From an uncultured Methylomirabilota bacterium (GTDB lineage: Bacteria > Methylomirabilota > Methylomirabilia > Methylomirabilales > 2-02-FULL-66-22), in the NCBI GenBank assembly GCA_963845565.1, contig CAWJSJ010000001.1, positions 992,001 to 1,056,000 of the forward strand: a stretch of 64,000 nucleotides of DNA. Direction: 5' to 3'. The position numbers and the translations under genes are program-made. Numbering within the stretch: the stretch's first letter is position 1; each line of letters begins with the position of its first letter. This document shows, piece by piece, positions 1-64,000 of this stretch. The notes below the pieces were generated by a model. That model was not told the DNA's origin and did not search any database. It worked only from the letters and a program-made list of their open reading frames with translations.

Positions 1-964
1 GGTACTTGGATTTGAACACCCCCTCCGCTTCCGCGCTTTCGGGGACCAGCATCGAAATGACCCGCGCCAGGGCGGCGGAAAACGGCAGGAAGAGGACCGT
101 GATGCCGACGTTGAACAGCGTGTGCGCGTTGGCGATCTGCCGCGGCACGTCGCTCGCCGTCATCTCGGCCAGCCGGGCGAAGGGGGTGATGAACGGGAAA
201 AACACCAGCACCCCGACGACCTTGAAGAAGACATGCGCGATGGCCACCCGCTTGGCTTCCGTGTGCGTCCCGATGGAGCTGGCAAAGGCGGTCACGCAGG
301 TCCCGATGTTGGCCCCATAGATCACCGGGATGGCGGCGGTCAGCGGGAGGAGTCCCTGCAGGGACAGGGTGATCGCCAGGCCGATGGTCGCCGCGGAGCT
401 GTGCACGAGGGCGGAAAATGTGGCGGCCACGATCAGGCCGAGGAACGGTTGGTCGCTGAGCGAGACCAGGAGGAGGCGGAAGACCTCGCTGTCGCGCAGG
501 GGCACCATCGCGTCGGACATCACCTTCATCGCGAAGAAGATGAAGCCGAAGCCCAGGACCGCCTGCCCGACGAACTTCAGGACTTTCCGGCGAGAGACGA
601 AGATCAGCGTAAAGCCGACGCCGACCAGAAGCAACGCGTAGTCGAAGATCTTGAAGGCGATGAGCTGAACGGTGATGGTCGTCCCGATGTCGGCCCCCAG
701 GATCACGCTCACCGACTGGGCCAACGTCATGAGCCCGGAGCTGGCGAAGCCCACCAGCATCACGGTGGTGGCGCTGGACGACTGGACGACGGCGGTAATG
801 AAGGCGCCCGCCAGCATCCCCTTGATGCGGCTGTTGGTGATCCCGCTGAGGATCTGCCGCATCCGACCGCCGGCGGCCTGCTGGAGCCCCTCCCCCACCA
901 GCTGCATCCCGTAGAGAAGCAGGGCCATTCCCCCGAACAGGGCGATGAGCATCGCGTTGGTCAC
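1..964 (-). CDS. Na+/phosphate cotransporter family protein (3' end runs off the window)
   Basis: Not in the ORF track; read manually from GTG 964 with upstream GAGGGG: VTNAMLIALFGGMALLLYGMQLVGEGLQQAAG...AVVQSSSATTVMLVGFASSGLMTLAQSVSVILGADIGTT, the Na/Pi QSSS and GAxIGTT signatures. Confidence 0.9.
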   Translation of the reverse strand, partial: MTNAMLIALFGGMALLLYGMQLVGEGLQQAAGGRMRQILSGITNSRIKGMLAGAFITAVVQSSSATTVMLVGFASSGLMTLAQSVSVILGADIGTTITVQLIAFKIFDYALLLVGVGFTLIFVSRRKVLKFVGQAVLGFGFIFFAMKVMSDAMVPLRDSEVFRLLLVSLSDQPFLGLIVAATFSALVHSSAATIGLAITLSLQGLLPLTAAIPVIYGANIGTCVTAFASSIGTHTEAKRVAIAHVFFKVVGVLVFFPFITPFARLAEMTASDVPRQIANAHTLFNVGITVLFLPFSAALARVISMLVPESAEAEGVFKSKY

Positions 965-1303
965 GGTGGGATGGTTCCCCTCGCAAACGACAGCCACCGG
1001 ATCGCCGTCGCGCTCGCGCGTGGCGGCGCCACGGGACACAACGGTGAAACCTGGCCCTGTGTAACATACGGTCAGGAGCGTGTCAAGAAAGCCCCCGACC
1101 GCCCCAACCGCCACGCGATCGTCCTCGGCGACGACCGCGGCCCGCCGCGAGACCGGCCGCCTATCCCGGTGCCTCCTCGCGGAGCGGCACATTCAGCGGG
1201 TTGGCAAGATACCGATCGCGGCATCCCGGGCACAGGAGATGCCGTTCGCTTTGGCCATGGCCCGCCCTGCGCGGTCAGCCGTCCGATACGCGTCCGCCGG
1301 GTT

Positions 1304-2944
1304 TCAGCGATCCCCGCGTGCCGGGTCGGCGTCGCGGATCAACGCGACTTCGTCGCAGCAGGTGAAGTTCGCGCACCGGATGCAGTCCTTCCAGATCTTC
1401 TGGGGGAGTTCCCGCTTGTCCAGCGTCCGAAAGCCGAGCTGTTCGAAGAATCCGGGACGATAGGTCAAGGCGAACACGCGCCGGATACCCAGCTGCGCCG
1501 CCTCCGCCACACACGCGCCAACCAGCGCCTTTCCGAAGCCACGCCCTCCGTGGCTTTCCAGCACGGCCAGCGAGCGTACCTCGGCCAGGTCCTCCCAGTA
1601 CAGCCACAGCGCACACACGCCCACCACCTGACCCTCCACCTCGCATACGAAAAAGTCGCGTAGGTGCTGATAGATCTCATTGAGCGTTCGATGGAGCAGT
1701 TCTCCCCGTGCCGCAAAATGCGCCAAGAGCTTCTGGATGGCGGGGCCGTCCGCCGCCCGGGCCTTTCGCACCTGCGCCGGCGCCCCGGTGCCCGGGCGCT
1801 CGTCGCTCGCGCCGCCCGACCGCCCTTCCGCGCCCTCGTTCCCGTTCTCGGCTCTCGACTCTTGGCTCGCGGCTCGCGGCTCGCGGCTGCCCTCCATCGG
1901 CTCTCGGCTCTCCACTCCCACCCCCTCGATCGTCACGGAACCCGGTCCACCCACCTCCCCACGCACTTGCACCGGGCACCCCAGGATCTGCTGCGCCAGC
2001 GCGAGCGCCGTGACGAGGTGGGGCGTCAGGCGCCCGGTGGTGACGCGGGACGTACCCGCCGCCAGCGCCATCGGCACCACCAGCTGATCTGCCAGGTACG
2101 GATCGCATCCGACATCCGCGCCGGCGAACTCCAGCAACGCATCCACCGCCTCGTCGGCCACCGTCTCGGCACGCTTCCCGCGCGCCCCCAAGGCCGAGAA
2201 ACCCCCGCAACTCCCCGTGGCGTGGGCCGCCAAGAACAGGGCGCTCCCGGGATTCGATGCCTCCCGCTCGCCGACCTCGATGACCGCATTCTGCCCGGCC
2301 GCCTCGAGTCGCTGCAGTGCGTGCGCCCGCTGCCGCTCGGCAATGCCGCGGGGAAGACCCGCCACCGTCGAGACCCCGCGCACGGACAACGGGCCGTCCC
2401 GATGCACGAGCGCAAGCGGCCGAAGGACCGCCCCTCCTCCCATGTCCAGGACGATCTGCCCCCCGCCTTTCGGGTAGAATCCCCACCGGGGGATTCCCAG
2501 GCTGGCCTGGATCCCCATGCAGACCAGGAGGGGCAGGAACACCGCCTGCACGTACTCTGCGGGCGGGCTCCCCGGGACGTGTGTGCCCCCGAGGAGCGTG
2601 ACGCGCGACGCCCCCTCCGCCAGGGCCAACGGCAGAAGAACAGCCTGGAGCACCAGTGCCGTCGAGCCGGCCGTCCCGACGTCAAAGCGGTACTCGCCAG
2701 GACGGAGGAGGCCCGGAGCAAACGTCACAGCTCGTGAGCCCAGACTCGCCCCCCGGACCTCGGCCTCGCACATGGCGGCCAGCGCGTTCACCACGGTCAG
2801 ATGCTGGGGTTGCAGGCCGGGGATCCGCCGTCCCGCGCGGATGTCGTGGACGTGTACCGGGACCCCGCGAACGGCGGCCAGCGTCAGGGCCGTCCGGAGA
2901 ACCTGCCCACCTCCCTCTCCTTGCCCACCGTCAATCTGGATCAC
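1304..2944 (-). CDS. rtcA: RNA 3'-terminal phosphate cyclase fused to a C-terminal short ArgA-like GNAT N-acetyltransferase
   Basis: GTG start after GAGGT. RtcA motifs IDGGQGEGGGQVLR, GLQPQHL, GGTHVPGSPP, GFYPKGGG, DPYLADQL, TPHL. Linker, then VRKARAADGPAI...LAEVRSLAV...GRGFGKALV...VFALTYRPGFF...LPQKIWKDCIRCANFTCCDEVAL. Confidence 0.88.
   Translation of the reverse strand: MIQIDGGQGEGGGQVLRTALTLAAVRGVPVHVHDIRAGRRIPGLQPQHLTVVNALAAMCEAEVRGASLGSRAVTFAPGLLRPGEYRFDVGTAGSTALVLQAVLLPLALAEGASRVTLLGGTHVPGSPPAEYVQAVFLPLLVCMGIQASLGIPRWGFYPKGGGQIVLDMGGGAVLRPLALVHRDGPLSVRGVSTVAGLPRGIAERQRAHALQRLEAAGQNAVIEVGEREASNPGSALFLAAHATGSCGGFSALGARGKRAETVADEAVDALLEFAGADVGCDPYLADQLVVPMALAAGTSRVTTGRLTPHLVTALALAQQILGCPVQVRGEVGGPGSVTIEGVGVESREPMEGSREPRAASQESRAENGNEGAEGRSGGASDERPGTGAPAQVRKARAADGPAIQKLLAHFAARGELLHRTLNEIYQHLRDFFVCEVEGQVVGVCALWLYWEDLAEVRSLAVLESHGGRGFGKALVGACVAEAAQLGIRRVFALTYRPGFFEQLGFRTLDKRELPQKIWKDCIRCANFTCCDEVALIRDADPARGDR
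1845..1914. repeat. Degenerate 7-bp tandem repeat (about 10 units) in the RtcA-GNAT linker
   Basis: ttctcgg ctctcga ctcttgg ctcgcgg ctcgcgg ctcgcgg ctgccct ccatcgg ctctcgg ctctcca. Confidence 0.8.
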
Positions 2945-3147
2945 GCGTGTGCGACCTCGGACAGAGGTTTCTTGCCAAGTTACGCCCCTTCTTACCACTG
3001 CGATTTGGCGAGTGTCAAGACCGACCCCGCGACGATGGCGAATCGCGGGGAATCCGTGGTCGAACCGACCGGCGGCAGCGATCGTGGCAACCTCCAAATT
3101 CGGGTGCGTTCGGCGCCATCAGAAAACCTCCAAACCCTAGAAAACAC

Positions 3148-3176
3148 TTGACATTCGAGGGGCTCATCAATACATT
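3148..3176 (+). promoter_or_regulatory. sigma70-type promoter for the 2-hydroxyacid dehydrogenase
   Basis: TTGACA-17 bp-TACATT, about 55 bp upstream of the start. Confidence 0.6.
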
Positions 3177-3231
3177 GGCGCTCGTTCTCGGACCCGTCGC
3201 CTGGCCAGACGCCCCTCGAAAGGAGGCCCCT

Positions 3232-4209
3232 GTGAGACCGAAGGTGCTGGTGTCCCGCAAAGTCTTCGACGAAGCCTTGGCCCTGCTCAGCAAGAGTTTC
3301 GAGGTCGAGTCGAACCAGCGTGATGTTCCCTTTACACCGATCCAGCTCGTCAAGAAACTGCAGGGGAAATCCGGGGCGATCGTCCTGTTGACCGACATGA
3401 TCGACGATCGATTGCTGGCCCAGTGCCCGGACCTCAAAGTCGTCTGCAACGTAGCCGTCGGATACAACAACGTCGACGTCAAGGCCGCCACCCGCCGCGG
3501 GATCATGATCTGCAATACGCCGGGCGTGTTGGATGATACCACGGCCGACTTCACCTGGACCTTGCTCTTGGCCACCGCGCGCCGCGTGGTGGAATCGGAC
3601 AAGTTCTTCCGGGCGGGGAAGTGGAAGGGGTGGGGCCTGATGCAGTTCACCGGCTACGACGTGCACCACAAGACGTTGGGCGTCGTGGGGTTCGGCCGCA
3701 TCGGCAAGGGCGTCGCCCGGCGCGCCAAGGGATTCGACATGCGCGTGATCTACACCGATGTCCAGCGCGTGGACGAGGCGACCGAGCGCGAGTACGGGGT
3801 CATGTATGTGGACAAGCGGACGTTATTGCGGGAGTCCGACTTCGTCTCCTTGCACATCCCCCTCTTTCCGGAGACCCGCCACTACCTGTCCGATCCCGAG
3901 TTCGCGTTGATGAAGAGGACGGCCATCCTGGTCAATGCCGCGCGCGGACCGATCGTGGACGAGAAGGCCCTGGTCAAAGCCCTCCGGGACGGGAAGATCG
4001 CCGGTGCCGGCCTGGACGTGTACGAGCGGGAGCCCAAGTGCGAGCGCGCCCTGATCCCCATGAAGCAGGTCGTTCTCGCGCCGCATACCGCCAGCGCCTC
4101 GATCGAGACCCGGACCAAGATGGCCATGATGGCCGTGCAGAACTGCATCACGGGCGTCAATGGGCAGCGACCTGCGAACATCGTGAATCCGGAAGTCCTC
4201 GCCCGCTGA
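3232..4209 (+). CDS. D-2-hydroxyacid dehydrogenase (glyoxylate/hydroxypyruvate reductase, GyaR-like)
   Basis: GTG after AAGGAGG; VGYNNVD, NTPGVL, GFGRIG, NAARGPIVDE, LDVYERE, APHTASAS. Confidence 0.9.
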   Translation: MRPKVLVSRKVFDEALALLSKSFEVESNQRDVPFTPIQLVKKLQGKSGAIVLLTDMIDDRLLAQCPDLKVVCNVAVGYNNVDVKAATRRGIMICNTPGVLDDTTADFTWTLLLATARRVVESDKFFRAGKWKGWGLMQFTGYDVHHKTLGVVGFGRIGKGVARRAKGFDMRVIYTDVQRVDEATEREYGVMYVDKRTLLRESDFVSLHIPLFPETRHYLSDPEFALMKRTAILVNAARGPIVDEKALVKALRDGKIAGAGLDVYEREPKCERALIPMKQVVLAPHTASASIETRTKMAMMAVQNCITGVNGQRPANIVNPEVLAR

Positions 4210-4226
4210 CCGCCGGGCCCCCGCAC

Positions 4227-4260
4227 AAAAAACCCCGGCGTCCGATGCGGCCGCCGGGGT
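4227..4260 (-). terminator. Intrinsic terminator for the convergent minus-strand operon
   Basis: A6 then ccccggcg...cgccgggg stem (U-tract on the minus strand). Confidence 0.65.
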
Positions 4261-4280
4261 CCGAGCGAGGTGCCTGCGCC

Positions 4281-4766
4281 TCACATCCGGTACCTGCCGA
4301 AGTCCTCGGGCTTCAAGTTCTCCAGCCACTCCTTCCACTTGTCCGTCTCTTCCTTCTCTTCGGAGATCTCGACACTCTTCGCCTGGGACACCACGTTCTC
4401 GGTCACAAAGATGGGCGCGTTCACCCGGAGCGCAAGGGCGATCGCATCGCTGGGGCGGGAGTCGATGTTGATCACCGTGCCGTTGTGGTTGAGTTCGATC
4501 ACGGCGAAGAACGTGTTGTCCTTCAAATCGTTGACGATCACCTGTCGCACGGTGACCCCGAGCCCATCCAACACGCTCTTGAGCAGGTCGTGGGTCATCG
4601 GCCGGGGCGTCGTGACCTTCTCGAGTTCCAAGGCGATGGCATTGGCCTCGAAGATCCCGACCCAAATCGGCAGCGCCTTCCGCTCGTCGACGTCCTTCAA
4701 GATGATAATGGGCATATTGGTGATGGGATCCAGCGCGATCCCGCGCACCGTCATTTGAACCAGCAT
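4281..4766 (-). CDS. Bifunctional nuclease (DUF151/BFN) family protein
   Basis: LPIWVGIFEANAIA, PRPMTHDLL, IDSRPSDAIALALR. Confidence 0.92.
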   Translation of the reverse strand: MLVQMTVRGIALDPITNMPIIILKDVDERKALPIWVGIFEANAIALELEKVTTPRPMTHDLLKSVLDGLGVTVRQVIVNDLKDNTFFAVIELNHNGTVINIDSRPSDAIALALRVNAPIFVTENVVSQAKSVEISEEKEETDKWKEWLENLKPEDFGRYRM

Positions 4767-4775
4767 GGCCCCCTC

Positions 4776-5267
4776 CTACCCTCGCTCTCCCCGGAAAAAG
4801 GGGACCAGCTTCTCGTAGGTCGATTCCAGGTAGTCTGGCATGACCTTCGTCTCGGCCAGGACCGGCATGAAATTGGTGTCGCCCACCCAGCGGGGCACCA
4901 CGTGCATGTGCACATGATCCGCCACTCCGGCGCCTGCCGCTTTCCCCAGATTAATCCCCAGGTTGAAACCCTCCGCACGGAAACGCTCGCGCAGGATCCG
5001 GGTCGTCCGCTGGGACTCGTGCATGATTTCCAAGGTGTCCTCGGCCGACAACTGCCCCAGATCGGCGCAATGCCGGTAGGGAACGACCATCAGGTGCCCG
5101 TTGTTGTACGGGTACCGATTCATCACCACGTACGTCCGCGGGCCTCGATGCAGAATGAGCGTTTGACGATCGTCGACCTCGCGCGGCAATTCGCACAGCA
5201 GGCACCCGTCGGGGCGCGGTCCGTCGATATACGCCATCCGCCACGGCGCCCAGAGCGTCGATGTCAT
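4776..5267 (-). CDS. HIT family hydrolase (FHIT/Ap4A phosphorylase-like)
   Basis: LWAPWRMAYI, NRYPYNNGHLM, HVHMHVVPRW. Confidence 0.93.
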   Translation of the reverse strand: MTSTLWAPWRMAYIDGPRPDGCLLCELPREVDDRQTLILHRGPRTYVVMNRYPYNNGHLMVVPYRHCADLGQLSAEDTLEIMHESQRTTRILRERFRAEGFNLGINLGKAAGAGVADHVHMHVVPRWVGDTNFMPVLAETKVMPDYLESTYEKLVPFFRGERG

Positions 5268-7147
5268 CCGCGCCCCTGCGGCACCGCGACGACCGCCCCC
5301 GGCGCGGTGCGTTCGGTCCCGAGCCGGTAAATCGCAATCGATCGGCCCACGCCTTTGAACTTAGCATCGCCCACATACTCTAGCAAGACATTTTTTCCCA
5401 GCACCTCGTCGAAAAATCGGTACCCGTGCACCCCGCCGCGCGCCCACGGCTCGGCCATCCCCTGCCGCACCACCTCTTCCACCGTGTCCTGGCTGACCAC
5501 GATGCCGGTGTTGTACAGGGTGCCGGCGTCGTCCACCCACACCTCCCGCCGGCCGCCGGCGTCGTCCAGGGGAATCTGGGGCTGGTCGTCCCCTGCAGCG
5601 TCGTCCGCCATCCCGCTCTGCACCTTCCCGGAATTGGACAGTCGGCCGGCGATATTCACGTTCCGGCCGATGACCGTCCGGTCCATGCTCTGATCATTCA
5701 GCACGAAATGCGCCACCTGCGCCCGCCCCGTGTGAACGCTGATCCCGATGGTGAAGTCGGTCCGACGGTCGGCGCGGAGCCCGGCCATCAACTCCTGAAT
5801 GGCCAACGCCGTGCGCAGCGCGTTGATCTCATCCTGGGGCGTCACGCGCGAGAAACCGAAGGTGATCATGGCGCCGTCGCCGGTGAACTTGTCGATGCGG
5901 CCCCGGTACCGTTCCACCAGCGCCGCGAACGGATCGAACACCTCGTAGAGATGGTGCGCCAGTTCGCGCTCCGACACCCCGCCCTCCGAGGTGGCCGTGA
6001 ACCCGCGCACATCGGCGAACACCACCGTGATCTTCCGGGCGAGTTTCCAGATCTCGCCGTCGGGATGGAAGCGGAAGAGGCGCCCCTCGTCGTAGCGCGT
6101 TCGAAGCTCGACCTCCGATTGCGCGTACCCGACCACGCCCACCGCTTGGCGGGCCAGATCCACCACCTCGCTGCGCTTCACCGCCTGCAGGAGATCGAGG
6201 TAATCCAGCACCAGTTCGCCCCAGGCGCGGTGGGTGGCGCGTTCCAGTCGTCCGACCGGCGAATTGAACCCGACCGCCCAGGCGCCGGCGAATTCCGCCA
6301 GCAGATAGGTCACCACATGACTGTTAAAGAGCAGCCGGGTGACGGACCGCTCCTCGTCGTACGCATCCGGGCGCACCCCGGGCAACCAGCGACGGAACAT
6401 CTCCATCATCCGGGGGTCCTTCCGCTGCAACACGGCCCGCAATCGCTCCCGAAACGCGGCGTGCACCTCGCGGAACTCCCGGAAGTTCAACCGGAATCGC
6501 TTATTGTTCTCGACCAACAACTGGGGAAACGTCAGACGCGCGAGGCTGGTGTCGGTGAAGGGGATCTGGTCGTCGATGATGCAGTCGATCAGCGCGGTGT
6601 TGAAGTCCACCCCCAGATTCTGCCGTAACGGGTTTCCGCTCTGGTGCTTGAAGCGCGCCCACACACGCTCGAAGGCGTTGCGGTGGACCCCTTGCAGGAA
6701 CGGGTGCATCTGGTACTTAAGATCCAGCTTGATCCGTGGCTGCGAGAAGAAGTCCTGCAGCACCTCCGCCACCGCCTTGGAATGCGCCAGCCAGAACAGG
6801 TTCATCAACCCCAGACGACGCTCCTGCTCGATGACGCTGGCCAGAACGGTTTCCAGGACCTGCTCGAACTGATCCAGGGGGGCCGCGCCGCTCCCGTGCG
6901 TGAAGGCGGCATGCTCCCCACCGCCGGCCGTCGCGGTCAGGCCGCGGTAGAGGTATTCCACCAGGTCCCGGAGGCACTTTCGCAAGGGCGGAAAGAGGTC
7001 CACCAGGAAGAGATCGCCCGTCGCCGGATCGAGAGGTCCGTCCGGCAGTTCGGGAACGCGACCCCCGAAAAGTTCTTCGATCTCCGCCACGGTCCCCGCA
7101 ATGAAGCGCGGATCCGGAGCCGACGGACCCCCGAAAATCCTCCGCAT
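5264..7147 (-). CDS. Class III adenylate/guanylate cyclase domain protein with an unrecognised N-terminal region of about 380 aa
   Basis: ATG 7147 after GAGGGG; VVFADVRGFT, IDKFTGDGAM, IGISVHTG, DRTVIGRNVNIAGRL, FKGVG. Confidence 0.85.
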   Translation of the reverse strand: MRRIFGGPSAPDPRFIAGTVAEIEELFGGRVPELPDGPLDPATGDLFLVDLFPPLRKCLRDLVEYLYRGLTATAGGGEHAAFTHGSGAAPLDQFEQVLETVLASVIEQERRLGLMNLFWLAHSKAVAEVLQDFFSQPRIKLDLKYQMHPFLQGVHRNAFERVWARFKHQSGNPLRQNLGVDFNTALIDCIIDDQIPFTDTSLARLTFPQLLVENNKRFRLNFREFREVHAAFRERLRAVLQRKDPRMMEMFRRWLPGVRPDAYDEERSVTRLLFNSHVVTYLLAEFAGAWAVGFNSPVGRLERATHRAWGELVLDYLDLLQAVKRSEVVDLARQAVGVVGYAQSEVELRTRYDEGRLFRFHPDGEIWKLARKITVVFADVRGFTATSEGGVSERELAHHLYEVFDPFAALVERYRGRIDKFTGDGAMITFGFSRVTPQDEINALRTALAIQELMAGLRADRRTDFTIGISVHTGRAQVAHFVLNDQSMDRTVIGRNVNIAGRLSNSGKVQSGMADDAAGDDQPQIPLDDAGGRREVWVDDAGTLYNTGIVVSQDTVEEVVRQGMAEPWARGGVHGYRFFDEVLGKNVLLEYVGDAKFKGVGRSIAIYRLGTERTAPGAVVAVPQGRG

Positions 7148-7190
7148 ATGCCCCTCGACTCGTCCTGATTTCCCCACCACTGCCGGAATG

Positions 7191-7217
7191 AAAAAGCAGG
7201 GCGGGACGCCCTGCTTT
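7191..7217 (-). terminator. Intrinsic terminator after the HU/IHF gene
   Basis: aaagcagggcg-gga-cgccctgcttt perfect stem with an A5 run. Confidence 0.7.
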
Positions 7218-7243
7218 CCACTGCGGGGATTCGATCCCGGAGG

Positions 7244-7525
7244 TTATGAGTCCACGAGCGCCTTCAACTCCTTGCCCGGTTTGAAATACGGCACGCGCTT
7301 GGCCGGCACTTGGACCGGCTTGCCCGTCTGGGGATTCCGGCCTTGGCGCGCGCGCCGGCGGCGCACGCGGAAGCTGCCGAACCCGCGCAGTTCGACCTTG
7401 GCGTCATTCGCCAACGCCAGCGCCTGCGAGATGCTGTCAAAGATGGTATCGATGACGACTTCGGTGTCCTTCTTCGTCAGGTTGACCTGCGTTGCCACCT
7501 TTTCTACCAGATCGGCCTTCGTCAT
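7244..7525 (-). CDS. ihfB: HU/IHF family DNA-binding protein (IHF beta-like, downstream of rpsA)
   Basis: MTKADLVEKVA...VELRGFGSF...GRNPQTG...PYFKPGKELK; RBS AAGGAGG. Confidence 0.85.
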   Translation of the reverse strand: MTKADLVEKVATQVNLTKKDTEVVIDTIFDSISQALALANDAKVELRGFGSFRVRRRRARQGRNPQTGKPVQVPAKRVPYFKPGKELKALVDS

Positions 7526-7732
7526 GGACTCCACCTCCTTAACGTGCAGTATGCCCTGCGACCCCAGGCGTGTCCCGGATCATCAGCCTCGCGGCCATCG
7601 CGAGGCACGCGGCGGCGAGCAGTCGGTCCGGACGTCGACGCTGCGGACCCCGCGCGCGCCAGACCGCGCTATGCTTCCCACGCCGACGGAACGGTACCTC
7701 CGCCCTGCGGTTGCGTCCGACCCCGCCAGCCC

Positions 7733-9454
7733 CTACTCCTCCTCGTCCTCGTCCCGGCGTCGCTTCCGGCCGTGTCCGCTGTCCTCCTCGGGCGCCAGGC
7801 CGTCCCGCAGCGAGTCGACAATCGCGCGGAGGCTGAGACCGATCTTGCGCTCCTCGGGGTCGAGCTTGATCACCTTGAGTATCAACTCTTGCCCAACCTG
7901 GACGACGTCCTCCGGCTTATTGACCCGCTCGTGAGAGAGTTCGGACACGTGGAGGAGGCCCTCCACGCCGTCCTCCAGCTCCACGAAGGCGCCGAAGTCG
8001 GTGGTCCGGATGACCTTCCCTTGCACGTCCATCCCCACCCGATACTTCTCGGGAACGGCCGACTGCCACGGGTCCTGCTGCACCTGCTTGAGGCCCAGGG
8101 AGATCCGGTGGTTGGCCTTGTCCACGTGCAGGACGAGAGCGTCCACCTTCTCCCCCTTTTTGAGGAGCTCCGACGGGTGTCGAATGCGCTTGGTCCAGGA
8201 CATGTCGGAGATATGAATCAGGCCGTCGATGCCCTCCTCCAGCTCCACGAAGGCGCCGAAGTCCGCCAGGTTTCGGACCCGCCCCTCCACTCGCGTCCCC
8301 ACCGGATAGCGTTCCTCGATGAAGTTCCACGGGTTGGGCTCGGCCTGGCGCATCCCGAGCGAGATTCGCTTGTTGCCGCGGTCCACATCCAGGACGACCA
8401 CTTCCACCATATCGCCGATGGCCACCACCTTCGAAGGATGCTTCACCCGCTGGGTCCAGGACATTTCCGAGATGTGCACCAACCCCTCGACGCCCTCCTC
8501 CAGCTCCACGAAGGCGCCGTAGTCGGTCATGCTGACGACCTTCCCCGTGAACTTTGTCCCAACCGGGTATCGCTGCTCCACCGCCTCCCAGGGATCGGGC
8601 AGCCGCTGCTTGTACCCCAGGGATACACGCTCGTTGGTCCGGTCGAACTTGAGGACCACCACCTCGATCTCGTCTCCGACCTGGAAGATCTCCGAGGGGT
8701 GCCCGATCCGCCCCCACGACATATCGGTGATGTGAAGCAGACCGTCGAGCCCCCCCAGATCCACGAAGGCGCCGTACTCGGTGATGTTCTTGATCTTGCC
8801 CTTGACCCGCTTCCCCTCGGCCAGCGTCGCCAAGGTATCTTCCTTCAGGTGCTTCCGCTCTTCCTCGAGCAACTCCCGGCGGGAGAGCACGATGTTGCCC
8901 CGCTTCTGGTTCAGCTTGATGATCTTCATCGGGAAGGCCTTCCCGATGAGCTTATCCAAATCCCGGACCGGCCGGAGGTCCACCTGCGAGCCGGGCAGGA
9001 AGGCCCGCACGCCGATGTCGACGATCAAGCCGCCCTTGGTCCGGCCCAGGATCATGCCGGAGATGGGCCCGCCCTTTTCGTAGACCTGGGAGAGCTCGTC
9101 CCAGATCTTAATCTTCTCCGCCTTTTCCCGCGACAGGACGATCAGGCCGTCGCTGTCTTCGCGCTGCTCCAGATAGACATCCACCGTATCCCCGACCTTG
9201 GCCGTGATTTCTCCGGACGGGGTGCGGAATTCCCGCAGGGGGATCAACCCCTCGGACTTGTACCCGATGTCGACCAGGACGACATCCTCCCGCATCTCCA
9301 GGATGGTCCCCTTGATGATGTCGCCCTCAATGACGTCCCGCAGGCTCTCCTCGTAGATGGCGCGCATTTCGGGCGATGGACCCGTCGCGTCCGTCTCCAA
9401 CTCGTCGGGGTCGGTGAAATCTTGCGGATCAAAACCGGTTGACTGTAATGTCAT
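7733..9454 (-). CDS. rpsA: 30S ribosomal protein S1
   Basis: Six S1 repeats (DIGYKSEG, AFLPGSQVD, YGAFVDLGGLDGLLHITDMSW, etc.). Confidence 0.97.
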   Translation of the reverse strand: MTLQSTGFDPQDFTDPDELETDATGPSPEMRAIYEESLRDVIEGDIIKGTILEMREDVVLVDIGYKSEGLIPLREFRTPSGEITAKVGDTVDVYLEQREDSDGLIVLSREKAEKIKIWDELSQVYEKGGPISGMILGRTKGGLIVDIGVRAFLPGSQVDLRPVRDLDKLIGKAFPMKIIKLNQKRGNIVLSRRELLEEERKHLKEDTLATLAEGKRVKGKIKNITEYGAFVDLGGLDGLLHITDMSWGRIGHPSEIFQVGDEIEVVVLKFDRTNERVSLGYKQRLPDPWEAVEQRYPVGTKFTGKVVSMTDYGAFVELEEGVEGLVHISEMSWTQRVKHPSKVVAIGDMVEVVVLDVDRGNKRISLGMRQAEPNPWNFIEERYPVGTRVEGRVRNLADFGAFVELEEGIDGLIHISDMSWTKRIRHPSELLKKGEKVDALVLHVDKANHRISLGLKQVQQDPWQSAVPEKYRVGMDVQGKVIRTTDFGAFVELEDGVEGLLHVSELSHERVNKPEDVVQVGQELILKVIKLDPEERKIGLSLRAIVDSLRDGLAPEEDSGHGRKRRRDEDEEE

Positions 9455-9752
9455 GAAACCCTACTCCTCCTGCTCACGGCCGTGAATTCGAGGCGTCGCC
9501 GCACCCCCGCCAGGCGGGGACAACGGCCGACTCTCATGAGGCGGCCAAGCCGCCTTATGGTCTCAGAGATTGAATGACCTCGCGGTGTGTCGGCGCGCTG
9601 CCGAGCGGTCCCGCACGTCGCGCGACGCCCTGCCGGGATTCCCCGACCCGTCACCCTGGAAACACCGACTGTCACAGGGGCTCGCCGACACCGTGCGACC
9701 GAGCGCGTAGACGAAACCGGCTTGTACGTCCCGGGGGCCTGCGAGAGGAGGG

Positions 9753-9781
9753 ATGATACACGCCCTCTCCAGCCGAGGCAA
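9753..9781 (-). promoter_or_regulatory. sigma70-type promoter upstream of rpsA
   Basis: Minus strand TTGCCT-17 bp-TATCAT. Confidence 0.55.
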
Positions 9782-9809
9782 GCAAAATAAACCCTATCCG
9801 CCCACAAAC

Positions 9810-10529
9810 TCAGGGCTTATCCCGCCCGAGCACTCCGGCCACCTCCGCCAGCATCCGGCGGACAACCCCCTCCGCATCCAGCGAGGTCGAATCGATCCGA
9901 ATCGCATCCGCCGCCGGCCGAAGCGGGGCGATGTCCCGTCCACTATCGCGGGCGTCGCGCCGAGCAACCTCTTCTCGGACGGCGCCCGGGTCGGCAGCCG
10001 CCCCTGCGCGCTGCAGGTCCTTGAGCCGGCGATCCGCCCGGACGCCGAGGTCCGCATCCAGGAAGAACTTGAGGTCCGCATCGGGAAAGACCACGGTCCC
10101 GATATCCCGTCCGTCCATCACCACACCGCCCGCACTCGCCATCGATCGCTGCAGCGCCACCATGCGTTCCCGCACGGCCGGACAGGTCGAGACCAGCGAG
10201 GCCGCCTCGTCCATCGCGGGCGTCCGGAGCCACGCCGTGACGTCGGTGCCGTCCACCAAGATGCGGGGACCGTCCGCGGTGGACGCGATCCGGACGTCGG
10301 TGCGCACCGCCAGCGCTCCCAACCCGGCGTGACTGCGCAGGTCCACGCCTTCCCGCACCGCTTTCCACCCCAAGGCGCGGTACATGGCGCCGCTGTCGAT
10401 GTAGAGGCATCCGATTTCCGCCGCAAGCCGCCGCGCCACCGTACTCTTGCCGGCGCCGACCGGTCCGTCGATGGCAATCACCAGACCCGGTCCACCCGAT
10501 TGCGCGCTCCTGCGGTTCGCCTCAGACAT
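9810..10529 (-). CDS. cmk: Cytidylate kinase
   Basis: IAIDGPVGAGKST, IDSGAMYRA, VMDGRDIGTVVFPDA, RDARD. Confidence 0.95.
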   Translation of the reverse strand: MSEANRRSAQSGGPGLVIAIDGPVGAGKSTVARRLAAEIGCLYIDSGAMYRALGWKAVREGVDLRSHAGLGALAVRTDVRIASTADGPRILVDGTDVTAWLRTPAMDEAASLVSTCPAVRERMVALQRSMASAGGVVMDGRDIGTVVFPDADLKFFLDADLGVRADRRLKDLQRAGAAADPGAVREEVARRDARDSGRDIAPLRPAADAIRIDSTSLDAEGVVRRMLAEVAGVLGRDKP

Positions 10530-11874
10530 CCTCCGCCACCTCGACCACGCCACAGGCGGGCGCTACCTCCGCCAGCAGCCGTGCAAACCCGGGAAACGAG
10601 GTGTCCACGCACGCCACGTCCCGGATCGTGGTTTCCCCGTCCGCGAACAGCGCCGCGATGGCCAGGCTCATCGCCATGCGGTGGTCGCCCCGGCTGGAGA
10701 CCACCGCGCCCCGCAGCCGGGCGCCCCCGCGCACGCGCAGGCTGTCGGCGGTCACGGACACCTCCGCCCCCAATCGCCCGAACTCCTCCGCCACCGCCGA
10801 GAGCCGATCCACCTCCTTCACCCGGAGCTCACCCGCGCCCGTGATGGTCGTCTCGCCCTCGGCCAGCGCAGCGATGACCGCCAGGACCGGAACCTCGTCC
10901 ACCAACCGAGGAATCAGGTCGGCGCCGATCTGCACCCCGCGCAGTCCCGCTCCGGAGACCGTGAGGTCCGCCACCGGCTCCCCAGCCTCGAGCCGAGCCC
11001 GGTCGTGCCGGATGGTGGCCCCCATCCCCGTGAGAACGTCCAGGATGCCGGTCCGCGTGGGGTTCACACCCACGTCCCGCACGCACACCGCCCCGCCACC
11101 CGGCGCCGCGGCCGCGGCCAGGAAGAACGCCGCCGAGGACAGGTCCCCGGGGATGCTGAGCGCGGTCGCAGCGAGCCGCGCCCCGCCCCTAATCGTCACC
11201 CTGACACCCTCCCGCCCCGGCGTCACGCCGAAGGCCGTCAGCATCCGCTCGGTGTGATCGCGCGAGAGGAACGGCTCGGCGACGCTCGTCTCCCCGGCGG
11301 CCTGGAGGCCCGCCAACAGGACGGCAGTTTTCACCTGCGCGCTGGCGACCGGCGAGCGCCAGGCGATCCCGCGGAGCTCGCCCCCCCGCACGGCCAGCGG
11401 AGGGAACCCCCCGTCCGCTCGCCCCAGCAGCGTGGCCCCCATCGCCCGAAGCGGATCCACGATCCGGCGCATGGGACGGCGCCGCAGCGAGCCATCGCCG
11501 GTGAGCAGACTGCAGAACGGTCGGCCGGCCAGGGCACCTGCCAGCATCCGGAACGTGGTCCCCGAGTTCCCGGCATCCAGGACCGTCTCCGGCTCGCGCC
11601 AGGCATCCGGGCCGCCGCCGTGAACCCGGACGAGACCGTCCGCGGACTCGGAGATCTCGACCCCGACCGCCCGCAGCGCAGCCATCGTCGCCCGGCAATC
11701 CTCGCTCCGGAGGAGGCCGCCAATCGCCGTCGTCCCGTGGGCCATGGCGCCCAGCACGAGCGCCCGGTGGGAGAGCGACTTGTCCCCCGGGACCCGGACG
11801 GTTCCCGCCAGCGAGGCCGGGCCGCAGAGCCGCCACGACCGCATCGTCCGTCGCGTGACCGTGGTCTGGTTCAT
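10522..11874 (-). CDS. aroA: EPSP synthase
   Basis: VPGDKSLSHR, DAGNSGTT, RRPMRR, SAQVK, SRDHTERML, ELRVKEVDRL, DHRMAM; ATGA overlap with the miaA stop. Confidence 0.96.
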   Translation of the reverse strand: MNQTTVTRRTMRSWRLCGPASLAGTVRVPGDKSLSHRALVLGAMAHGTTAIGGLLRSEDCRATMAALRAVGVEISESADGLVRVHGGGPDAWREPETVLDAGNSGTTFRMLAGALAGRPFCSLLTGDGSLRRRPMRRIVDPLRAMGATLLGRADGGFPPLAVRGGELRGIAWRSPVASAQVKTAVLLAGLQAAGETSVAEPFLSRDHTERMLTAFGVTPGREGVRVTIRGGARLAATALSIPGDLSSAAFFLAAAAAPGGGAVCVRDVGVNPTRTGILDVLTGMGATIRHDRARLEAGEPVADLTVSGAGLRGVQIGADLIPRLVDEVPVLAVIAALAEGETTITGAGELRVKEVDRLSAVAEEFGRLGAEVSVTADSLRVRGGARLRGAVVSSRGDHRMAMSLAIAALFADGETTIRDVACVDTSFPGFARLLAEVAPACGVVEVAEDV

Positions 11875-12892
11875 CCCCCACTCCCGACCGTTGCCACCGG
11901 CCCGTCGCCGCGCGGCCGGCCCGTCGCCGCCGCGGCGGCCGCCAGGCGCGCCACGATGGACGCCGCCAGCGAGTCCACCCACTCATCGCCCCGCACCGTG
12001 ACCCATTCGGCCGTCGGCTCGCGCCGGAACCAGGTCACCTGCCGCTTGGCGTAATTCCGGGTGGCCCGCTGCATCTCGGCCAGCGCCTCCGCCTCCGTCG
12101 CCTGCCCCGCCACGACCGCCGCGGCCTGCCGATAGCCCAGCGCCTGGAGCGGACGGAGCGTCGGTGCGTATCCGGCCCTGACCAAGCCTCGCACCTCGGC
12201 GACCAGCCCGTCCTCCCACATCCGTTGGGCTCGGGCATCGATCGCCCGGTACAGTTCCTCGCGTTCCCGCATCAGGACCAGAAAGGCGGACACCATCACC
12301 CGCGGAGGATCCCACAGGGTGGGCCGCATCGCGGACGGGGGCACCCCCGTGAGTTCCCAGAGTTCGAGGGCACGCACCAGCCGAAACACATCGCCCGGGC
12401 GGATGGCCGCAGCCGAAAGGGGATCCACCTGCCGCAACCGTTCGTGGAGGAGTGCACCCCCCGCCCCCGTCGCCTCGGCTCGCAGCCGCGCTCGGATGGC
12501 GGGGTCCCCCGCTTCGCCCGCGAGCTGCCCCTTCAGGAACGCCCGCAGGTAGAGGCCCGTACCCCCCACCAGGATCGGCAGGCGGCCGCGGGCGTGGATC
12601 TCAGCCACCAGGGCTCGGGCCCGCCGGGCGAACTCGAACGCTGAAAACGTCTCCGTCGGGTCACAGACATCCAGCAGATGATGCGGCACGGCGCGTCGGT
12701 CCGCCGGGGACGGTTTGCCGGTCCCGATGTCGAGCCCGCGGTACACCTGCATGGAGTCGGCCACGACGATCTCGGCCGGCGCGCGCGTCGCGACGGCCAG
12801 CCCGAGTCGCGACTTCCCAACCCCGGTGGGGCCGGCGATGATCAGGATGGATGGCGCAAGAATGGCGGACGGCTCCCGTCTCAGGGCGTCAC
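11871..12892 (-). CDS. miaA: tRNA dimethylallyltransferase (start codon uncertain)
   Basis: In-frame ILIIAGPTGVGKS lies upstream of ADSMQVYRGLDIGTGKP, VGGTGLYL, TRNYAKRQVTWFR. No in-frame canonical start before the P-loop. Confidence 0.9.
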
Positions 12893-13227
12893 GGCGCGAG
12901 CGCCCATTGTTCGACCCGGAACCGCAGGGTACGGCGGTAGAGGACCAGATCCAGGGGAACCTCCCACCCCACGCGGACCACGATCCGGTCCCCGTGTTGG
13001 CCGAACTCGACGGCGTCCTCCGCGAGGTCCACGCCCAGGTTCTTGGCCCGCGCGATGAGTTCCGCCCGCGCCTCGGCCTCTTTCCCCGGGCGCGTGGCAG
13101 CCATGGCCGCCTCTTTGACCGGGTTCTGCATGGACAGGTAGTCCCAGTAGATCGGGATGACCTTGCTCCCGACGAACCCGATGCCGGCCAGGACCGTCAC
13201 CGTCAGCAGGAACCCCAGGCGCGTCAT
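12889..13227 (-). CDS. Small membrane-anchored protein, DUF4845-like
   Basis: N-terminal TM helix followed by KVIPIYWDY, typical length, C-terminal WEVPLDL. Confidence 0.55.
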   Translation of the reverse strand: MTRLGFLLTVTVLAGIGFVGSKVIPIYWDYLSMQNPVKEAAMAATRPGKEAEARAELIARAKNLGVDLAEDAVEFGQHGDRIVVRVGWEVPLDLVLYRRTLRFRVEQWALAP

Positions 13228-13302
13228 GCCTGGGGCTCCCGGATTTCGTCTTCCCGGACAGTGCATGGATGGGTACCCTCGCGGACCGTCGCGACCGTCC
13301 GC

Positions 13303-14301
13303 CTACCGCCGCGCCTTCAGCCAGCTCATCATCCCACGCAGTTCCTTGCCGACCACCTCGACCTGCTGTTCGGCTTCCGTCCGGCGCATGGCCAGGAAGC
13401 CGGGCCGACCGGCCTGGTTCTCCAGGATCCACTCGCGGGCAAACTGGCCGCTCTGGATTTCGGCCAGGATCTTCTTCATTTCGGCCTTGACCGAGTCGTT
13501 GATGATCCGCGGGCCGCGGGTGTAGTCCCCGTACTCCGCCGTGTCGCTCACCGAGTAGCGCATGTACCCCAGGCCACCCTGGTAGATCAGGTCCACGATC
13601 AGCTTCATCTCATGCATGCACTCGAAGTAGGCGGACTCGGGCTGATACCCGGCCTCCACCAGCGTCTCGAAACCGGCCTTCATGAGCGCGGCGATTCCGC
13701 CGCAGAGCACCGTCTGCTCCCCGAAGAGGTCGGTCTCGGTCTCTTCCTTGAAGGTGGTCTCCAACACCCCGGCGCGCGTGCTGCCGATGCCCTTGGCATA
13801 CGCCAAGGCCAACTCCTTGGCCTTCCCGGACGGGTTCTGGTAGACGGCGACCAGCGCCGGCACGCCGGAGCCCTCGGTGTACACCTGTCGCATGGTGTGG
13901 CCCGGGGCTTTGGGGGCGATCATCGAGACGTCCACATCCGGCGGGGGCACGATCTGGTTGAAGTGGATGTTGAAGCCGTGGGCGAACATCAGGGTCTTCC
14001 CCGGCCGCAGCGCCGGCCGGATGGACTCCTCGTACACCTGCTTGTGGGTCTGATCGGGGAGCAGGATCATGACCACCTGGGACGCCTCGGCGGTCTCGGC
14101 CACCGTCCCCACCTTCAGCCCATCCCCCTTGGCTTTGTCCCAGGACTTGCTGCCCTTGTAGAGTCCGACCATGACCTCCAGACCGCTATCCCGGTGGTTC
14201 AGGGCGTGCGCGTGCCCTTGACTCCCGTACCCGATGATCCCGATGGTCTTCCCCTTCAACAGCCCCAGGTCCGCGTCCTTGTCGTAGTAGAGTGTCGCCA
14301 T
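13303..14301 (-). CDS. ilvC: Ketol-acid reductoisomerase
   Basis: [42 protein letters not shown]. Confidence 0.98.
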
Positions 14302-14314
14302 GGATCTCCTCGTT

Positions 14315-14878
14315 TCAGTCGTTCATCGCCTGTTTCCGGCCGACCACCCGCACCCGGCTCTCCTCGCGTTTGGGGAGGCTCTTGCTGCCCCGGGCGATGG
14401 CCAGCGTCCCGCTGCGCACGATCTCCTGAATGCCGAAGGGCTGCAGCAACTCCAACACGGCTGCGACCTTCTTCTGCTCCCCGGTGACCTCCAGCGTGTA
14501 GCTGGTGGGGGTCACGTCCACGATGCGTCCGCGGAAGATCTCGTTGATCCGCAGGATCTCCGCCCGCGACGCCGCCTCGGCGTTGACCCGGACGAACACC
14601 ATCTCGCGTCCGATGTGCTCTTCGTCCGTCAGATCGATGACCTTGATGACATCGATCAACCGATGCAACTGCTTGACCGCTTGCTCGATGACCCATTCGT
14701 CGCCGTGGAGCGACAGCGTCATCCGGGACACCGACGGGTCCAGCGTCTCGGCCACCGACAGACTGTCGATGTTGTATCCTTTGGCGGCGATCAGCGAGGC
14801 AATTCTGGCCAGGACGCCCTGATGATTCTCCACCAGGACGGCCAGGATGTGCTTCCGGTATTGCTTGACATCCGTCAT
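14315..14878 (-). CDS. ilvN: Acetolactate synthase small subunit
   Basis: ACT domain [38 protein letters not shown]. Confidence 0.95.
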
Positions 14879-14930
14879 GGGGTTCCGTCCTCTGCGCCAC
14901 CCCCGGCCGGCGCCGAGAGGCAAACGGCGG

Positions 14931-16664
14931 TTAGCGCCAGCCCTGGAAAAGCCGTTCGGGGATCGGCTCGCCCTCGTCGATGATCTCCCGCAGGCTGCAC
15001 CCGGCCGGGATGATCGGGTAGCAGTTCTCTTCCCGCGTCGTCACGATGTCCACCACCACCGGGCCCGGGGTGCCGATCGCCTTCTCGATGACGGGGCGGA
15101 CCTCACTGGGCCGCCGGGCCCGCAGGCCGGTGGCCCCGAAGGCCTCCGCCAGCTTCACGAAGTCCGGCTGGACCTCCAGATCCACCTGCGAGTACTTGCC
15201 GCCGTAGAACATGTCCTGCCACTGGCGGACCATCCCCAGATACCGGTTGTTGATGATGAAGATCTTCACCGGCAAGTTGTACTGGACGCAGGTGATGAGG
15301 TCCTGCATGGTCATCTGAAAGCTGCCGTCCCCATCGATGTCGACGACCAGTCGGCTGGGAAACGCCGCCTGCGCCCCCAGCGCCGCCGGAAACCCGTAGC
15401 CCATGGTCCCCAGCCCCCCCGAGGTCAGCCAGTTCCGGGGATTGCGCGCCCGGTAGTACTGCGCCGCCCACATCTGGTGCTGCCCCACACCCGTGGACAC
15501 GACGGGGTCGTGCGCCTCGGTCGCCTTGTAGATCTCGTCGATGGCGAACTGGGGCAGGATCGCACCGTCCGCCTCCTGCCGGTACCGCAGCGGGTGGCCG
15601 CGCTGCCACTCCGCGATCTGCCCGTACCATTCCGCCATCTCTCCGCGCCAGTCGCGCGTCCCCTTGGCCAGCTCAGCGTTCAGCTGGGTCAGCACGCGCT
15701 TCACATCCCCCACGATGGGCACGTCCACGTGGACGTTTTTCCGGATCGAGGTCGGATCGATGTCGATGTGGATGATCTTGCAGTTCTTGGCGAACTCGGA
15801 GAGCTTCCCGGTCACCCGGTCGTCGAAGCGGGACCCGACCGCGATCATCAGGTCGGCGTGGGCCATGACCATGTTGGCGGCGTAGGTGCCGTGCATCCCT
15901 AGCATGCCCAGCCACAGCGGATGCGCCGTATCCAGCGCCCCCAACCCCATCAGGGTCAGCGTGGTGGGGATCTGCGTCTGGTTGACCAGCTGGGTGAGTT
16001 CCGCCGAGGCGTCGGCGTGGATGATCCCGCCGCCGCCGTAGATGACCGGCCGCTTGGCGGCCGCAATCAGCTCCGCCGCCTTCCGGATCTGCCCGGGGTG
16101 GCCGTTGACGGACGGGTTATAGCTCCGGATCGAGACCTCCGACGGGTAGCCCTTGAACTCCGCGCGGCCCATGATCACGTCTTTGGGCAAGTCCACCAGG
16201 ACCGGTCCCGGCCGACCGCTGCGGGCGATGTAGTACGCCTCCTTGATGATCCGCGGCAGGTCCTCGGTCTTGGTGGCCAGGAAGTTGTGCTTGGTGCAGG
16301 TGCGCGTCGTCCCGACGACGTCCGCCTCCTGGAAGGCATCGCAGCCCATCACCGCGGTCGGCACCTGGCCGGTGAAGACCACGATGCCCATGGAGTCCAT
16401 CAGGGCGTCGGTGAGGCCCGTGATGGTATTGGTGGCCCCCGGGCCGGAGGTGACGATGGCCGTACCCGTCTGTCCGCTGGCCTTGTAGTATCCCTCGACG
16501 GCGTGGACCGCCGTCTGTTCGTGCCGGCACAGAATGTGGTGGATCGGGTAATCCAGAAGCATGTGGTAGGTGTGCAGGATCACGCCGCCCGGATGGCCGA
16601 AGACCGTGTGGGTCCCCTCGGCCTGCAGGCTGCGCAGGAAGATCTCCGAACCGGTCAGCCGCAT
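14931..16664 (-). CDS. ilvB: Acetolactate synthase large subunit
   Basis: TSGPGATN, GRPGPVLVDLPKD, GMLGMHG, GVGQHQMW, IDGDGSF, NNRYLGMVRQWQ. Confidence 0.97.
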   Translation of the reverse strand: MRLTGSEIFLRSLQAEGTHTVFGHPGGVILHTYHMLLDYPIHHILCRHEQTAVHAVEGYYKASGQTGTAIVTSGPGATNTITGLTDALMDSMGIVVFTGQVPTAVMGCDAFQEADVVGTTRTCTKHNFLATKTEDLPRIIKEAYYIARSGRPGPVLVDLPKDVIMGRAEFKGYPSEVSIRSYNPSVNGHPGQIRKAAELIAAAKRPVIYGGGGIIHADASAELTQLVNQTQIPTTLTLMGLGALDTAHPLWLGMLGMHGTYAANMVMAHADLMIAVGSRFDDRVTGKLSEFAKNCKIIHIDIDPTSIRKNVHVDVPIVGDVKRVLTQLNAELAKGTRDWRGEMAEWYGQIAEWQRGHPLRYRQEADGAILPQFAIDEIYKATEAHDPVVSTGVGQHQMWAAQYYRARNPRNWLTSGGLGTMGYGFPAALGAQAAFPSRLVVDIDGDGSFQMTMQDLITCVQYNLPVKIFIINNRYLGMVRQWQDMFYGGKYSQVDLEVQPDFVKLAEAFGATGLRARRPSEVRPVIEKAIGTPGPVVVDIVTTREENCYPIIPAGCSLREIIDEGEPIPERLFQGWR

Positions 16665-16799
16665 GGTGTATCTCCCCCTCCCGCGGGAGGATCGCTCCCG
16701 CCGGGTGTCTGCCGTTTTCTTCATCCGCCCGGCCGTCCAAGGCGCGGACCTAGGGGTCGGATGTAAGTTTTGATTTTTAACATGCGAAACGGTCAGCCG

Positions 16800-18416
16800 T
16801 CAATCACGAACTGGCCGCCCCGAGGATCGCCGCATCCGGCGCCGGAGGAGGTCCTGGGCCCAGGCGAGCTCGTCGCAGCGGAGAACCGCGGCGGCGCCGA
16901 GGAAGAGGCCGACCGCCACGCCCATCTCCCCGACCAGCACGGCGACCCGCCCGACGAGCGATGGAAACCCCATCGGGCTCCACCAGAGGTGCGTGGCCGC
17001 GCCCCAGCCGGCCATGGGAAGGCACGCCACCGCCACCCGCGCCGCCGCCCGCAGGATGACCCGCCCCTCCAGAAGGCCGAGGCGTCGCCGCAGGCGGAGG
17101 ACGAGCTGCAGGCAGTTGCTGGCCGACGCGACCGCCGTGGCGAGGGCGAGACCCACCGCACCCAAGGGGCCCATCAGGAGCAGGCTGGCCCCGATGTTCA
17201 CCCCCACCGCCACCATCCCGGTCGAGACGGGCGTCCAGGTGTCCCGCATGGCGTAGAAGGCGGGCGCCAGGATGCGGTTGCCGATGTAGAACGCCAGCCC
17301 GACCGCGTAGGCGCAGAGGATCGCGGCGGTGAGGAGCGTCACCGATCGCGTAAAGGCGCCCCGTTCGAACAGGACCGCCACCACGGGGACCGCGAAGCTG
17401 ATCAAGCCAACCATGGACGGCACAGCGAGAAAGATCGCCAGGCGCAGGCTGTCCCGCAGCGCCCGCTTCATCTCACCCATCGCGTCCCGGGCGACCGCCG
17501 TGGCCATCACCGGCAGCGCGCCGGTGGCGATCGCCACCCCGACCACCCCGATGGGGAACTGCACCAGCCGGAACGCGTAGGTCATGGCCGCCACGCTCCC
17601 CTCCGCCAACCAGGAGGCCAGGAGCGTTCCCACGAAGACGTTGATCTGGGTGACGGCGAGCCCGGCCACCCCGGGGAGCATCAACCGGCCGATCTCCCGG
17701 ACCGCGGGGTCCCGCGGCGCGACCTGCATCGCCGGCCGCCAGCCGCAGGCCACGGCCGCCGGGACCTGGATGGCGAGCTGGCCGATCCCTCCGACGACCA
17801 CCGCGATGGCGATCGGAATCACCGGCTGGCTCACCACCGGCGCCACCAGGAAGGCCGACGCGATCATCACCAGATTCAGCACCGTGGGGGACAGCGCCGG
17901 CGCCAGGAAGTGACCCAGCGAGTTGAGGATCGCCATGAACAGCGCCGCCAGCCCCACCAGGAAGATGTAGGGGAACATGATCCGAAGCAGCGTGGCGGTC
18001 AGCGCCAGTTTTCCGGGGACCGCGGCGAAACCGGGTGCTAGGACCTGGACAATCCAGGGGGCCAGCAGGACCCCCGCCACCGACACCACCGCCAGCACGA
18101 CCGCCAGCGTCCCGAGGACCCGCGAGGCCAGCGCCCACGCCGCGCCTTGCCCGTCCCGGGCGGTCGTGCGCGCGAAGGTGGGAATGAAGGCCGCCGAGAG
18201 CGCGCCTTCTCCCAGGAGCTCGCGCAGCGTGCTGGGAATCCGGAAGGCGACGAAGAACGCATCGGCCACCATGCCCGCGCCAAAGAGCCAGGCGATGGCC
18301 ATGTCCCGCACGAACCCGAGGACGCGGCTGAGGAGAGTCGCCAGGCCGACGACCCCCGCCGCCGAGGCGATTTTCCGAACCGAGGCGGATCCGACGGAGG
18401 TCCCCGGCTCAGTCAT
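16800..18416 (-). CDS. murJ: Lipid II flippase
   Basis: SRVLGFVRD, ADAFFVAFRIP, LLGEGALSAAFIP, RLVQFPIG, FYAMRDT. Confidence 0.95.
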   Translation of the reverse strand: MTEPGTSVGSASVRKIASAAGVVGLATLLSRVLGFVRDMAIAWLFGAGMVADAFFVAFRIPSTLRELLGEGALSAAFIPTFARTTARDGQGAAWALASRVLGTLAVVLAVVSVAGVLLAPWIVQVLAPGFAAVPGKLALTATLLRIMFPYIFLVGLAALFMAILNSLGHFLAPALSPTVLNLVMIASAFLVAPVVSQPVIPIAIAVVVGGIGQLAIQVPAAVACGWRPAMQVAPRDPAVREIGRLMLPGVAGLAVTQINVFVGTLLASWLAEGSVAAMTYAFRLVQFPIGVVGVAIATGALPVMATAVARDAMGEMKRALRDSLRLAIFLAVPSMVGLISFAVPVVAVLFERGAFTRSVTLLTAAILCAYAVGLAFYIGNRILAPAFYAMRDTWTPVSTGMVAVGVNIGASLLLMGPLGAVGLALATAVASASNCLQLVLRLRRRLGLLEGRVILRAAARVAVACLPMAGWGAATHLWWSPMGFPSLVGRVAVLVGEMGVAVGLFLGAAAVLRCDELAWAQDLLRRRMRRSSGRPVRD

Positions 18417-18542
18417 GCGCCACCCGCCGTCCCCACCGCACCAGAAATCCCTTGACTTCCCGCCACGACTCCTCTAAAAGAATAGGGTTTCTGGGCGGTC
18501 CCAGAACGCTGCGGGATGAGACCATCGAAAGGAGTCAGGTAG

Positions 18543-18821
18543 ATGCCGATCATCAAATCGTCCATCAAGGATCTGCGCCGAACCGAGCGGCGGACTGCCC
18601 GGAACCGGGCCGCCCAGGGGAAGTTGCGGTCCAGCTTGAAGCGCGCCCGGACCGCCGTGGCCGGCGGCCAGGCCGCCGTTGCACAGCAGGCCGTGGCGGA
18701 CGCCGTGCCCGTGATCGACCGCGCCATCGCCAAGGGCATCTTGCACAAGAACGCCGCCGCCCGGTACAAGTCGCGCCTGATGCGGCGAGCGGCCAAGCTC
18801 ACCGCGCCTGCCGCGTCGTAA
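18543..18821 (+). CDS. rpsT: 30S ribosomal protein S20
   Basis: MPIIKSSIK...KGILHKNAAARYKSRL; RBS AAAGGAG; TTGACT-17-TAAAAG at 18452-18480. Confidence 0.95.
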   Translation: MPIIKSSIKDLRRTERRTARNRAAQGKLRSSLKRARTAVAGGQAAVAQQAVADAVPVIDRAIAKGILHKNAAARYKSRLMRRAAKLTAPAAS

Positions 18822-18831
18822 ACCGATCCCG

Positions 18832-19353
18832 TCACCACTCCTCCAGCAGTCGGGCCACCAGCTTCGACGCCGCGTCCTGCGCCGCGCCCTGCACCGCCTC
18901 GTCCTCCGCCGTGCGCGTGCCGGCCGCGGTGGTTCCGGCCGTGTAGAACGCTTCGCCGACCACCACCTCCTTGAGCCGGACCTTGCCGTCGGCCCGCCCG
19001 ACCAGGGTCGCCGACACCGTGACCCGCACCCGGAACCGCCGACCGATGTCCTGCACGTTAAAGGCGATCGCTTCGTTCAGGTAGGCCGTGACGCTCCCCG
19101 AGAGGATCACGTCCGGAGGGCCGGCCTCCGGCGAGCGCAGGATCCCCCGCAGCCGGAGCTGGCGCAGCAGCGCCCCCGCCACCGCGCCCTGGACGCCGGG
19201 ACGAAAGGTTTCGTTGGTGATCGGCTCGACGGCCACCCGGGGTCCGCCCTCGGCCGAGCCGGTCGCCCCGAGGGGCTGATATCCGCACCCGACCGCGAAT
19301 GCCGCCGCTGCACCCAGCAGCAGGCATTGCACCACGATCCACCGTCCGCGCAT
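18832..19353 (-). CDS. lptE: LPS assembly lipoprotein LptE family
   Basis: Lipobox AVGC followed by GYQ; position directly after leuS. Confidence 0.75.
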
Positions 19354-19363
19354 CGGCCTCCCC

Positions 19364-21965
19364 TCAGCCCGCCACCACGATGTTGACCAGCCGGTCCGGA
19401 ATCACGACCACCTTGCGCACCGCCCGACCCTCGATCCACGGCTGGACGCGCGGCTCGGCCAGCGCCAGGGCCTTGAGCGGCTCCTCGGCGTACCCGCGCG
19501 CCACCTCGCAGCCGCGCGCGGACCTTGCCGTTCACCTGCACGACAACCTCCACGCGCTCCTCCAGGACCAGCGCCGGGTCGGCCGTCGGCCACGCCTCAC
19601 GGAAGATGCTGGCAGGCTGGCCCAGCATCTCCCAGAGCTCTTCCGCCATGTGCGGCGCAAAGGGGGCCAGCAAGGTCAGGAGCACCCGAACCCCCTCGGC
19701 GAACGCCAGGACCCGCGGGTCGGCGGGGGAGGCGGCCGACACCCGGTCCTGGAACCGCCCCAGCGTATTCTGCAGTTCCATCAACGCCGCCAGGGCGGTG
19801 TTGAAGTGGAACGAGTCTTCCAGGTCGCGCGTGACCCGGGCGATGGTCTGGTGCGTCGCGCGGCGCAAGAGGCGCACCTCCTCATCCGGATCGCCGGCCG
19901 CCCAGTGCCCACCCTGGGCGGCGCGGAGGAGCGGCGCCCGCTCCTCGACCAGGCGCCACACGCGTTGCAGGAAGCGGAAGGAGCCCTGGACGCCGTCGTC
20001 CGACCACTCCAGGTCTTTCTCCGGAGGGGCCGCAAACAAGGAGAAGAGCCGGATGGTGTCCGCGCCGTAGTCCGTCAGCAGGTCGTCCGGGTCCACCACG
20101 TTCTTCTTCGACTTCGACATCTTCTCGGTCCGCCCGACTTCCACCGGGGCCTGGCACTCGCGGCATCGCCCCGCCTTGTCCACCTCGCCGGGCAACCGGT
20201 ACCCGTGGGTCGGACAGCGGTGGGACTCCTTGCAGACCATGCCCTGCGTCAGCAGGTTGGTGAACGGCTCGCCGACCGGGCTGAGGCCCAGGTCGCGGCA
20301 GACCTTGGTGAAAAAGCGGGCGTAGAGGAGGTGCAGCACCGCGTGCTCGATCCCGCCGATGTACTGATCCACCGGCATCCAGTGGCGGACCGTGTTCGCA
20401 TCCAGCGGCCGGGAGTCCGCGTGCGGACTGGTGAAGCGCAGGAAGTACCAGGACGAATCGACGAAGGTGTCCATGGTGTCCGTCTCGCGCCGGCCCGGAC
20501 GGCCGCAGGTCGGACAGGCGGCCTGCGCGAAACTCTCCACCCGCGCCAGGGGCGACCCGCCGCTCATCGTGATGGCCACGTCCTGGGGCAGGATCACGGG
20601 CAGGTCACGCTCCGGGACCGGCACCACGCCGCACGCGTCGCAGTAGATCACCGGGATGGGCGTCCCCCAGTACCGCTGGCGGGAGACGAGCCAGTCGCGG
20701 ATCCGGTAGTTCACCGCCCGCGTCCCCGTTCCCTGCTCTTCCAGGTGATCGCAGACGGCCAGGAGCCCTTCCTGGTTCGCCATGCCCGTGAAGCGGCCCG
20801 AGTTGACCATCCGGCCGTCGCCGTCGAAGGCCGCCTCCAGGGAGGCGCCGTCGCGGAGCGCCTCGCCCGTCGGCTGGATCACGACCCGGATGGGCAGCTG
20901 GTACTTCCGGGCCATGTCGAAGTCCCGCTGATCGTGGGCCGGCACCGCCATGATCGCGCCGGTGCCGTACTCCATCAGGATGAAGTTCGCCACCCAGATG
21001 GGGATCCGCTCGCGGGTCAGCGGGTTGATGGCGTAGGCCCCGGTGAACACGCCCTCCTTGTCGGTCGTCGCCTCCGTCCGGGCCGTCCGCTCGGCGCGCC
21101 GCATGCGTTCCACGAAGGCGGCCACCGCATCCGCCTGCGGGGTCCCCGCGGAGAGATCGAGGGTCAGCGGATGTTCCGGCGCCAGCACCATGAAGGTCGC
21201 ACCGTAGAGCGTGTCCGGTCGCGTGGTGAAGATGCGGATGCTCCCGCCCCGCTCCAGCGCGAAATCCACCTCCGCCCCGACGCTCTTCCCGATCCAGTTC
21301 CGCTGCATCGTGCGCACGCGCTCGGGCCACCCCGGCAGCGTCTCGAGATCCCGCAGCAGCTCCTCCACGTAGGCGGTGATCCGGAAGAACCATTGCCGCA
21401 GCTCCCGCTGGACCACCGGGGTGTCGCCGTGCCGCCAGCAGACGCCGCCCTCGGCCTGCTCGTTGCTGAGCACCGACTGGCAGCGCTCGCACCAGTTCAC
21501 CGGCGCGGTCTTCTGGTAGGCCAGGCCGCGCTCCAGCATCTGCAGGAAGAACCACTGGTTCCAGCGGTAGTAGGCGGGCTCGCAGCAGGTGACCTCGCGG
21601 TCCCAGTCGTACGAGAACCCCATCCGTCGCAGCTGGGACTTCATGTAGGCGATGTTGTCCCGGGTCCACTTGGCCGGGTGGATGCCGTGCTCAAAGGCGG
21701 CGTTCTCGGCGGGGAAGCCGAACGCGTCCCACCCCATCGGATGGAGCACGTTGTACCCGCGCATGGACAGATAGCGCGCCACCACGTCCCCGATGGAGTA
21801 GTTCCGGACGTGGCCCATGTGGATCTTGCCCGACGGGTAGGGGTACATCTCCAGGCAATAGTACTTCGGCCGGGTCGGGTCCTCGGTCACGGCGAACGTG
21901 CGGCGCTCGTCCCAGATCCCCTGCCATTTCTTCTCAATGGCACCAAAATCGTAGCCGCGTGGCAT
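19364..21965 (-). CDS. leuS: Leucine--tRNA ligase (apparent frameshift at about 19508)
   Basis: [36 protein letters not shown]. After [11 protein letters not shown] the true C-terminus (EVARG...[16 protein letters not shown]) continues in another frame to TGA at 19364. Confidence 0.95.
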
Positions 21966-22045
21966 GGACATCCTCCGGTTCTCCGTCCGCTCTATGTAAC
22001 ATGAGTCCCGCACGTTGACAAGTCGGCACGCCGCCCGACCGTCGT

Positions 22046-22780
22046 TCAATATTCGACCGACACGAGGCACAACCCGTGCGGGAGCGCCGTCTTCCCGGCG
22101 GCACGACGGTCCCGGGACGCCAGGATCTCAGCCAGATCAGCGGCCCGCCGCTTCCCCCGCCCGATCTCGAGCAGGGTCCCCACGATGATCCGCACCATGT
22201 GCTGGAGGAACGCGTTGCCGTCGATCTCGAAGTGCCACCGGTCGCCCTCCGCCCGCCAGGCGGCTCGCGTCACGGTGCGGATGGGCGTGGCCGCGGCGCA
22301 GGTCCCGGCGCGAAACGCGGAGAAGTCGTGGGTGCCGACCAGACACCGCGCCGCCTCCTCCATGGCGCACCGATCCAGCGGATACGGCACGTACAGACTG
22401 TATCGGGCCGCCACCGCCGCCGGATAGTCGCGCCGGAGCACCGTGTAGCGGTAGGTCTTGGATCGGGCGGAACGTCGCGCGTCGAAGTCCGGCGACACCG
22501 TCTCGGCGCGGCACACCACGATGTCGTGCGGCAGGAGCGCGTTGAGGGCCCGGCGCAGCGCGCCGTCGTCGAGGCGCAGCGTCGCGGTACAGCTGGCCAC
22601 CTGGCCGAGCGCATGCACCCCCGCGTCCGTCCGCCCCGCGCCCATCACCGGGACGGGCGCCCCGGCCAACCGAGAGAGCACCGCCTCCAGCCGACCCTGG
22701 ACGGTGTCCAGGCCGGGTTGCACCTGCCATCCGTGATACGCCGTCCCGTCGTACTCCAGCACCAGCTTGAGACGCCGCAT
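22046..22780 (-). CDS. truA: tRNA pseudouridine(38-40) synthase
   Basis: [32 protein letters not shown]. Confidence 0.96.
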
Positions 22781-22873
22781 CCGGACACTCCCCGACGGCC
22801 TGCGCCCCCCCCGCACGCAAAGAGGCTCCGGCGGCGCGGTGCGCCGCCGGAGCCCCCGTCATGCGCCCTGCGC

Positions 22874-23896
22874 TCAGAGATACGTCTCGATCAGGCGCTC
22901 CGCGATCTGCACCGCGTTCAGCGCGGCCCCCTTGCGAAGCTGATCCCCCACCACCCAGAAGTTCAGGCCGTTCGGGACCGCGAGATCCTCGCGGATCCGG
23001 CCGACGTAACAGTCGTCCGTCCCGGCGGCGAAGAGCGGCATCGGGTAGCGCTTGTTGGCGGGATCGTCCTGGACCTGGAGGCCCGGGAAGGCGGCGAATA
23101 ACTCCCGCGCCTTGGCCGGCGTGATCTTGGTCTCCGTCTCCACGTGGACCGACACCGAATGCGCGGTGAACACCGGCACCCGCACGGTGGTGGGCGAGAT
23201 CAGGATCCTCTCGTCCTCCAGGATCTTCCGGCTCTCGTGCACCAGCTTCATCTCTTCCTTGGTGTACCCGTTCTCCTGAAAGACATCGATGTGGGGCAGG
23301 ACGTTGAAGGCGATCTGGTACGGGAAGATCGCCACCGGGATCGGCTCGTCCTTCGCCCAGGCGCGCACCTGCGCCTTGAACTCCTCCAGCGCCATGGCCC
23401 CCGCCCCGGAGACCGCTTGATAGCTCGACGCCACCACGCGGCGGATCCGGCTGAAGCGGTGCAGGGGAGCCAGCGCCATCAGCGTCACGATCGTCGTGCA
23501 GTTCGGATTCGCGATGATTCCCCGTTTGGTGTACCCCGCGATCGCGTGCGGGTTGATCTCGGGCACCACCAACGGGACATCCGGCTCCATCCGGAAGGCG
23601 GAGCTGTTGTCCACCACCACCGCCCCCGACTGCCACGCCGCCGGTGCGAACTCTTTACTGCGGCCGGCCCCGGCGGAGAACAGGGCGACGTCCACTCCCT
23701 CGAATGCGCCGGCCGTCAACTGCTCCACCCGGACCGCCTCGCCCTGGAAGGCCAGCGTCTTGCCCACCGACCGCTCCGAGGCCAGCAGCCGGATGCGTCG
23801 GACCGGAAACTTCCGCTCCTCGAGCACCCGCAGCATGACCTCGCCCACCGCCCCCGTCGCCCCGGCGACGGCCACCACGTATCCGTCTTTACGCAT
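22874..23896 (-). CDS. asd: Aspartate-semialdehyde dehydrogenase
   Basis: GATGAVG, DNSSAFR, ANPNCTT, YQAVSGAG, DQLRKGAALNAVQIAE. Confidence 0.97.
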   Translation of the reverse strand: MRKDGYVVAVAGATGAVGEVMLRVLEERKFPVRRIRLLASERSVGKTLAFQGEAVRVEQLTAGAFEGVDVALFSAGAGRSKEFAPAAWQSGAVVVDNSSAFRMEPDVPLVVPEINPHAIAGYTKRGIIANPNCTTIVTLMALAPLHRFSRIRRVVASSYQAVSGAGAMALEEFKAQVRAWAKDEPIPVAIFPYQIAFNVLPHIDVFQENGYTKEEMKLVHESRKILEDERILISPTTVRVPVFTAHSVSVHVETETKITPAKARELFAAFPGLQVQDDPANKRYPMPLFAAGTDDCYVGRIREDLAVPNGLNFWVVGDQLRKGAALNAVQIAERLIETYL

Positions 23897-23947
23897 GATC
23901 CCCCGACCCTCCTCCTCCCGCGTCCCCGGGATGGTCGCGCCGCCGGC

Positions 23948-25477
23948 CTACTTCCCGGCGCCGCCGGGCTGCCGCGCCACGACCTTGTTGATGGCATTCA
24001 GATAGGCCCGGACGCTCGCCTCGATGACGTCGGTCGAGCTCCCGCGGCCGACGACCCGCCGGCCGTCGATCTCCACCGCCGCCGTCACCTCGCCCAGCGC
24101 GTCCTTGCCCGCCGTGATGGCGCGGATCTGGTACTCCAGCAGCGTCCCGGGCACCTTGGTGATCAGATCGATGGCCTTGTAGGCCGCATCCACGGGGCCG
24201 TCGCCCCACCCCGATTCCTGGAACGTCTCGTCCTGCATCCGCAGGCGCACGGTGGCCGTGGGCACGATGTTGGTCCCGCTGGTGAACTGCAGGTGCTCCA
24301 GGGTGTACCCGTGCCCCGAGGTCAAGAGCTCGTCCTCCACCAGGGCCAGGAGGTCCTCGTCGAACACCTCTTTCTTCCGGTCGCAGAGATCCTTGAACCG
24401 GCCGAACGCCTTGTTCAGATCCTCCTCGCCCAGGTCCACCCCGAGTTCCTCGAGTCGCTTCTTGAAGGCATGCCGACCCGAATGCTTCCCCAGCACCAGC
24501 TGGCTCTTGGGGACCCCCACCGATTCGGGGGTCATGATCTCGTAGGTGAGCGGCGTCTGCAGGACGCCGTGCTGATGGATGCCCGCCTCGTGCGCGAACG
24601 CGTTGGCCCCCACGATGGCCTTGTTGGGCTGGACGTTCACGCCGGTGATGGACTGCAGCAGCTTGGAGGTGCGATAGATCTCCTCGGTGCGGATCGCCGT
24701 GTCGAAGGCGAAGAAGTCCTTCCGCGTGCGGAGCGCCATCACCAGCTCTTCCAGCGAGGCGTTGCCCGCGCGCTCGCCGATGCCGTTGACGGTGCATTCC
24801 ACCTGCCGGGCGCCGGCCCGGATGGCCTCCAGCGAATTGGCCACCCCCAGGCCGAGATCGTTGTGGCAGTGCGCGCTCACCACCACCCGCTCGATCCCGG
24901 GGACCCGGTGCATCAGGTTCCTGATCCGCTCGCCGAATTCCCACGGCAGGCCGTACCCGACCGTGTCGGGGATATTGATCGTGGTGGCGCCGGCTTTGAT
25001 CGCCGCCTCCACCACGCGACAGAGATAGTCCTGGTCGGTCCGGTGCGCATCCTCGGCCGAGAACTCCACGTCGTCGGTGTACCCCTTGGCCCGCTTCACG
25101 GCGGCCACGGTCGCCTCCAGCACCTCGGCCTGGGTGGTTTTCAGTTTATACTTGATGTGAATCTCGGACGTCGCGATGAAGGTGTGGATCCGGGGCCGCT
25201 CCGCCCCCTTCACCGCTTCCGCGCATCGGTCGATGTCCACGTCCTTGGCCCGCGCCAGTCCGGCGATGATCGGCCCCCCCTTGACTGCCTTGGCCACGGC
25301 CCGGACGGCCTCGAAGTCGTCCTGCGAGGCGATCGGGAACCCCGCCTCCATCACGTCCACGCCCAGCCGGGCCAGCTGCTTCGCCAGTTCGACCTTTTCC
25401 TTGGTGTTCATGCTGCACCCGGGCGACTGCTCGCCGTCGCGCAGCGTCGTGTCGAAGATCAGAATACGCTCTGCCAT
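23948..25477 (-). CDS. leuA: 2-isopropylmalate synthase
   Basis: [40 protein letters not shown], regulatory GDGPVDA. Confidence 0.97.
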
Positions 25478-25502
25478 GGGTGTCACCCTCCCAAGCCGCG
25501 CC

Positions 25503-26303
25503 CTAGTGTTTGCCCGGGGCGGGCTGTTCGATCGTTTCCGCGGGACGCCGCCGCTTCCAGAACGGCAGCATCCGGACCACGCCCGACAGGGCGTACGCGC
25601 TAAAGCAGACGAACAGGAACAGGCTGGGGTGCGAGGCCACGATGAGCAAGACCAGGAGCAACGTGGTCAAGATCGTGAACGGCCGCCGCCGCCGCATCTC
25701 CAGCCCCTTCAGGCTCCGATGGCGCACCCGGCTCACCATCAGGAACCCGAGCGCGTACATCCCAAGCAAGACTCCGGCAGCGGTCGCATTGGGCGACGCC
25801 AGCTCGCGCCCGTAGACGACCACTGCCGAGGACTCCTTCATGAACAGCACGAACGTGGCCACCACCGCCGCCGCCGCCGGGATGGGCAGACCGACGAAGT
25901 ACCGCTTGTCGAGGATGTGGGTCTGCACGTTGAAGCGGGCCAACCGGAACGCCCCGCAGGCCGCGAACGCGAAGGCCGCCAGGCCGCCGATCCAGCCGAA
26001 CGGTCGTAACGCGAAGACGTACGCCAAGAGCGCAGGCGCCACGCCGAACGAGACCAGGTCGGCCAGGGAGTCCAGCTGGATCCCCAGATCGCTGGTGGTC
26101 CCCGTCATCCGCGCGACGCCGCCGTCCAGCACGTCGAAGACCTCTGCCAGCAGGATGGCCACGGCGGCGGCCAGGTACTCGTCGTTGTACACGGCGATCA
26201 GCGCATAGAACCCGCAGAACAGGTTCCCCAGCGTGAGGATGCTCGGGAGCAGATACACACCACGCCGCATCCGCCGGCGCATGCCCGCCCGTCGTTCCGT
26301 CAT
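25503..26303 (-). CDS. pssA: CDP-diacylglycerol--serine O-phosphatidyltransferase
   Basis: [19 protein letters not shown]...[28 protein letters not shown]. Confidence 0.93.
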
Positions 26304-26432
26304 GGGCCGGTCTTTCCACCGCGCGCGGGCTTGCAGCCATCGCGCGCGCGGGCCCTTCGCCCGGTCGCGGGACTCCCCGGATGCCCGGGGCCCGATCACT
26401 CGTGGTCCGTTTGGCATCGTTCTACCCTCCCC

Positions 26433-26537
26433 TTAGGAGCCGTTACGAAATAACCTATACATCTCTTTCTATTTCGTTACGGCTCCTTATGCCGTTTCGG
26501 ATTGTCTCCGCTCAACTAATTCTTTGGCAACGGCTTA
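26433..26537. mobile_element. MITE-like element A, copy 1 (105 bp)
   Basis: TTA-GGAGCCGTTACGAAAT..ATTTCGTTACGGCTCC-TTA-TGCCGTT..CAACGGC-TTA; two further copies in the window. Confidence 0.8.
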
Positions 26538-27173
26538 CGGTATCACGCCCAGGATCGTGCTACCCCCCTTGACGGTCTGCCCGCGGCGCACCCGCAACAC
26601 GACCGCCTCGGGCAGGATGCAGTCTGCGCGAGACCCGAACCGGATCAGACCGATCCGGTCGCCGGCGGCGACTTTCCCCCCCGGCCGAACCCGGCACACG
26701 ATGCGCCGGGCGATCAACCCGGCGATCAGCTTCACCCACACATCGCCGTCGGGTGTGGCGAAGCGAATCAGCGTCTGCTCGTTCTCCTGCGAGGCCTCTT
26801 CGTCCCACGCCGCCATGAAGCGGCCGGGTCGGTGGGTCACCTCTTGGACGAGGGCGGAAATCGGCGCCCGGTTCACGTGCACATCGAAGACCGACAGGAA
26901 AATGCTGATCCGCACCAGCGGCTCCCCGAACGGCCCTTTCCAGTCGGGAAAGGGCTTGATGGCCACGATCTTCCCGTCCGCCGGCGCCAAGATGATCCGC
27001 TCGCCCGTCGGGATCTCTCGCTCTGGATCCCGGAAGAAGTACACCATGAAGGCCGCGAGCAGGAGAACCACCGTCCCGCTCCCCGGAAAGCGGAACAGGA
27101 ACAGCAAACCGCTCACGGCCAGCGTCGGCACGATAAAGATCAGTCCGTCTCGTTCGATCGGGAGTTTTCCCAT
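26535..27173 (-). CDS. psd: Phosphatidylserine decarboxylase proenzyme (short type)
   Basis: FFRDPER, APADG, ISIFLSVFDVHVNRAP, AGLIARRI, IRFGSR. Confidence 0.94.
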   Translation of the reverse strand: MGKLPIERDGLIFIVPTLAVSGLLFLFRFPGSGTVVLLLAAFMVYFFRDPEREIPTGERIILAPADGKIVAIKPFPDWKGPFGEPLVRISIFLSVFDVHVNRAPISALVQEVTHRPGRFMAAWDEEASQENEQTLIRFATPDGDVWVKLIAGLIARRIVCRVRPGGKVAAGDRIGLIRFGSRADCILPEAVVLRVRRGQTVKGGSTILGVIP

Positions 27174-27268
27174 ATTACATTGATTCTATTAATCAATATG
27201 TTACGGAATACACCTCATACAAAAAATGACATTATACTCGCCTCGCAAAACGCGGGACCGGTCCTCAA

Positions 27269-29950
27269 TCAGCCGTTCATTTGCCCGCGCACGAGGTCGA
27301 CCAGCTTCGCCAAGGCGTCCGGAATCCTGGCGGGATCCTTCCCCCCCGCCTCCGCCATGTCGGGTCGGCCGCCGCCTCCGCCGCCCGTGAGCTTGGCCAA
27401 GTCGCGCGCGAGGTGGCCGGCGTGCAGCCGTCCGGTCAGATCTTTCGTCACCATGGTAACCCAGGTGACCTTGCCGTCCCCGTGCATGGCGAGAGCCACC
27501 ACGCCACGCTGCAACCGATCCCGCACGCGATCGCCCAGCTCTCGCATCCCCTTGGCGTCCGTCGCCTCGACCAGCGCCCCCACCACGCGGACGCCGTCCA
27601 CGTCGACGGCGCCGGCAAGCAGTCGCTCCAGCGTCCCGCCGAGCAGGCGGGCCTGCAGGCGCTGCACCTCCCGCTCCAGGTCCCGGCTCGTCTCGGCCAG
27701 CTTCTCGACCTTCTCGACCAGCTCCAGCGGGCGCGCCTTGAGTCGTGCCGCCGTCTCCGTCAACACCTGCGCTTCCCGCTTCATGTGCTGATAGGCCCCG
27801 GGTCCTGTGACCGCTTCGATCCGCCGCACGCCCGCTGCCACCCCGCCCTGCGCCAGAATCTTGAAGAGGCCGATCTCGCCCGTCGCCTCCACGTGCGTGC
27901 CGCCGCACAGTTCGGTACTGAACTCGGGGACGCTCACCACCCGGACCTGCTCCCCGTACTTCTCGCCGAAGAGCGCCATGGCGCCCGAGGCCAGCGCCTC
28001 GTCCAGGCCCATCACCTGCGTCGTGACGCCGCGGTTCTCCCACACCTGGGTGTTGACCGCCTCCTCGATCCGGTCGACTTCGTGCGGGCTGAGGGGACTG
28101 AAGTGCGTGAAGTCGAAGCGGAGCCGGTCCGGCGCGACCAGCGAGCCGGCCTGCTTGACATGATCCCCCAGCGTCTGGCGCAGCGCCGCGTGGAGCAGGT
28201 GGGTGGCGGTGTGATTTTTGGCGGTCATCCGCCGGCGTCCCTCGTCCACGGCGGCCCGGACCGTCTGACCCCGCCGCAACGTCCCGCGCTTCACCCGCAC
28301 GCGATGCAGCACCAGCCCCGGCACCGGCCGCCGGGCATCCTCCACCTCGGCCGTCAGGCCGTCCGCCGCCAGCGATCCCGTGTCGCCGACCTGGCCGCCC
28401 GCCTCGGGATAGAACGGGGTCCGGTCGAGCAGCACCTCGCCCGAGGCGCCCGCCTCCAGCGCGTCGGCCGGTTGCTGCGCCTCCCCGACCAGGATGGCGA
28501 CGACCCGCGCCTCGGCGGTCCGCGTGGCGTACCACAGCCCCTCGACGCGCACCGTGCCGATCAGCTCTTTCAGACCATTCGGGATCTCGACCTCGCCGGA
28601 GCCGACCCAGGACTCGCGCGCGCGCGTCCGCTGCTCGGCCATGGCGCGCTCGAACCCGGGCTCATCCAGCGCCAGACCGTGGTCCGAGGCGATGTCCCGC
28701 AGGAGATCCACCGGAAACCCGTAGGTGTCGTAGAGCCGGAAAATCTCCGCCCCGGGGATGGCGGCGGCCCCCTGGGCTTTCTGCTGCTCCACCAGGGACT
28801 CCACCAGACGGAGGCCGACCCGCAGGGTGTGGCCGAACCGCTCCTCCTCGGCCAGCGTCACCCGGGCGACATGCTCCCGCGCTTCGGCGAGCTCCGGGTA
28901 GGCCCCCTGCATCACCTCCACCACCCGGCCGGTCACCTTGGCCATGAACGGCTCGTCCACGCCGAGCAGGCGACCGTGGCGGAGGCCGCGCCGCAGGATA
29001 CGGCGCAGCACATAGCCGCGGCCCTCGTTGCTGGGCAGGACGCCGTCGGCCACCAGAAACGTCGTGGACCGGGCATGATCCGCGATGACCCGCAGCGAGA
29101 CGTCCGTCCCGGGGCCGGCACCGTAGCGGACGCCGGACAGATCCTCCATGAAGCCGATGATCGGTCGAAGGAGGTCGCTGTCGAAGTTGCTCGCCACCCC
29201 CTGGAGGACCGCCGCCAGCCGCTCCAGACCGGCGCCGGTGTCGATGCTGGGCCGGGGCAGAGGGGTCAGCACCCCGTTGCCGCTCCGCTCGAACTGCATG
29301 AACACCAGGTTCCACAGCTCCAGGTACCGATCGCAGTCACACCCCACGGCGCAGGTCGGCCGCCCGCATCCCATTCCCGGACCCTGGTCGTAGATGATCT
29401 CGGAGCAGGGGCCGCACGGGCCCGTATCGCCCATCGACCAGAAGTTGTCCTTGGTGGAGCAGGCCACAATCCGGGCATCCGGCACGTAGCGACGCCAGAG
29501 CGCGCGCGCCTCCTCATCCGGGCCGAGCCGCATCCCCGCGTCGCCCTCGTGAATGGTGGCCCACAGCCGCTCGGGCGGCAGGCCGAGGGTCGTCGTCAGG
29601 AATTCCCACGCAAACGCGACCGCGGCCTCCTTGAAATAGTCGCCGAACGAGAAGTTCCCCAGCATCTCGAAGAAGGTGTGGTGCCGCGCCGTCCGCCCCA
29701 CGTTTTCCAGGTCGTTGTGCTTGCCCCCGGCGCGAACGCACTTCTGCGCCGTGACGGCGCGTCGGTACGGGCGCTGCTCGCCCCCGGTGAACACATCCTT
29801 GAACTGCACCATCCCGGCGTTGGTGAAGAGCAGCGTGGGATCGGCCTTCGGGACCAGCGAGGAGCTGGCAACGTGGGTGTGGCCCTGGCGGCCGAAATAC
29901 TCCAGGAAGGCGCGGCGGATGTCATTGCCTGTTTGGGGCGTCGGGGGCAT
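27269..29950 (-). CDS. alaS: Alanine--tRNA ligase
   Basis: LLFTNAGMVQFK, HHTFFEMLGNFSFGDYFK, GPCGPCSE, HTATHLLH, ELCGGTH, GGGGRPDMA. Confidence 0.98.
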   Translation of the reverse strand: MPPTPQTGNDIRRAFLEYFGRQGHTHVASSSLVPKADPTLLFTNAGMVQFKDVFTGGEQRPYRRAVTAQKCVRAGGKHNDLENVGRTARHHTFFEMLGNFSFGDYFKEAAVAFAWEFLTTTLGLPPERLWATIHEGDAGMRLGPDEEARALWRRYVPDARIVACSTKDNFWSMGDTGPCGPCSEIIYDQGPGMGCGRPTCAVGCDCDRYLELWNLVFMQFERSGNGVLTPLPRPSIDTGAGLERLAAVLQGVASNFDSDLLRPIIGFMEDLSGVRYGAGPGTDVSLRVIADHARSTTFLVADGVLPSNEGRGYVLRRILRRGLRHGRLLGVDEPFMAKVTGRVVEVMQGAYPELAEAREHVARVTLAEEERFGHTLRVGLRLVESLVEQQKAQGAAAIPGAEIFRLYDTYGFPVDLLRDIASDHGLALDEPGFERAMAEQRTRARESWVGSGEVEIPNGLKELIGTVRVEGLWYATRTAEARVVAILVGEAQQPADALEAGASGEVLLDRTPFYPEAGGQVGDTGSLAADGLTAEVEDARRPVPGLVLHRVRVKRGTLRRGQTVRAAVDEGRRRMTAKNHTATHLLHAALRQTLGDHVKQAGSLVAPDRLRFDFTHFSPLSPHEVDRIEEAVNTQVWENRGVTTQVMGLDEALASGAMALFGEKYGEQVRVVSVPEFSTELCGGTHVEATGEIGLFKILAQGGVAAGVRRIEAVTGPGAYQHMKREAQVLTETAARLKARPLELVEKVEKLAETSRDLEREVQRLQARLLGGTLERLLAGAVDVDGVRVVGALVEATDAKGMRELGDRVRDRLQRGVVALAMHGDGKVTWVTMVTKDLTGRLHAGHLARDLAKLTGGGGGGRPDMAEAGGKDPARIPDALAKLVDLVRGQMNG

Positions 29951-29981
29951 GGCGATGTTCCTGTGCTGGTGGTCCGGTGTA

Positions 29982-30085
29982 TTAGGAGCCGTTACGAAAT
30001 ACCGTGGCTGTTTTTCGATTTCGTTACGGCTCCTTATGCCGTTCCCGGAATCTCTCCGGTCAAGATATTCTTTGACAACGGCTTA
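29982..30085. mobile_element. MITE-like element A, copy 2 (104 bp)
   Basis: Same inverted repeats as copy 1 with diverged spacers; right TTA is the recX TAA stop. Confidence 0.8.
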
Positions 30086-30616
30086 GTCCGTGTCCGGGGT
30101 CGTGCCGAGGTGCGCGCGACACATCCTGACGATGATCTCCGGCGGAAATCCGCGCCGTTCCAGATAGCCCGCCAGACGGCGCCGCGCCACGGCCGGCGGC
30201 AAACCCGCCAGGGCCTTCAACTTCCGGCGCACGGCCTCTTCGGCCGCGTCGGACGCCGTCCACTCCTCGGCCAGGGCGGAGAGCGCCGCCGCGATCTGAC
30301 CCTCCGGGATCCCTTTCGCCCGGAGCTCCCGGGCCAGGCGGGCGGGCCCGACTGCCGCCCGACGGGCGCGGGCGGTCACCCAGGTCCGGGCGAACTCCGC
30401 ATCGTCCAGATAGCGGCGCGCCGTCAGACGCTCGATGACAGCCGCCACTTCGTCCGGCGGGTAGCCGCGGCGGCCCAGCGTCTGCCGGACCTCGTGGCTG
30501 CTCCGGGACCGGACGGCAAGCAGCTTCAGCGCAATCCCCCACGCGCCCGGCCGCTCGCGCTCGGCCTGCCCCGGACTCGCCTCCCCGCGCCGGCCGCGGG
30601 CCGGTCGGCCCGCCAT
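30083..30616 (-). CDS. recX: Regulatory protein RecX
   Basis: ALKLLAVRSRSSHE, YLDDAEFA, GPARLARELRAKGI, YLERRGF. Confidence 0.9.
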   Translation of the reverse strand: MAGRPARGRRGEASPGQAERERPGAWGIALKLLAVRSRSSHEVRQTLGRRGYPPDEVAAVIERLTARRYLDDAEFARTWVTARARRAAVGPARLARELRAKGIPEGQIAAALSALAEEWTASDAAEEAVRRKLKALAGLPPAVARRRLAGYLERRGFPPEIIVRMCRAHLGTTPDTD

Positions 30617-31764
30617 CAGAACCGCGTCATCCCCGGCATGGATTTCGGGGGCTGCTCCTGCGGCGCGTTACCCTGCCAGTTCGAGTCCGCGGTGGACTCG
30701 ATGCCCCGCACGCGCAGGGCGAAGTCGTCCGGGTTGCTGCACCACCGGAGCGCCTCCTCGTAGGTGATCAACCCTCGCGTGTACAGCGTCATCAGCGACT
30801 GGTCGAAGGTCTGCATGCCGTACTGGCTGACACCCGCGGCGATGACGTCGGGCAGTTTCCGGGTCTTGTCCGGGTCCACGATCGACTCCCGCACCGTGGC
30901 GGTCGCGACGCAGACCTCGACGGCCGGCACGCGCCCCTTCCCGTCGGCGCGGGGAATCAACCGCTGCGACACGATGCCGCGCAGCACCGAGGCCAGCTGG
31001 AGGCGCACTTGCTTTTGCTGGTACGGCGGGAAGACCGAGATCACGCGGTTGACGGTCTCGGTGGTGTCCAGCGTGTGCAGCGTGCTCATCACCAGATGGC
31101 CGGTTTCCGCCGCCAGCAGCGCGGTGGAGATCGTCTCGAAGTCCCGCATCTCGCCCACCAGGATGGAGTCGGGATCCTGCCGCAGCGCGCTCCGCAGCGC
31201 CTCGCTGAAGCTGGGGGCGTCCACCCCGATCTCGCGCTGGTTGACCAGGCACTTCTTGTCCCGGTGCAGGAACTCGATCGGGTCCTCGATCGTCAGGATA
31301 TGGCCCGTCGTATTGGAGTTGATGTGGTCGATCATCGCCGCCAGCGTCGAGGATTTGCCCGACCCGGTCGTCCCCGTCACCAGGATCAGGCCGCGCGGCT
31401 CGAGGGACAGCGCCTCCAGGACCGGCGGCAGGTTCAGCTCGCGCACGGTTTGGATCTTCAAGGGGATGAGCCGGAGCACGATGCCCACCATTCCGCGCTG
31501 CTGGAACACGTTCACCCGGAACCGCCCCAGGCCGGGCACCCCGTAGGCCAGGTCCGCCTCGTTCCGCTCCTTGAACCGCTCCCGCTGCTTGGCGTTCATC
31601 ACGCCCGCAGCCATGGACACCACGGCGTCCTGGCCCAGCCGGGGCAACTCCATCAGGGGGACGAGCTTGTGGTCGATGCGGAGCACCGGGGGCATCCCCA
31701 CCTTGATGTGCAGGTCCGACGCCTTACGCTCCACCGCGATCTTCAGGAGTTCGACGAGTTCCAT
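30616..31764 (-). CDS. pilT: PilT/PilU family type IV pilus retraction ATPase
   Basis: ASDLH, RFRVNVF, GTTGSGKS, TIEDPIEF, ALRQDPD, GEMRD, AETGHLV.STLHT, GMQTFDQ. Confidence 0.9.
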   Translation of the reverse strand: MELVELLKIAVERKASDLHIKVGMPPVLRIDHKLVPLMELPRLGQDAVVSMAAGVMNAKQRERFKERNEADLAYGVPGLGRFRVNVFQQRGMVGIVLRLIPLKIQTVRELNLPPVLEALSLEPRGLILVTGTTGSGKSSTLAAMIDHINSNTTGHILTIEDPIEFLHRDKKCLVNQREIGVDAPSFSEALRSALRQDPDSILVGEMRDFETISTALLAAETGHLVMSTLHTLDTTETVNRVISVFPPYQQKQVRLQLASVLRGIVSQRLIPRADGKGRVPAVEVCVATATVRESIVDPDKTRKLPDVIAAGVSQYGMQTFDQSLMTLYTRGLITYEEALRWCSNPDDFALRVRGIESTADSNWQGNAPQEQPPKSMPGMTRF

Positions 31765-32817
31765 CTACGCCTCCGCCTCCGGCGAGGCCGCCAACCCCAG
31801 GGCCACCCGCAATTTGGTTTCGATCTCATCCGCCATGGCGGCGTTGTCCTGCAGGAATCGCTTGGCGTTGTCGCGCCCCTGCCCGATCCGCTCGGTCCCG
31901 TACGCGTACCACGACCCGCTCTTCTCGACCACCTTGTGCGCGACGCCCAGGTCGACGAGGCTCCCCAGCCGGGAGATCCCTTCGCCGTACACGATGTCGA
32001 ATTCGGCTTCGCGGAAGGGGGGCGCCACCTTGTTCTTCACCACCTTGACCTTGACCCGGCTGCCGACGACTTCCTCGCCATCCTTGATGGCCGAGATCCG
32101 CCGGATATCCAGGCGAACCGAGGCGTAGAACTTCAGGGCCCGGCCGCCCGTCGTGGTTTCCGGGTTCCCGAACATGATGCCGATCTTCTCCCGCAACTGG
32201 TTGATGAACACCACCGAGGTCCGCGACTTGCTGATCGCGGCGGTCAGCTTCCGCAACGCCTGCGACATCAGACGCGCCTGCAGCCCCGGCAGCGAGTCAC
32301 CCATCTCGCCGTCGATCTCGGCCCGGGGGACCAGCGCCGCCACCGAGTCGATGACCACCACGTCCACCGCGCCGCTTCGCACGAGGACTTCCGTGATCTC
32401 CAATGCCTGCTCGCCCGTGTCGGGCTGGGAGATCAGCAGATCGTCGATGTTCACGCCCAGCGTCTTGGCGTAATTGGCATCCAGGGCATGCTCGGCGTCC
32501 ACGAAGGCGGCCGCACCCTCCCGCTTCTGCGCCTCGGCGATGATGTGCAGTGCCAGGGTCGTCTTGCCGCTGGATTCCGGCCCGAAGATCTCGACGACGC
32601 GGCCCCGCGGGATGCCGCCCACGCCCAGCGCGAAGTCCAGCTCCAGTGAGCCGGTGGGGATCGTGGCGATCGGCAAGAGGGCCCCCGAGAGCCCCATCCG
32701 CATGATGGCACCCTTGCCGTACTGCTTCTCGATCTGCGAGAGGGCCGACTCCAGCGCCTTATCCCGCTCTTTCCGTTCTTCCTTGACCGGTGTTTTCCGG
32801 TTCGGTGTCTCCACCAT
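31765..32817 (-). CDS. recA: Recombinase A
   Basis: [44 protein letters not shown]. Confidence 0.98.
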
Positions 32818-32874
32818 GATGAGTCCCCCGGCCCTTTGGGCGTGTGGAGTTAGAGGCGATGACATAGATGGGTC

Positions 32875-32903
32875 AGCCTACGTGATTTTTCCGGTGAAGT
32901 CAA
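32875..32903 (-). promoter_or_regulatory. sigma70-type promoter of recA
   Basis: Minus strand TTGACT-17 bp-TAGGCT. Confidence 0.55.
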
Positions 32904-33066
32904 CAACTTCGCCAGCCCGGCGGCCGGGGTCCGCGCACACCGCCATGGCCGGACGCACCGCCGAACGCTCCGGTCTGACCGCCCCGTCCGAACGCGCAGT
33001 TCTGGCCTTGACAAGTCCCTCGGCGTTTGGGTTACAATCCCGCCAACGTCATCTCCAATATCCATC

Positions 33067-33171
33067 CGCTCGGCCCTCTGGGAGTGGCACGATGCCCCGG
33101 TATCGAATCCCACGAGCGAGCCTTCGCGCCCTGGTTGGTCCTTCGGACCGACGAGGGCGTTTGTGTTTGTG
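33067..33171 (+). promoter_or_regulatory. Candidate structured leader RNA with a terminator-like hairpin
   Basis: cgctcg/cgagcg closing stem with inner hairpins, then cgccct-g-gttggtcc-ttc-ggaccgac-g-agggcg followed by tttgtgtttgtg; TTGACA-19-TACAAT at 33008-33038. Confidence 0.45.
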
Positions 33172-33234
33172 CGGTTCCGCTCTGCGATAGCGCTCCACAC
33201 CTTTCGACGGGTTTCCGGAAAGGAGGGACGTGCC

Positions 33235-33702
33235 ATGCCGGTACGGGTGACGTGCGCTCTGGGAATCGGCGGCCGCCTGGCGGGTCCGCCCGACGAGAAC
33301 GATGCGATCCTCGCACAGATTCAGGTTCTCCTGCCGAAAGAGGCACCCGCCGGCGTGAGTGGGGGGTGGCCCGGCGGCCTCGCCACCCACGGCTGGCGGA
33401 TCGCCTCCTGGAGCTCCGCCGCGGAGGTCGGCGGCGAAAGCGATCGGGAGACGCGGCTCACCTTCCGCTGTGAACTCAACACACTCCTGGACGGCACCAT
33501 CTATGACTGTCGGGACGAGCTGACCTACACCCTCTTCCACGGCTTCGCGCATTATCGCGACGCCGTGTGGCACAAGGACCTCAAGGTTCGATTGGAGGAG
33601 CTGAATCATGAGATCGCCCAAAGGTATGGGGCCGAGAAGCTCATCGAAAAGATCTGGTTCAGGCACTGGGAGTTCTCGTGCGGCAACGGGGGCGACCATT
33701 AG
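33235..33702 (+). CDS. Hypothetical protein (155 aa), first gene of the SBP/two-component locus
   Basis: Strong RBS AAAGGAGGG, protein-like composition, stop overlaps the next gene. Confidence 0.75.
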   Translation: MPVRVTCALGIGGRLAGPPDENDAILAQIQVLLPKEAPAGVSGGWPGGLATHGWRIASWSSAAEVGGESDRETRLTFRCELNTLLDGTIYDCRDELTYTLFHGFAHYRDAVWHKDLKVRLEELNHEIAQRYGAEKLIEKIWFRHWEFSCGNGGDH

Positions 33703-35254
33703 ACGCGTAGGGTGGCGTCCCCTCTGGCGGGTAATCCTCGTCGCCATCGCGCTGGTCATCGTCGTGCCTGTCGCCGTTGCCGGGGGCGGCGAGAAGATCC
33801 TCGTCCACCACCTCGAGGCGCAGCCGGAGTCCCTGGACACGGCCAAGTCCGGCTCGGAGCGGGCCAACCGGGTTCTCTGGCTGCTCGGGGACGCCCTGCT
33901 GAACGTCTCCAGGGACGGGAAGAGCCTGGAACCCGGCCTTGCTCGGTCTTGGAAGCTGTCCGAGAATGGCCTCCAGGTGGTCTTCAGCCTCCGCTCCGGC
34001 GTCCGGTTTCACGATGGAACGCCCCTCACCGCCTTCGCAGTGAAAGAGAATTTCGAGCGGCAGTTCCGCCCGGGTCATCCCCTGTACTCGACGGATCCAA
34101 AGAACAGCAAGGAGCAGCTCCTGAGCCAGCTTATCGAAGGCATCGAGGTCCACGACGACTTGACGATCACGTTCAAGTTGAAATATCCCAGTTTGCACTA
34201 CCTGGGCCAGGTCGAGATCGCCAGCCCGACCGCCCTGGCCAAGCTGGGCAAGGAGTTCGCCCGAACGCCCACCTACACCGGGCCGTTCCGGTTCGACCGG
34301 TGGGAGAAGGACCGGTTGATTCTGGTGGCCAATGATCGGTACTGGGCCGGGCGGCCAAAACTGGACCAGGTCGTCTTCCAGTTCATTCCCGGCGGCGAGG
34401 CTCTCGTCGCGGCCATGGTGAACGGCAGTGTGGACTTCGCCCCCGTCCTTCCCGAACCCACGCTCTTCGAACGCCTGCGAGACGAGTCCCGGATCACGTT
34501 GGCGCAGGTCCCAGCCCTGAACGTGTTCTACCTGGGCTTCTATACTGAACGCGCGCCGCTCAACAATCCGCACCTGCGGCGAGCGGTGGCGCACGCCGTG
34601 AACGTGGAACGGGCCGCCCAGGCCCTGGGTCGCGGCGTTGCCCTCCCGGCGAAAGGACCGCTCTCCCCCGCCATCCTGGGTTACGACCCTTCGGTGACCC
34701 AGGCCCCATTCGACCTTCGATTGGCGAGAGAATCGGCCGCACGCGCCGGGGGGAACCCGAACCTGACGCTCCGACTGGTGCACAACAACACCACGCCCTT
34801 CGACGTCGACCTGGCGTCGTCCATCCGGGTGGACCTCAGGCAGATCGGGATCGCCGTTCAACTACTCGGCAAGCCGGGATTCGCGGAGATGGTCAAGGCC
34901 GTGCAGAGCCGCGAGGGGGACATGTTCATGTATAGCTGGCATATCCGCTCGCCCCATCCGGAGCGCCTGCTCCACCCACTCTTCCACTCCAAGTCTTCCG
35001 GCACGTCGAACTTGACCCGGTACACCAACGCGAAGCTGGATCGGCTCCTGGACGACGCCATCATGGCGCCGCAGGGACCGGCGCAGGACAAGCTGTATTC
35101 GCAGATCCAGAAGACGATCGTGGACGACGCGCCGATGGTGTTCCTCTATCACTCGACGCGGATGGCGGCCTATGCCGATCGGGTCAAGGGCCTCGAGTTG
35201 AATCTCGGCGCCCTGCCCCACGACAAGCTGGTCACGGTGGATCTCGCACCCTGA
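33608..35254 (+). CDS. Family 5 (OppA/DppA/NikA-type) solute-binding protein 1, with signal peptide
   Basis: RRVGWRPLWRVILVAIALVIVVPVAVA signal; [35 protein letters not shown]. True start may be nearer 33698. Confidence 0.9.
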   Translation: MRSPKGMGPRSSSKRSGSGTGSSRAATGATIRRVGWRPLWRVILVAIALVIVVPVAVAGGGEKILVHHLEAQPESLDTAKSGSERANRVLWLLGDALLNVSRDGKSLEPGLARSWKLSENGLQVVFSLRSGVRFHDGTPLTAFAVKENFERQFRPGHPLYSTDPKNSKEQLLSQLIEGIEVHDDLTITFKLKYPSLHYLGQVEIASPTALAKLGKEFARTPTYTGPFRFDRWEKDRLILVANDRYWAGRPKLDQVVFQFIPGGEALVAAMVNGSVDFAPVLPEPTLFERLRDESRITLAQVPALNVFYLGFYTERAPLNNPHLRRAVAHAVNVERAAQALGRGVALPAKGPLSPAILGYDPSVTQAPFDLRLARESAARAGGNPNLTLRLVHNNTTPFDVDLASSIRVDLRQIGIAVQLLGKPGFAEMVKAVQSREGDMFMYSWHIRSPHPERLLHPLFHSKSSGTSNLTRYTNAKLDRLLDDAIMAPQGPAQDKLYSQIQKTIVDDAPMVFLYHSTRMAAYADRVKGLELNLGALPHDKLVTVDLAP

Positions 35255-35325
35255 CATCGCCGATGAACGAGATTCAATTCCGCCACGAGCACCGTCAACG
35301 GGGCGTAACGCTGGAGGGCGCGGCC

Positions 35326-36360
35326 ATGACGAAGGTTTTCATCCAGGCCCTGGAGGGTCCGCCGGATGATCTCATCGCCTTCACCGGAAAGAGCGAGCGG
35401 GACATCCGGGTGAGATGGCTAGTTGCCAATGAGACGAGTCATGGTGAAAAGGGCCACAGCATGGATGGCCCCTGGGCCAAGAACACGGACAAGGATGACC
35501 ACAACGGCGTGTTTTTGAAGCGATCGCAGAATTGGCCATCCGGTGCCATTGGGAATATCGACGAAGTCCACCTGATCTACATTTCCGACGGGACGCAGTT
35601 CCCCAACGAATTTGCCACCGGAAAACTCCACTTCGCCCCATCTCTGACCGACCGAGTGACATTCGACACACTCTCGAACGACCCCAGTATCGCGGTGCGG
35701 TCGTCGGGTAACATCAGCATCTTCTTTCTGGCATTCAGGCTGGAGAAGATCGGCCGAGCGCTCCGCCGGCAGATCGCCAGCGCCATTGACGTTAACGCAC
35801 TCGCAGATCTCTGGAGCCAGGCGGCGACTGCGGCTTCCGCCATAATTCCACGGGGAATGCACGGGCACGATTGGGGCAAGCATGAGAAAGTCCAGGTGAA
35901 CCCCAGCGTCCCGCCTTTGACGCTTCTCTGCCCGCCTCAAAATACCTTCGCCCATGACCTTGCGACCAATATCCAGCGGCAATGTGTCCACGCCAAGATC
36001 ACTGTGGCATTAACCGGGACGTACCGGAATTGGAGAGAGATGACCGAGGCCTGGAAGCAGGGTCAAGGCGATATGGTCATTGCCTCGTGGCACCACCGCA
36101 CTTCCCAACCGGACGATCCGGACCGGTACCTGAATGCGCTGTTTCACTCAAGCGGCGGAGCAAACTGGGGCAAGTACGGGGCAGTCGATTCGATCCTCAA
36201 GAACAAGGAGCACGAGAAGGCGGTCAAGCAGATCAAGTGGGATGTCCCAATCGCCCCCCTCGTATACTGGAATCGGTTCTCGGCATATCGGACCGGGCTC
36301 GGCCTGGAGTTGGAGGCGGGAGCGTTACCCAAGGACAGGCTCGTGAACGTCAAGATCTAG
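35326..36360 (+). CDS. Family 5 solute-binding protein 2, no signal peptide, internal deletion of about 115 aa
   Basis: ATG after GGAGGG; IDEVHLIYISDG, LRRQIASAID, NALFHS, LELEAGALPKDRLVNV align with the neighbouring paralogues. Confidence 0.75.
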   Translation: MTKVFIQALEGPPDDLIAFTGKSERDIRVRWLVANETSHGEKGHSMDGPWAKNTDKDDHNGVFLKRSQNWPSGAIGNIDEVHLIYISDGTQFPNEFATGKLHFAPSLTDRVTFDTLSNDPSIAVRSSGNISIFFLAFRLEKIGRALRRQIASAIDVNALADLWSQAATAASAIIPRGMHGHDWGKHEKVQVNPSVPPLTLLCPPQNTFAHDLATNIQRQCVHAKITVALTGTYRNWREMTEAWKQGQGDMVIASWHHRTSQPDDPDRYLNALFHSSGGANWGKYGAVDSILKNKEHEKAVKQIKWDVPIAPLVYWNRFSAYRTGLGLELEAGALPKDRLVNVKI

Positions 36361-36379
36361 CAGGCGGAATCGTGACGCG

Positions 36380-37819
36380 ATGGACCACACGCGGATATTC
36401 GTGTACGCCCTGGAGGGCGAACCGGAGAGCCTGGACCCTGCGGCCAAGCGGTACTCCGAGCGGGCGATCCGGGTCAAGTGGCTCCTCTTCGACTCGCTCC
36501 TGAATATCGGGAACGACGGCCGCCGCCCGGAGCCGGGAATCGCCGAGGCGTGGATCGCGTCGGACGGCGGCCGATGCGTGGACATGACGATCCGGCACGG
36601 CGTTCGCTTCCACGACGGGACCTCGCTCGACGCCGAGGCGGTCCGCCTCTGCTTCGAGCGGCAGTTCGCCACCGATCTCCACGACCCGAAGAAGCAGGTG
36701 CTCTCCGCCCTGGTGGATGACGTCCAGGTGCGGGATCCGCGGACGGTCGTCCTCCGGTTGAAGTCCGACGTCTTCGGCTACCTGGCTCGGCGGTATCTCT
36801 ACAAACTCGGTGTCGTCAGCCCGGATGCCCTGGACAGGCTGGGCGGCGACTTCGCGCGCCACCCGATCGGCACCGGCCCGTTCATGAACCCGCAATGGCT
36901 GACGGATCGCATCGTCCTGTCCAAGAACCCTGACTACTGGGCCGGAACGCCGGCGATCGACGAGGTCCACTTCCGCTATATTCCCGACGGAAAAGAGGCC
37001 CTGGAGCGACTCCTCGCGGGCGAGGTCCACTTCGTCCCGAGCCTGTCGGATCCCGAGGCGATCCAGCGCGCGCTGGCCGACCCTCGCCTCACGGTCATGG
37101 TGGTCCCCGGATTCAACGTGTTCTATCTCGGCCTCCAATGCCGGAAGGCCCCGTTCGACCAGCCGCTCATGCGCCAGGCCGTCGCCCGGGGAATCGATGT
37201 CCACCGGGCGGCGCTCGCCGGCAAAGGGGCCGCCGTGCCGGCCTGCGGCCCGCTCCCGCCGCACATGGAGGGTTTCGATCCACTCATCCGCCAGGCACCC
37301 CCTGACCCGCGTGCCGCCGCGGCCCTCCTGGCGCAGGCGGGGTACGACGGTCGGCCGATCAGCTTGATCCACTATGGACCACCCTCCTTCGTCCGGGACC
37401 TTGCGCTGGCGGTGGAGCGGGATCTCCGCGGGATCGGCCTCAACCTCACCCGCCGGGAGATGCCGACCTGGACCGACCTGGTCAAGGCCGCGGCGGAGGG
37501 AGAAGGCCATCTCTTCCTGTATAGCTGGCACATGCGGACGGACGACGCCCAGGGCTTCTTGCGGGCCCTGTTCCACTCCAGCAACATCGGCGTCTCGAAC
37601 CTCACCGGCTACGCGAATCCGGAGGTCGACCGTCTCCTCGACCTCACCCCACCAGGGGAGTTCTCGGCCGTCCAGGCGACGATTCTCGCCGAGGCGCCGA
37701 TGGTCTTCCTCGCGCACTGGACACGAGTCGCGGCTCACGGGGTCCGGGTGAGGAATCTCCGGCTGAACCTCGGCGTCTTGCCCGAGGACAAGCTGGTCGG
37801 CGTGGACCTCGCCCGCTGA
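36380..37819 (+). CDS. Family 5 solute-binding protein 3, no signal peptide
   Basis: Begins [55 protein letters not shown]. Confidence 0.88.
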
Positions 37820-37830
37820 CCCGCGCACGG

Positions 37831-39978
37831 GTGGATACGGTGACCCGGACTCTGGCCGCGCAACGCATCATTCGTCGCTACCGGGACTTGAGCCTCCGAG
37901 CCAAGTTCGCCATCTACATCGCGCTCTCCATCGGACTCCTCTTCGCGGTCCTCCTGCCGAGCGTGCTCCACCTCGAGCGGCGCGCCGTGCTGGCCGAGGC
38001 GGAGGAGCGAGGACTGCAACTCACCAAGATCTTCGCCCACGCCAGCGTCCAGGCCCTGATCACCGACGACTTCCTCCTCATGCGGCCTCTGGTCCACAGT
38101 GTCGCCAGTGAGCGCGCCGTTATCGTTGTCATGATCCTCGACCGCACCGGCAGGGTCGTCACCCACAGCGATATCAGGGAGGTCGAGCAGATCTACACCG
38201 ACGCCGTGACCACCCGCGCCCTTCGCGCCACGCGGCCCCTCGTCCAGGAGATCATCCACAACGGAATTCCGGCCTACGACGTGGCTGTCCCGATCTTCGT
38301 CCTCAACGACCGCCGCGCGGTGGCCCGCGTGGGAATCTCCCTGGCGCGGGAATTGGCCGCCATCCGGCAGACGCGCAATCTCATCCTCGGCGTGGGCATG
38401 ATCGCCCTGACCGTCGGTTTGCTGTCGGCCATGTGGTTGGCCCGCGGCATCACCGAGCCGATCCGCCGCCTCGTGCAAGGGTCCCGGGCCATCGCCGCGG
38501 GCCGCTTGGAGTACCGCATGTCGGCGACCTCCGGGGGCGAGATCGGCCACCTCGCGGACGCGTTCAACGGGATGGCCGAATCCCTCCAGGTCCGGTTCCA
38601 GCTCGACCGGGAGCTGTCCTCGACGCTGAACCTCCAGACGGTCCTCGACACCCTGGTGTATCATGCCCGGCGGCTCGTCCGCGGCGATCTTGCCTTTCTG
38701 GCCTGCTGCTACGAGCGCGACAAGCCTGGCGCTGTCGTCGCGCTCGTGGGTGTCTCGGGAGACGCCATCCGGACCTGGGCGATCCAGCCGGGCAGCGGAT
38801 GGACCGGGACGGTTCTCGCGGAGAGCCGCCCGGCGATCCTGTGTCCGGCCACGCCCAAGGATGACCCGATCGAAGCCCGGGTCGTCTCCGAGGAGCGCAT
38901 CCAGGCCCTGGTCCTGATCCCGGTTCGCGTCCGAGGCCGCTGCCTGGGCGTCCTGGCGGTGGGCCGATGGCACCGTAATCCGTTCTCCCCGGAAACGCAG
39001 GAGGTCCTGGAGCGGCTGGCCGACGAGGCCGCCGTGGCCCTGGCCAACGCCCTGGCCTACCGGGAGATCGAGGCGCTCACCCAGAGTCTGGAGGTCAAGG
39101 TCATTCAACGGACCCTGCAGCTCTCCGACGCCAATACCGCGCTGGAGACCGCCAACGCCAAGCTCCAGGAGCTGGATCGCTTGAAGTCGGAGTTCGTGTC
39201 GAACGTCTCTCACGAGCTTCGCACCCCCCTCACCGCCATCCGGATGTCGGTGGACAACCTCATGGACGGCGTCGCCGGGGAGATCGGCGAGTTCCTCCGC
39301 AATTATCTGGAGCGCATCCGCGCCAACACCGAGCGACTCGCGCGCCTCATCGCCGATCTCCTGGATCTGTCCCGGATCGAAGCCGGCCGGATCGAATTCC
39401 GACCCGAGGCGGTGCGCGTGGCGGACCTCGTCCGAGACGTCCTCGACGGTCTGCAACCGGTCGCCGCGGGGAAGCGACTCGAACTCGCGGCGGCGACCCC
39501 GGATCGCTCCCTGCACGTCCTCGCCGATCGCGACCGGACCCACCAGATCCTGACGAACCTGGTGGGAAACGCCCTGAAGTTCACCCCAGCGGGCGGCTCC
39601 GTGCGCGTCGCCGCCCGCCGCGTCGAACAGTCAACTGGTCAAGATGTCGATCCGTCTGAACCAATCGACCGATTAACGAGTGGACAAGTTGACCCGCCCA
39701 CAGGGTGGGCCGAGATCGTCGTCGAGGATACCGGCGAGGGAATTCCTTCCGACCAGCTTCGGGCCGTCTTCGAGAAATTCCATCAGGTTCGACGGGGCGG
39801 AACGAGCAAGGCGCCTGGCACCGGACTCGGCCTCGCCATCGCCAAGAGTCTCGTGGAGCTTCAGGGGGGGCGTATCCGGGTGGAGAGCGAGGTCGGCCGG
39901 GGAAGCCGGTTCGCGTTCACGCTCCCCGCCGCGGACGTGTCGGTTCCTGCGGCAACCCGTGCCGCCCAGGGGTACTGA
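37831..39978 (+). CDS. Membrane sensor histidine kinase (2 TM, extracytoplasmic domain, HAMP, GAF, HisKA, HATPase)
   Basis: [46 protein letters not shown]. Confidence 0.93.
39622..39696. repeat. Degenerate 8-bp repeat array in two inverted arms, inside the kinase ATPase domain
   Basis: gtcgaaca gtcaactg gtcaagat gtcgatcc ... tgaaccaa tcgaccga ttaacgag tggacaag ttgacccg. Confidence 0.55.
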
Positions 39979-39980
39979 CC

Positions 39981-41345
39981 ATGTCCAACCTTCGACAGCA
40001 CCGCGTCCTGGTGGTGGACGACGATCCCGATCTCCTGGATCTGCTTGCGGACCGCCTCCGTCTCATGCGGTTCGAGGTGGAGTGCGCCGACGACGGCGAG
40101 AAAGCCCTCCGGATCCTTCGCCAGGAACCGGCGCCCATCACGCTGCTCGACCTCCAGTTGCCGGGCATGAGTGGCCTGGAAGTCCTGGAGCGTATCCGGC
40201 GCGAAGGGATCGACACCACGGTGATCGTCATCACCGCCTGGGGAACCGCCCAGCGTGCCGTCGACGCCATGCGGGCGGGAGCCTACGACTTCATCCCCAA
40301 ACCGCTGGATCCCGCGCATCTCGAGGTGGTGATCAACAAGGCGCTGGAGCGCCACACCCTCCGCGCGGAGAACACGCGCCTCCAGACGGAGTTGAGCAGC
40401 CTGGAGCGGCCCCTCATCGGCCAGAGCCCCGCCATTCTGGAGGTCATCCGGATCGCCCAGCAGGCCGCGGCCAGCAACGCCACCATCCTGATCCGCGGGG
40501 AGAGCGGCACCGGCAAGGAGATACTCGCGCGGGCCATTCACCGGTGGAGCGAGCGGCGCCTTCGCCCCTTGGTGACTGTCAATTGCGTGGCGTTGTCCGA
40601 AGAACTCCTGGAAAGCGAGCTGTTCGGCCACGAGAAGGGGGCCTTCACGGGCGCCCACCAGCTCAAGCGGGGCAAGGTGGAGGTGGCGGAGGGCGGCACG
40701 CTCTTTCTCGACGAGATCGGGGACATCCGCCCTGCCCTCCAGGCCAAGCTGCTTCGACTCCTGCAGGAACAGGAGTTCGAACGCGTGGGCGGGATCCGGC
40801 CCATACGGGTGGATGTTCGCTTCATCGCGGCGACCAACACCGACCTGGAAGGCCTCCTGAGGCGGGGGGCGTTCCGGCAGGACCTGTACTACCGCCTCAA
40901 AGTCGTCACGGTCATCCTCCCGCCGCTCCGCGCCCGGAAGGACGACCTGGCGTTTCTCACCCGCCATTTCATCGAGAAATACAGCGCCGAGCTGAAGCGC
41001 CCGCCGAAACCGGTGTCGCCCGAGGCGGCGGCGCTCCTCGCCCACTACGACTGGCCGGGCAACGTCCGCGAGCTGGAGAACGCCATCGAGCGCGCGGTCA
41101 CGCTGTCCACCGATTCCGAGATCGGACCGCACGACCTCCCCATCCTCGAGCCCACGGAGGATCGTGCCGCGGATCGCGCCGGCGGCGGGACGTACCACGA
41201 CGCCGTATTGCAGTTCAAGCGGCAACTCCTCCAGGACACCCTGACCAGGGCCAATGGGAATCAGACGCGCGCTGCCGAGGCGCTCGGCCTCCAGCGCACC
41301 TACCTGGCGCGACTGTTCAAGGAATACGGCATCAACACCCAGTGA
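39981..41345 (+). CDS. Sigma54-dependent response regulator (REC-AAA+-Fis HTH)
   Basis: VLVVDDD, LLDLQLPG, GESGTGKE, ESELFGHEKGAFTGA, FLDEIG, WPGNVRELEN, NQTRAAEALG. Confidence 0.96.
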   Translation: MSNLRQHRVLVVDDDPDLLDLLADRLRLMRFEVECADDGEKALRILRQEPAPITLLDLQLPGMSGLEVLERIRREGIDTTVIVITAWGTAQRAVDAMRAGAYDFIPKPLDPAHLEVVINKALERHTLRAENTRLQTELSSLERPLIGQSPAILEVIRIAQQAAASNATILIRGESGTGKEILARAIHRWSERRLRPLVTVNCVALSEELLESELFGHEKGAFTGAHQLKRGKVEVAEGGTLFLDEIGDIRPALQAKLLRLLQEQEFERVGGIRPIRVDVRFIAATNTDLEGLLRRGAFRQDLYYRLKVVTVILPPLRARKDDLAFLTRHFIEKYSAELKRPPKPVSPEAAALLAHYDWPGNVRELENAIERAVTLSTDSEIGPHDLPILEPTEDRAADRAGGGTYHDAVLQFKRQLLQDTLTRANGNQTRAAEALGLQRTYLARLFKEYGINTQ

Positions 41346-41532
41346 GTCCGCGCGCCCCGCGTCGGTCACTTCCGCCACAGAGTCCCAGCCAATCCCCTAC
41401 CTGGTGCCACACACAGGCAGATACAGACCGTATCTCTTTCCATACACTTCCCACGCGTGACGGTGAGGGGCCCGATTGGACCTACCCGAGACATTCCCGA
41501 TAGTTATCGGACCCACCGACTGCGTCGATGAT

Positions 41533-41548
41533 CGGCACGCGTCCTGCT
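41533..41548 (+). promoter_or_regulatory. sigma54 (-24/-12) promoter
   Basis: cGGCACGcgtcCTGCt gives GG-N10-GC, about 67 bp upstream of ATG 41615. Confidence 0.6.
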
Positions 41549-41614
41549 CTCCCCTCATGGCAGGTAATCCTGCGAACGCCGCACCGGGTGCGAAGACCCG
41601 AGGAGGAAGCAGCC

Positions 41615-42109
41615 ATGAAGCTCGCAACTGTCGGTCTGGCCACCATCCTGGCGCTCATCGGCCTCGTTCTTGTTCTGACGGCCCTCGGTCCAGCGCAACC
41701 GGTTCTTTCCCCCGACACCCGTGTCGCTCAGCCGGCCAAAAACGTCCCGCCCGAGGTGGCGAGTCTCGCCGGCGTCTGGGAAGGCGCGCGAGGTCAAGTC
41801 TTCCCGAGCCGTATCGTGGTGGAGAAGGTCCATCCGGAGTGGGCCAACATCCTCTACGCGTGGGAGGACGATCCAAACGGACGGTTCCAGGCGGGATGGG
41901 TCCGGACGCGCGCCAAGGTTCTTCCGGGCGGCAAGCTGCACTGGCGGCATCCGGGCGATTTCACGTTCGAACTGTCCGAGGATTACACCGCACTCGTGGG
42001 CAAGAAGGACCAAGCGGGCCGGACCATCACGTTCGTGCTGCATCGCAGCGGACCGCTCCTCGCCTCGGTCAGCGCGGACCGCTTGCCCCTGCCCGGCTCG
42101 CCGGAATGA
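41615..42109 (+). CDS. Small secreted or membrane-anchored hypothetical protein
   Basis: RBS GAGGAGG; signal-like MKLATVGLATILALIGLVLVLTALGPA; beta-strand-rich remainder. Confidence 0.8.
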   Translation: MKLATVGLATILALIGLVLVLTALGPAQPVLSPDTRVAQPAKNVPPEVASLAGVWEGARGQVFPSRIVVEKVHPEWANILYAWEDDPNGRFQAGWVRTRAKVLPGGKLHWRHPGDFTFELSEDYTALVGKKDQAGRTITFVLHRSGPLLASVSADRLPLPGSPE

Positions 42110-42347
42110 CCCACCACACGGGATCCGGGCCGTGACCGGGCGTGTCCCCGGCCCGGGTCCCTGCGTGTCGTCTTGCGCCACCCACCGCGCCCCCGCACAT
42201 CCGGAACCACACACAATCTCCGTCCCGGCACTTGACACGGCGTGCGGTCCGCATATCGTAGCGGGGCGAACTCCGGCGGGCGACAACCCTCCGGGGACCC
42301 CGGTGTGATCATCCCCGGCACCACGCACCCCACAGAAAGGAAACGTC

Positions 42348-43454
42348 ATGACCAGACTCGAGGAGATCCGAGAAAAGGAAGCGCGCCTGCGGGGACTGAT
42401 GAAGACCAAAGGGCTGGCCGCGGTGCTCCTCAAGCGCCAGGCGAACTTTTCTTGGTTGACCGCCGGCGGGATCAACCTCATCGGCATCGCCACCGAGATG
42501 GGCGGCACGTCCATCCTGGTCACCGAGGACGCCAAGTTTGTCCTCACCACCAACGTCGAGGCCCCGCGCATGATCGAGGAGGAAGGGGTCGAGACACTCG
42601 GGTTCCAGGTCAAGACCTTCAACTGGTGGGATGATCAGGAGGCGGCCATCGTCACGGAACTCGCCGGCGGCGCGCCGGTGGGTTGCGATGTCCCGTTCCC
42701 GAACAGCGCTGCCGTGAACGAGGATGTGGTCCGCCTTCGCTACTCCCTCACCCCCAGCGAGATCGAGCGCTACCGCTGGCTGGGCGAGAAAACCTCCCGT
42801 GCCGCCGAGCAGATCCTGATGGAGACCCGGCAGGGGGAGAAGGAGTGCGCGGTCATCGGCCGACTTTCGGCCGAACTCTGGAAGGACCGGATCGACCCGA
42901 TCGGGGTCATGGGCGCGGCCGACGACCGCATCCGGCGCTTCCGCCACAGCATCCCGATGGAACAACCCATTGACCGGATCTTCATGCTCTCGGTGAACGC
43001 CCGCAAGGGCGGCCTGGTCGTGTGCCTCACCCGCTTCGTCCACTTCGGGACGCTGTCGGATGCTCTGCGCAGACAGTACGAGGCCACCGTGTACGTGGAC
43101 TGCACGCTGATGGCCAACACCCGCCCGGGGACCCCCGCGAAGGAGGTGTTCCAGAAGGCCATCGCAGCCTACGCCGAGAAGGGCTACCCCGCGGAATGGA
43201 AGCTCCACCACCAGGGCGGCCCCATCGGGTATCAACCGCGTGACTATCGGGCCCATTTCACCACGCCGGACGTCATTGCCCCGAATCAGCCGTTCTGCTG
43301 GAACCCGTCCATCACCGGGACCAAGTCCGAGGACACGATCCTGGCCACGGTGGATGGCCCCGAGCCGATCACGCGACCCATCCTCTTCCCCACGCTGACC
43401 ATGGAGGTGGGCGGGATGCGGTTCACGCGGCCGGCGATTCTGGAGAAGGGGTAG
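42348..43454 (+). CDS. M24 (pita-bread fold) peptidase/creatinase-like protein
   Basis: ANFSWLTAGG, RLRYSLTPSEI, LTRFVHFG, HHQGGPIGY, WNPSITGTKSEDTIL; RBS AAAGGA. Confidence 0.85.
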   Translation: MTRLEEIREKEARLRGLMKTKGLAAVLLKRQANFSWLTAGGINLIGIATEMGGTSILVTEDAKFVLTTNVEAPRMIEEEGVETLGFQVKTFNWWDDQEAAIVTELAGGAPVGCDVPFPNSAAVNEDVVRLRYSLTPSEIERYRWLGEKTSRAAEQILMETRQGEKECAVIGRLSAELWKDRIDPIGVMGAADDRIRRFRHSIPMEQPIDRIFMLSVNARKGGLVVCLTRFVHFGTLSDALRRQYEATVYVDCTLMANTRPGTPAKEVFQKAIAAYAEKGYPAEWKLHHQGGPIGYQPRDYRAHFTTPDVIAPNQPFCWNPSITGTKSEDTILATVDGPEPITRPILFPTLTMEVGGMRFTRPAILEKG

Positions 43455-43628
43455 GCGAGCGGGCAGCGGGCAGTAACAGCGGTCAGCGGGCAGTCGAGGA
43501 GTGAAGAGGGCGCTGAACAGCCTCAGCCGGAAGAGGGCGATCCGAACGTCGAGCTCGGCGCGGCGTACCGGATCCATCGGGTGATCCTTCGACAGGGGAG
43601 AGGAAAAACCTGGCGGCGAACGAAGCGG

Positions 43629-44567
43629 CTACAATCCAAGTTTCCGCAGCACCTCTTCAACCGCGGTATAGGGGTCGGTTTCCCGCGCGGCGATCCGGTC
43701 GACCAGGGGGTCCAGTCCGGCGCCACGCGACAGGCTGTCCAACGCGCGTGCCGTCAACCGCTCCTGGAGGAGCCCTCGAAATACCCACCGCGTCCGCTCG
43801 CGGCCCTTGCGGCGATGCCCCTCCTCCTCGAAGAGGAACTCGCGGTGCCCCAGGATGCCCTGCGTCAGGGCGTCGATCCCCTCCCCCCGGGACGCCACGG
43901 TCTTGAAGATCTTGGGACGCCAGCCGTCGTCCGACTCCCCGTGCTCCAGCATCATCTCGATTTCGAGAACGGTCCGGTCGGCCCCGTCCCGATCGGCCTT
44001 GTTCACCACGAAGACGTCCCCGATCTCCATGATCCCGGCCTTGATCACCTGGATCTCGTCGCCCAAGCCCGGCACCGCAACGACGATGGTCGTGTGGGCC
44101 GTCCGGACGATCTCGATCTCGGCTTGCCCCACGCCCACCGTCTCGATGAGGATATATTCCTTCCCCATCGCGTCCAGCACGTCCACCACGTCGTTCGTCG
44201 AGCGCGACAGGCCGCCCAGGTGCCCCCGGGTCGCCATGCTGCGGATGAAGACCCCCTCGTCCAGGCTGTGCCGCTGCATCCGGATGCGATCGCCCAGGAT
44301 CGCCCCGCCGGTGAAGGGGCTGGTCGGGTCCACCGCGATGATTCCCACCGTCTTGCCCAACTGGCGGAGCTCGGCGGTAATACGATCCGTGAGCGTACTC
44401 TTCCCCGAGCCGGGCGGACCCGTGATGCCGATCACGTAACCGCGGCCCGTGTGAGGATAGATCGCCTTGAGCGCCGCCACCGCCTCCGCGGTCCCGTTCT
44501 CGACCATGGTGATCAAGCGGGCGGCCGCGCGCGGATCGCCGTGCAGGATGCGTTCGATCAATTCCAT
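43629..44567 (-). CDS. meaB: MeaB/ArgK GTPase chaperone of B12-dependent mutases
   Basis: GITGPPGSGKST, AVDPTSPFTGGAILGDRIRM, IETVGVGQ, NKAD. Confidence 0.95.
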   Translation of the reverse strand: MELIERILHGDPRAAARLITMVENGTAEAVAALKAIYPHTGRGYVIGITGPPGSGKSTLTDRITAELRQLGKTVGIIAVDPTSPFTGGAILGDRIRMQRHSLDEGVFIRSMATRGHLGGLSRSTNDVVDVLDAMGKEYILIETVGVGQAEIEIVRTAHTTIVVAVPGLGDEIQVIKAGIMEIGDVFVVNKADRDGADRTVLEIEMMLEHGESDDGWRPKIFKTVASRGEGIDALTQGILGHREFLFEEEGHRRKGRERTRWVFRGLLQERLTARALDSLSRGAGLDPLVDRIAARETDPYTAVEEVLRKLGL

Positions 44568-44696
44568 CAGCTCGACTCGCTCGTCAGGGTGCAAGATTTA
44601 CGGGTCAAGGTACCACGGACGAAAACGACCCGTCCACGACAAACCGCCCCGTTCTCCTGTCCTGGTCGTTCGCAGAGATGCGACCATCGCCTGCCG

Positions 44697-44735
44697 AAAA
44701 AAAGAACCGGGAGGCGATACCTCCCGCCTCCCGGT
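44697..44735 (-). terminator. Intrinsic terminator after the TRAP operon
   Basis: A7 then accgggaggcg...cgcctcccggt. Confidence 0.7.
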
Positions 44736-44760
44736 CGCGTCGCCGCCAATATCGAACGCG

Positions 44761-46064
44761 TCAGATGAACTTCGGCATGATCAGTTTCGGGATGAACAGC
44801 ACCGTCTGCGGGAAGAGAATCACCAGGAGCAACGCGATGAGCATCGGGAACAGAATGATCAGCACATCCTTGAGTACATGCCCCACCGTGGTCCGGGCGA
44901 TGGCCACGTCGATCAGGAGGCATAGCCCGTACGGAGGGGTGACCAGGCCGAAGGCCAGCGAGATGACCCCGATGATCCCGAAGTGGACCGGATGCATGCC
45001 CACACTCTGCGCCAGCGGCGCCAGGAGCGGCGCGATGATGATGATCGCCGGGACCGCGTCGATGAAGCAGCCGATGAAGAGGAACGCCGCCGCCTCGATG
45101 AGGCCCACGCTGGTGATCCCCACCCCGTACTGCGAGAGGGTCGCCACCACCAGTCTTGGGGAGCTGATAGTACGCCATCACCCACCCAAACGCCGACGCC
45201 GTCCCGATGCAGAACAGGGAAATCGAAGCCAGACGGGTGGTGTTGTACAGAACGTCCTTGATCTCCTTGATGCCCATCGAGCGGTGAATCGCCAACCCGA
45301 CTCCGAACGAATAGAGCACCGCGACCACGGCCGCTTCGGTCGGCGTGACAAACCCGCCCACCACGCCGCCGATGATGATGATCGGGGTCATCAGGGCTGC
45401 CAGGGCGCGCCCACAGGGATCGACCGAATTCCTTCAGCGTCGCCCGGGCATAGACCGGGTAGTTGCGCCGCTTGGCGTAGAAGTAGACCGCGGCCATCTG
45501 CGAGAGCCCCACCATGATGCCGGGAATGAAGCCGCCCAGAAACAGTGCCCCGACGGAGGCGTACAGGACGCCGCCCCAGACGATCATGAGGATGCTCGGC
45601 GGGATGATGACGCCGATGACCGACGAACAGGCCGTGATCGCCACGGTGAAGGAGGTGTCGTAGCCCTGCTTCTTCATCGCCGGAATGATGAGGGAGCCTT
45701 CGCCGGCGGCATCGGCCGTGGAGGAACCGGAGATCCCGGCAAAGATCATGCTGACGACGACGTTGATGTACGCCAGGCCGCCACGGAATTGCCCCACCAG
45801 GCAGTGGGTCAGGTCCACCAGCCGATCGGTGATCCCCGCCGAGTTCATGATGTTGGCGGACAGCAGGAAGAACGGCACCGCCAGCAGGATGAAGGCGTTG
45901 TACGCCTTGGTCATCTCCCCCATCATGAGGACGGGGGTGAGCCGCGGGTTGAACGCCATGATGGGGAGGCAGGCCAGCCCCAGCGCAAAGGCCACCGGGA
46001 CCCGGAGAATGATCAGAACCCCGAAGGTGCCGAAGAGGATGAGCGCGACTTCACCGGGCGACAT
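44761..46064 (-). pseudogene. dctM: TRAP transporter large permease DctM, two apparent frameshifts (about 45405 and 45155)
   Basis: LLAVPFF, FAGISGSSTAD, IIPPSI | TPTEAA | GMHPVHFG, VTPPYG spread over three frames. Confidence 0.85.
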
Positions 46065-46590
46065 TGTGATCCCCCCGCAGGTGGGCGAGGGCATTCTGGT
46101 CGCCCCGCCACACCCGAATGGCGTACCAGATCCGTTCGCCGATGAACAAGGTCCAGATCACCCCGACCACCAGATAGACCCCATGAATGAAGACCATGTT
46201 GATGCCGGTCAGCTCCGAGGTCTGGATCCAGCCGAAGGCGGCATACTGCCACCCGTAGATCACGAAGACCCAGGTGAAGATCAGCATGAAGCCGTACACC
46301 CAGAGGCGCATGATGGCTTCCATCTTGGGGTTCTTCGGCGTCGGCAGGACGTCCACCTCGAAGTGCGTCCCGTCCCGCACCGCGATGGTCGCTCCCACCA
46401 TGATGATCCAGATGAAGCAGAAACGGGCCGCCTCCTCCGTCCAGATCTACCGCGGGATCAGGCCGGTGTACCGGGAGAGGATCTGGAGCGTCACCGGAAC
46501 GATCAGGAGTCCCATGAGGACCCAGGCAAGCAACTGGAACCCTCGATATATGACGTCGAGGATACGCGAAAATGCCGGTCGGTCGTGCAT
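46051..46590 (-). pseudogene. dctQ: TRAP small permease DctQ with in-frame TAG at 46447-46449
   Basis: MHDRPAFSRILD...LQILSRYTGLIPR*IWTEEAARFCFIW...VRDGTHFEVD. Confidence 0.85.
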
Positions 46591-46651
46591 GCACGCTCCC
46601 ACATCGCCGTCCCGCCAAACGGGCGTCCGGTGGCGCGGCGCGAATCCAGAA

Positions 46652-46687
46652 CGAACCGGCTCCCCGAAGACCCGGGGAGCCGGTTCG
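46652..46687. other. Strong stem-loop between dctP and dctQ
   Basis: cgaaccggctccccg / cggggagccggttcg, 15-bp perfect stem. Confidence 0.6.
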
Positions 46688-46716
46688 CCACACGATTGGT
46701 CCGAACCTAGAGCCGA

Positions 46717-47719
46717 CTACTTCACCGCGTTGATGTTGGCCAGCACCTTCTCGGCGCCGATTTCCTTGGCGAATGCCTCTTTCACCGGAGCGGCCAGCTC
46801 CAGGAGCTTGGCGCGGTCCGTGAATCGACGATGCGTGATCTTCTTCTCGGCCTTCATCTGGTTCAGGATCTTGTCGTCCGCGTCCCGCTCCCACGTGCGG
46901 CCGTGGGCGGCGCCGTCGTCGCCCGCCTTGACGACGCGTCCTGGAGGTCGTCCGGCAGCTTCTTGAACGTCTTCCCGCTGAAGCAGAGCGGCCGGATGGT
47001 GATGGCGTGCTGGGTGAGGGAGATGTCGGGCGCCACCTCGTGCCACTTCATCTGGGACCAGCCCGGGGTCTCGTTCTCGCCCGCCATGATGACGCCGGTC
47101 TGGACGGCGTTGTACACCTCGTCATAGGCGATGACGGTCGGGGCCGCGGTGATGGCCTGGAACATGTTGGTCTGAATCGGGGCGCCCATGACGCGGATCG
47201 AGAAGTTCTTGAACTCCGCCATGTTGCTCACCGGCTTCTTCCCGACGATGTTCCGGACGCCGCCGCCGGCGTACCCGATCAGCATGACATCGGCCGACTT
47301 CATGAGATCGTCATAGACGGGCTTGAGCGCCTCCCCGGTGGACAGGATCTTGTTCCAGTGGTCGATGTCCCGGAAGAGGAACGGCATGTCCATGATGGTG
47401 GTCATCTTGGAGAAGGTGGCGGCATGTGCGACGGGGCGAACACGGCGTAATCCACCGACAGGCCCTGGCTCATGTAGTTGACGTAATCCTTCTCCAGGCC
47501 CAGCTCCCGGTTCCGGTGCAGCATGAACTTGATCGGCTTCCCGTAGCACTTCTTGACCTCTTCCTCGAACTTGAGCATGGTCTGGTTGTACGAGTGGGTG
47601 TCATCGAACTGGCTGGCACCCTTCAGCGCGATGGTCTGCGCCAGCGCAGGCATCGCGGGAACCGCGAGCGCCACACCCAGCGCCACAGCAAGGACGAACC
47701 GCACAGTCTTCCGAGTCAT
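46717..47719 (-). pseudogene. dctP: TRAP solute-binding protein DctP, two apparent frameshifts (about 47420 and 46938)
   Basis: Signal peptide, DMPFLFRD, IRVM, EVYNAVQTGVI, SLTQH, FKKLPDDLQ spread over three frames. Confidence 0.85.
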
Positions 47720-48047
47720 GTCCTCTTCCTCCTGTCAACGGGTTTCGGCGGGACCCTCACCGGCGCGACCGTTGCCGCGCCCGGGCGTCCCCTCGTCTCA
47801 CTACCACACGGCCATTCGCCCGGCGCACCCCGCTGCGGCGAGGCGTTACCGTCAACTCGTTCAAAGTTGTGGAGAACCAGAAGTCACGAACGGTAGGCCC
47901 GACGCGTTCACGACGCCCGGGAGTCTTCGCAACCGGTCAGCGCCGTCGGGCCATATTTTTCCCACAGCCCCGCGCCACCGTCAAGAGGAATCCCCGTCCC
48001 GGCGCGCCGGGCGCACAACTCGAACCGCCCACGGCCGCAGCCGCCGA

Positions 48048-48452
48048 TCAGTTCCGCAGCAGGTGCCCGCGCACGAACGTGACGGCATCCTGGGTCTTGG
48101 CCCCGGGGGTGAACACCTCCGCGATGCCGCACTGCTTGAGTTTCGGGATGTCCTGGTCCGGGATCGTCCCGCCGCCAAAGACGACGATGTCGTCAACCCC
48201 GCGCGCCTTGAGCAACTCCATCACCTTCGGGAAGAGGTGCATGTGCGCGCCGGACAAGCAGCTCATACCGATGGCATCCACGTCTTCCTGGATCGCGGCG
48301 CTGACGATCATCTCGGGCGTCTGTCGCAGGCCGGTGTAGATCACCTCCATGCCGGCGTCGCGGAAGGCGCGGGCCACCACCTTGGCCCCCCGATCGTGTC
48401 CGTCCAGGCCCGGTTTTGCGATTAAGACGCGAATCTTCCGTGCCTCATTCAT
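48048..48452 (-). CDS. Cobalamin-binding small subunit of an acyl-CoA mutase
   Basis: [32 protein letters not shown]. Confidence 0.93.
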
Positions 48453-48529
48453 GACGTTCGTCTCTCCCGTCGCAGCCGCGCCGGCCGCGGGCTGCAGCCG
48501 ACCCCGACACGCGTCTCAAGTCCCCGCGG

Positions 48530-50503
48530 TCACAGGGATTTAGCCACCAGCTCCGCCAGATCCAGGGCGCGCACCTGTTCCGTGGCGTCCTTGGCGCGAA
48601 TCCCATCCTCGAACATGCTGAGGCAGAACGGACAGCCCGTCGCCACCACGTCCGGACGAAGGCGCAGGGCCTCTTCCGTCCGCTCGATGTTCACCCGCTT
48701 GCCGGTCCGTTCTTCCGCCCACATCATCCCGCCGCCGGCTCCACAGCAGAACCCCTGCTCGCCATGGCGCGGGAACTCGACCGCCCGCACCCCCGGGATC
48801 GCCTTCAGGACGTCCCGCGGCGGGTCGTAGAGTCCATTGTGGCGCCCAAGATAGCACGAATCATGATATGCAACACGCGTTTCCACCGGCCTGGCCGGCT
48901 GGAGGCGCCCTTGTACGAACAACTCTCGGATGAACTGGCTGTGGTGGACAACCTCATACTGCCCCCCGAAGGCCGGATACTCGTGCCGGAGGGTGTTGAA
49001 GCAGTGCGGACACGCCGTGAGAATCTTCCGCACGCCGTACCGCCCCAGCGTCTCGATGTTCGCCTGCGCCTGCATCTGGAAGAGGAACTCGTGGCCGATC
49101 CGCCGCGCCACATCCCCCGTGCACCGCTCCTCGTCTCCCAGGATGGCAAAGTCCACCCCAGCCGCCTTCAGGATCGTGGCGAACGCGCGCGCCACCTTCT
49201 GGGTCCGCTCGTCGAAGGCGGCGGCACAACCCACCCAGTACAGGTACTCGGCCTGTCCCTTGTCGGCCAGGACCGGGACGTCCAGTCCCTTGGCCCACTC
49301 GGTCCGGCCGGGCACCGCACCTTGATACGGGTGTCCGCGGTTCTCCAGACCGCGCAGGGCGGCTTGCATCGTCTCCGGGAACCGGGCCTCCTCCATCACC
49401 AGGTAGCGCCGCATGTCCACGATCTTGGGGATCGGCTCGATGAAGACCGGGCAGGCCTGGTGGCATCCCCCGCAGGTCGTGCAGGCCCAGAGCGCGTCCT
49501 CGGCGATCACGCCCCCCACCATCGCCGTACCCCCGGATCGGCCCCGCACTTCGGCCACAAGGTGATCCCGGAGGTCCAGGATGACTCCCTTGGGCGTGAG
49601 CGGCTTCCCCGTGGCCCAGGCGGGGCACGCGTCCTGGCACCGGCCGCACTCCGTGCAGGCCACCAGATCCAGGAGATCCTTCCGTGCGAACCCCCGGATC
49701 GCGGAGATTCCGAAATGCTCTGCCGTGTCCAGGGCGACCGGTTGGATCACGCCCGAGGGAGTCGTGCGACGGAGCGCGATGTTGGTTGGTGCGGCCAGGA
49801 TGTGGCGGATCAGCGTGAAGGGCAGCGCCGCGATGAATCCGAACGCCAGGAGCGCATGCCCCCACCAGAGCGCCCGGTGCAACCCCGCCTGCTGAATCCC
49901 GTAGAGTCCCGCGAACGGCCGCGCGGCCAGCCACCCGCCGGGCGACCAGAGTCCCCACGGATCCCGGGTATGCAGGATGCGCAACCCCTCGACCAGAAAT
50001 CCACTCACCAAGACCGCCAGGAGGAGCCAGAGAAACAGGGCGTACCCTTCCGTCTCCCGCGGCTTCCACAGGCGCGCCGGGCGGGCGAGATAGCGCCGGG
50101 CCAGCACCGCGATCACCGCCACGGTGGCTGCCACGCCGCAGACGTCCACCACGAGCGACATGAAGACCAGGTAGAACCAGCCCCGGAGGACGGGAAGGCC
50201 CAGGTAGTCCTGCAGCGCCACCAGGCAGGTCGCCATGAACAGGACGCCGAAGCCCCAGGAGATCCCGACATGCAGGCTTCCGGCGACCGGCTGTGCAAGC
50301 AATCGCCGCTGGAGCACCGCCTGATCGAGGAGGGCGCGCAACTGCTTGCGAAGCGTCGGGATGCTGCCGTCCGCCTGCCCCGCTCTCACGAGCTGGATCA
50401 CCCGGTAACAGCCGTAGACGAGGATGGCCGCGCACGGGAGAAACAGCGGATAGATCAGCCAGTGCGATGGGATATTCCAGTAGAGTTCTCGGAACGGCAC
50501 CAT
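48530..50503 (-). CDS. Membrane Fe-S oxidoreductase, FadF-like (cytochrome b-like TM region, 2x[4Fe-4S], two CCG domains)
   Basis: [50 protein letters not shown]. Confidence 0.9.
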
Positions 50504-50663
50504 CCGGACCTCGAGACCCGCCGGCATGCGATTCAATGCAAGGGTACGGGAAAGTCCTGTCGTTAGCCCGCATTATTCGCGAACACAACTCGCGAACAAT
50601 GCGGGCTAGTCGTTCGCGGTCTCTCGTTGCCGGCCCGCTTCGGCCTAGCAGGCCGAGGACGGG

Positions 50664-51074
50664 TTATCCGACTTTGACGAATTGTTCCGGCGACACGGCG
50701 CGCGCAGGGAACGCGCGAAGCACCTCCCGATCCTGGGTGACGAGGGGAACATCCAGGGCCTCCGCCAGCGCCACGTACTCGCAATCATATGCTGTGCATC
50801 CCGACTGGGTCGCCAAGGTCAGGACATCGAGAGAGGCGACCAGATATTCCTGGTTCTTGAGGAGAGCCTCCGCATCGGCGAGGACCCCGCACGCGTTGTC
50901 CAGTGTGATCTTGCTCTCGCGGATCATTCGCGCGAGTGCATTCCGGACCTCAGACCTCCAGAGAAAGGGCGCGGCCCAATGGCTGTCGCGCCTGTACACG
51001 GCCTCCGCCCGGTCGGTGAGCGCTCCTCCGCGGACATAGAGGTAGACCAGTTGATTGGCATCCGCGACGATCAT
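50664..51074 (-). CDS. VapC/PIN domain toxin
   Basis: MIVADAN, WRSEVRNAL, TAYDCEYVALA, LVTQD. Confidence 0.9.
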   Translation of the reverse strand: MIVADANQLVYLYVRGGALTDRAEAVYRRDSHWAAPFLWRSEVRNALARMIRESKITLDNACGVLADAEALLKNQEYLVASLDVLTLATQSGCTAYDCEYVALAEALDVPLVTQDREVLRAFPARAVSPEQFVKVG

Positions 51075-51316
51075 AGTCGGCCTTCTCGTTTCGCACGAGT
51101 GACATAGGCCGCCGTGATGGGGCCTCCGCGAGGCGTGACGCGTACCCGTTGGATCTGTGCGAGTCGAGCGTCGGCGTCCACCGGTGTTGCGGGCCGCACT
51201 GCGGCTTCCAGAATGACGATCGCCTCACGATTCACGCTGCGGTTTTGGCGCTCCGCTTGCCGGCGCAGTCGCTCGAGCACAGTGTCCGGCAGGTTCTTCA
51301 GCGTGAGGGTTGCCAT
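51071..51316 (-). CDS. FitA/Arc-like ribbon-helix-helix antitoxin
   Basis: MATLTLKNLPD...LRRQAERQNRSVNRE; ATGA overlap with the toxin. Confidence 0.88.
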   Translation of the reverse strand: MATLTLKNLPDTVLERLRRQAERQNRSVNREAIVILEAAVRPATPVDADARLAQIQRVRVTPRGGPITAAYVTRAKREGRL

Positions 51317-51334
51317 CGTGACCTCCTTGGCGTG

Positions 51335-51362
51335 GGTACCATTATGGAATCATTATGGCACC
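51335..51362. promoter_or_regulatory. Probable toxin-antitoxin autoregulatory operator
   Basis: GGTACCAT-tatggaatcatt-ATGGCACC imperfect palindrome with cattatgg twice. Confidence 0.55.
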
Positions 51363-51477
51363 AACATTCGACCACGTCAAATCGTCGCCCACAGTGTCGT
51401 TTTCGCTGGTGAGTAGGTTCTCGGGGTTGTGATCTTCGAGCGGCCGTTTTCCGGGTGGTTCCGCACACCTGGTGGGG

Positions 51478-51582
51478 TTAGCCGTTGTCAAAGAATAAAG
51501 TGAGCGGAGACATTCCGAAACGGCATAAGGAGCCGTAACGAAATAGAAAGAGATGTCTAGGTTATTTCGTAACGGCTCCTAA
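51478..51582. mobile_element. MITE-like element A, copy 3 (105 bp, opposite orientation)
   Basis: Reverse complement is near-identical to 26433-26537. Confidence 0.82.
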
Positions 51583-51840
51583 GTACACGCGGACATAAAT
51601 TCGATGACGTATACGGTAGCCGCATAAGTCCAGGTCCCCCGGGCCGACCCGAGACGCCGCGCCCGCGAGGCCGGGACTGGGCACCGTCGCCGGTACGGAG
51701 GGCCGCGTCTGAGCGGACCGACCCGGGGTAAGGGCGAGCCGGCATCGACGAGGCGCCAGGCGTCCGAGGGTCGGTCCGGGGGACCGGCGATACGTCACCG
51801 TAATTGCGGGCAGAAGCACTAAGGGGCACGGCGGCCCGTT

Positions 51841-52824
51841 TCAGGATGCGGCCAGCGCCTTGATCGCCGCTATGAACGGCGGGAGCACCGCCTTGAAGTC
51901 CCCCACAACACCGAGGTGCGCCATCTTGAAAATGGGTGCGTCCGGGTCGGTGTTGATCGCCACGATCGTCTTGGCGCCGCTCATCCCCGCGAGGTGCTGA
52001 ATGGCCCCCGAGACACCCACCGCGATATAGAGGTCCGGGCTCACCGTCTTGCCCGTCTGTCCCACCTGCCAGGACAACGGGACCCAGCCCGCGTCGGTCG
52101 CCGCGCGCGTCGCGCCCACCGCGCCTTTGAGGACCCGGGCAAGCTCCTCCAGTTGGCGGAACGGTTCCGGCCCCTTCAGGCCGCGCCCGCCGCTCACGAC
52201 CACCCGGGCGTTCTCCAACCGGACGCCGCGCACCTCCTCGGAGACCCGTTCCAGCACCCGGGTGCGCACGGTCGAGGCTGCCAGCGTCACCGGCATCCGC
52301 GTCTCGACCCCGCGGTGCCCGACGCGCTCCGCTGCCGGCTCGATACTGCGCGGCTTTACGGTGGCGATGACCGGAAAGCGGTTCGCCCCGATCTCCGCCA
52401 GGCACCGCCCTCCATACAGTTGGCGCCGAAACAGGACCGTCTCCCCCTCGACACCGACCCCGCTCGCCTCCGTCACCAGCCCGGCCTGAAGCCGGTGCGC
52501 CAGCCGGGGCGCGACTTCCCGCCCGCGAAAGTCGTCGGCCATCAGCACCACCTGCGCGCCGACCTGCGGCACGATCTGCACCAAGGCCGCCACCATCGCC
52601 TCGGGCTCCGGACCGTCCAGCAAGGGATGCTCCAACCACAGCACCGTGTCCGCGCCGCCCGCGAAGAGAGCCGGCGCCAACCCGTCCACGACGCCGCCCA
52701 GCACCGCTGCCGTCACCGTTCCCCGCGTGCCCCCGGCGAGCGCGCGCGCGGCGCCGAGCGCCTCCAGTGTATTGCGCGAGGGACCACCGCCCTGCGCCTC
52801 CGCCACGACGAGCACGTCAACCAT
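51841..52824 (-). CDS. etfA: Electron transfer flavoprotein alpha subunit
   Basis: [40 protein letters not shown]. Confidence 0.96.
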
Positions 52825-52848
52825 GAACCCGCCTCCCAGGCCCCACGG

Positions 52849-53649
52849 TCAAATTACCTTCAACTCGCGCAGCCGCAGTGCCAGCCGTTCCGCCTGCTCG
52901 GTCGGCGTCTCCCCGCCCACCACCTCGCACCGCGACTCGCGGTGCGGCACGGTCACATCCCGCAAGTCCAGCCGCCGTCCCGCCGCGCCGACCTTCGCCG
53001 CCGCCACGCCCAGATCGGCCGCGTTCCACACCGGGACCGTCTTGCGCGCCGCCGCCATGATGTCTTTGAGCTTGGAGTAGCGCGGCACGTTGCCGTCGTC
53101 GCTCAGGATGCTCGCCACCAGCGGCAGCGGCCCCTCGACCCGCTCGTAGCCGTCCTCCATGATCCGGCGCGCGACCACCGTCCTGTCGTTGACCTCCAAC
53201 CGGCTCACGAAGGAGAGACAGGGCAGCCCGAGCTCCTCGGCCAGGAGCGGCCCGATCATCTTATTGCCCGTGTCCCCCGACACGCAGCCCGTCAGGACCA
53301 GGTCCGGGTTCCCGATTTTCCGGACGGCCTGGGCCAGGATATGCGCCACGCCGAAGGAATCGGACCCTACGAAGGCCGGATCCGTCACCAGGACCCCGGC
53401 GTCTGCCCCCATTCCCATGGCGCTCTTGATGGCGCCCTGGGCTTCCGGCGCCCCCAGGCTGAGCACGGTGATCGTCCCACCCGCCTTCTCGCGCAACTGG
53501 AGCGCGACCTCCACCGCGTTCTGGTCGTACGCGCTGATGACCAGGGACAGCCCGCCCCGCACCTGACGCTTGCTGGCGGGATCGAGCTTGAACTGTTCCG
53601 TCGGGATCTCCGGATCGATGATCTGCTTGACACACACGACGATCTTCAT
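52849..53649 (-). CDS. etfB: Electron transfer flavoprotein beta subunit
   Basis: MKIVVCVKQIIDP, DQNAVEVAL, MGAD, PRY. Confidence 0.95.
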   Translation of the reverse strand: MKIVVCVKQIIDPEIPTEQFKLDPASKRQVRGGLSLVISAYDQNAVEVALQLREKAGGTITVLSLGAPEAQGAIKSAMGMGADAGVLVTDPAFVGSDSFGVAHILAQAVRKIGNPDLVLTGCVSGDTGNKMIGPLLAEELGLPCLSFVSRLEVNDRTVVARRIMEDGYERVEGPLPLVASILSDDGNVPRYSKLKDIMAAARKTVPVWNAADLGVAAAKVGAAGRRLDLRDVTVPHRESRCEVVGGETPTEQAERLALRLRELKVI

Positions 53650-53933
53650 TCACGGCCTCCGCCTGCCGTTCGAACCAAGACCCAGATGCACCTCGCCCGG
53701 CGGCCGCACGACGCCCCGCGGGGCACACCACACGGGACGGCGCAGGATAACACACCGACCTCCCGACCGGGAGGTCCCAATCGACGGCCTGCAGGAGCGG
53801 GCCCATTGGTGCGAGATGTCTGACAACCTGTCACGTCTGGGGGTTTTGCCGCTCGGCGAAACCTGTCGAGCGATTTCCCGGCGCCTCTCCGGCACCGGGT
53901 ATCCTGGGCGGGCCCGGGGCGGGACGGGCGACT

Positions 53934-54994
53934 TTACGGGAGACCCGGGCGAGGGGTCGAGGGGACGCGAGGGAGTGGCGGTGACACGGATGGCGACACG
54001 CCGGTCAGGATCCAGACCTCCGCTCCCCGGTCCCGAGCGAAGCCGAGGCGCCACCCGTCCGTCTGCATTGCCGGTTCCGCAAAGGCGAGGCGCCGGACGG
54101 CGACGGGAGATCCGGCCGTCAGCCGATCCACCGCCGCGCATGAGCCGCCCGTGGAAGGGGAAGCCGCCGTGGAGTGGGCGAACCAGCCCGACGCGAGCGG
54201 TCGCCCGTCGGGGCCCACCACGCCGAGCCGGATCACCAACGTGGACCCCGGGTCCGCCTCCGCCTCCTCCACCGCCAGGAGATACGGGCCGCTGGGGCGC
54301 AGCGCGACGAACAGCGCGTCGCCGCAGGCGCCTTGGCGCAGCCATATTCCGCGGTGGTCCCCGCCTGCAGGTCGTAGAAGCGGATGCTCCACCGCAAGCC
54401 TTCGCAGTACCCGGTACTCGTCACCAGACGGTCCACAGCCACCAGTCGGTCCGCATGGCCTCGCAGCGCGTGGGTCGGCTGATGCTCGAACGTCGGCCCC
54501 GGCGCCCCGGATGCCGAGTACGCCATGATCCGATGGGAGCTGCTTTGGTGGATAGGGATAGGAAGGACCGCGAGCACCCAGCGCCCGTCCGGCGTGGCCA
54601 TGATGGATGGGGGCAGTGAGACACTGCCGGCCGGCAGCAACCACACGCCGATGGGAACACGCACGCCGTTCGAGGGGAACACCAAGGCTCCCTGCTCCAG
54701 GCGGGCGATCGCTGCGGGCGCGCCGCTGAGCGGCTGGAGGAAGTCATAAGTTGGGGGAATCCCGAACCGCTCGAGGTGCCGGTGATACGCCAAGTCCCCC
54801 AACTGCCCCGCCGGGGCGGCGGGGCCGAGTCCCTCCAACCCGACCGGCGACGGACTGAGGCTTGCGCTGTGTCGCAGCGGTCCGACGCTCGCTTCTCCGG
54901 CCGCCCCGGCCCACGCCGCCGCGCCGATCCACGCGCCGAGCCCGGTCAGGGCCAAGACCATCCGCCCGAGGAGGAGCCAGCCCCCGCGTCTCAT
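53934..54994 (-). CDS. Secreted hypothetical protein, apparent frameshift at about 54335
   Basis: Signal peptide MRRGGWLLLGRMVLALTG...AWA; protein-like reading continues in a second frame (QGACGDALFVALRP...EVWILTG). Confidence 0.5.
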
Positions 54995-55088
54995 GCGACG
55001 CGCTCGCCAGCGGCCGCGCAGAGCTGGAGCGTCGGAGGACCTCCACGGGTATCCGCTCGATCGTGCGTTGCCGCATCGCGCTCCCCGC

Positions 55089-55550
55089 TCACTCCTTCAC
55101 CGCGGATTCGGTGAATCCCTTGATCAGGTACGCCTGAGGAAGAGGTAGAACGCGCCGGGATGATCGTCGCGATCATCGTGGCGGCCATGATCTCGGACCA
55201 AGCCACGCGGAACTGGCCGACCAGTTGGGCGATTCGTCATCCGGGAAGGTTCGTAGGCACAGCGCCAAGTCTTCGGAGCGTACGCGGGTTCTTGCCGCCC
55301 CGAGGGTGTGCCGAGCAATGTAGTGGATCGTGGTGATCGTGGTGGCACACAGAAGCCCGGTGAGCCAGATCTTGGAGTAGGCGGCGAAGGTGATCTCCCG
55401 CGGCCACAGCGTGGCGGGGTACGAGACGACCTCGATCTCGCTCTTCAGGGCGGAGGTCGCCATCCAGAAGAACGGCAGGAGATTGTAAACCGCCATCATC
55501 GCCAGGGCCGCGTAGATGCAGATCCAGAAGCCGATCGGTTTTCGCGTCAT
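55089..55550 (-). pseudogene. Carbohydrate ABC permease (MalG-like), internally deleted and garbled
   Basis: N-terminal LPFFWMATSALKS..E....P.TLWP; C-terminal WSEIMAA and YLIKGFTESAVKE*; middle missing. Confidence 0.75.
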
Positions 55551-55553
55551 GGC

Positions 55554-55930
55554 TCAGGCCGCCCGTTTCATGGTCATGCGCAGGTACGGGAAGCTGACCA
55601 GCAGCATGACGACGGCCAGCACCACCGCAATGGAGGCCGCGTAGGAGGTGTTGAAGAACTGGAAATAGTGCTTGTAGGTCAGCAGGGAGAGCACCTGGGT
55701 GCTGTTCCCCGGGCCGCCCCCGGTCATGCTGAAGACCATGCCGAAGAGCCGGCATTCCCAGATCGTGTCCAGCACCAGGGCGATGATGAACATGGGGCGC
55801 AGGTACGGGATCGTGATCCGCCGAAAAGCCTGGAACGCGGAGGCACCGTCCAGTTCCGCCGCCTCGTACTGCTGCCGGGGGATGGCCTGCATGCCCGCCA
55901 GAAGAATCAGCATGACGAAGGGGAGCCGCG
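55554..55930 (-). pseudogene. Carbohydrate ABC permease (MalF-like), C-terminal half only
   Basis: PFVMLILLAGMQAIP..YEAAELDGAS..F..ITIP, MTGGGPGNST. Confidence 0.8.
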
Positions 55931-56080
55931 GTCCACCGCGGAGAAGGCATAAGGGTAGTCGGCGTCTGCCAGTGATGGATGGGTCTCGTTCTTCGAGCAG
56001 GATCGAGCACGATGTTGGCGTGTCGAACAGATCAGGTAGCCGGGGAGTACCCTGAGGGATGCATCCTGATGGCCCGATCC

Positions 56081-56468
56081 TCATCGGTGCTTGTCCATGA
56101 GGTGTTTCCGATAGTCCTGCTCGGTAACCCTCGCGCGTTTGAGAATGCCGATGAGCGATCGGACACGCGGGGTCAGGGGGGGGCCCTCAGATGCCCGGTC
56201 TTCCGAGAGGAGCGAGAAGAAGTCCCCAACGAGGGCGGACACGGACTTTCCGGCTCGGCGGGAGTGGGATTTCGCGCGCGCGGATCGTTCGAGGTCGGGC
56301 GCGTGTTCTTGGGCACGCCGTACACCTTCCCCTGCGGCCGCAGGGTGACCGGGTAGAAGTCGTCCAATCCGCTCTCGATGAGCGTGAGTCGGTACGGCCC
56401 GCACCCGGCGGCACTTTCGCGCGCCGGATCAGATCGCGGTCGAGGCGCAGCGTGAGTTTCGTGTGCAT
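56081..56468 (-). pseudogene. DUF6364-like antitoxin interrupted by an insert of about 145 bp
   Basis: MHTKLTLRLDRDLIRRAK | SHSRRAGKSVSALVGDFF...LTPRVRSLIGIL...DYRKHLMDKH; palindrome gtgacgtgca..tgtacgtcac upstream (56484-56517). Confidence 0.7.
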
Positions 56469-56647
56469 CGTCCTCCCCTCCGTGTGACGTGCATATTACA
56501 CGCGGAGTGTACGTCACCCGTGACAAGGTGTTGTCCTCTATTGAACGGGATTCAACATAGGCAACTCCTGCTCATTGTTGTGAGAGATCCCCGTCGTATC
56601 GCCGGGCCCCGTGCAGACCGGCCCCGGCACGCCTACGCACGTGGGGC

Positions 56648-57355
56648 CTACGAGGCGCGTTTCAAACGGAACGTCTCGTCGTAGGCCTCCAGCGGGGAAA
56701 AGGCGATGGGCGCGCCCTCGAAGGCCGTTCGCAACCGCGCGCTCCAGGCATCCAGGTAGGCACTCCGCTCCGCGTCGGTGGCGCGCGCCACGCCCCAGCC
56801 GAGGAACGGCGGCAGGACGCTGAACCCTGTGAAGAACAGCATCCCGTGCTGGATGGGGAAGAGGATCTGGTGGATGTCCCCATTCAACCCATCCGGTCCG
56901 TAGATGGCGGCCGGCCCACCGGTGGTCAGGCACAGCAGCGCACGCTTTCCGGCGAAAGGGCCCTGGTTGTACCATCGCCCGCCGCCGTAGGCGAACCCCA
57001 TGGCGAAGACCCGGTCCACCCAGCCCTTCAAGATCGCCGGAAGCCCGAACCACCACAGGGGAAAATGCAGGACCAGCAGGTCACACCAGCGGAGCTTCTC
57101 CATCTCCGCCGCGAGATCCGGGGCGAACCCCGCCGTTTCGACGGCATGCAACTCCTCGATCTGCTGCTTGAAGTGCGCCGGGTCCTTCCGGCCTGTGAAG
57201 TTCCGCCGGTCCGACACCGGGTCGAACCGCATGGCGTACAGGTCCGATACGCGCACCTCGTGGCCGCCGGCGTGCAGCGTCTCGACGCTCCGGCGGAGGA
57301 GCGCTCCGTTGAAGCTCTGCGTTTCGGGATGCGCATGGACGAGGAAGACGTGCAT
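56648..57355 (-). CDS. NAD(P)H:quinone oxidoreductase (flavodoxin_2 family)
   Basis: VHAHPETQSFN, SDLYAMRFDP, FPLWWFGLPAILKGWVDRV, TTGG. Confidence 0.92.
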   Translation of the reverse strand: MHVFLVHAHPETQSFNGALLRRSVETLHAGGHEVRVSDLYAMRFDPVSDRRNFTGRKDPAHFKQQIEELHAVETAGFAPDLAAEMEKLRWCDLLVLHFPLWWFGLPAILKGWVDRVFAMGFAYGGGRWYNQGPFAGKRALLCLTTGGPAAIYGPDGLNGDIHQILFPIQHGMLFFTGFSVLPPFLGWGVARATDAERSAYLDAWSARLRTAFEGAPIAFSPLEAYDETFRLKRAS

Positions 57356-57393
57356 AGGCACCTCTCGGTCGGCCTTCCGCTGCCGATCCCTTG

Positions 57394-58140
57394 TCAGGCG
57401 AGTCGCTGCCGGACCTTGCTCCACGACGGGGTGATCAGGAAGCTCTCCGGCATGTCGTCCACCATCTGCCGGAACTTCGCGATGGGAACGGCGAAGGACA
57501 GGACGTCTCGCGGAACGAAGGGCCGCGCCGAGACGTCGAACATCCCCAGCACGGCGCGCGGACGCTCCCGCCCGCCCTCGAGATAGGGGTGCTGGACGAT
57601 CGACCCGCACCCGGCCGAGAACGGCGCGATCACCCCGTGCAGCTCCGCCTCGCCGTAGTTCGCCAGCGTAAACAGCCCGGAGAGCACTTCCGCTCGTGCG
57701 AAGAAGATCACCACCTCGGGGGTATCCTGCGCCTCCAGCCCATCCCAGCGCTTGAAGACGAGGTACCGCGCCGGGGCCGTGAAGCGCGGCGAGCCGTCCA
57801 CGAACGCCCGCACCAGTTCCGGCGACTTCTTGTAGCGCTCCCCCTCCACCCTGCCCGGGATGCCGCAGGACAGGAAATAGTCAAACGTCGGAGAGATGGC
57901 CTGGGTGAAGCCAAAGTACCGTTTGCCGCCCCAGCATCCGACGGACTCCCCATCGAATCGCCGGGGGTGACCATGGCGCACCTCGGCCAGCGCCCCGATC
58001 ACGCAGCAATGCCCCGTCGGGGCGTCGGCCGGCGGTGCGGCGTCTTCCCGGTCGGTGTAGTAGCAGGCCATCGGCAGTTCCGCCTCGCCGAAGTACTGCC
58101 GCCATCGCGCCACGAATCGTTCCTGGAGCTCCCCGTCCAT
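57394..58140 (-). CDS. DUF169 family protein
   Basis: GCWGGKRYFG, GERYKKSPE, PEVVIF, LSGLFTLANY, AGCGSI, GMFDVSAR. Confidence 0.8.
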   Translation of the reverse strand: MDGELQERFVARWRQYFGEAELPMACYYTDREDAAPPADAPTGHCCVIGALAEVRHGHPRRFDGESVGCWGGKRYFGFTQAISPTFDYFLSCGIPGRVEGERYKKSPELVRAFVDGSPRFTAPARYLVFKRWDGLEAQDTPEVVIFFARAEVLSGLFTLANYGEAELHGVIAPFSAGCGSIVQHPYLEGGRERPRAVLGMFDVSARPFVPRDVLSFAVPIAKFRQMVDDMPESFLITPSWSKVRQRLA

Positions 58141-58157
58141 GGGCCGCCCCCTTTCGG

Positions 58158-59795
58158 TCATTTATACTGCGAGCACGCCAGCTCCTTGCATGTCAGGAAT
58201 TCCAGCAACACCGGAATTCCTTCCTGCGTCTTCTGGATTCCGCGGCGGATCGCCGGAACGATCCCCCCCGGCTCTGTCACCCGCTCCCCGTACCCCCCGA
58301 ACGCCTTGGCCATGTCGGCGTAGTTCCCCGAGATGTCGGTGCTGCGATATTTTTCCGTCGCGACCTTCATGACCGGCAGTTCCATGGCCATCGAGAAGTT
58401 GTTGAGCAGGATGGACAGGATGGGAATCCGCTCCCGGACCGCCGTCTCGAAATCCATGCCGGTCATCCCGATGGCCGCATCGCCCCACACGTTGATGCAG
58501 AGCTTGTCCGGGTGGGCGAGCTTGGCGCCCATGGCCAGGCCCAAGCCGTAGCCGAGCTGCGTGCTCTTGCCCCACCCGATATACGAGAGCGGGGTGACCG
58601 CCTTCCAGAACGGCGAGAGCTGGTCGCGGGGACTCCCGGCGTCGTGGGTGATGATCGTGTTGGCGACGTCCACCGTGTGGAGCAGATCCCAGATCACTCG
58701 GTAGGGAGAGAAGCGGGCATCGCCGGCGGTGAGCTTCGGCATCCACTCCGCCAGCCATTCCCCCTGGACGGTGCGGATCTCCGCCGCCACGCCCGCCGCC
58801 CGCCCGCGCGGCGTCCCGCGCAGCCGGTCCGTCACCTCCGCCGTCAGGAGGTCCAGCGTGAGCCCCGCGTCGCCGATCAGCGCGTGCTGCGCGACGACGT
58901 TCTTGTTAAGGTCGGACGGATCCAGGGTCGCATGAATGATCGTCTTCCCCTTGGGCATGGGGGTGGCGAAGTTGCTGGTCGTGAAGCTGCAGCCGATCCC
59001 GAAGATCACGTCGGCGTTCTGCAAGAAGTGGAAGACACCCTTCGGGATGGAGCGGCCGGCCGACCCGACCGACAGCGGGTGCGTCTCGGGAAACGCGCTC
59101 TTCCCCGCCAGGCTGGTCACGACGGGTGCCTCCAGCAGCTCCGCCAGCGCCCGCAGCCGATCCCACGCCTCCGCATAATGAACCCCCTGGCCCGCGTAGA
59201 TGACGGGTCGCGTCGCCCCGACGAGCGCGTCCGCCGCCGCGCGCACCGCCGCCGGATCCGGCGCCGAGCGCGTGTGGAACGTCGGCTGGTAGCTCAGCGG
59301 CTCGGCGACCTCCTCGGGGAAGACGTCCACCGGGATCTCGACGACGGCGGGTCGGGGCCGGCCGGTCCGGACCTGGCTGAAGGCCCGCCGCATCACGTCC
59401 CCCGTCGCATCCGCGCAGGTCAGCTGCTCGATCCACTTGGTGATGTGCTGGTAGTTGAGGAACGCGTTGAAGAACGGGTCGAAGTTGTTCAGCCGTCGCG
59501 GGTATCCCGCGGCCAGAACGATGATCGGCACCGACTCGCTGTAGGCCTGCGCGATTCCACCAAAGGCGTTCTCGGCGCCCGGCCCGTGCTGCAGGGCAAA
59601 CACGCCGATCTTCTTCCCCGAGGACAACCGGCTCACCGCGTCGGCCATGTGCAGCCCCACCCGCTCTTGCCGGACGATGATGGTCCGGACGTCCGCCGCG
59701 GCGGCGGCCTCGATCACCGGATTGACCGGGTACCCGATCAGGAATTCTACGCCTTCCCGCTTCAGAATCTCCGCAATGGCGGCGGCAACCTTCAT
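58158..59795 (-). CDS. Thiamine diphosphate-dependent enzyme (acetolactate synthase-like, non-IlvB)
   Basis: RQER, GPGAEN, WGDAAIGM..NN ThDP motif; RBS AAGGAGG. Confidence 0.9.
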   Translation of the reverse strand: MKVAAAIAEILKREGVEFLIGYPVNPVIEAAAAADVRTIIVRQERVGLHMADAVSRLSSGKKIGVFALQHGPGAENAFGGIAQAYSESVPIIVLAAGYPRRLNNFDPFFNAFLNYQHITKWIEQLTCADATGDVMRRAFSQVRTGRPRPAVVEIPVDVFPEEVAEPLSYQPTFHTRSAPDPAAVRAAADALVGATRPVIYAGQGVHYAEAWDRLRALAELLEAPVVTSLAGKSAFPETHPLSVGSAGRSIPKGVFHFLQNADVIFGIGCSFTTSNFATPMPKGKTIIHATLDPSDLNKNVVAQHALIGDAGLTLDLLTAEVTDRLRGTPRGRAAGVAAEIRTVQGEWLAEWMPKLTAGDARFSPYRVIWDLLHTVDVANTIITHDAGSPRDQLSPFWKAVTPLSYIGWGKSTQLGYGLGLAMGAKLAHPDKLCINVWGDAAIGMTGMDFETAVRERIPILSILLNNFSMAMELPVMKVATEKYRSTDISGNYADMAKAFGGYGERVTEPGGIVPAIRRGIQKTQEGIPVLLEFLTCKELACSQYK

Positions 59796-59874
59796 GGGAA
59801 TCCTCCTTGGGCTGGGACGTGAGCAGGATGGAACGTACGAGGACGAGCGCGAACCGAATGCCAGGCGATCGAAC

Positions 59875-60576
59875 TCAGATCCCCAGGTAGCGTTGCTTGA
59901 CCTCAGCATTCCGGGCCAATTCTTCGGCGGGCCCCGCATACACGACGTGGCCGTTCTCCAGGATATAGGCGCGTTGGGACACGCTCAGGGCCAGCGTCGA
60001 GTTCTGTTCCACCAAGAGAATCGTCTCGCCCTTCTCCTTGAGTTCCTTGATGATCTTCATCACCTCCATCACCATGATGGGCGCCAGTCCTTCGGTGGGT
60101 TCGTCCAAGAGGATAAGATCCGGGCTTCCCATCAACGTGCGGGCAATGGTCAGCATCTGCTGCTCGCCGCCGCTGAGCACCTCGCCCTTGCGCCCCTCGA
60201 TCTCTCGCAGCTTCGGGAAGTGCTGGTAGATTTGATCCAGGGTCCAATCGTCTGCCCCCCTTCCGCCACCCTTCCGCGCGATCTCAAGGTTCTGCTTCAC
60301 CGTTAAGGTGGGAAAGATCCGCCGGTTGTCGGGCACGAATCCCACACCGCGGTTGGCAATGGTGTACGGGGGCAGACCGGCGATGTTCTCCTCTTTGAAC
60401 ATCACCCGGCCCGCACGGGGAGGGGTCAACCCCATGATGGATCGGATGGTCGTGGTCTTGCCCGCCCCATTGCGCCCCAGGAGCGCCACCACTTCTCCCT
60501 CGCGGATCTCCAGGGAGACATCGAAGAGCACCTGGGCGTCTCCGTAGAACGAATTGATCTTCTCCACTGCGAGCAT
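59875..60576 (-). CDS. Branched-chain amino acid-type ABC ATPase (LivF-like)
   Basis: GRNGAGKTT, LSGGEQQML, LLDEPTEGLAP, LVEQN. Confidence 0.95.
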   Translation of the reverse strand: MLAVEKINSFYGDAQVLFDVSLEIREGEVVALLGRNGAGKTTTIRSIMGLTPPRAGRVMFKEENIAGLPPYTIANRGVGFVPDNRRIFPTLTVKQNLEIARKGGGRGADDWTLDQIYQHFPKLREIEGRKGEVLSGGEQQMLTIARTLMGSPDLILLDEPTEGLAPIMVMEVMKIIKELKEKGETILLVEQNSTLALSVSQRAYILENGHVVYAGPAEELARNAEVKQRYLGI

Positions 60577-60630
60577 CGCGTGTACCCTCCGCGGCATCCA
60601 GACTGCCGGAGCCGCTGCGCGGTTGAGGCT

Positions 60631-60787
60631 AGCAGGCTGCTGAAAAACCCGCTTTCGCCCAGGCTGCTCAAAAGGGCCTAGATGCAAGGCGGCACGCGCA
60701 AGGCCGAGTGAGGCGTACTACAGGTACGCCGCAGCGAGCGCCTAAGCGGGCCAACGCAGCAGATGGGGCCCTTTTCAGCAGCCTGCT
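60631..60787. mobile_element. MITE-like element B (157 bp)
   Basis: Perfect 16-bp terminal inverted repeats AGCAGGCTGCTGAAAA/TTTTCAGCAGCCTGCT, left CTAG, nested internal copy of the repeat, ggcgtac/gtacgcc hairpin. Confidence 0.75.
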
Positions 60788-61536
60788 GCCGAAACGTGCT
60801 GTCCGCCCAGATACGCCTCCTGAACCTGGACGTTCGCCCGAATCTCGTCGGGCGTGCCCTGAGCCAGCAGGCGTCCCTGATGCATCACCACGATGTGGTC
60901 CGAAATGGACAGCACCACATCCATGGCATGCTCCACCAGCAGGAGGGTGAGCCGGCTCGCGAGCTGCTTTATGAAGGCGGCGATCCGCGCGCGGTCCTCG
61001 GACATCAATCCGCTCATGGGCTCGTCGAGAAGCAGGAGCGACGGCTTGGCTGTCAAGGCCACCGTGATCTCCAGGATCCGTCGGTCGCCGTACGAGAGTC
61101 CCTTGACCGGCGTGTTTTCTTTGCCGGCGAGGCCGATTTCTTCGATGATCCGGTCCGTTTCCTCTTTCACCGCAGACAGGGCGAGCGCATCGGTGAACAC
61201 CTCGGGGCCGTGTCCCTGCTGCGCTTGGACCCCCAGCCAGACGTTTTCGTACAGCGGCAACTCATTGAACAAATTGATGATCTGGAACGAGCGGGAGATG
61301 CCGCGTCGGACGACCTGATACACCGGGAGGCCGGTGATCTCTTGCCCGCGAAACACCACCCGTCCGGCGTCGGGTCGAATCATGCCCGTGATCAGGTTGA
61401 ACAGAGTCGTCTTCCCCGCGCCGTTCGGGCCGATGACCGAGGTGAGCTTGCCCTCCTCGATCGCCAGGTTGAGCGAATCCGTGGCCCGGAGCCCCCCGAA
61501 GTTCTTCGTGAGTCCCTCTGTCGCCAGAATCACCAT
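60775..61536 (-). CDS. Branched-chain amino acid-type ABC ATPase (LivG-like)
   Basis: GPNGAGKTT, LSYGDRR, LLDEP, LVEH, VQEAYLG. Confidence 0.95.
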   Translation of the reverse strand: MVILATEGLTKNFGGLRATDSLNLAIEEGKLTSVIGPNGAGKTTLFNLITGMIRPDAGRVVFRGQEITGLPVYQVVRRGISRSFQIINLFNELPLYENVWLGVQAQQGHGPEVFTDALALSAVKEETDRIIEEIGLAGKENTPVKGLSYGDRRILEITVALTAKPSLLLLDEPMSGLMSEDRARIAAFIKQLASRLTLLLVEHAMDVVLSISDHIVVMHQGRLLAQGTPDEIRANVQVQEAYLGGQHVSAAGC

Positions 61537-61551
61537 GAGTCGTTCCTCTCG

Positions 61552-62526
61552 CTATCGCAGGATCGTCTGCTTCCTGCCGCCGATCAGCCCCAGAATCCCG
61601 CTGGGGATGAAGAGGATCACCAGGACGAATATCATGCCGTAGACCAGCATCCAGGACTCCCAGTATGCGCTCAGCAGATCGCGCGACACGATGAAGATAG
61701 CCGCGCCCAGGATGGGGCCGAAGAAATTCACGGTCCCTCCGCCCAGGAGGGTCATCATCACCACGTTGCCGGACTGCGTCCAGTCGAGGACGCCGGCGAA
61801 GGCCGCGTTGATCAGCAGCGTGTACAGGCCGCCCGCCAGCCCCGAAAACAGGCCGGAAATGGCGAAGGCGCCCCATTTGTAGGCCGCGGTGCGGTAGCCG
61901 AGATAGCTGGCTCGGACTTCGTTCTCGCGGATGGCCTGGAGGACCTTGCCGAACGGGGAATGCACGATCCGCCAGATCAGGAGGGTGCAGAGCGCAAAGA
62001 CCACCAGGACGAAGTAGTAATAGGCTAGGGGCCCCGCCAGCTTGATCTGGAGGAGCCCAGGAAGTCCAACATCCATCCGATCGATGCCCGACAGGCCGGT
62101 CTCGCCGCCGGTGAACTCATCCCAGCGGAAGGCGATGAAGTAGAACACCTGACTGACGGCGATGGTGATGAGGGCGAAGTAGATTCCCCGCTTTCTCGCC
62201 ACCAGAAAGCCGATCAGCGCCGCGAACACTCCCGCGACGACGACGGAGAGCAGCAGAGGCCCCCAGACACCCTTCGAGATGCGAAGGAAGTAGATCCCCG
62301 CGGCGTAGGCGCCGATCCCGAAGAACGCGCCGTGCCCGAACGAGGGAAGGCCGGTATAGCCCAAGAGGATGTTGAACCCCAAGGCGAACAGCGACCAGAT
62401 GAGCACCTCGGTTCCCAGGGACAGGTACTTCCCGATGAAGGGCATATACGGAAACAACGCGAAGAGCAGGAATACCCCCCACATCGGGCCAGTGGCCCAT
62501 CCTTTCCGTTTGGTACCCGAACCCAT
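61552..62526 (-). CDS. Branched-chain amino acid-type ABC permease (LivM-like)
   Basis: GYTGLPSFGH, YFALIT, TGGETG, SPFG..LQAIRENE, LGG. Confidence 0.93.
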   Translation of the reverse strand: MGSGTKRKGWATGPMWGVFLLFALFPYMPFIGKYLSLGTEVLIWSLFALGFNILLGYTGLPSFGHGAFFGIGAYAAGIYFLRISKGVWGPLLLSVVVAGVFAALIGFLVARKRGIYFALITIAVSQVFYFIAFRWDEFTGGETGLSGIDRMDVGLPGLLQIKLAGPLAYYYFVLVVFALCTLLIWRIVHSPFGKVLQAIRENEVRASYLGYRTAAYKWGAFAISGLFSGLAGGLYTLLINAAFAGVLDWTQSGNVVMMTLLGGGTVNFFGPILGAAIFIVSRDLLSAYWESWMLVYGMIFVLVILFIPSGILGLIGGRKQTILR

Positions 62527-62527
62527 C

Positions 62528-63397
62528 TCACACCTCCAAGATGCTCTTCTCGCCCATCAGGCCCCGAGGGCGGAACAGGAGGACACAAATCAGGATGACG
62601 AAGGGGATGATATCCGAGATTCGAGCCCAGAACATGACCGAGATGCTGGTGGACAGACCGACGATCAGGCCGGCCAGGATGCTGCCCCAGAAGCTCCCGA
62701 TCCCGCCCAGCACCACGATGATCATCGCCGGCATGAGGATGGCCGTGCCCATGGTCGGCCGCACGCTCCAGATGGGCGCCGCGATCACACCCGCCACCCC
62801 CGCGAGGATGGAGCCGATCACGAAGACGAAGCTCCGCATCCGCGGCAGGTTCTTGCCCAGGGCCATCACCATCTCTGCGTCGCTGGCCCCCGCCTTGATG
62901 ATCGCCCCGTACGGCGTCTTCTCCAGGAAGAGCCAGACCAGCAAGATGACCACAAGGGCCAGGACGGCGAGGATGAGGCGGTACTTGGAGTAGATCATGA
63001 AGCCGAGGTCGAGGGAGCCGGCCGCGAATTTTGGGGCCGCCACGGAGTAGCCCGTCTTGCCCCAGACCATCCGGATGACCTCTTCCAGGGCGGTGGCCAG
63101 CCCAAAGGTGAGGAGCAGGCCGAAGAGGGGGTTTCCGCCGTACGTGCGATGGATCACGAGACGCTCGAGGATCAGCCCCACCACCCCGACGAGGAGGGGC
63201 GCCAGGAGCAGGGCAAACCAGAAGCCGACGTACCGCTGCATGGAGAAGGCGAAGTACGCCCCCAGGGCGAAGAGAATGCCGTGGGTGAAGTTGATCACCT
63301 GCATCACGCCCAGGATCAGGGTGAAGCCCAACGCCACCAAGGCGAAGAGCAGCCCCAGGACCAGGCCGTTCATGGTAAAGGAGAGAAGCTCTGTCAT
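62528..63397 (-). CDS. Branched-chain amino acid-type ABC permease (LivH-like)
   Basis: ALGFTLILGVMQVINFTHG, VVLGGIGS, RPRGLMG. Confidence 0.93.
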   Translation of the reverse strand: MTELLSFTMNGLVLGLLFALVALGFTLILGVMQVINFTHGILFALGAYFAFSMQRYVGFWFALLLAPLLVGVVGLILERLVIHRTYGGNPLFGLLLTFGLATALEEVIRMVWGKTGYSVAAPKFAAGSLDLGFMIYSKYRLILAVLALVVILLVWLFLEKTPYGAIIKAGASDAEMVMALGKNLPRMRSFVFVIGSILAGVAGVIAAPIWSVRPTMGTAILMPAMIIVVLGGIGSFWGSILAGLIVGLSTSISVMFWARISDIIPFVILICVLLFRPRGLMGEKSILEV

Positions 63398-63499
63398 GAC
63401 ACCCTCTCTTGAGACACACGAGGCGTGCGTTCCTGGATCGGCCCCGCATACCCCGACGGCGGGCAGGGGCCACGCACGGGTTCGACCGGACAACAAGCA

Positions 63500-63530
63500 G
63501 CGGCGAAGAGGGAACCCCCCTCTTCGCCGC
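63500..63530. other. Stem-loop after the binding-protein gene
   Basis: gcggcgaagaggg / ccctcttcgccgc. Confidence 0.55.
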
Positions 63531-63544
63531 GCGGCGCTTGGCGT

Positions 63545-64000
63545 CTAGCTGGAATAGGGTCCCAGGTTGACCGGGTTCTCTTCGCGGGTGCGGGCCGTGT
63601 CCTTGCCCGGGGCCCAGCGCAGAATCTCCACGAAGTCCGCCCGGTCCTTCATCTCGTTGGGTTTCTTGGACCGGACCACATAGGACGCCCAGAGGAACTT
63701 GTGGTCCCAGTCCCGGATGGTGAGCGGGTCGTTCTTGAGGGAATCTGGTGAGGTGTGCCCTTCCAGGGCCTTGATCACCGCCACCACGTCGTCCTTGCCG
63801 GCGCGTTCGATGCCGCGCAAGAGTTCCCGCACCCCGATGTAGCCGTTGACCGTGTTGGCCGTCGGAACGGGGATCGGGGCAGACGGCCAGCGCTTCTTGT
63901 ATTGAGCCAGGAACTCCTTCACACCAGGGGCGTTGATCTCGTGGTACCACTCCATCAGATGGATGCCCTGCATCTTGTCGGGGCCGACAGCCCAGAGGTC
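63545..64000 (-). CDS. ABC substrate-binding protein (LivK-like), 5' end outside the window
   Basis: WYHEINAPGVKEF..YKKRW, GY, AGKDD...VIKALEG, TIRDWDH; position upstream of the LivH-like gene. Confidence 0.8.
   Translation of the reverse strand, partial: DLWAVGPDKMQGIHLMEWYHEINAPGVKEFLAQYKKRWPSAPIPVPTANTVNGYIGVRELLRGIERAGKDDVVAVIKALEGHTSPDSLKNDPLTIRDWDHKFLWASYVVRSKKPNEMKDRADFVEILRWAPGKDTARTREENPVNLGPYSS

Follow-up and report, generated by a model that had tools for sequence, protein, structure and literature searches.

A permease-less family-5 binding protein locus with an sCache kinase and sigma54 output in a Methylomirabilota bacterium, and a candidate tail-peptide ligand

Genes and promoters of the locus

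The window, that is, the whole stretch of 64,000 nucleotides analysed here (C1:992001-1056000), carries on its plus strand one co-directional run of genes for a hypothetical protein (HYP), three binding proteins (SBP1, SBP2, and SBP3), a histidine kinase, and a sigma54 activator, followed by a gene for a small protein. All seven ORFs were placed in the order given by the original prediction; the start of the activator, earlier set at 39705, was corrected to 39981. The features are as follows.

33008..33038, + strand: candidate sigma70-like promoter, TTGACA-N19-TACAAT, before HYP; a similar site lies in G016 (L031)
33235..33702, + strand: HYP, 155 aa, without signal peptide, ferredoxin-like alpha/beta fold (AF2), likely signal precursor
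33679..33699, + strand: C-terminal tail of HYP, CGNGGDH, with a conserved [N/D]GG motif; last residues of low confidence in the model
33608..35254, + strand: SBP1, a binding protein of family 5 that carries a hydrophobic signal peptide; likely kinase co-sensor
35326..36360, + strand: SBP2, signal-less paralogue without subdomain II, a divergent swapped allele of lower GC
36380..37819, + strand: SBP3, full-length family-5 paralogue, likewise without a signal peptide and under purifying selection
37831..39978, + strand: sensor histidine kinase (TM-sCache_3-TM-HAMP-GAF-HisKA-HATPase; sCache domain at 37969-38382) whose H-box, SHELRTP, is intact
39981..41345, + strand: sigma54 activator, REC-AAA+-HTH, with an intact GAFTGA
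41420..41434, + strand: predicted activator site, the palindrome GATAC-N5-GTATC, lying 113 bp ahead of the sigma54 promoter
41533..41548, + strand: sigma54 -24/-12 promoter, CGGCACGCGTCCTGCT
41615..42109, + strand: predicted target gene, 164 aa, with an N-terminal hydrophobic segment and no family match

The Pfam strings were sCache_3_2-HAMP-GAF-HisKA-HATPase_c for the kinase and REC-Sigma54_activat-HTH_8 for the activator. The REC-AAA+(GAFTGA)-HTH architecture, the -24/-12 promoter, and the upstream site point, on sequence grounds, to a two-component system of the sigma54 enhancer-binding type. The site at 41533 agrees with the sigma54-type promoter claimed ahead of the small gene. Strict GATAC-N5-GTATC sites occur three times in 5.36 Mb, and only the one at 41420 is followed by a sigma54 site. 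The same pairing was also found in L031, L045, L048, L049, L051, L057, and L155, and homologues of the target gene in L031, L048 (two), L049, L057, and L155. In the ESM Atlas, HYP and the target protein had no match at 0.9 or above. The sigma54 output is a variable part of the module, which the original prediction had overlooked.

The spacing of the promoter candidate ahead of HYP exceeds the optimum. Neither a sigma54 site nor an activator site was found upstream of HYP here, and one of the ten upstream regions scanned (L035) had a sigma54 site before HYP. The start of SBP1 may be ATG 33608, ATG 33626, or ACG 33686, where the relative L038 has an ATG. Contigs from the RNA libraries of three studies overlap parts of five genes (HYP, SBP1, SBP3, kinase, and target); being contigs, they cannot demonstrate transcription or how the genes are arranged in operons.

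The binding proteins and their linkage to the kinase

All three proteins scored above the PF00496 cut-off of 32.4 bits (SBP1, 261; SBP2, 47.7 for a partial match; SBP3, 230.7), which together with their DppA-like fold places them in family 5 (cluster C). Their identity to ordinary family-5 proteins was about 30% among the matches listed. The shared motifs reported earlier were found in SBP1, SBP2, and SBP3 (SER, SWHxR, and LPxD[KR]L), and the three form one clade in protein trees built with FastTree on 84 rows and with IQ-TREE under LG+G4 on 43 rows. The duplication, proposed originally as a local triplication, predates this genome, because SBP2 and SBP3 are each represented by about 20 clusters.

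With about 345 aa, SBP2 is a deletion form. The extra subdomain II (IB) is present in SBP1 and SBP3 and deleted from all 19 full-length SBP2 sequences aligned. The AF2 model of SBP2 (pLDDT 88) shows the family-5 fold and matches 1dpp (E 6e-17), and the protein is under purifying selection (dN/dS 0.07-0.36). We rejected the possibility that SBP2 is a pseudogene, because its ORF is open in 19 clusters, it folds well, and its dN/dS is in this range. SBP2 is swapped between strains.

In DppA, D408 and R355 are anchor residues (PMC8566422). The D408 position is occupied by Arg in SBP1, SBP2, and SBP3, and R355 aligns to Asn in SBP1, so that both dipeptide-receptor anchors are lost; the secreted-peptide module described below retains Asp.

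As claimed originally, the window lacks an OppB/OppC-type permease (Pfam). The PF19300 and PF12911 matches on C1 lie outside it, at 761962-766560, and all 23 OppB-type matches in the genome are beyond it. Conservation of the gene order without permeases had been proposed as a check. We found an sCache kinase adjacent or divergent to the clade SBP at 26 of 27 non-window genome loci (one contig was cut), and an oppB/oppC operon at none of the 27. In the control sets, oppB/oppC was present at 61 of 78 generic family-5 loci, and in this genome itself 22 of the 24 SBP5 neighbourhoods had it. Permease genes beside the SBP gene, which characterise Opp/Dpp importers, were therefore missing both here and at the clade loci, and the nearest homologues do not sit in ordinary ABC operons.

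The retention of the SBP gene with the kinase gene at 26 of 27 loci is as expected of an SBP-dependent kinase; the reverse search gave a mixed picture, with an SBP beside one of six further kinases, none beside two, a remnant beside one, and contigs too short for the other two. Across 24 loci, the partial rho was 0.72 between SBP and sCache, a value that physical linkage alone could raise, and 0.23 between SBP and kinase core; related genomes are not independent data points. In these sequence comparisons, the sensor domain of the kinase follows the SBP rather than the kinase core. The conserved linkage and the co-inheritance of SBP and sCache support the earlier idea of a permease-less sensing module in which SBP1 likely serves the external domain of the kinase as co-sensor.

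HYP, its C-terminal tail, and the sister loci

HYP was modelled with a pLDDT of 92, falling to 61 in the final block. No Pfam or NCBIfam family matched it, Foldseek returned nothing at E<=0.001, and a FliL-like fold was absent among the matches listed. The structure matches were weak (top Z score 6.0, with an rmsd of 3.7 across 98 residues), and a Z under 8 may reflect a common arrangement. The family comprises 61 clusters at 50% identity, and the tail pattern is present in 76 of its 86 sequences, fragments counted. In 9 of the 251 genomes of the phylum, HYP is encoded immediately upstream of the type-A SBP, an arrangement that holds at every locus found. As to the export or processing machinery or signal peptide of peptide quorum sensing, HYP has no signal peptide, and this genome has neither a C39 peptidase nor a homologue of the HExxH peptidase found at the sister loci.

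We rejected the explanation that the tail is kept merely through overlap with the SBP start codon, because it persists without gene overlap or on the other strand. An apparent HYP-SBP1 fusion in G016 was read as a one-base assembly error, since other frameshifts occur at the same locus. The HYP tail is nearly constant while SBP2 varies widely; thus, SBP2 diversity does not track the tail.

Ten sister loci encode a small protein of 50–90 aa with the same [N/D]GG tail as HYP, and nine carry a gene for an HExxH peptidase. Because five of the ten small genes lie on the opposite strand, the tail is a protein-level trait. Within the same genus, 15 of the 20 other genomes encode the small tailed protein; G000 and G016, both of which have HYP, do not. 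HYP and the small sister protein showed no profile similarity (hhalign probability 0.3%), so the tail alone links them. Small upstream genes at four kinase-linked loci (L041, L050, L152, and L154) lack the tail.

A related Methylomirabilota module encodes a secreted 44-aa prepeptide ending in [D/E]GG. When this module was used as an out-of-sample test, the true peptide matched the tail pattern in 7 of 11 loci; the corresponding figures were 2 of 77 for generic loci and 3.6% for random segments. A profile recovered the prepeptide in 11 of 11. The peptides and peptidases gave no match to any NCBIfam family, including geopeptide. This cassette (RR-peptide-SBP5-sCache kinase) has in common with the present locus a permease-less family-5 SBP, a related sCache kinase, a sigma54 activator, and the [D/E]GG tail. 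It differs in its SBP clade, its Sec-type prepeptide, the Asp at the D408 position, the upstream position of the activator, and the lack of SBP2 and SBP3.

A candidate self-signal circuit and comparison with known systems

HYP is always upstream, and its tail recurs in the sister loci and the related module; thus, the SBP ligand is likely to be a self-made tail peptide. In our main reading, to which we give a probability of about one half, the locus is a permease-less module in which SBP1 is likely the co-sensor of the sCache kinase, its likely ligand being the [N/D]GG tail of the upstream HYP. What the original prediction had overlooked is that HYP is likely the source of the signal. The HYP gene is linked to the receptor and has a conserved tail; we infer that HYP is the precursor.

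The mechanism would start from the co-directional run, with an SBP clade kept with the kinase family and apart from permeases. Either HYP itself or a peptide cleaved from its tail would enter the periplasm of cells nearby; because HYP has no signal peptide and the genome showed no peptidase to match, cell damage or some other route would be the likely means of release. Binding of the tail by SBP1 would switch the kinase via the sCache domain. The kinase would phosphorylate the activator, as established for this protein class, and the activator is predicted to act at GATAC-N5-GTATC and, through the sigma54 promoter, to switch on the gene for the 164-aa membrane-anchored protein, with no evident feedback on the operon itself. 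Least certain is the role of SBP2 and SBP3, which share the pocket residues and would be cytoplasmic together with HYP; they might bind the tail as sinks or chaperones.

More tentatively, the system could be an alarm for kin damage or kin presence in a diderm, in which a folded cytoplasmic protein carries the peptide signal as an exposed C-terminal tail, SBP2 and SBP3 hold or edit this tail inside the cell, and the released tail is read by the periplasmic family-5 receptor, the kinase, and sigma54. SBP2, shorn of its subdomain, would then be swapped between strains like a pherotype cassette, and three kinds of precursor in the phylum, unrelated to one another, would carry a single [N/D/E]GG code.

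A possible but somewhat doubtful alternative is that SBP1 is a co-sensor for a small molecule, with HYP as a dimeric alpha/beta-barrel enzyme making or modifying it, or with an environmental ligand as in AioXSR. The top fold matches of HYP are EthD, ABM, and IsdG-type proteins (weak, Z 5-6, a level that may reflect a common arrangement alone), HYP has conserved Trp residues, a haem-peroxidase-like gene precedes it in L158, and the D408R change reportedly prevents the binding of dipeptides (PMC3295651). However, this explanation leaves unaccounted for the shared tail on the ~50-aa proteins and on the 44-aa secreted prepeptides near related SBP-kinase pairs.

The original prediction had SBP1 feed the external domain while cytoplasmic SBP2 and SBP3 read an internal ligand and exert their effect on the activator or on the GAF domain of the kinase. 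SBP2 and SBP3 are indeed signal-less, conserved, and encoded next to the kinase. We nevertheless consider their proposed action unlikely, as GAF is found in many kinases whose loci show no SBP2 or SBP3, is lacking in three family kinases, and is no better kept beside SBP3 (56% identity to the window kinase in SBP3-bearing L057, 46-69% in nine same-genus type-B loci without SBP2 and SBP3); the activator gene, for its part, is missing from the SBP3-kinase loci L054 and L058.

Even less probable is that the SBPs are orphan import receptors for Opp/Dpp permeases encoded elsewhere, their linkage to the kinase being mere co-regulation. The 23 OppB-type matches would suit this, as would the family kinases that persist without an SBP in L160 and L161; some SBPs, such as that of CBP-ChiS, serve both transport and signalling (PMC8050422). 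Yet no clade member sits in a permease operon, SBP and sCache are co-inherited, and an ordinary signal peptide cannot export SBP2 and SBP3. The least probable explanation, export of SBP2 and SBP3 by hitch-hiking on SBP1 as extra periplasmic co-receptors widening the ligand range, would fit the tight gene coupling (the SBP2 stop overlaps the SBP3 start in relatives), the retained pocket motifs, and the RR pairs in several SBP1 signal regions, but these pairs, judged by eye, do not fit the twin-arginine consensus.

If SBP1 reads the HYP tail, the locus would represent an undescribed self-signal circuit with a signal lacking an export tag; our full-text literature search, from which most subscription papers fell outside coverage, found no account of one. 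The locus ties a diderm family-5 receptor-kinase pair to a named candidate ligand, a tail of 4-7 residues that can be synthesised, so that the idea lends itself to direct tests in vitro and in a laboratory host. The locus also supplies a natural family-5 protein without subdomain II, along with cytoplasmic paralogues of the receptor that are under selection.

Peptide cell-cell signalling is known mostly in Gram-positive bacteria; TM0504 is a peptide signal of Thermotoga. In the Phr, agr, and ComQXPA systems of Firmicutes, the signal is a short C-terminal peptide of a small precursor whose gene neighbours that of the receptor, and the cassettes vary between strains. In contrast, the present locus has a diderm host, a periplasmic SBP and kinase as receptor, a sigma54 output, and a folded 155-aa leaderless putative precursor; no C39 peptidase was found in the genome.

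AioR is a regulator of the sigma54 type. In AioX-AioS(-AioR), as here, the SBP gene lies beside signalling genes rather than a transporter, and the kinase has an sCache-like sensor domain; AioX, however, belongs to the phosphonate-binding family and binds As(III), and the available part of the source describes neither a self-made ligand gene nor signal-less paralogues (PMC8050422). CBP-ChiS of Vibrio also joins a sensor kinase to a controlling family-5 SBP, but CBP is tied to transporter genes as well and binds chitin oligosaccharides, and ChiS is dCache-like and itself DNA-binding (PMC8050422). In ScrB-ScrC, NspS-MbaA, and LuxP-LuxQ of Vibrio, a signalling-dedicated SBP likewise passes a cell-cell signal to a membrane receptor; the SBPs are of other families, the signals are small molecules, and ScrC and MbaA are c-di-GMP enzymes (PMC8050422). 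The nearest solved structures to the SBPs are E. coli DppA and Pasteurellaceae HbpA2, which have the same fold. DppA differs in serving an ABC importer, and its R355 and D408 anchors are lost in SBP1; HbpA2 carries the D408R change, as do the SBPs described here (PMC3295651).

Gene content and output of the locus

We found that the seven ORFs of the locus lie on the plus strand in the order claimed by the original prediction, which had proposed a sensing system with SBP1 serving the external domain of the kinase and SBP2 and SBP3 reading a related ligand inside the cell. In Pfam, all three SBPs matched PF00496, the kinase was resolved into sCache_3_2-HAMP-GAF-HisKA-HATPase_c, with sCache as its external sensor domain, and the activator into REC-sigma54 AAA-HTH. 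The positions referred to below are as follows:

33008..42109, plus strand: HYP, SBP1, SBP2, SBP3, kinase, sigma54 activator and predicted target gene
33235..33702, plus strand: HYP, a 155-aa protein without signal peptide, ending in CGNGGDH
33686-33688, plus strand: possible SBP1 start codon (ACG)
41496-41509: second palindrome, CCGATAGTTATCGG
41533: sigma54-type promoter site
44567-47700, minus strand: TRAP transporter genes

The claimed absence of permeases was confirmed, with no OppB or OppC model match within the window and 23 and 21 matches, respectively, elsewhere in the host genome. Permeases were present in 22/24 family-5 neighbourhoods of this genome, the exceptions being the window locus and one on the second contig (C2). 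By gene content, the locus is not an Opp/Dpp importer.

The predicted sigma54-type promoter was also found; the frequency of matches with its score is 0.045 per kb. In the window and in 7 of the 33 loci scanned, a sigma54 site is preceded at 88-123 bp by GATAC-N4-7-GTATC, the predicted activator site, and this pairing occurs once in the host genome. The second palindrome, located between the activator site and the promoter, is kept in the related locus L031. The predicted target gene encodes 164 aa with an N-terminal hydrophobic segment, and its homologues lie near related modules. Before the operon itself, a sigma70-like site was found but no site for the activator; thus, no feedback loop is evident.

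The SBP1 start is an ATG in the related locus L038, formed by Asn-Gly codons of HYP. The same position reads ACG in the window, L031 and L053, so that translation of SBP1 must begin either from a non-standard codon there or from an ATG as far as 78 bases upstream of it. In L053, HYP is also separated from the SBP1 signal segment by about 200 additional bases (L053:356-550), possibly a repeat element, and the SBP1 frame stays open. The TRAP transporter genes seem split among several frames, but the large permease, of 433 aa, is intact in the near-identical locus L051; the breaks may therefore be assembly errors.

Linkage of the binding proteins to the kinase

A search of 251 genomes of the phylum with SBP3 gave matches in 25, with 28 loci outside the host genome, of which 27 were taken with wide flanks and one, a 1.6-kb contig, was left out. 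A related sCache kinase was adjacent or divergent in 26/27 loci, the remaining contig stopping short, and none of the 27 held an oppB/oppC operon. Thus, the linkage of SBP and kinase is conserved without permeases, and the closest homologues do not sit in ordinary ABC operons. As a control, among the matches listed, 78 ordinary family-5 loci (25-34% identity) had oppB/oppC in 61 cases and the sCache domain of this kinase family in none. An oppC fragment occurs in L046, an ordinary SBP5 lies nearby on the other strand in L043, and five Poribacteria loci (L075, L077, L082, L083 and L088) have family-5 SBP genes in tandem, with no oppB/oppC match within the fetched flanks.

The reverse search with an sCache alignment gave six additional close kinases. 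One of them had the SBP, two lacked it and one had a decayed remnant, while for the last two the contigs were too short to show either state. Thus, the kinase can lose its SBP. At L163:8200-13000, a decayed SBP remnant lies upstream of the kinase, and we take the divergent genes there to resemble YcaO and TfuA. Over 24 loci, SBP distance correlated more strongly with that of the sCache domain (rho 0.82, partial 0.72) than with that of the kinase core (rho 0.60, partial 0.23), values that physical linkage and kinship inflate. The output part varied between loci, being a sigma54 activator, a single receiver, a hybrid receiver or none.

Divergence of the three binding proteins

In an IQ-TREE phylogeny of 43 rows, SBP1-type proteins, SBP2 and SBP3 formed a single clade (support 100/100) in which SBP2 was sister to SBP3 (100/99) and which was nested in a kinase-linked clade (100/98). 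This agrees with the proposed triplication, but the event is common to many lineages and older than this genome. SBP3 comprises about 20 clusters at ≥60% identity and SBP2-like proteins 21; SBP3 is under purifying selection (dN/dS 0.16-0.34), similar to neighbouring genes. A hydrophobic signal segment is found in SBP1-type proteins; SBP2 and SBP3 have none and begin directly at the mature fold.

The stretch from the RxxW helix to the GP motif is missing from every one of the 19 full-length SBP2 sequences; by alignment it covers about residues 34-182 of 1dpp. Going by the usual boundaries, this is the additional subdomain that cluster C proteins have. Such a subdomain is described in PMC10851439, and domains I and III flank the binding site according to PMC8566422. 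The predicted SBP2 model (pLDDT 88) matches family-5 structures. Between the window and genome G016, SBP2 has a dS of 1.8 as compared to 0.12-0.32 for five flanking genes, DNA identity across it falls from about 90% to 49-72%, and the two alleles fall in different subclades, which together indicate an allele replacement. All three types carry Arg at the position of DppA D408 and another conserved Arg within SER/SDR; in HbpA2, D408 to Arg is reported in PMC3295651 to prevent dipeptide binding.

Small tailed proteins as candidate ligands

HYP matched no Pfam or NCBIfam family and forms 61 clusters at 50% identity. Its confident model (beta-alpha-beta-beta-alpha-alpha-beta, with a loose end) resembles ferredoxin-like folds by weak matches only. 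It occurs in 9/251 genomes of the phylum, always directly upstream of an SBP1-type gene, and has a conserved C terminus, CGNGG(x) or xxDGGD(x). Ten sister loci without HYP have instead a 50-90-aa protein ending in E[N/D]GG(NGx), upstream on the SBP strand in five and elsewhere on the opposite strand in five; nine of the ten also have an HExxH peptidase gene. The two proteins share no profile similarity. Among 66 genomes of the order, the smaller one was found in 15, all within the host genus, and was absent from the host genome and G016. Neither a C39 peptidase nor a homologue of the HExxH peptidase from the sister loci was found in the host genome. Small upstream genes without the tail occur in four loci.

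Several variants were also observed. In family f4 (L050:8990-9280, L152:3195-3470 and L154:3167-3454), the small gene that precedes the SBP has a long Asp-Arg repeat at its end and a methyltransferase gene adjoins the SBP, with an HExxH-like peptidase gene nearby in L152 and L154. At L041:8600-12271, the genes preceding a kinase-linked SBP are two tiny ones, one for a secreted metallopeptidase-like protein and two for ATP-grasp-like proteins, which suggests a modified-peptide variant. L158:429-2579 has a haem-peroxidase-like gene co-directional with a 234-aa HYP bearing an insertion, and sigma54-like sites in both orientations in the gap preceding its kinase.

Using the tail pattern derived from both proteins, we scanned 900 bases ahead of every SBP gene. 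In the close clade, where it was originally noticed, the pattern occurred in 13/27 loci (one by chance). A more distant sCache family served as an out-of-sample test; it extends across most of the phylum (149/251 genomes matched at E<=1e-12 with the close family counted in) and has a permease-less SBP5 upstream in 11 of 14 sampled loci. Nine of these 11 matched the pattern, seven with true peptides, whereas the rate was 2/77 for ordinary loci and 3.6% for random segments; the tail is thus enriched (Fisher p 2e-6 for 7/11 versus 2/77, which kinship overstates). The peptides matched are prepeptides of 43-45 aa that have a signal segment and end in [D/E]GGxGGx. Their profile matched 11/11 distant loci and 129/251 genomes, and an SBP5 lies directly downstream in 30/30 fetched peptide loci. 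At the same place in one deltaproteobacterial locus, EGGGGA comes after a signal peptide; a second, L188, showed no such peptide. On its second contig, the host genome has a tandem of three identical genes for 44-aa secreted prepeptides (L150:9391-9999, G000:C2:2167390-2167998, minus strand), flanked by a sigma54 activator on one side and a permease-less SBP5-sCache kinase pair on the other, and genomes G237 and G240 have up to five copies.

We consider SBP1 a probable co-sensor of the kinase (roughly 0.8). The HYP tail is a candidate ligand, at even odds in our estimate, and HYP would be released as a signal by damage or some other route. SBP2 and SBP3 could tentatively be intracellular tail binders; we found no support for the suggestion that they act through the kinase GAF domain. 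No description of such a locus was found in the full texts searched. What appears new within SBP-dependent kinase signalling is a leaderless candidate signal protein with two signal-less receptor paralogues. Family 5 has a broad ligand range, according to PMC10443332. The locus would work like AioX-AioS or CBP-ChiS, as these are outlined in PMC8050422. If the tail is indeed the ligand, the locus would also be like a peptide pheromone cassette.
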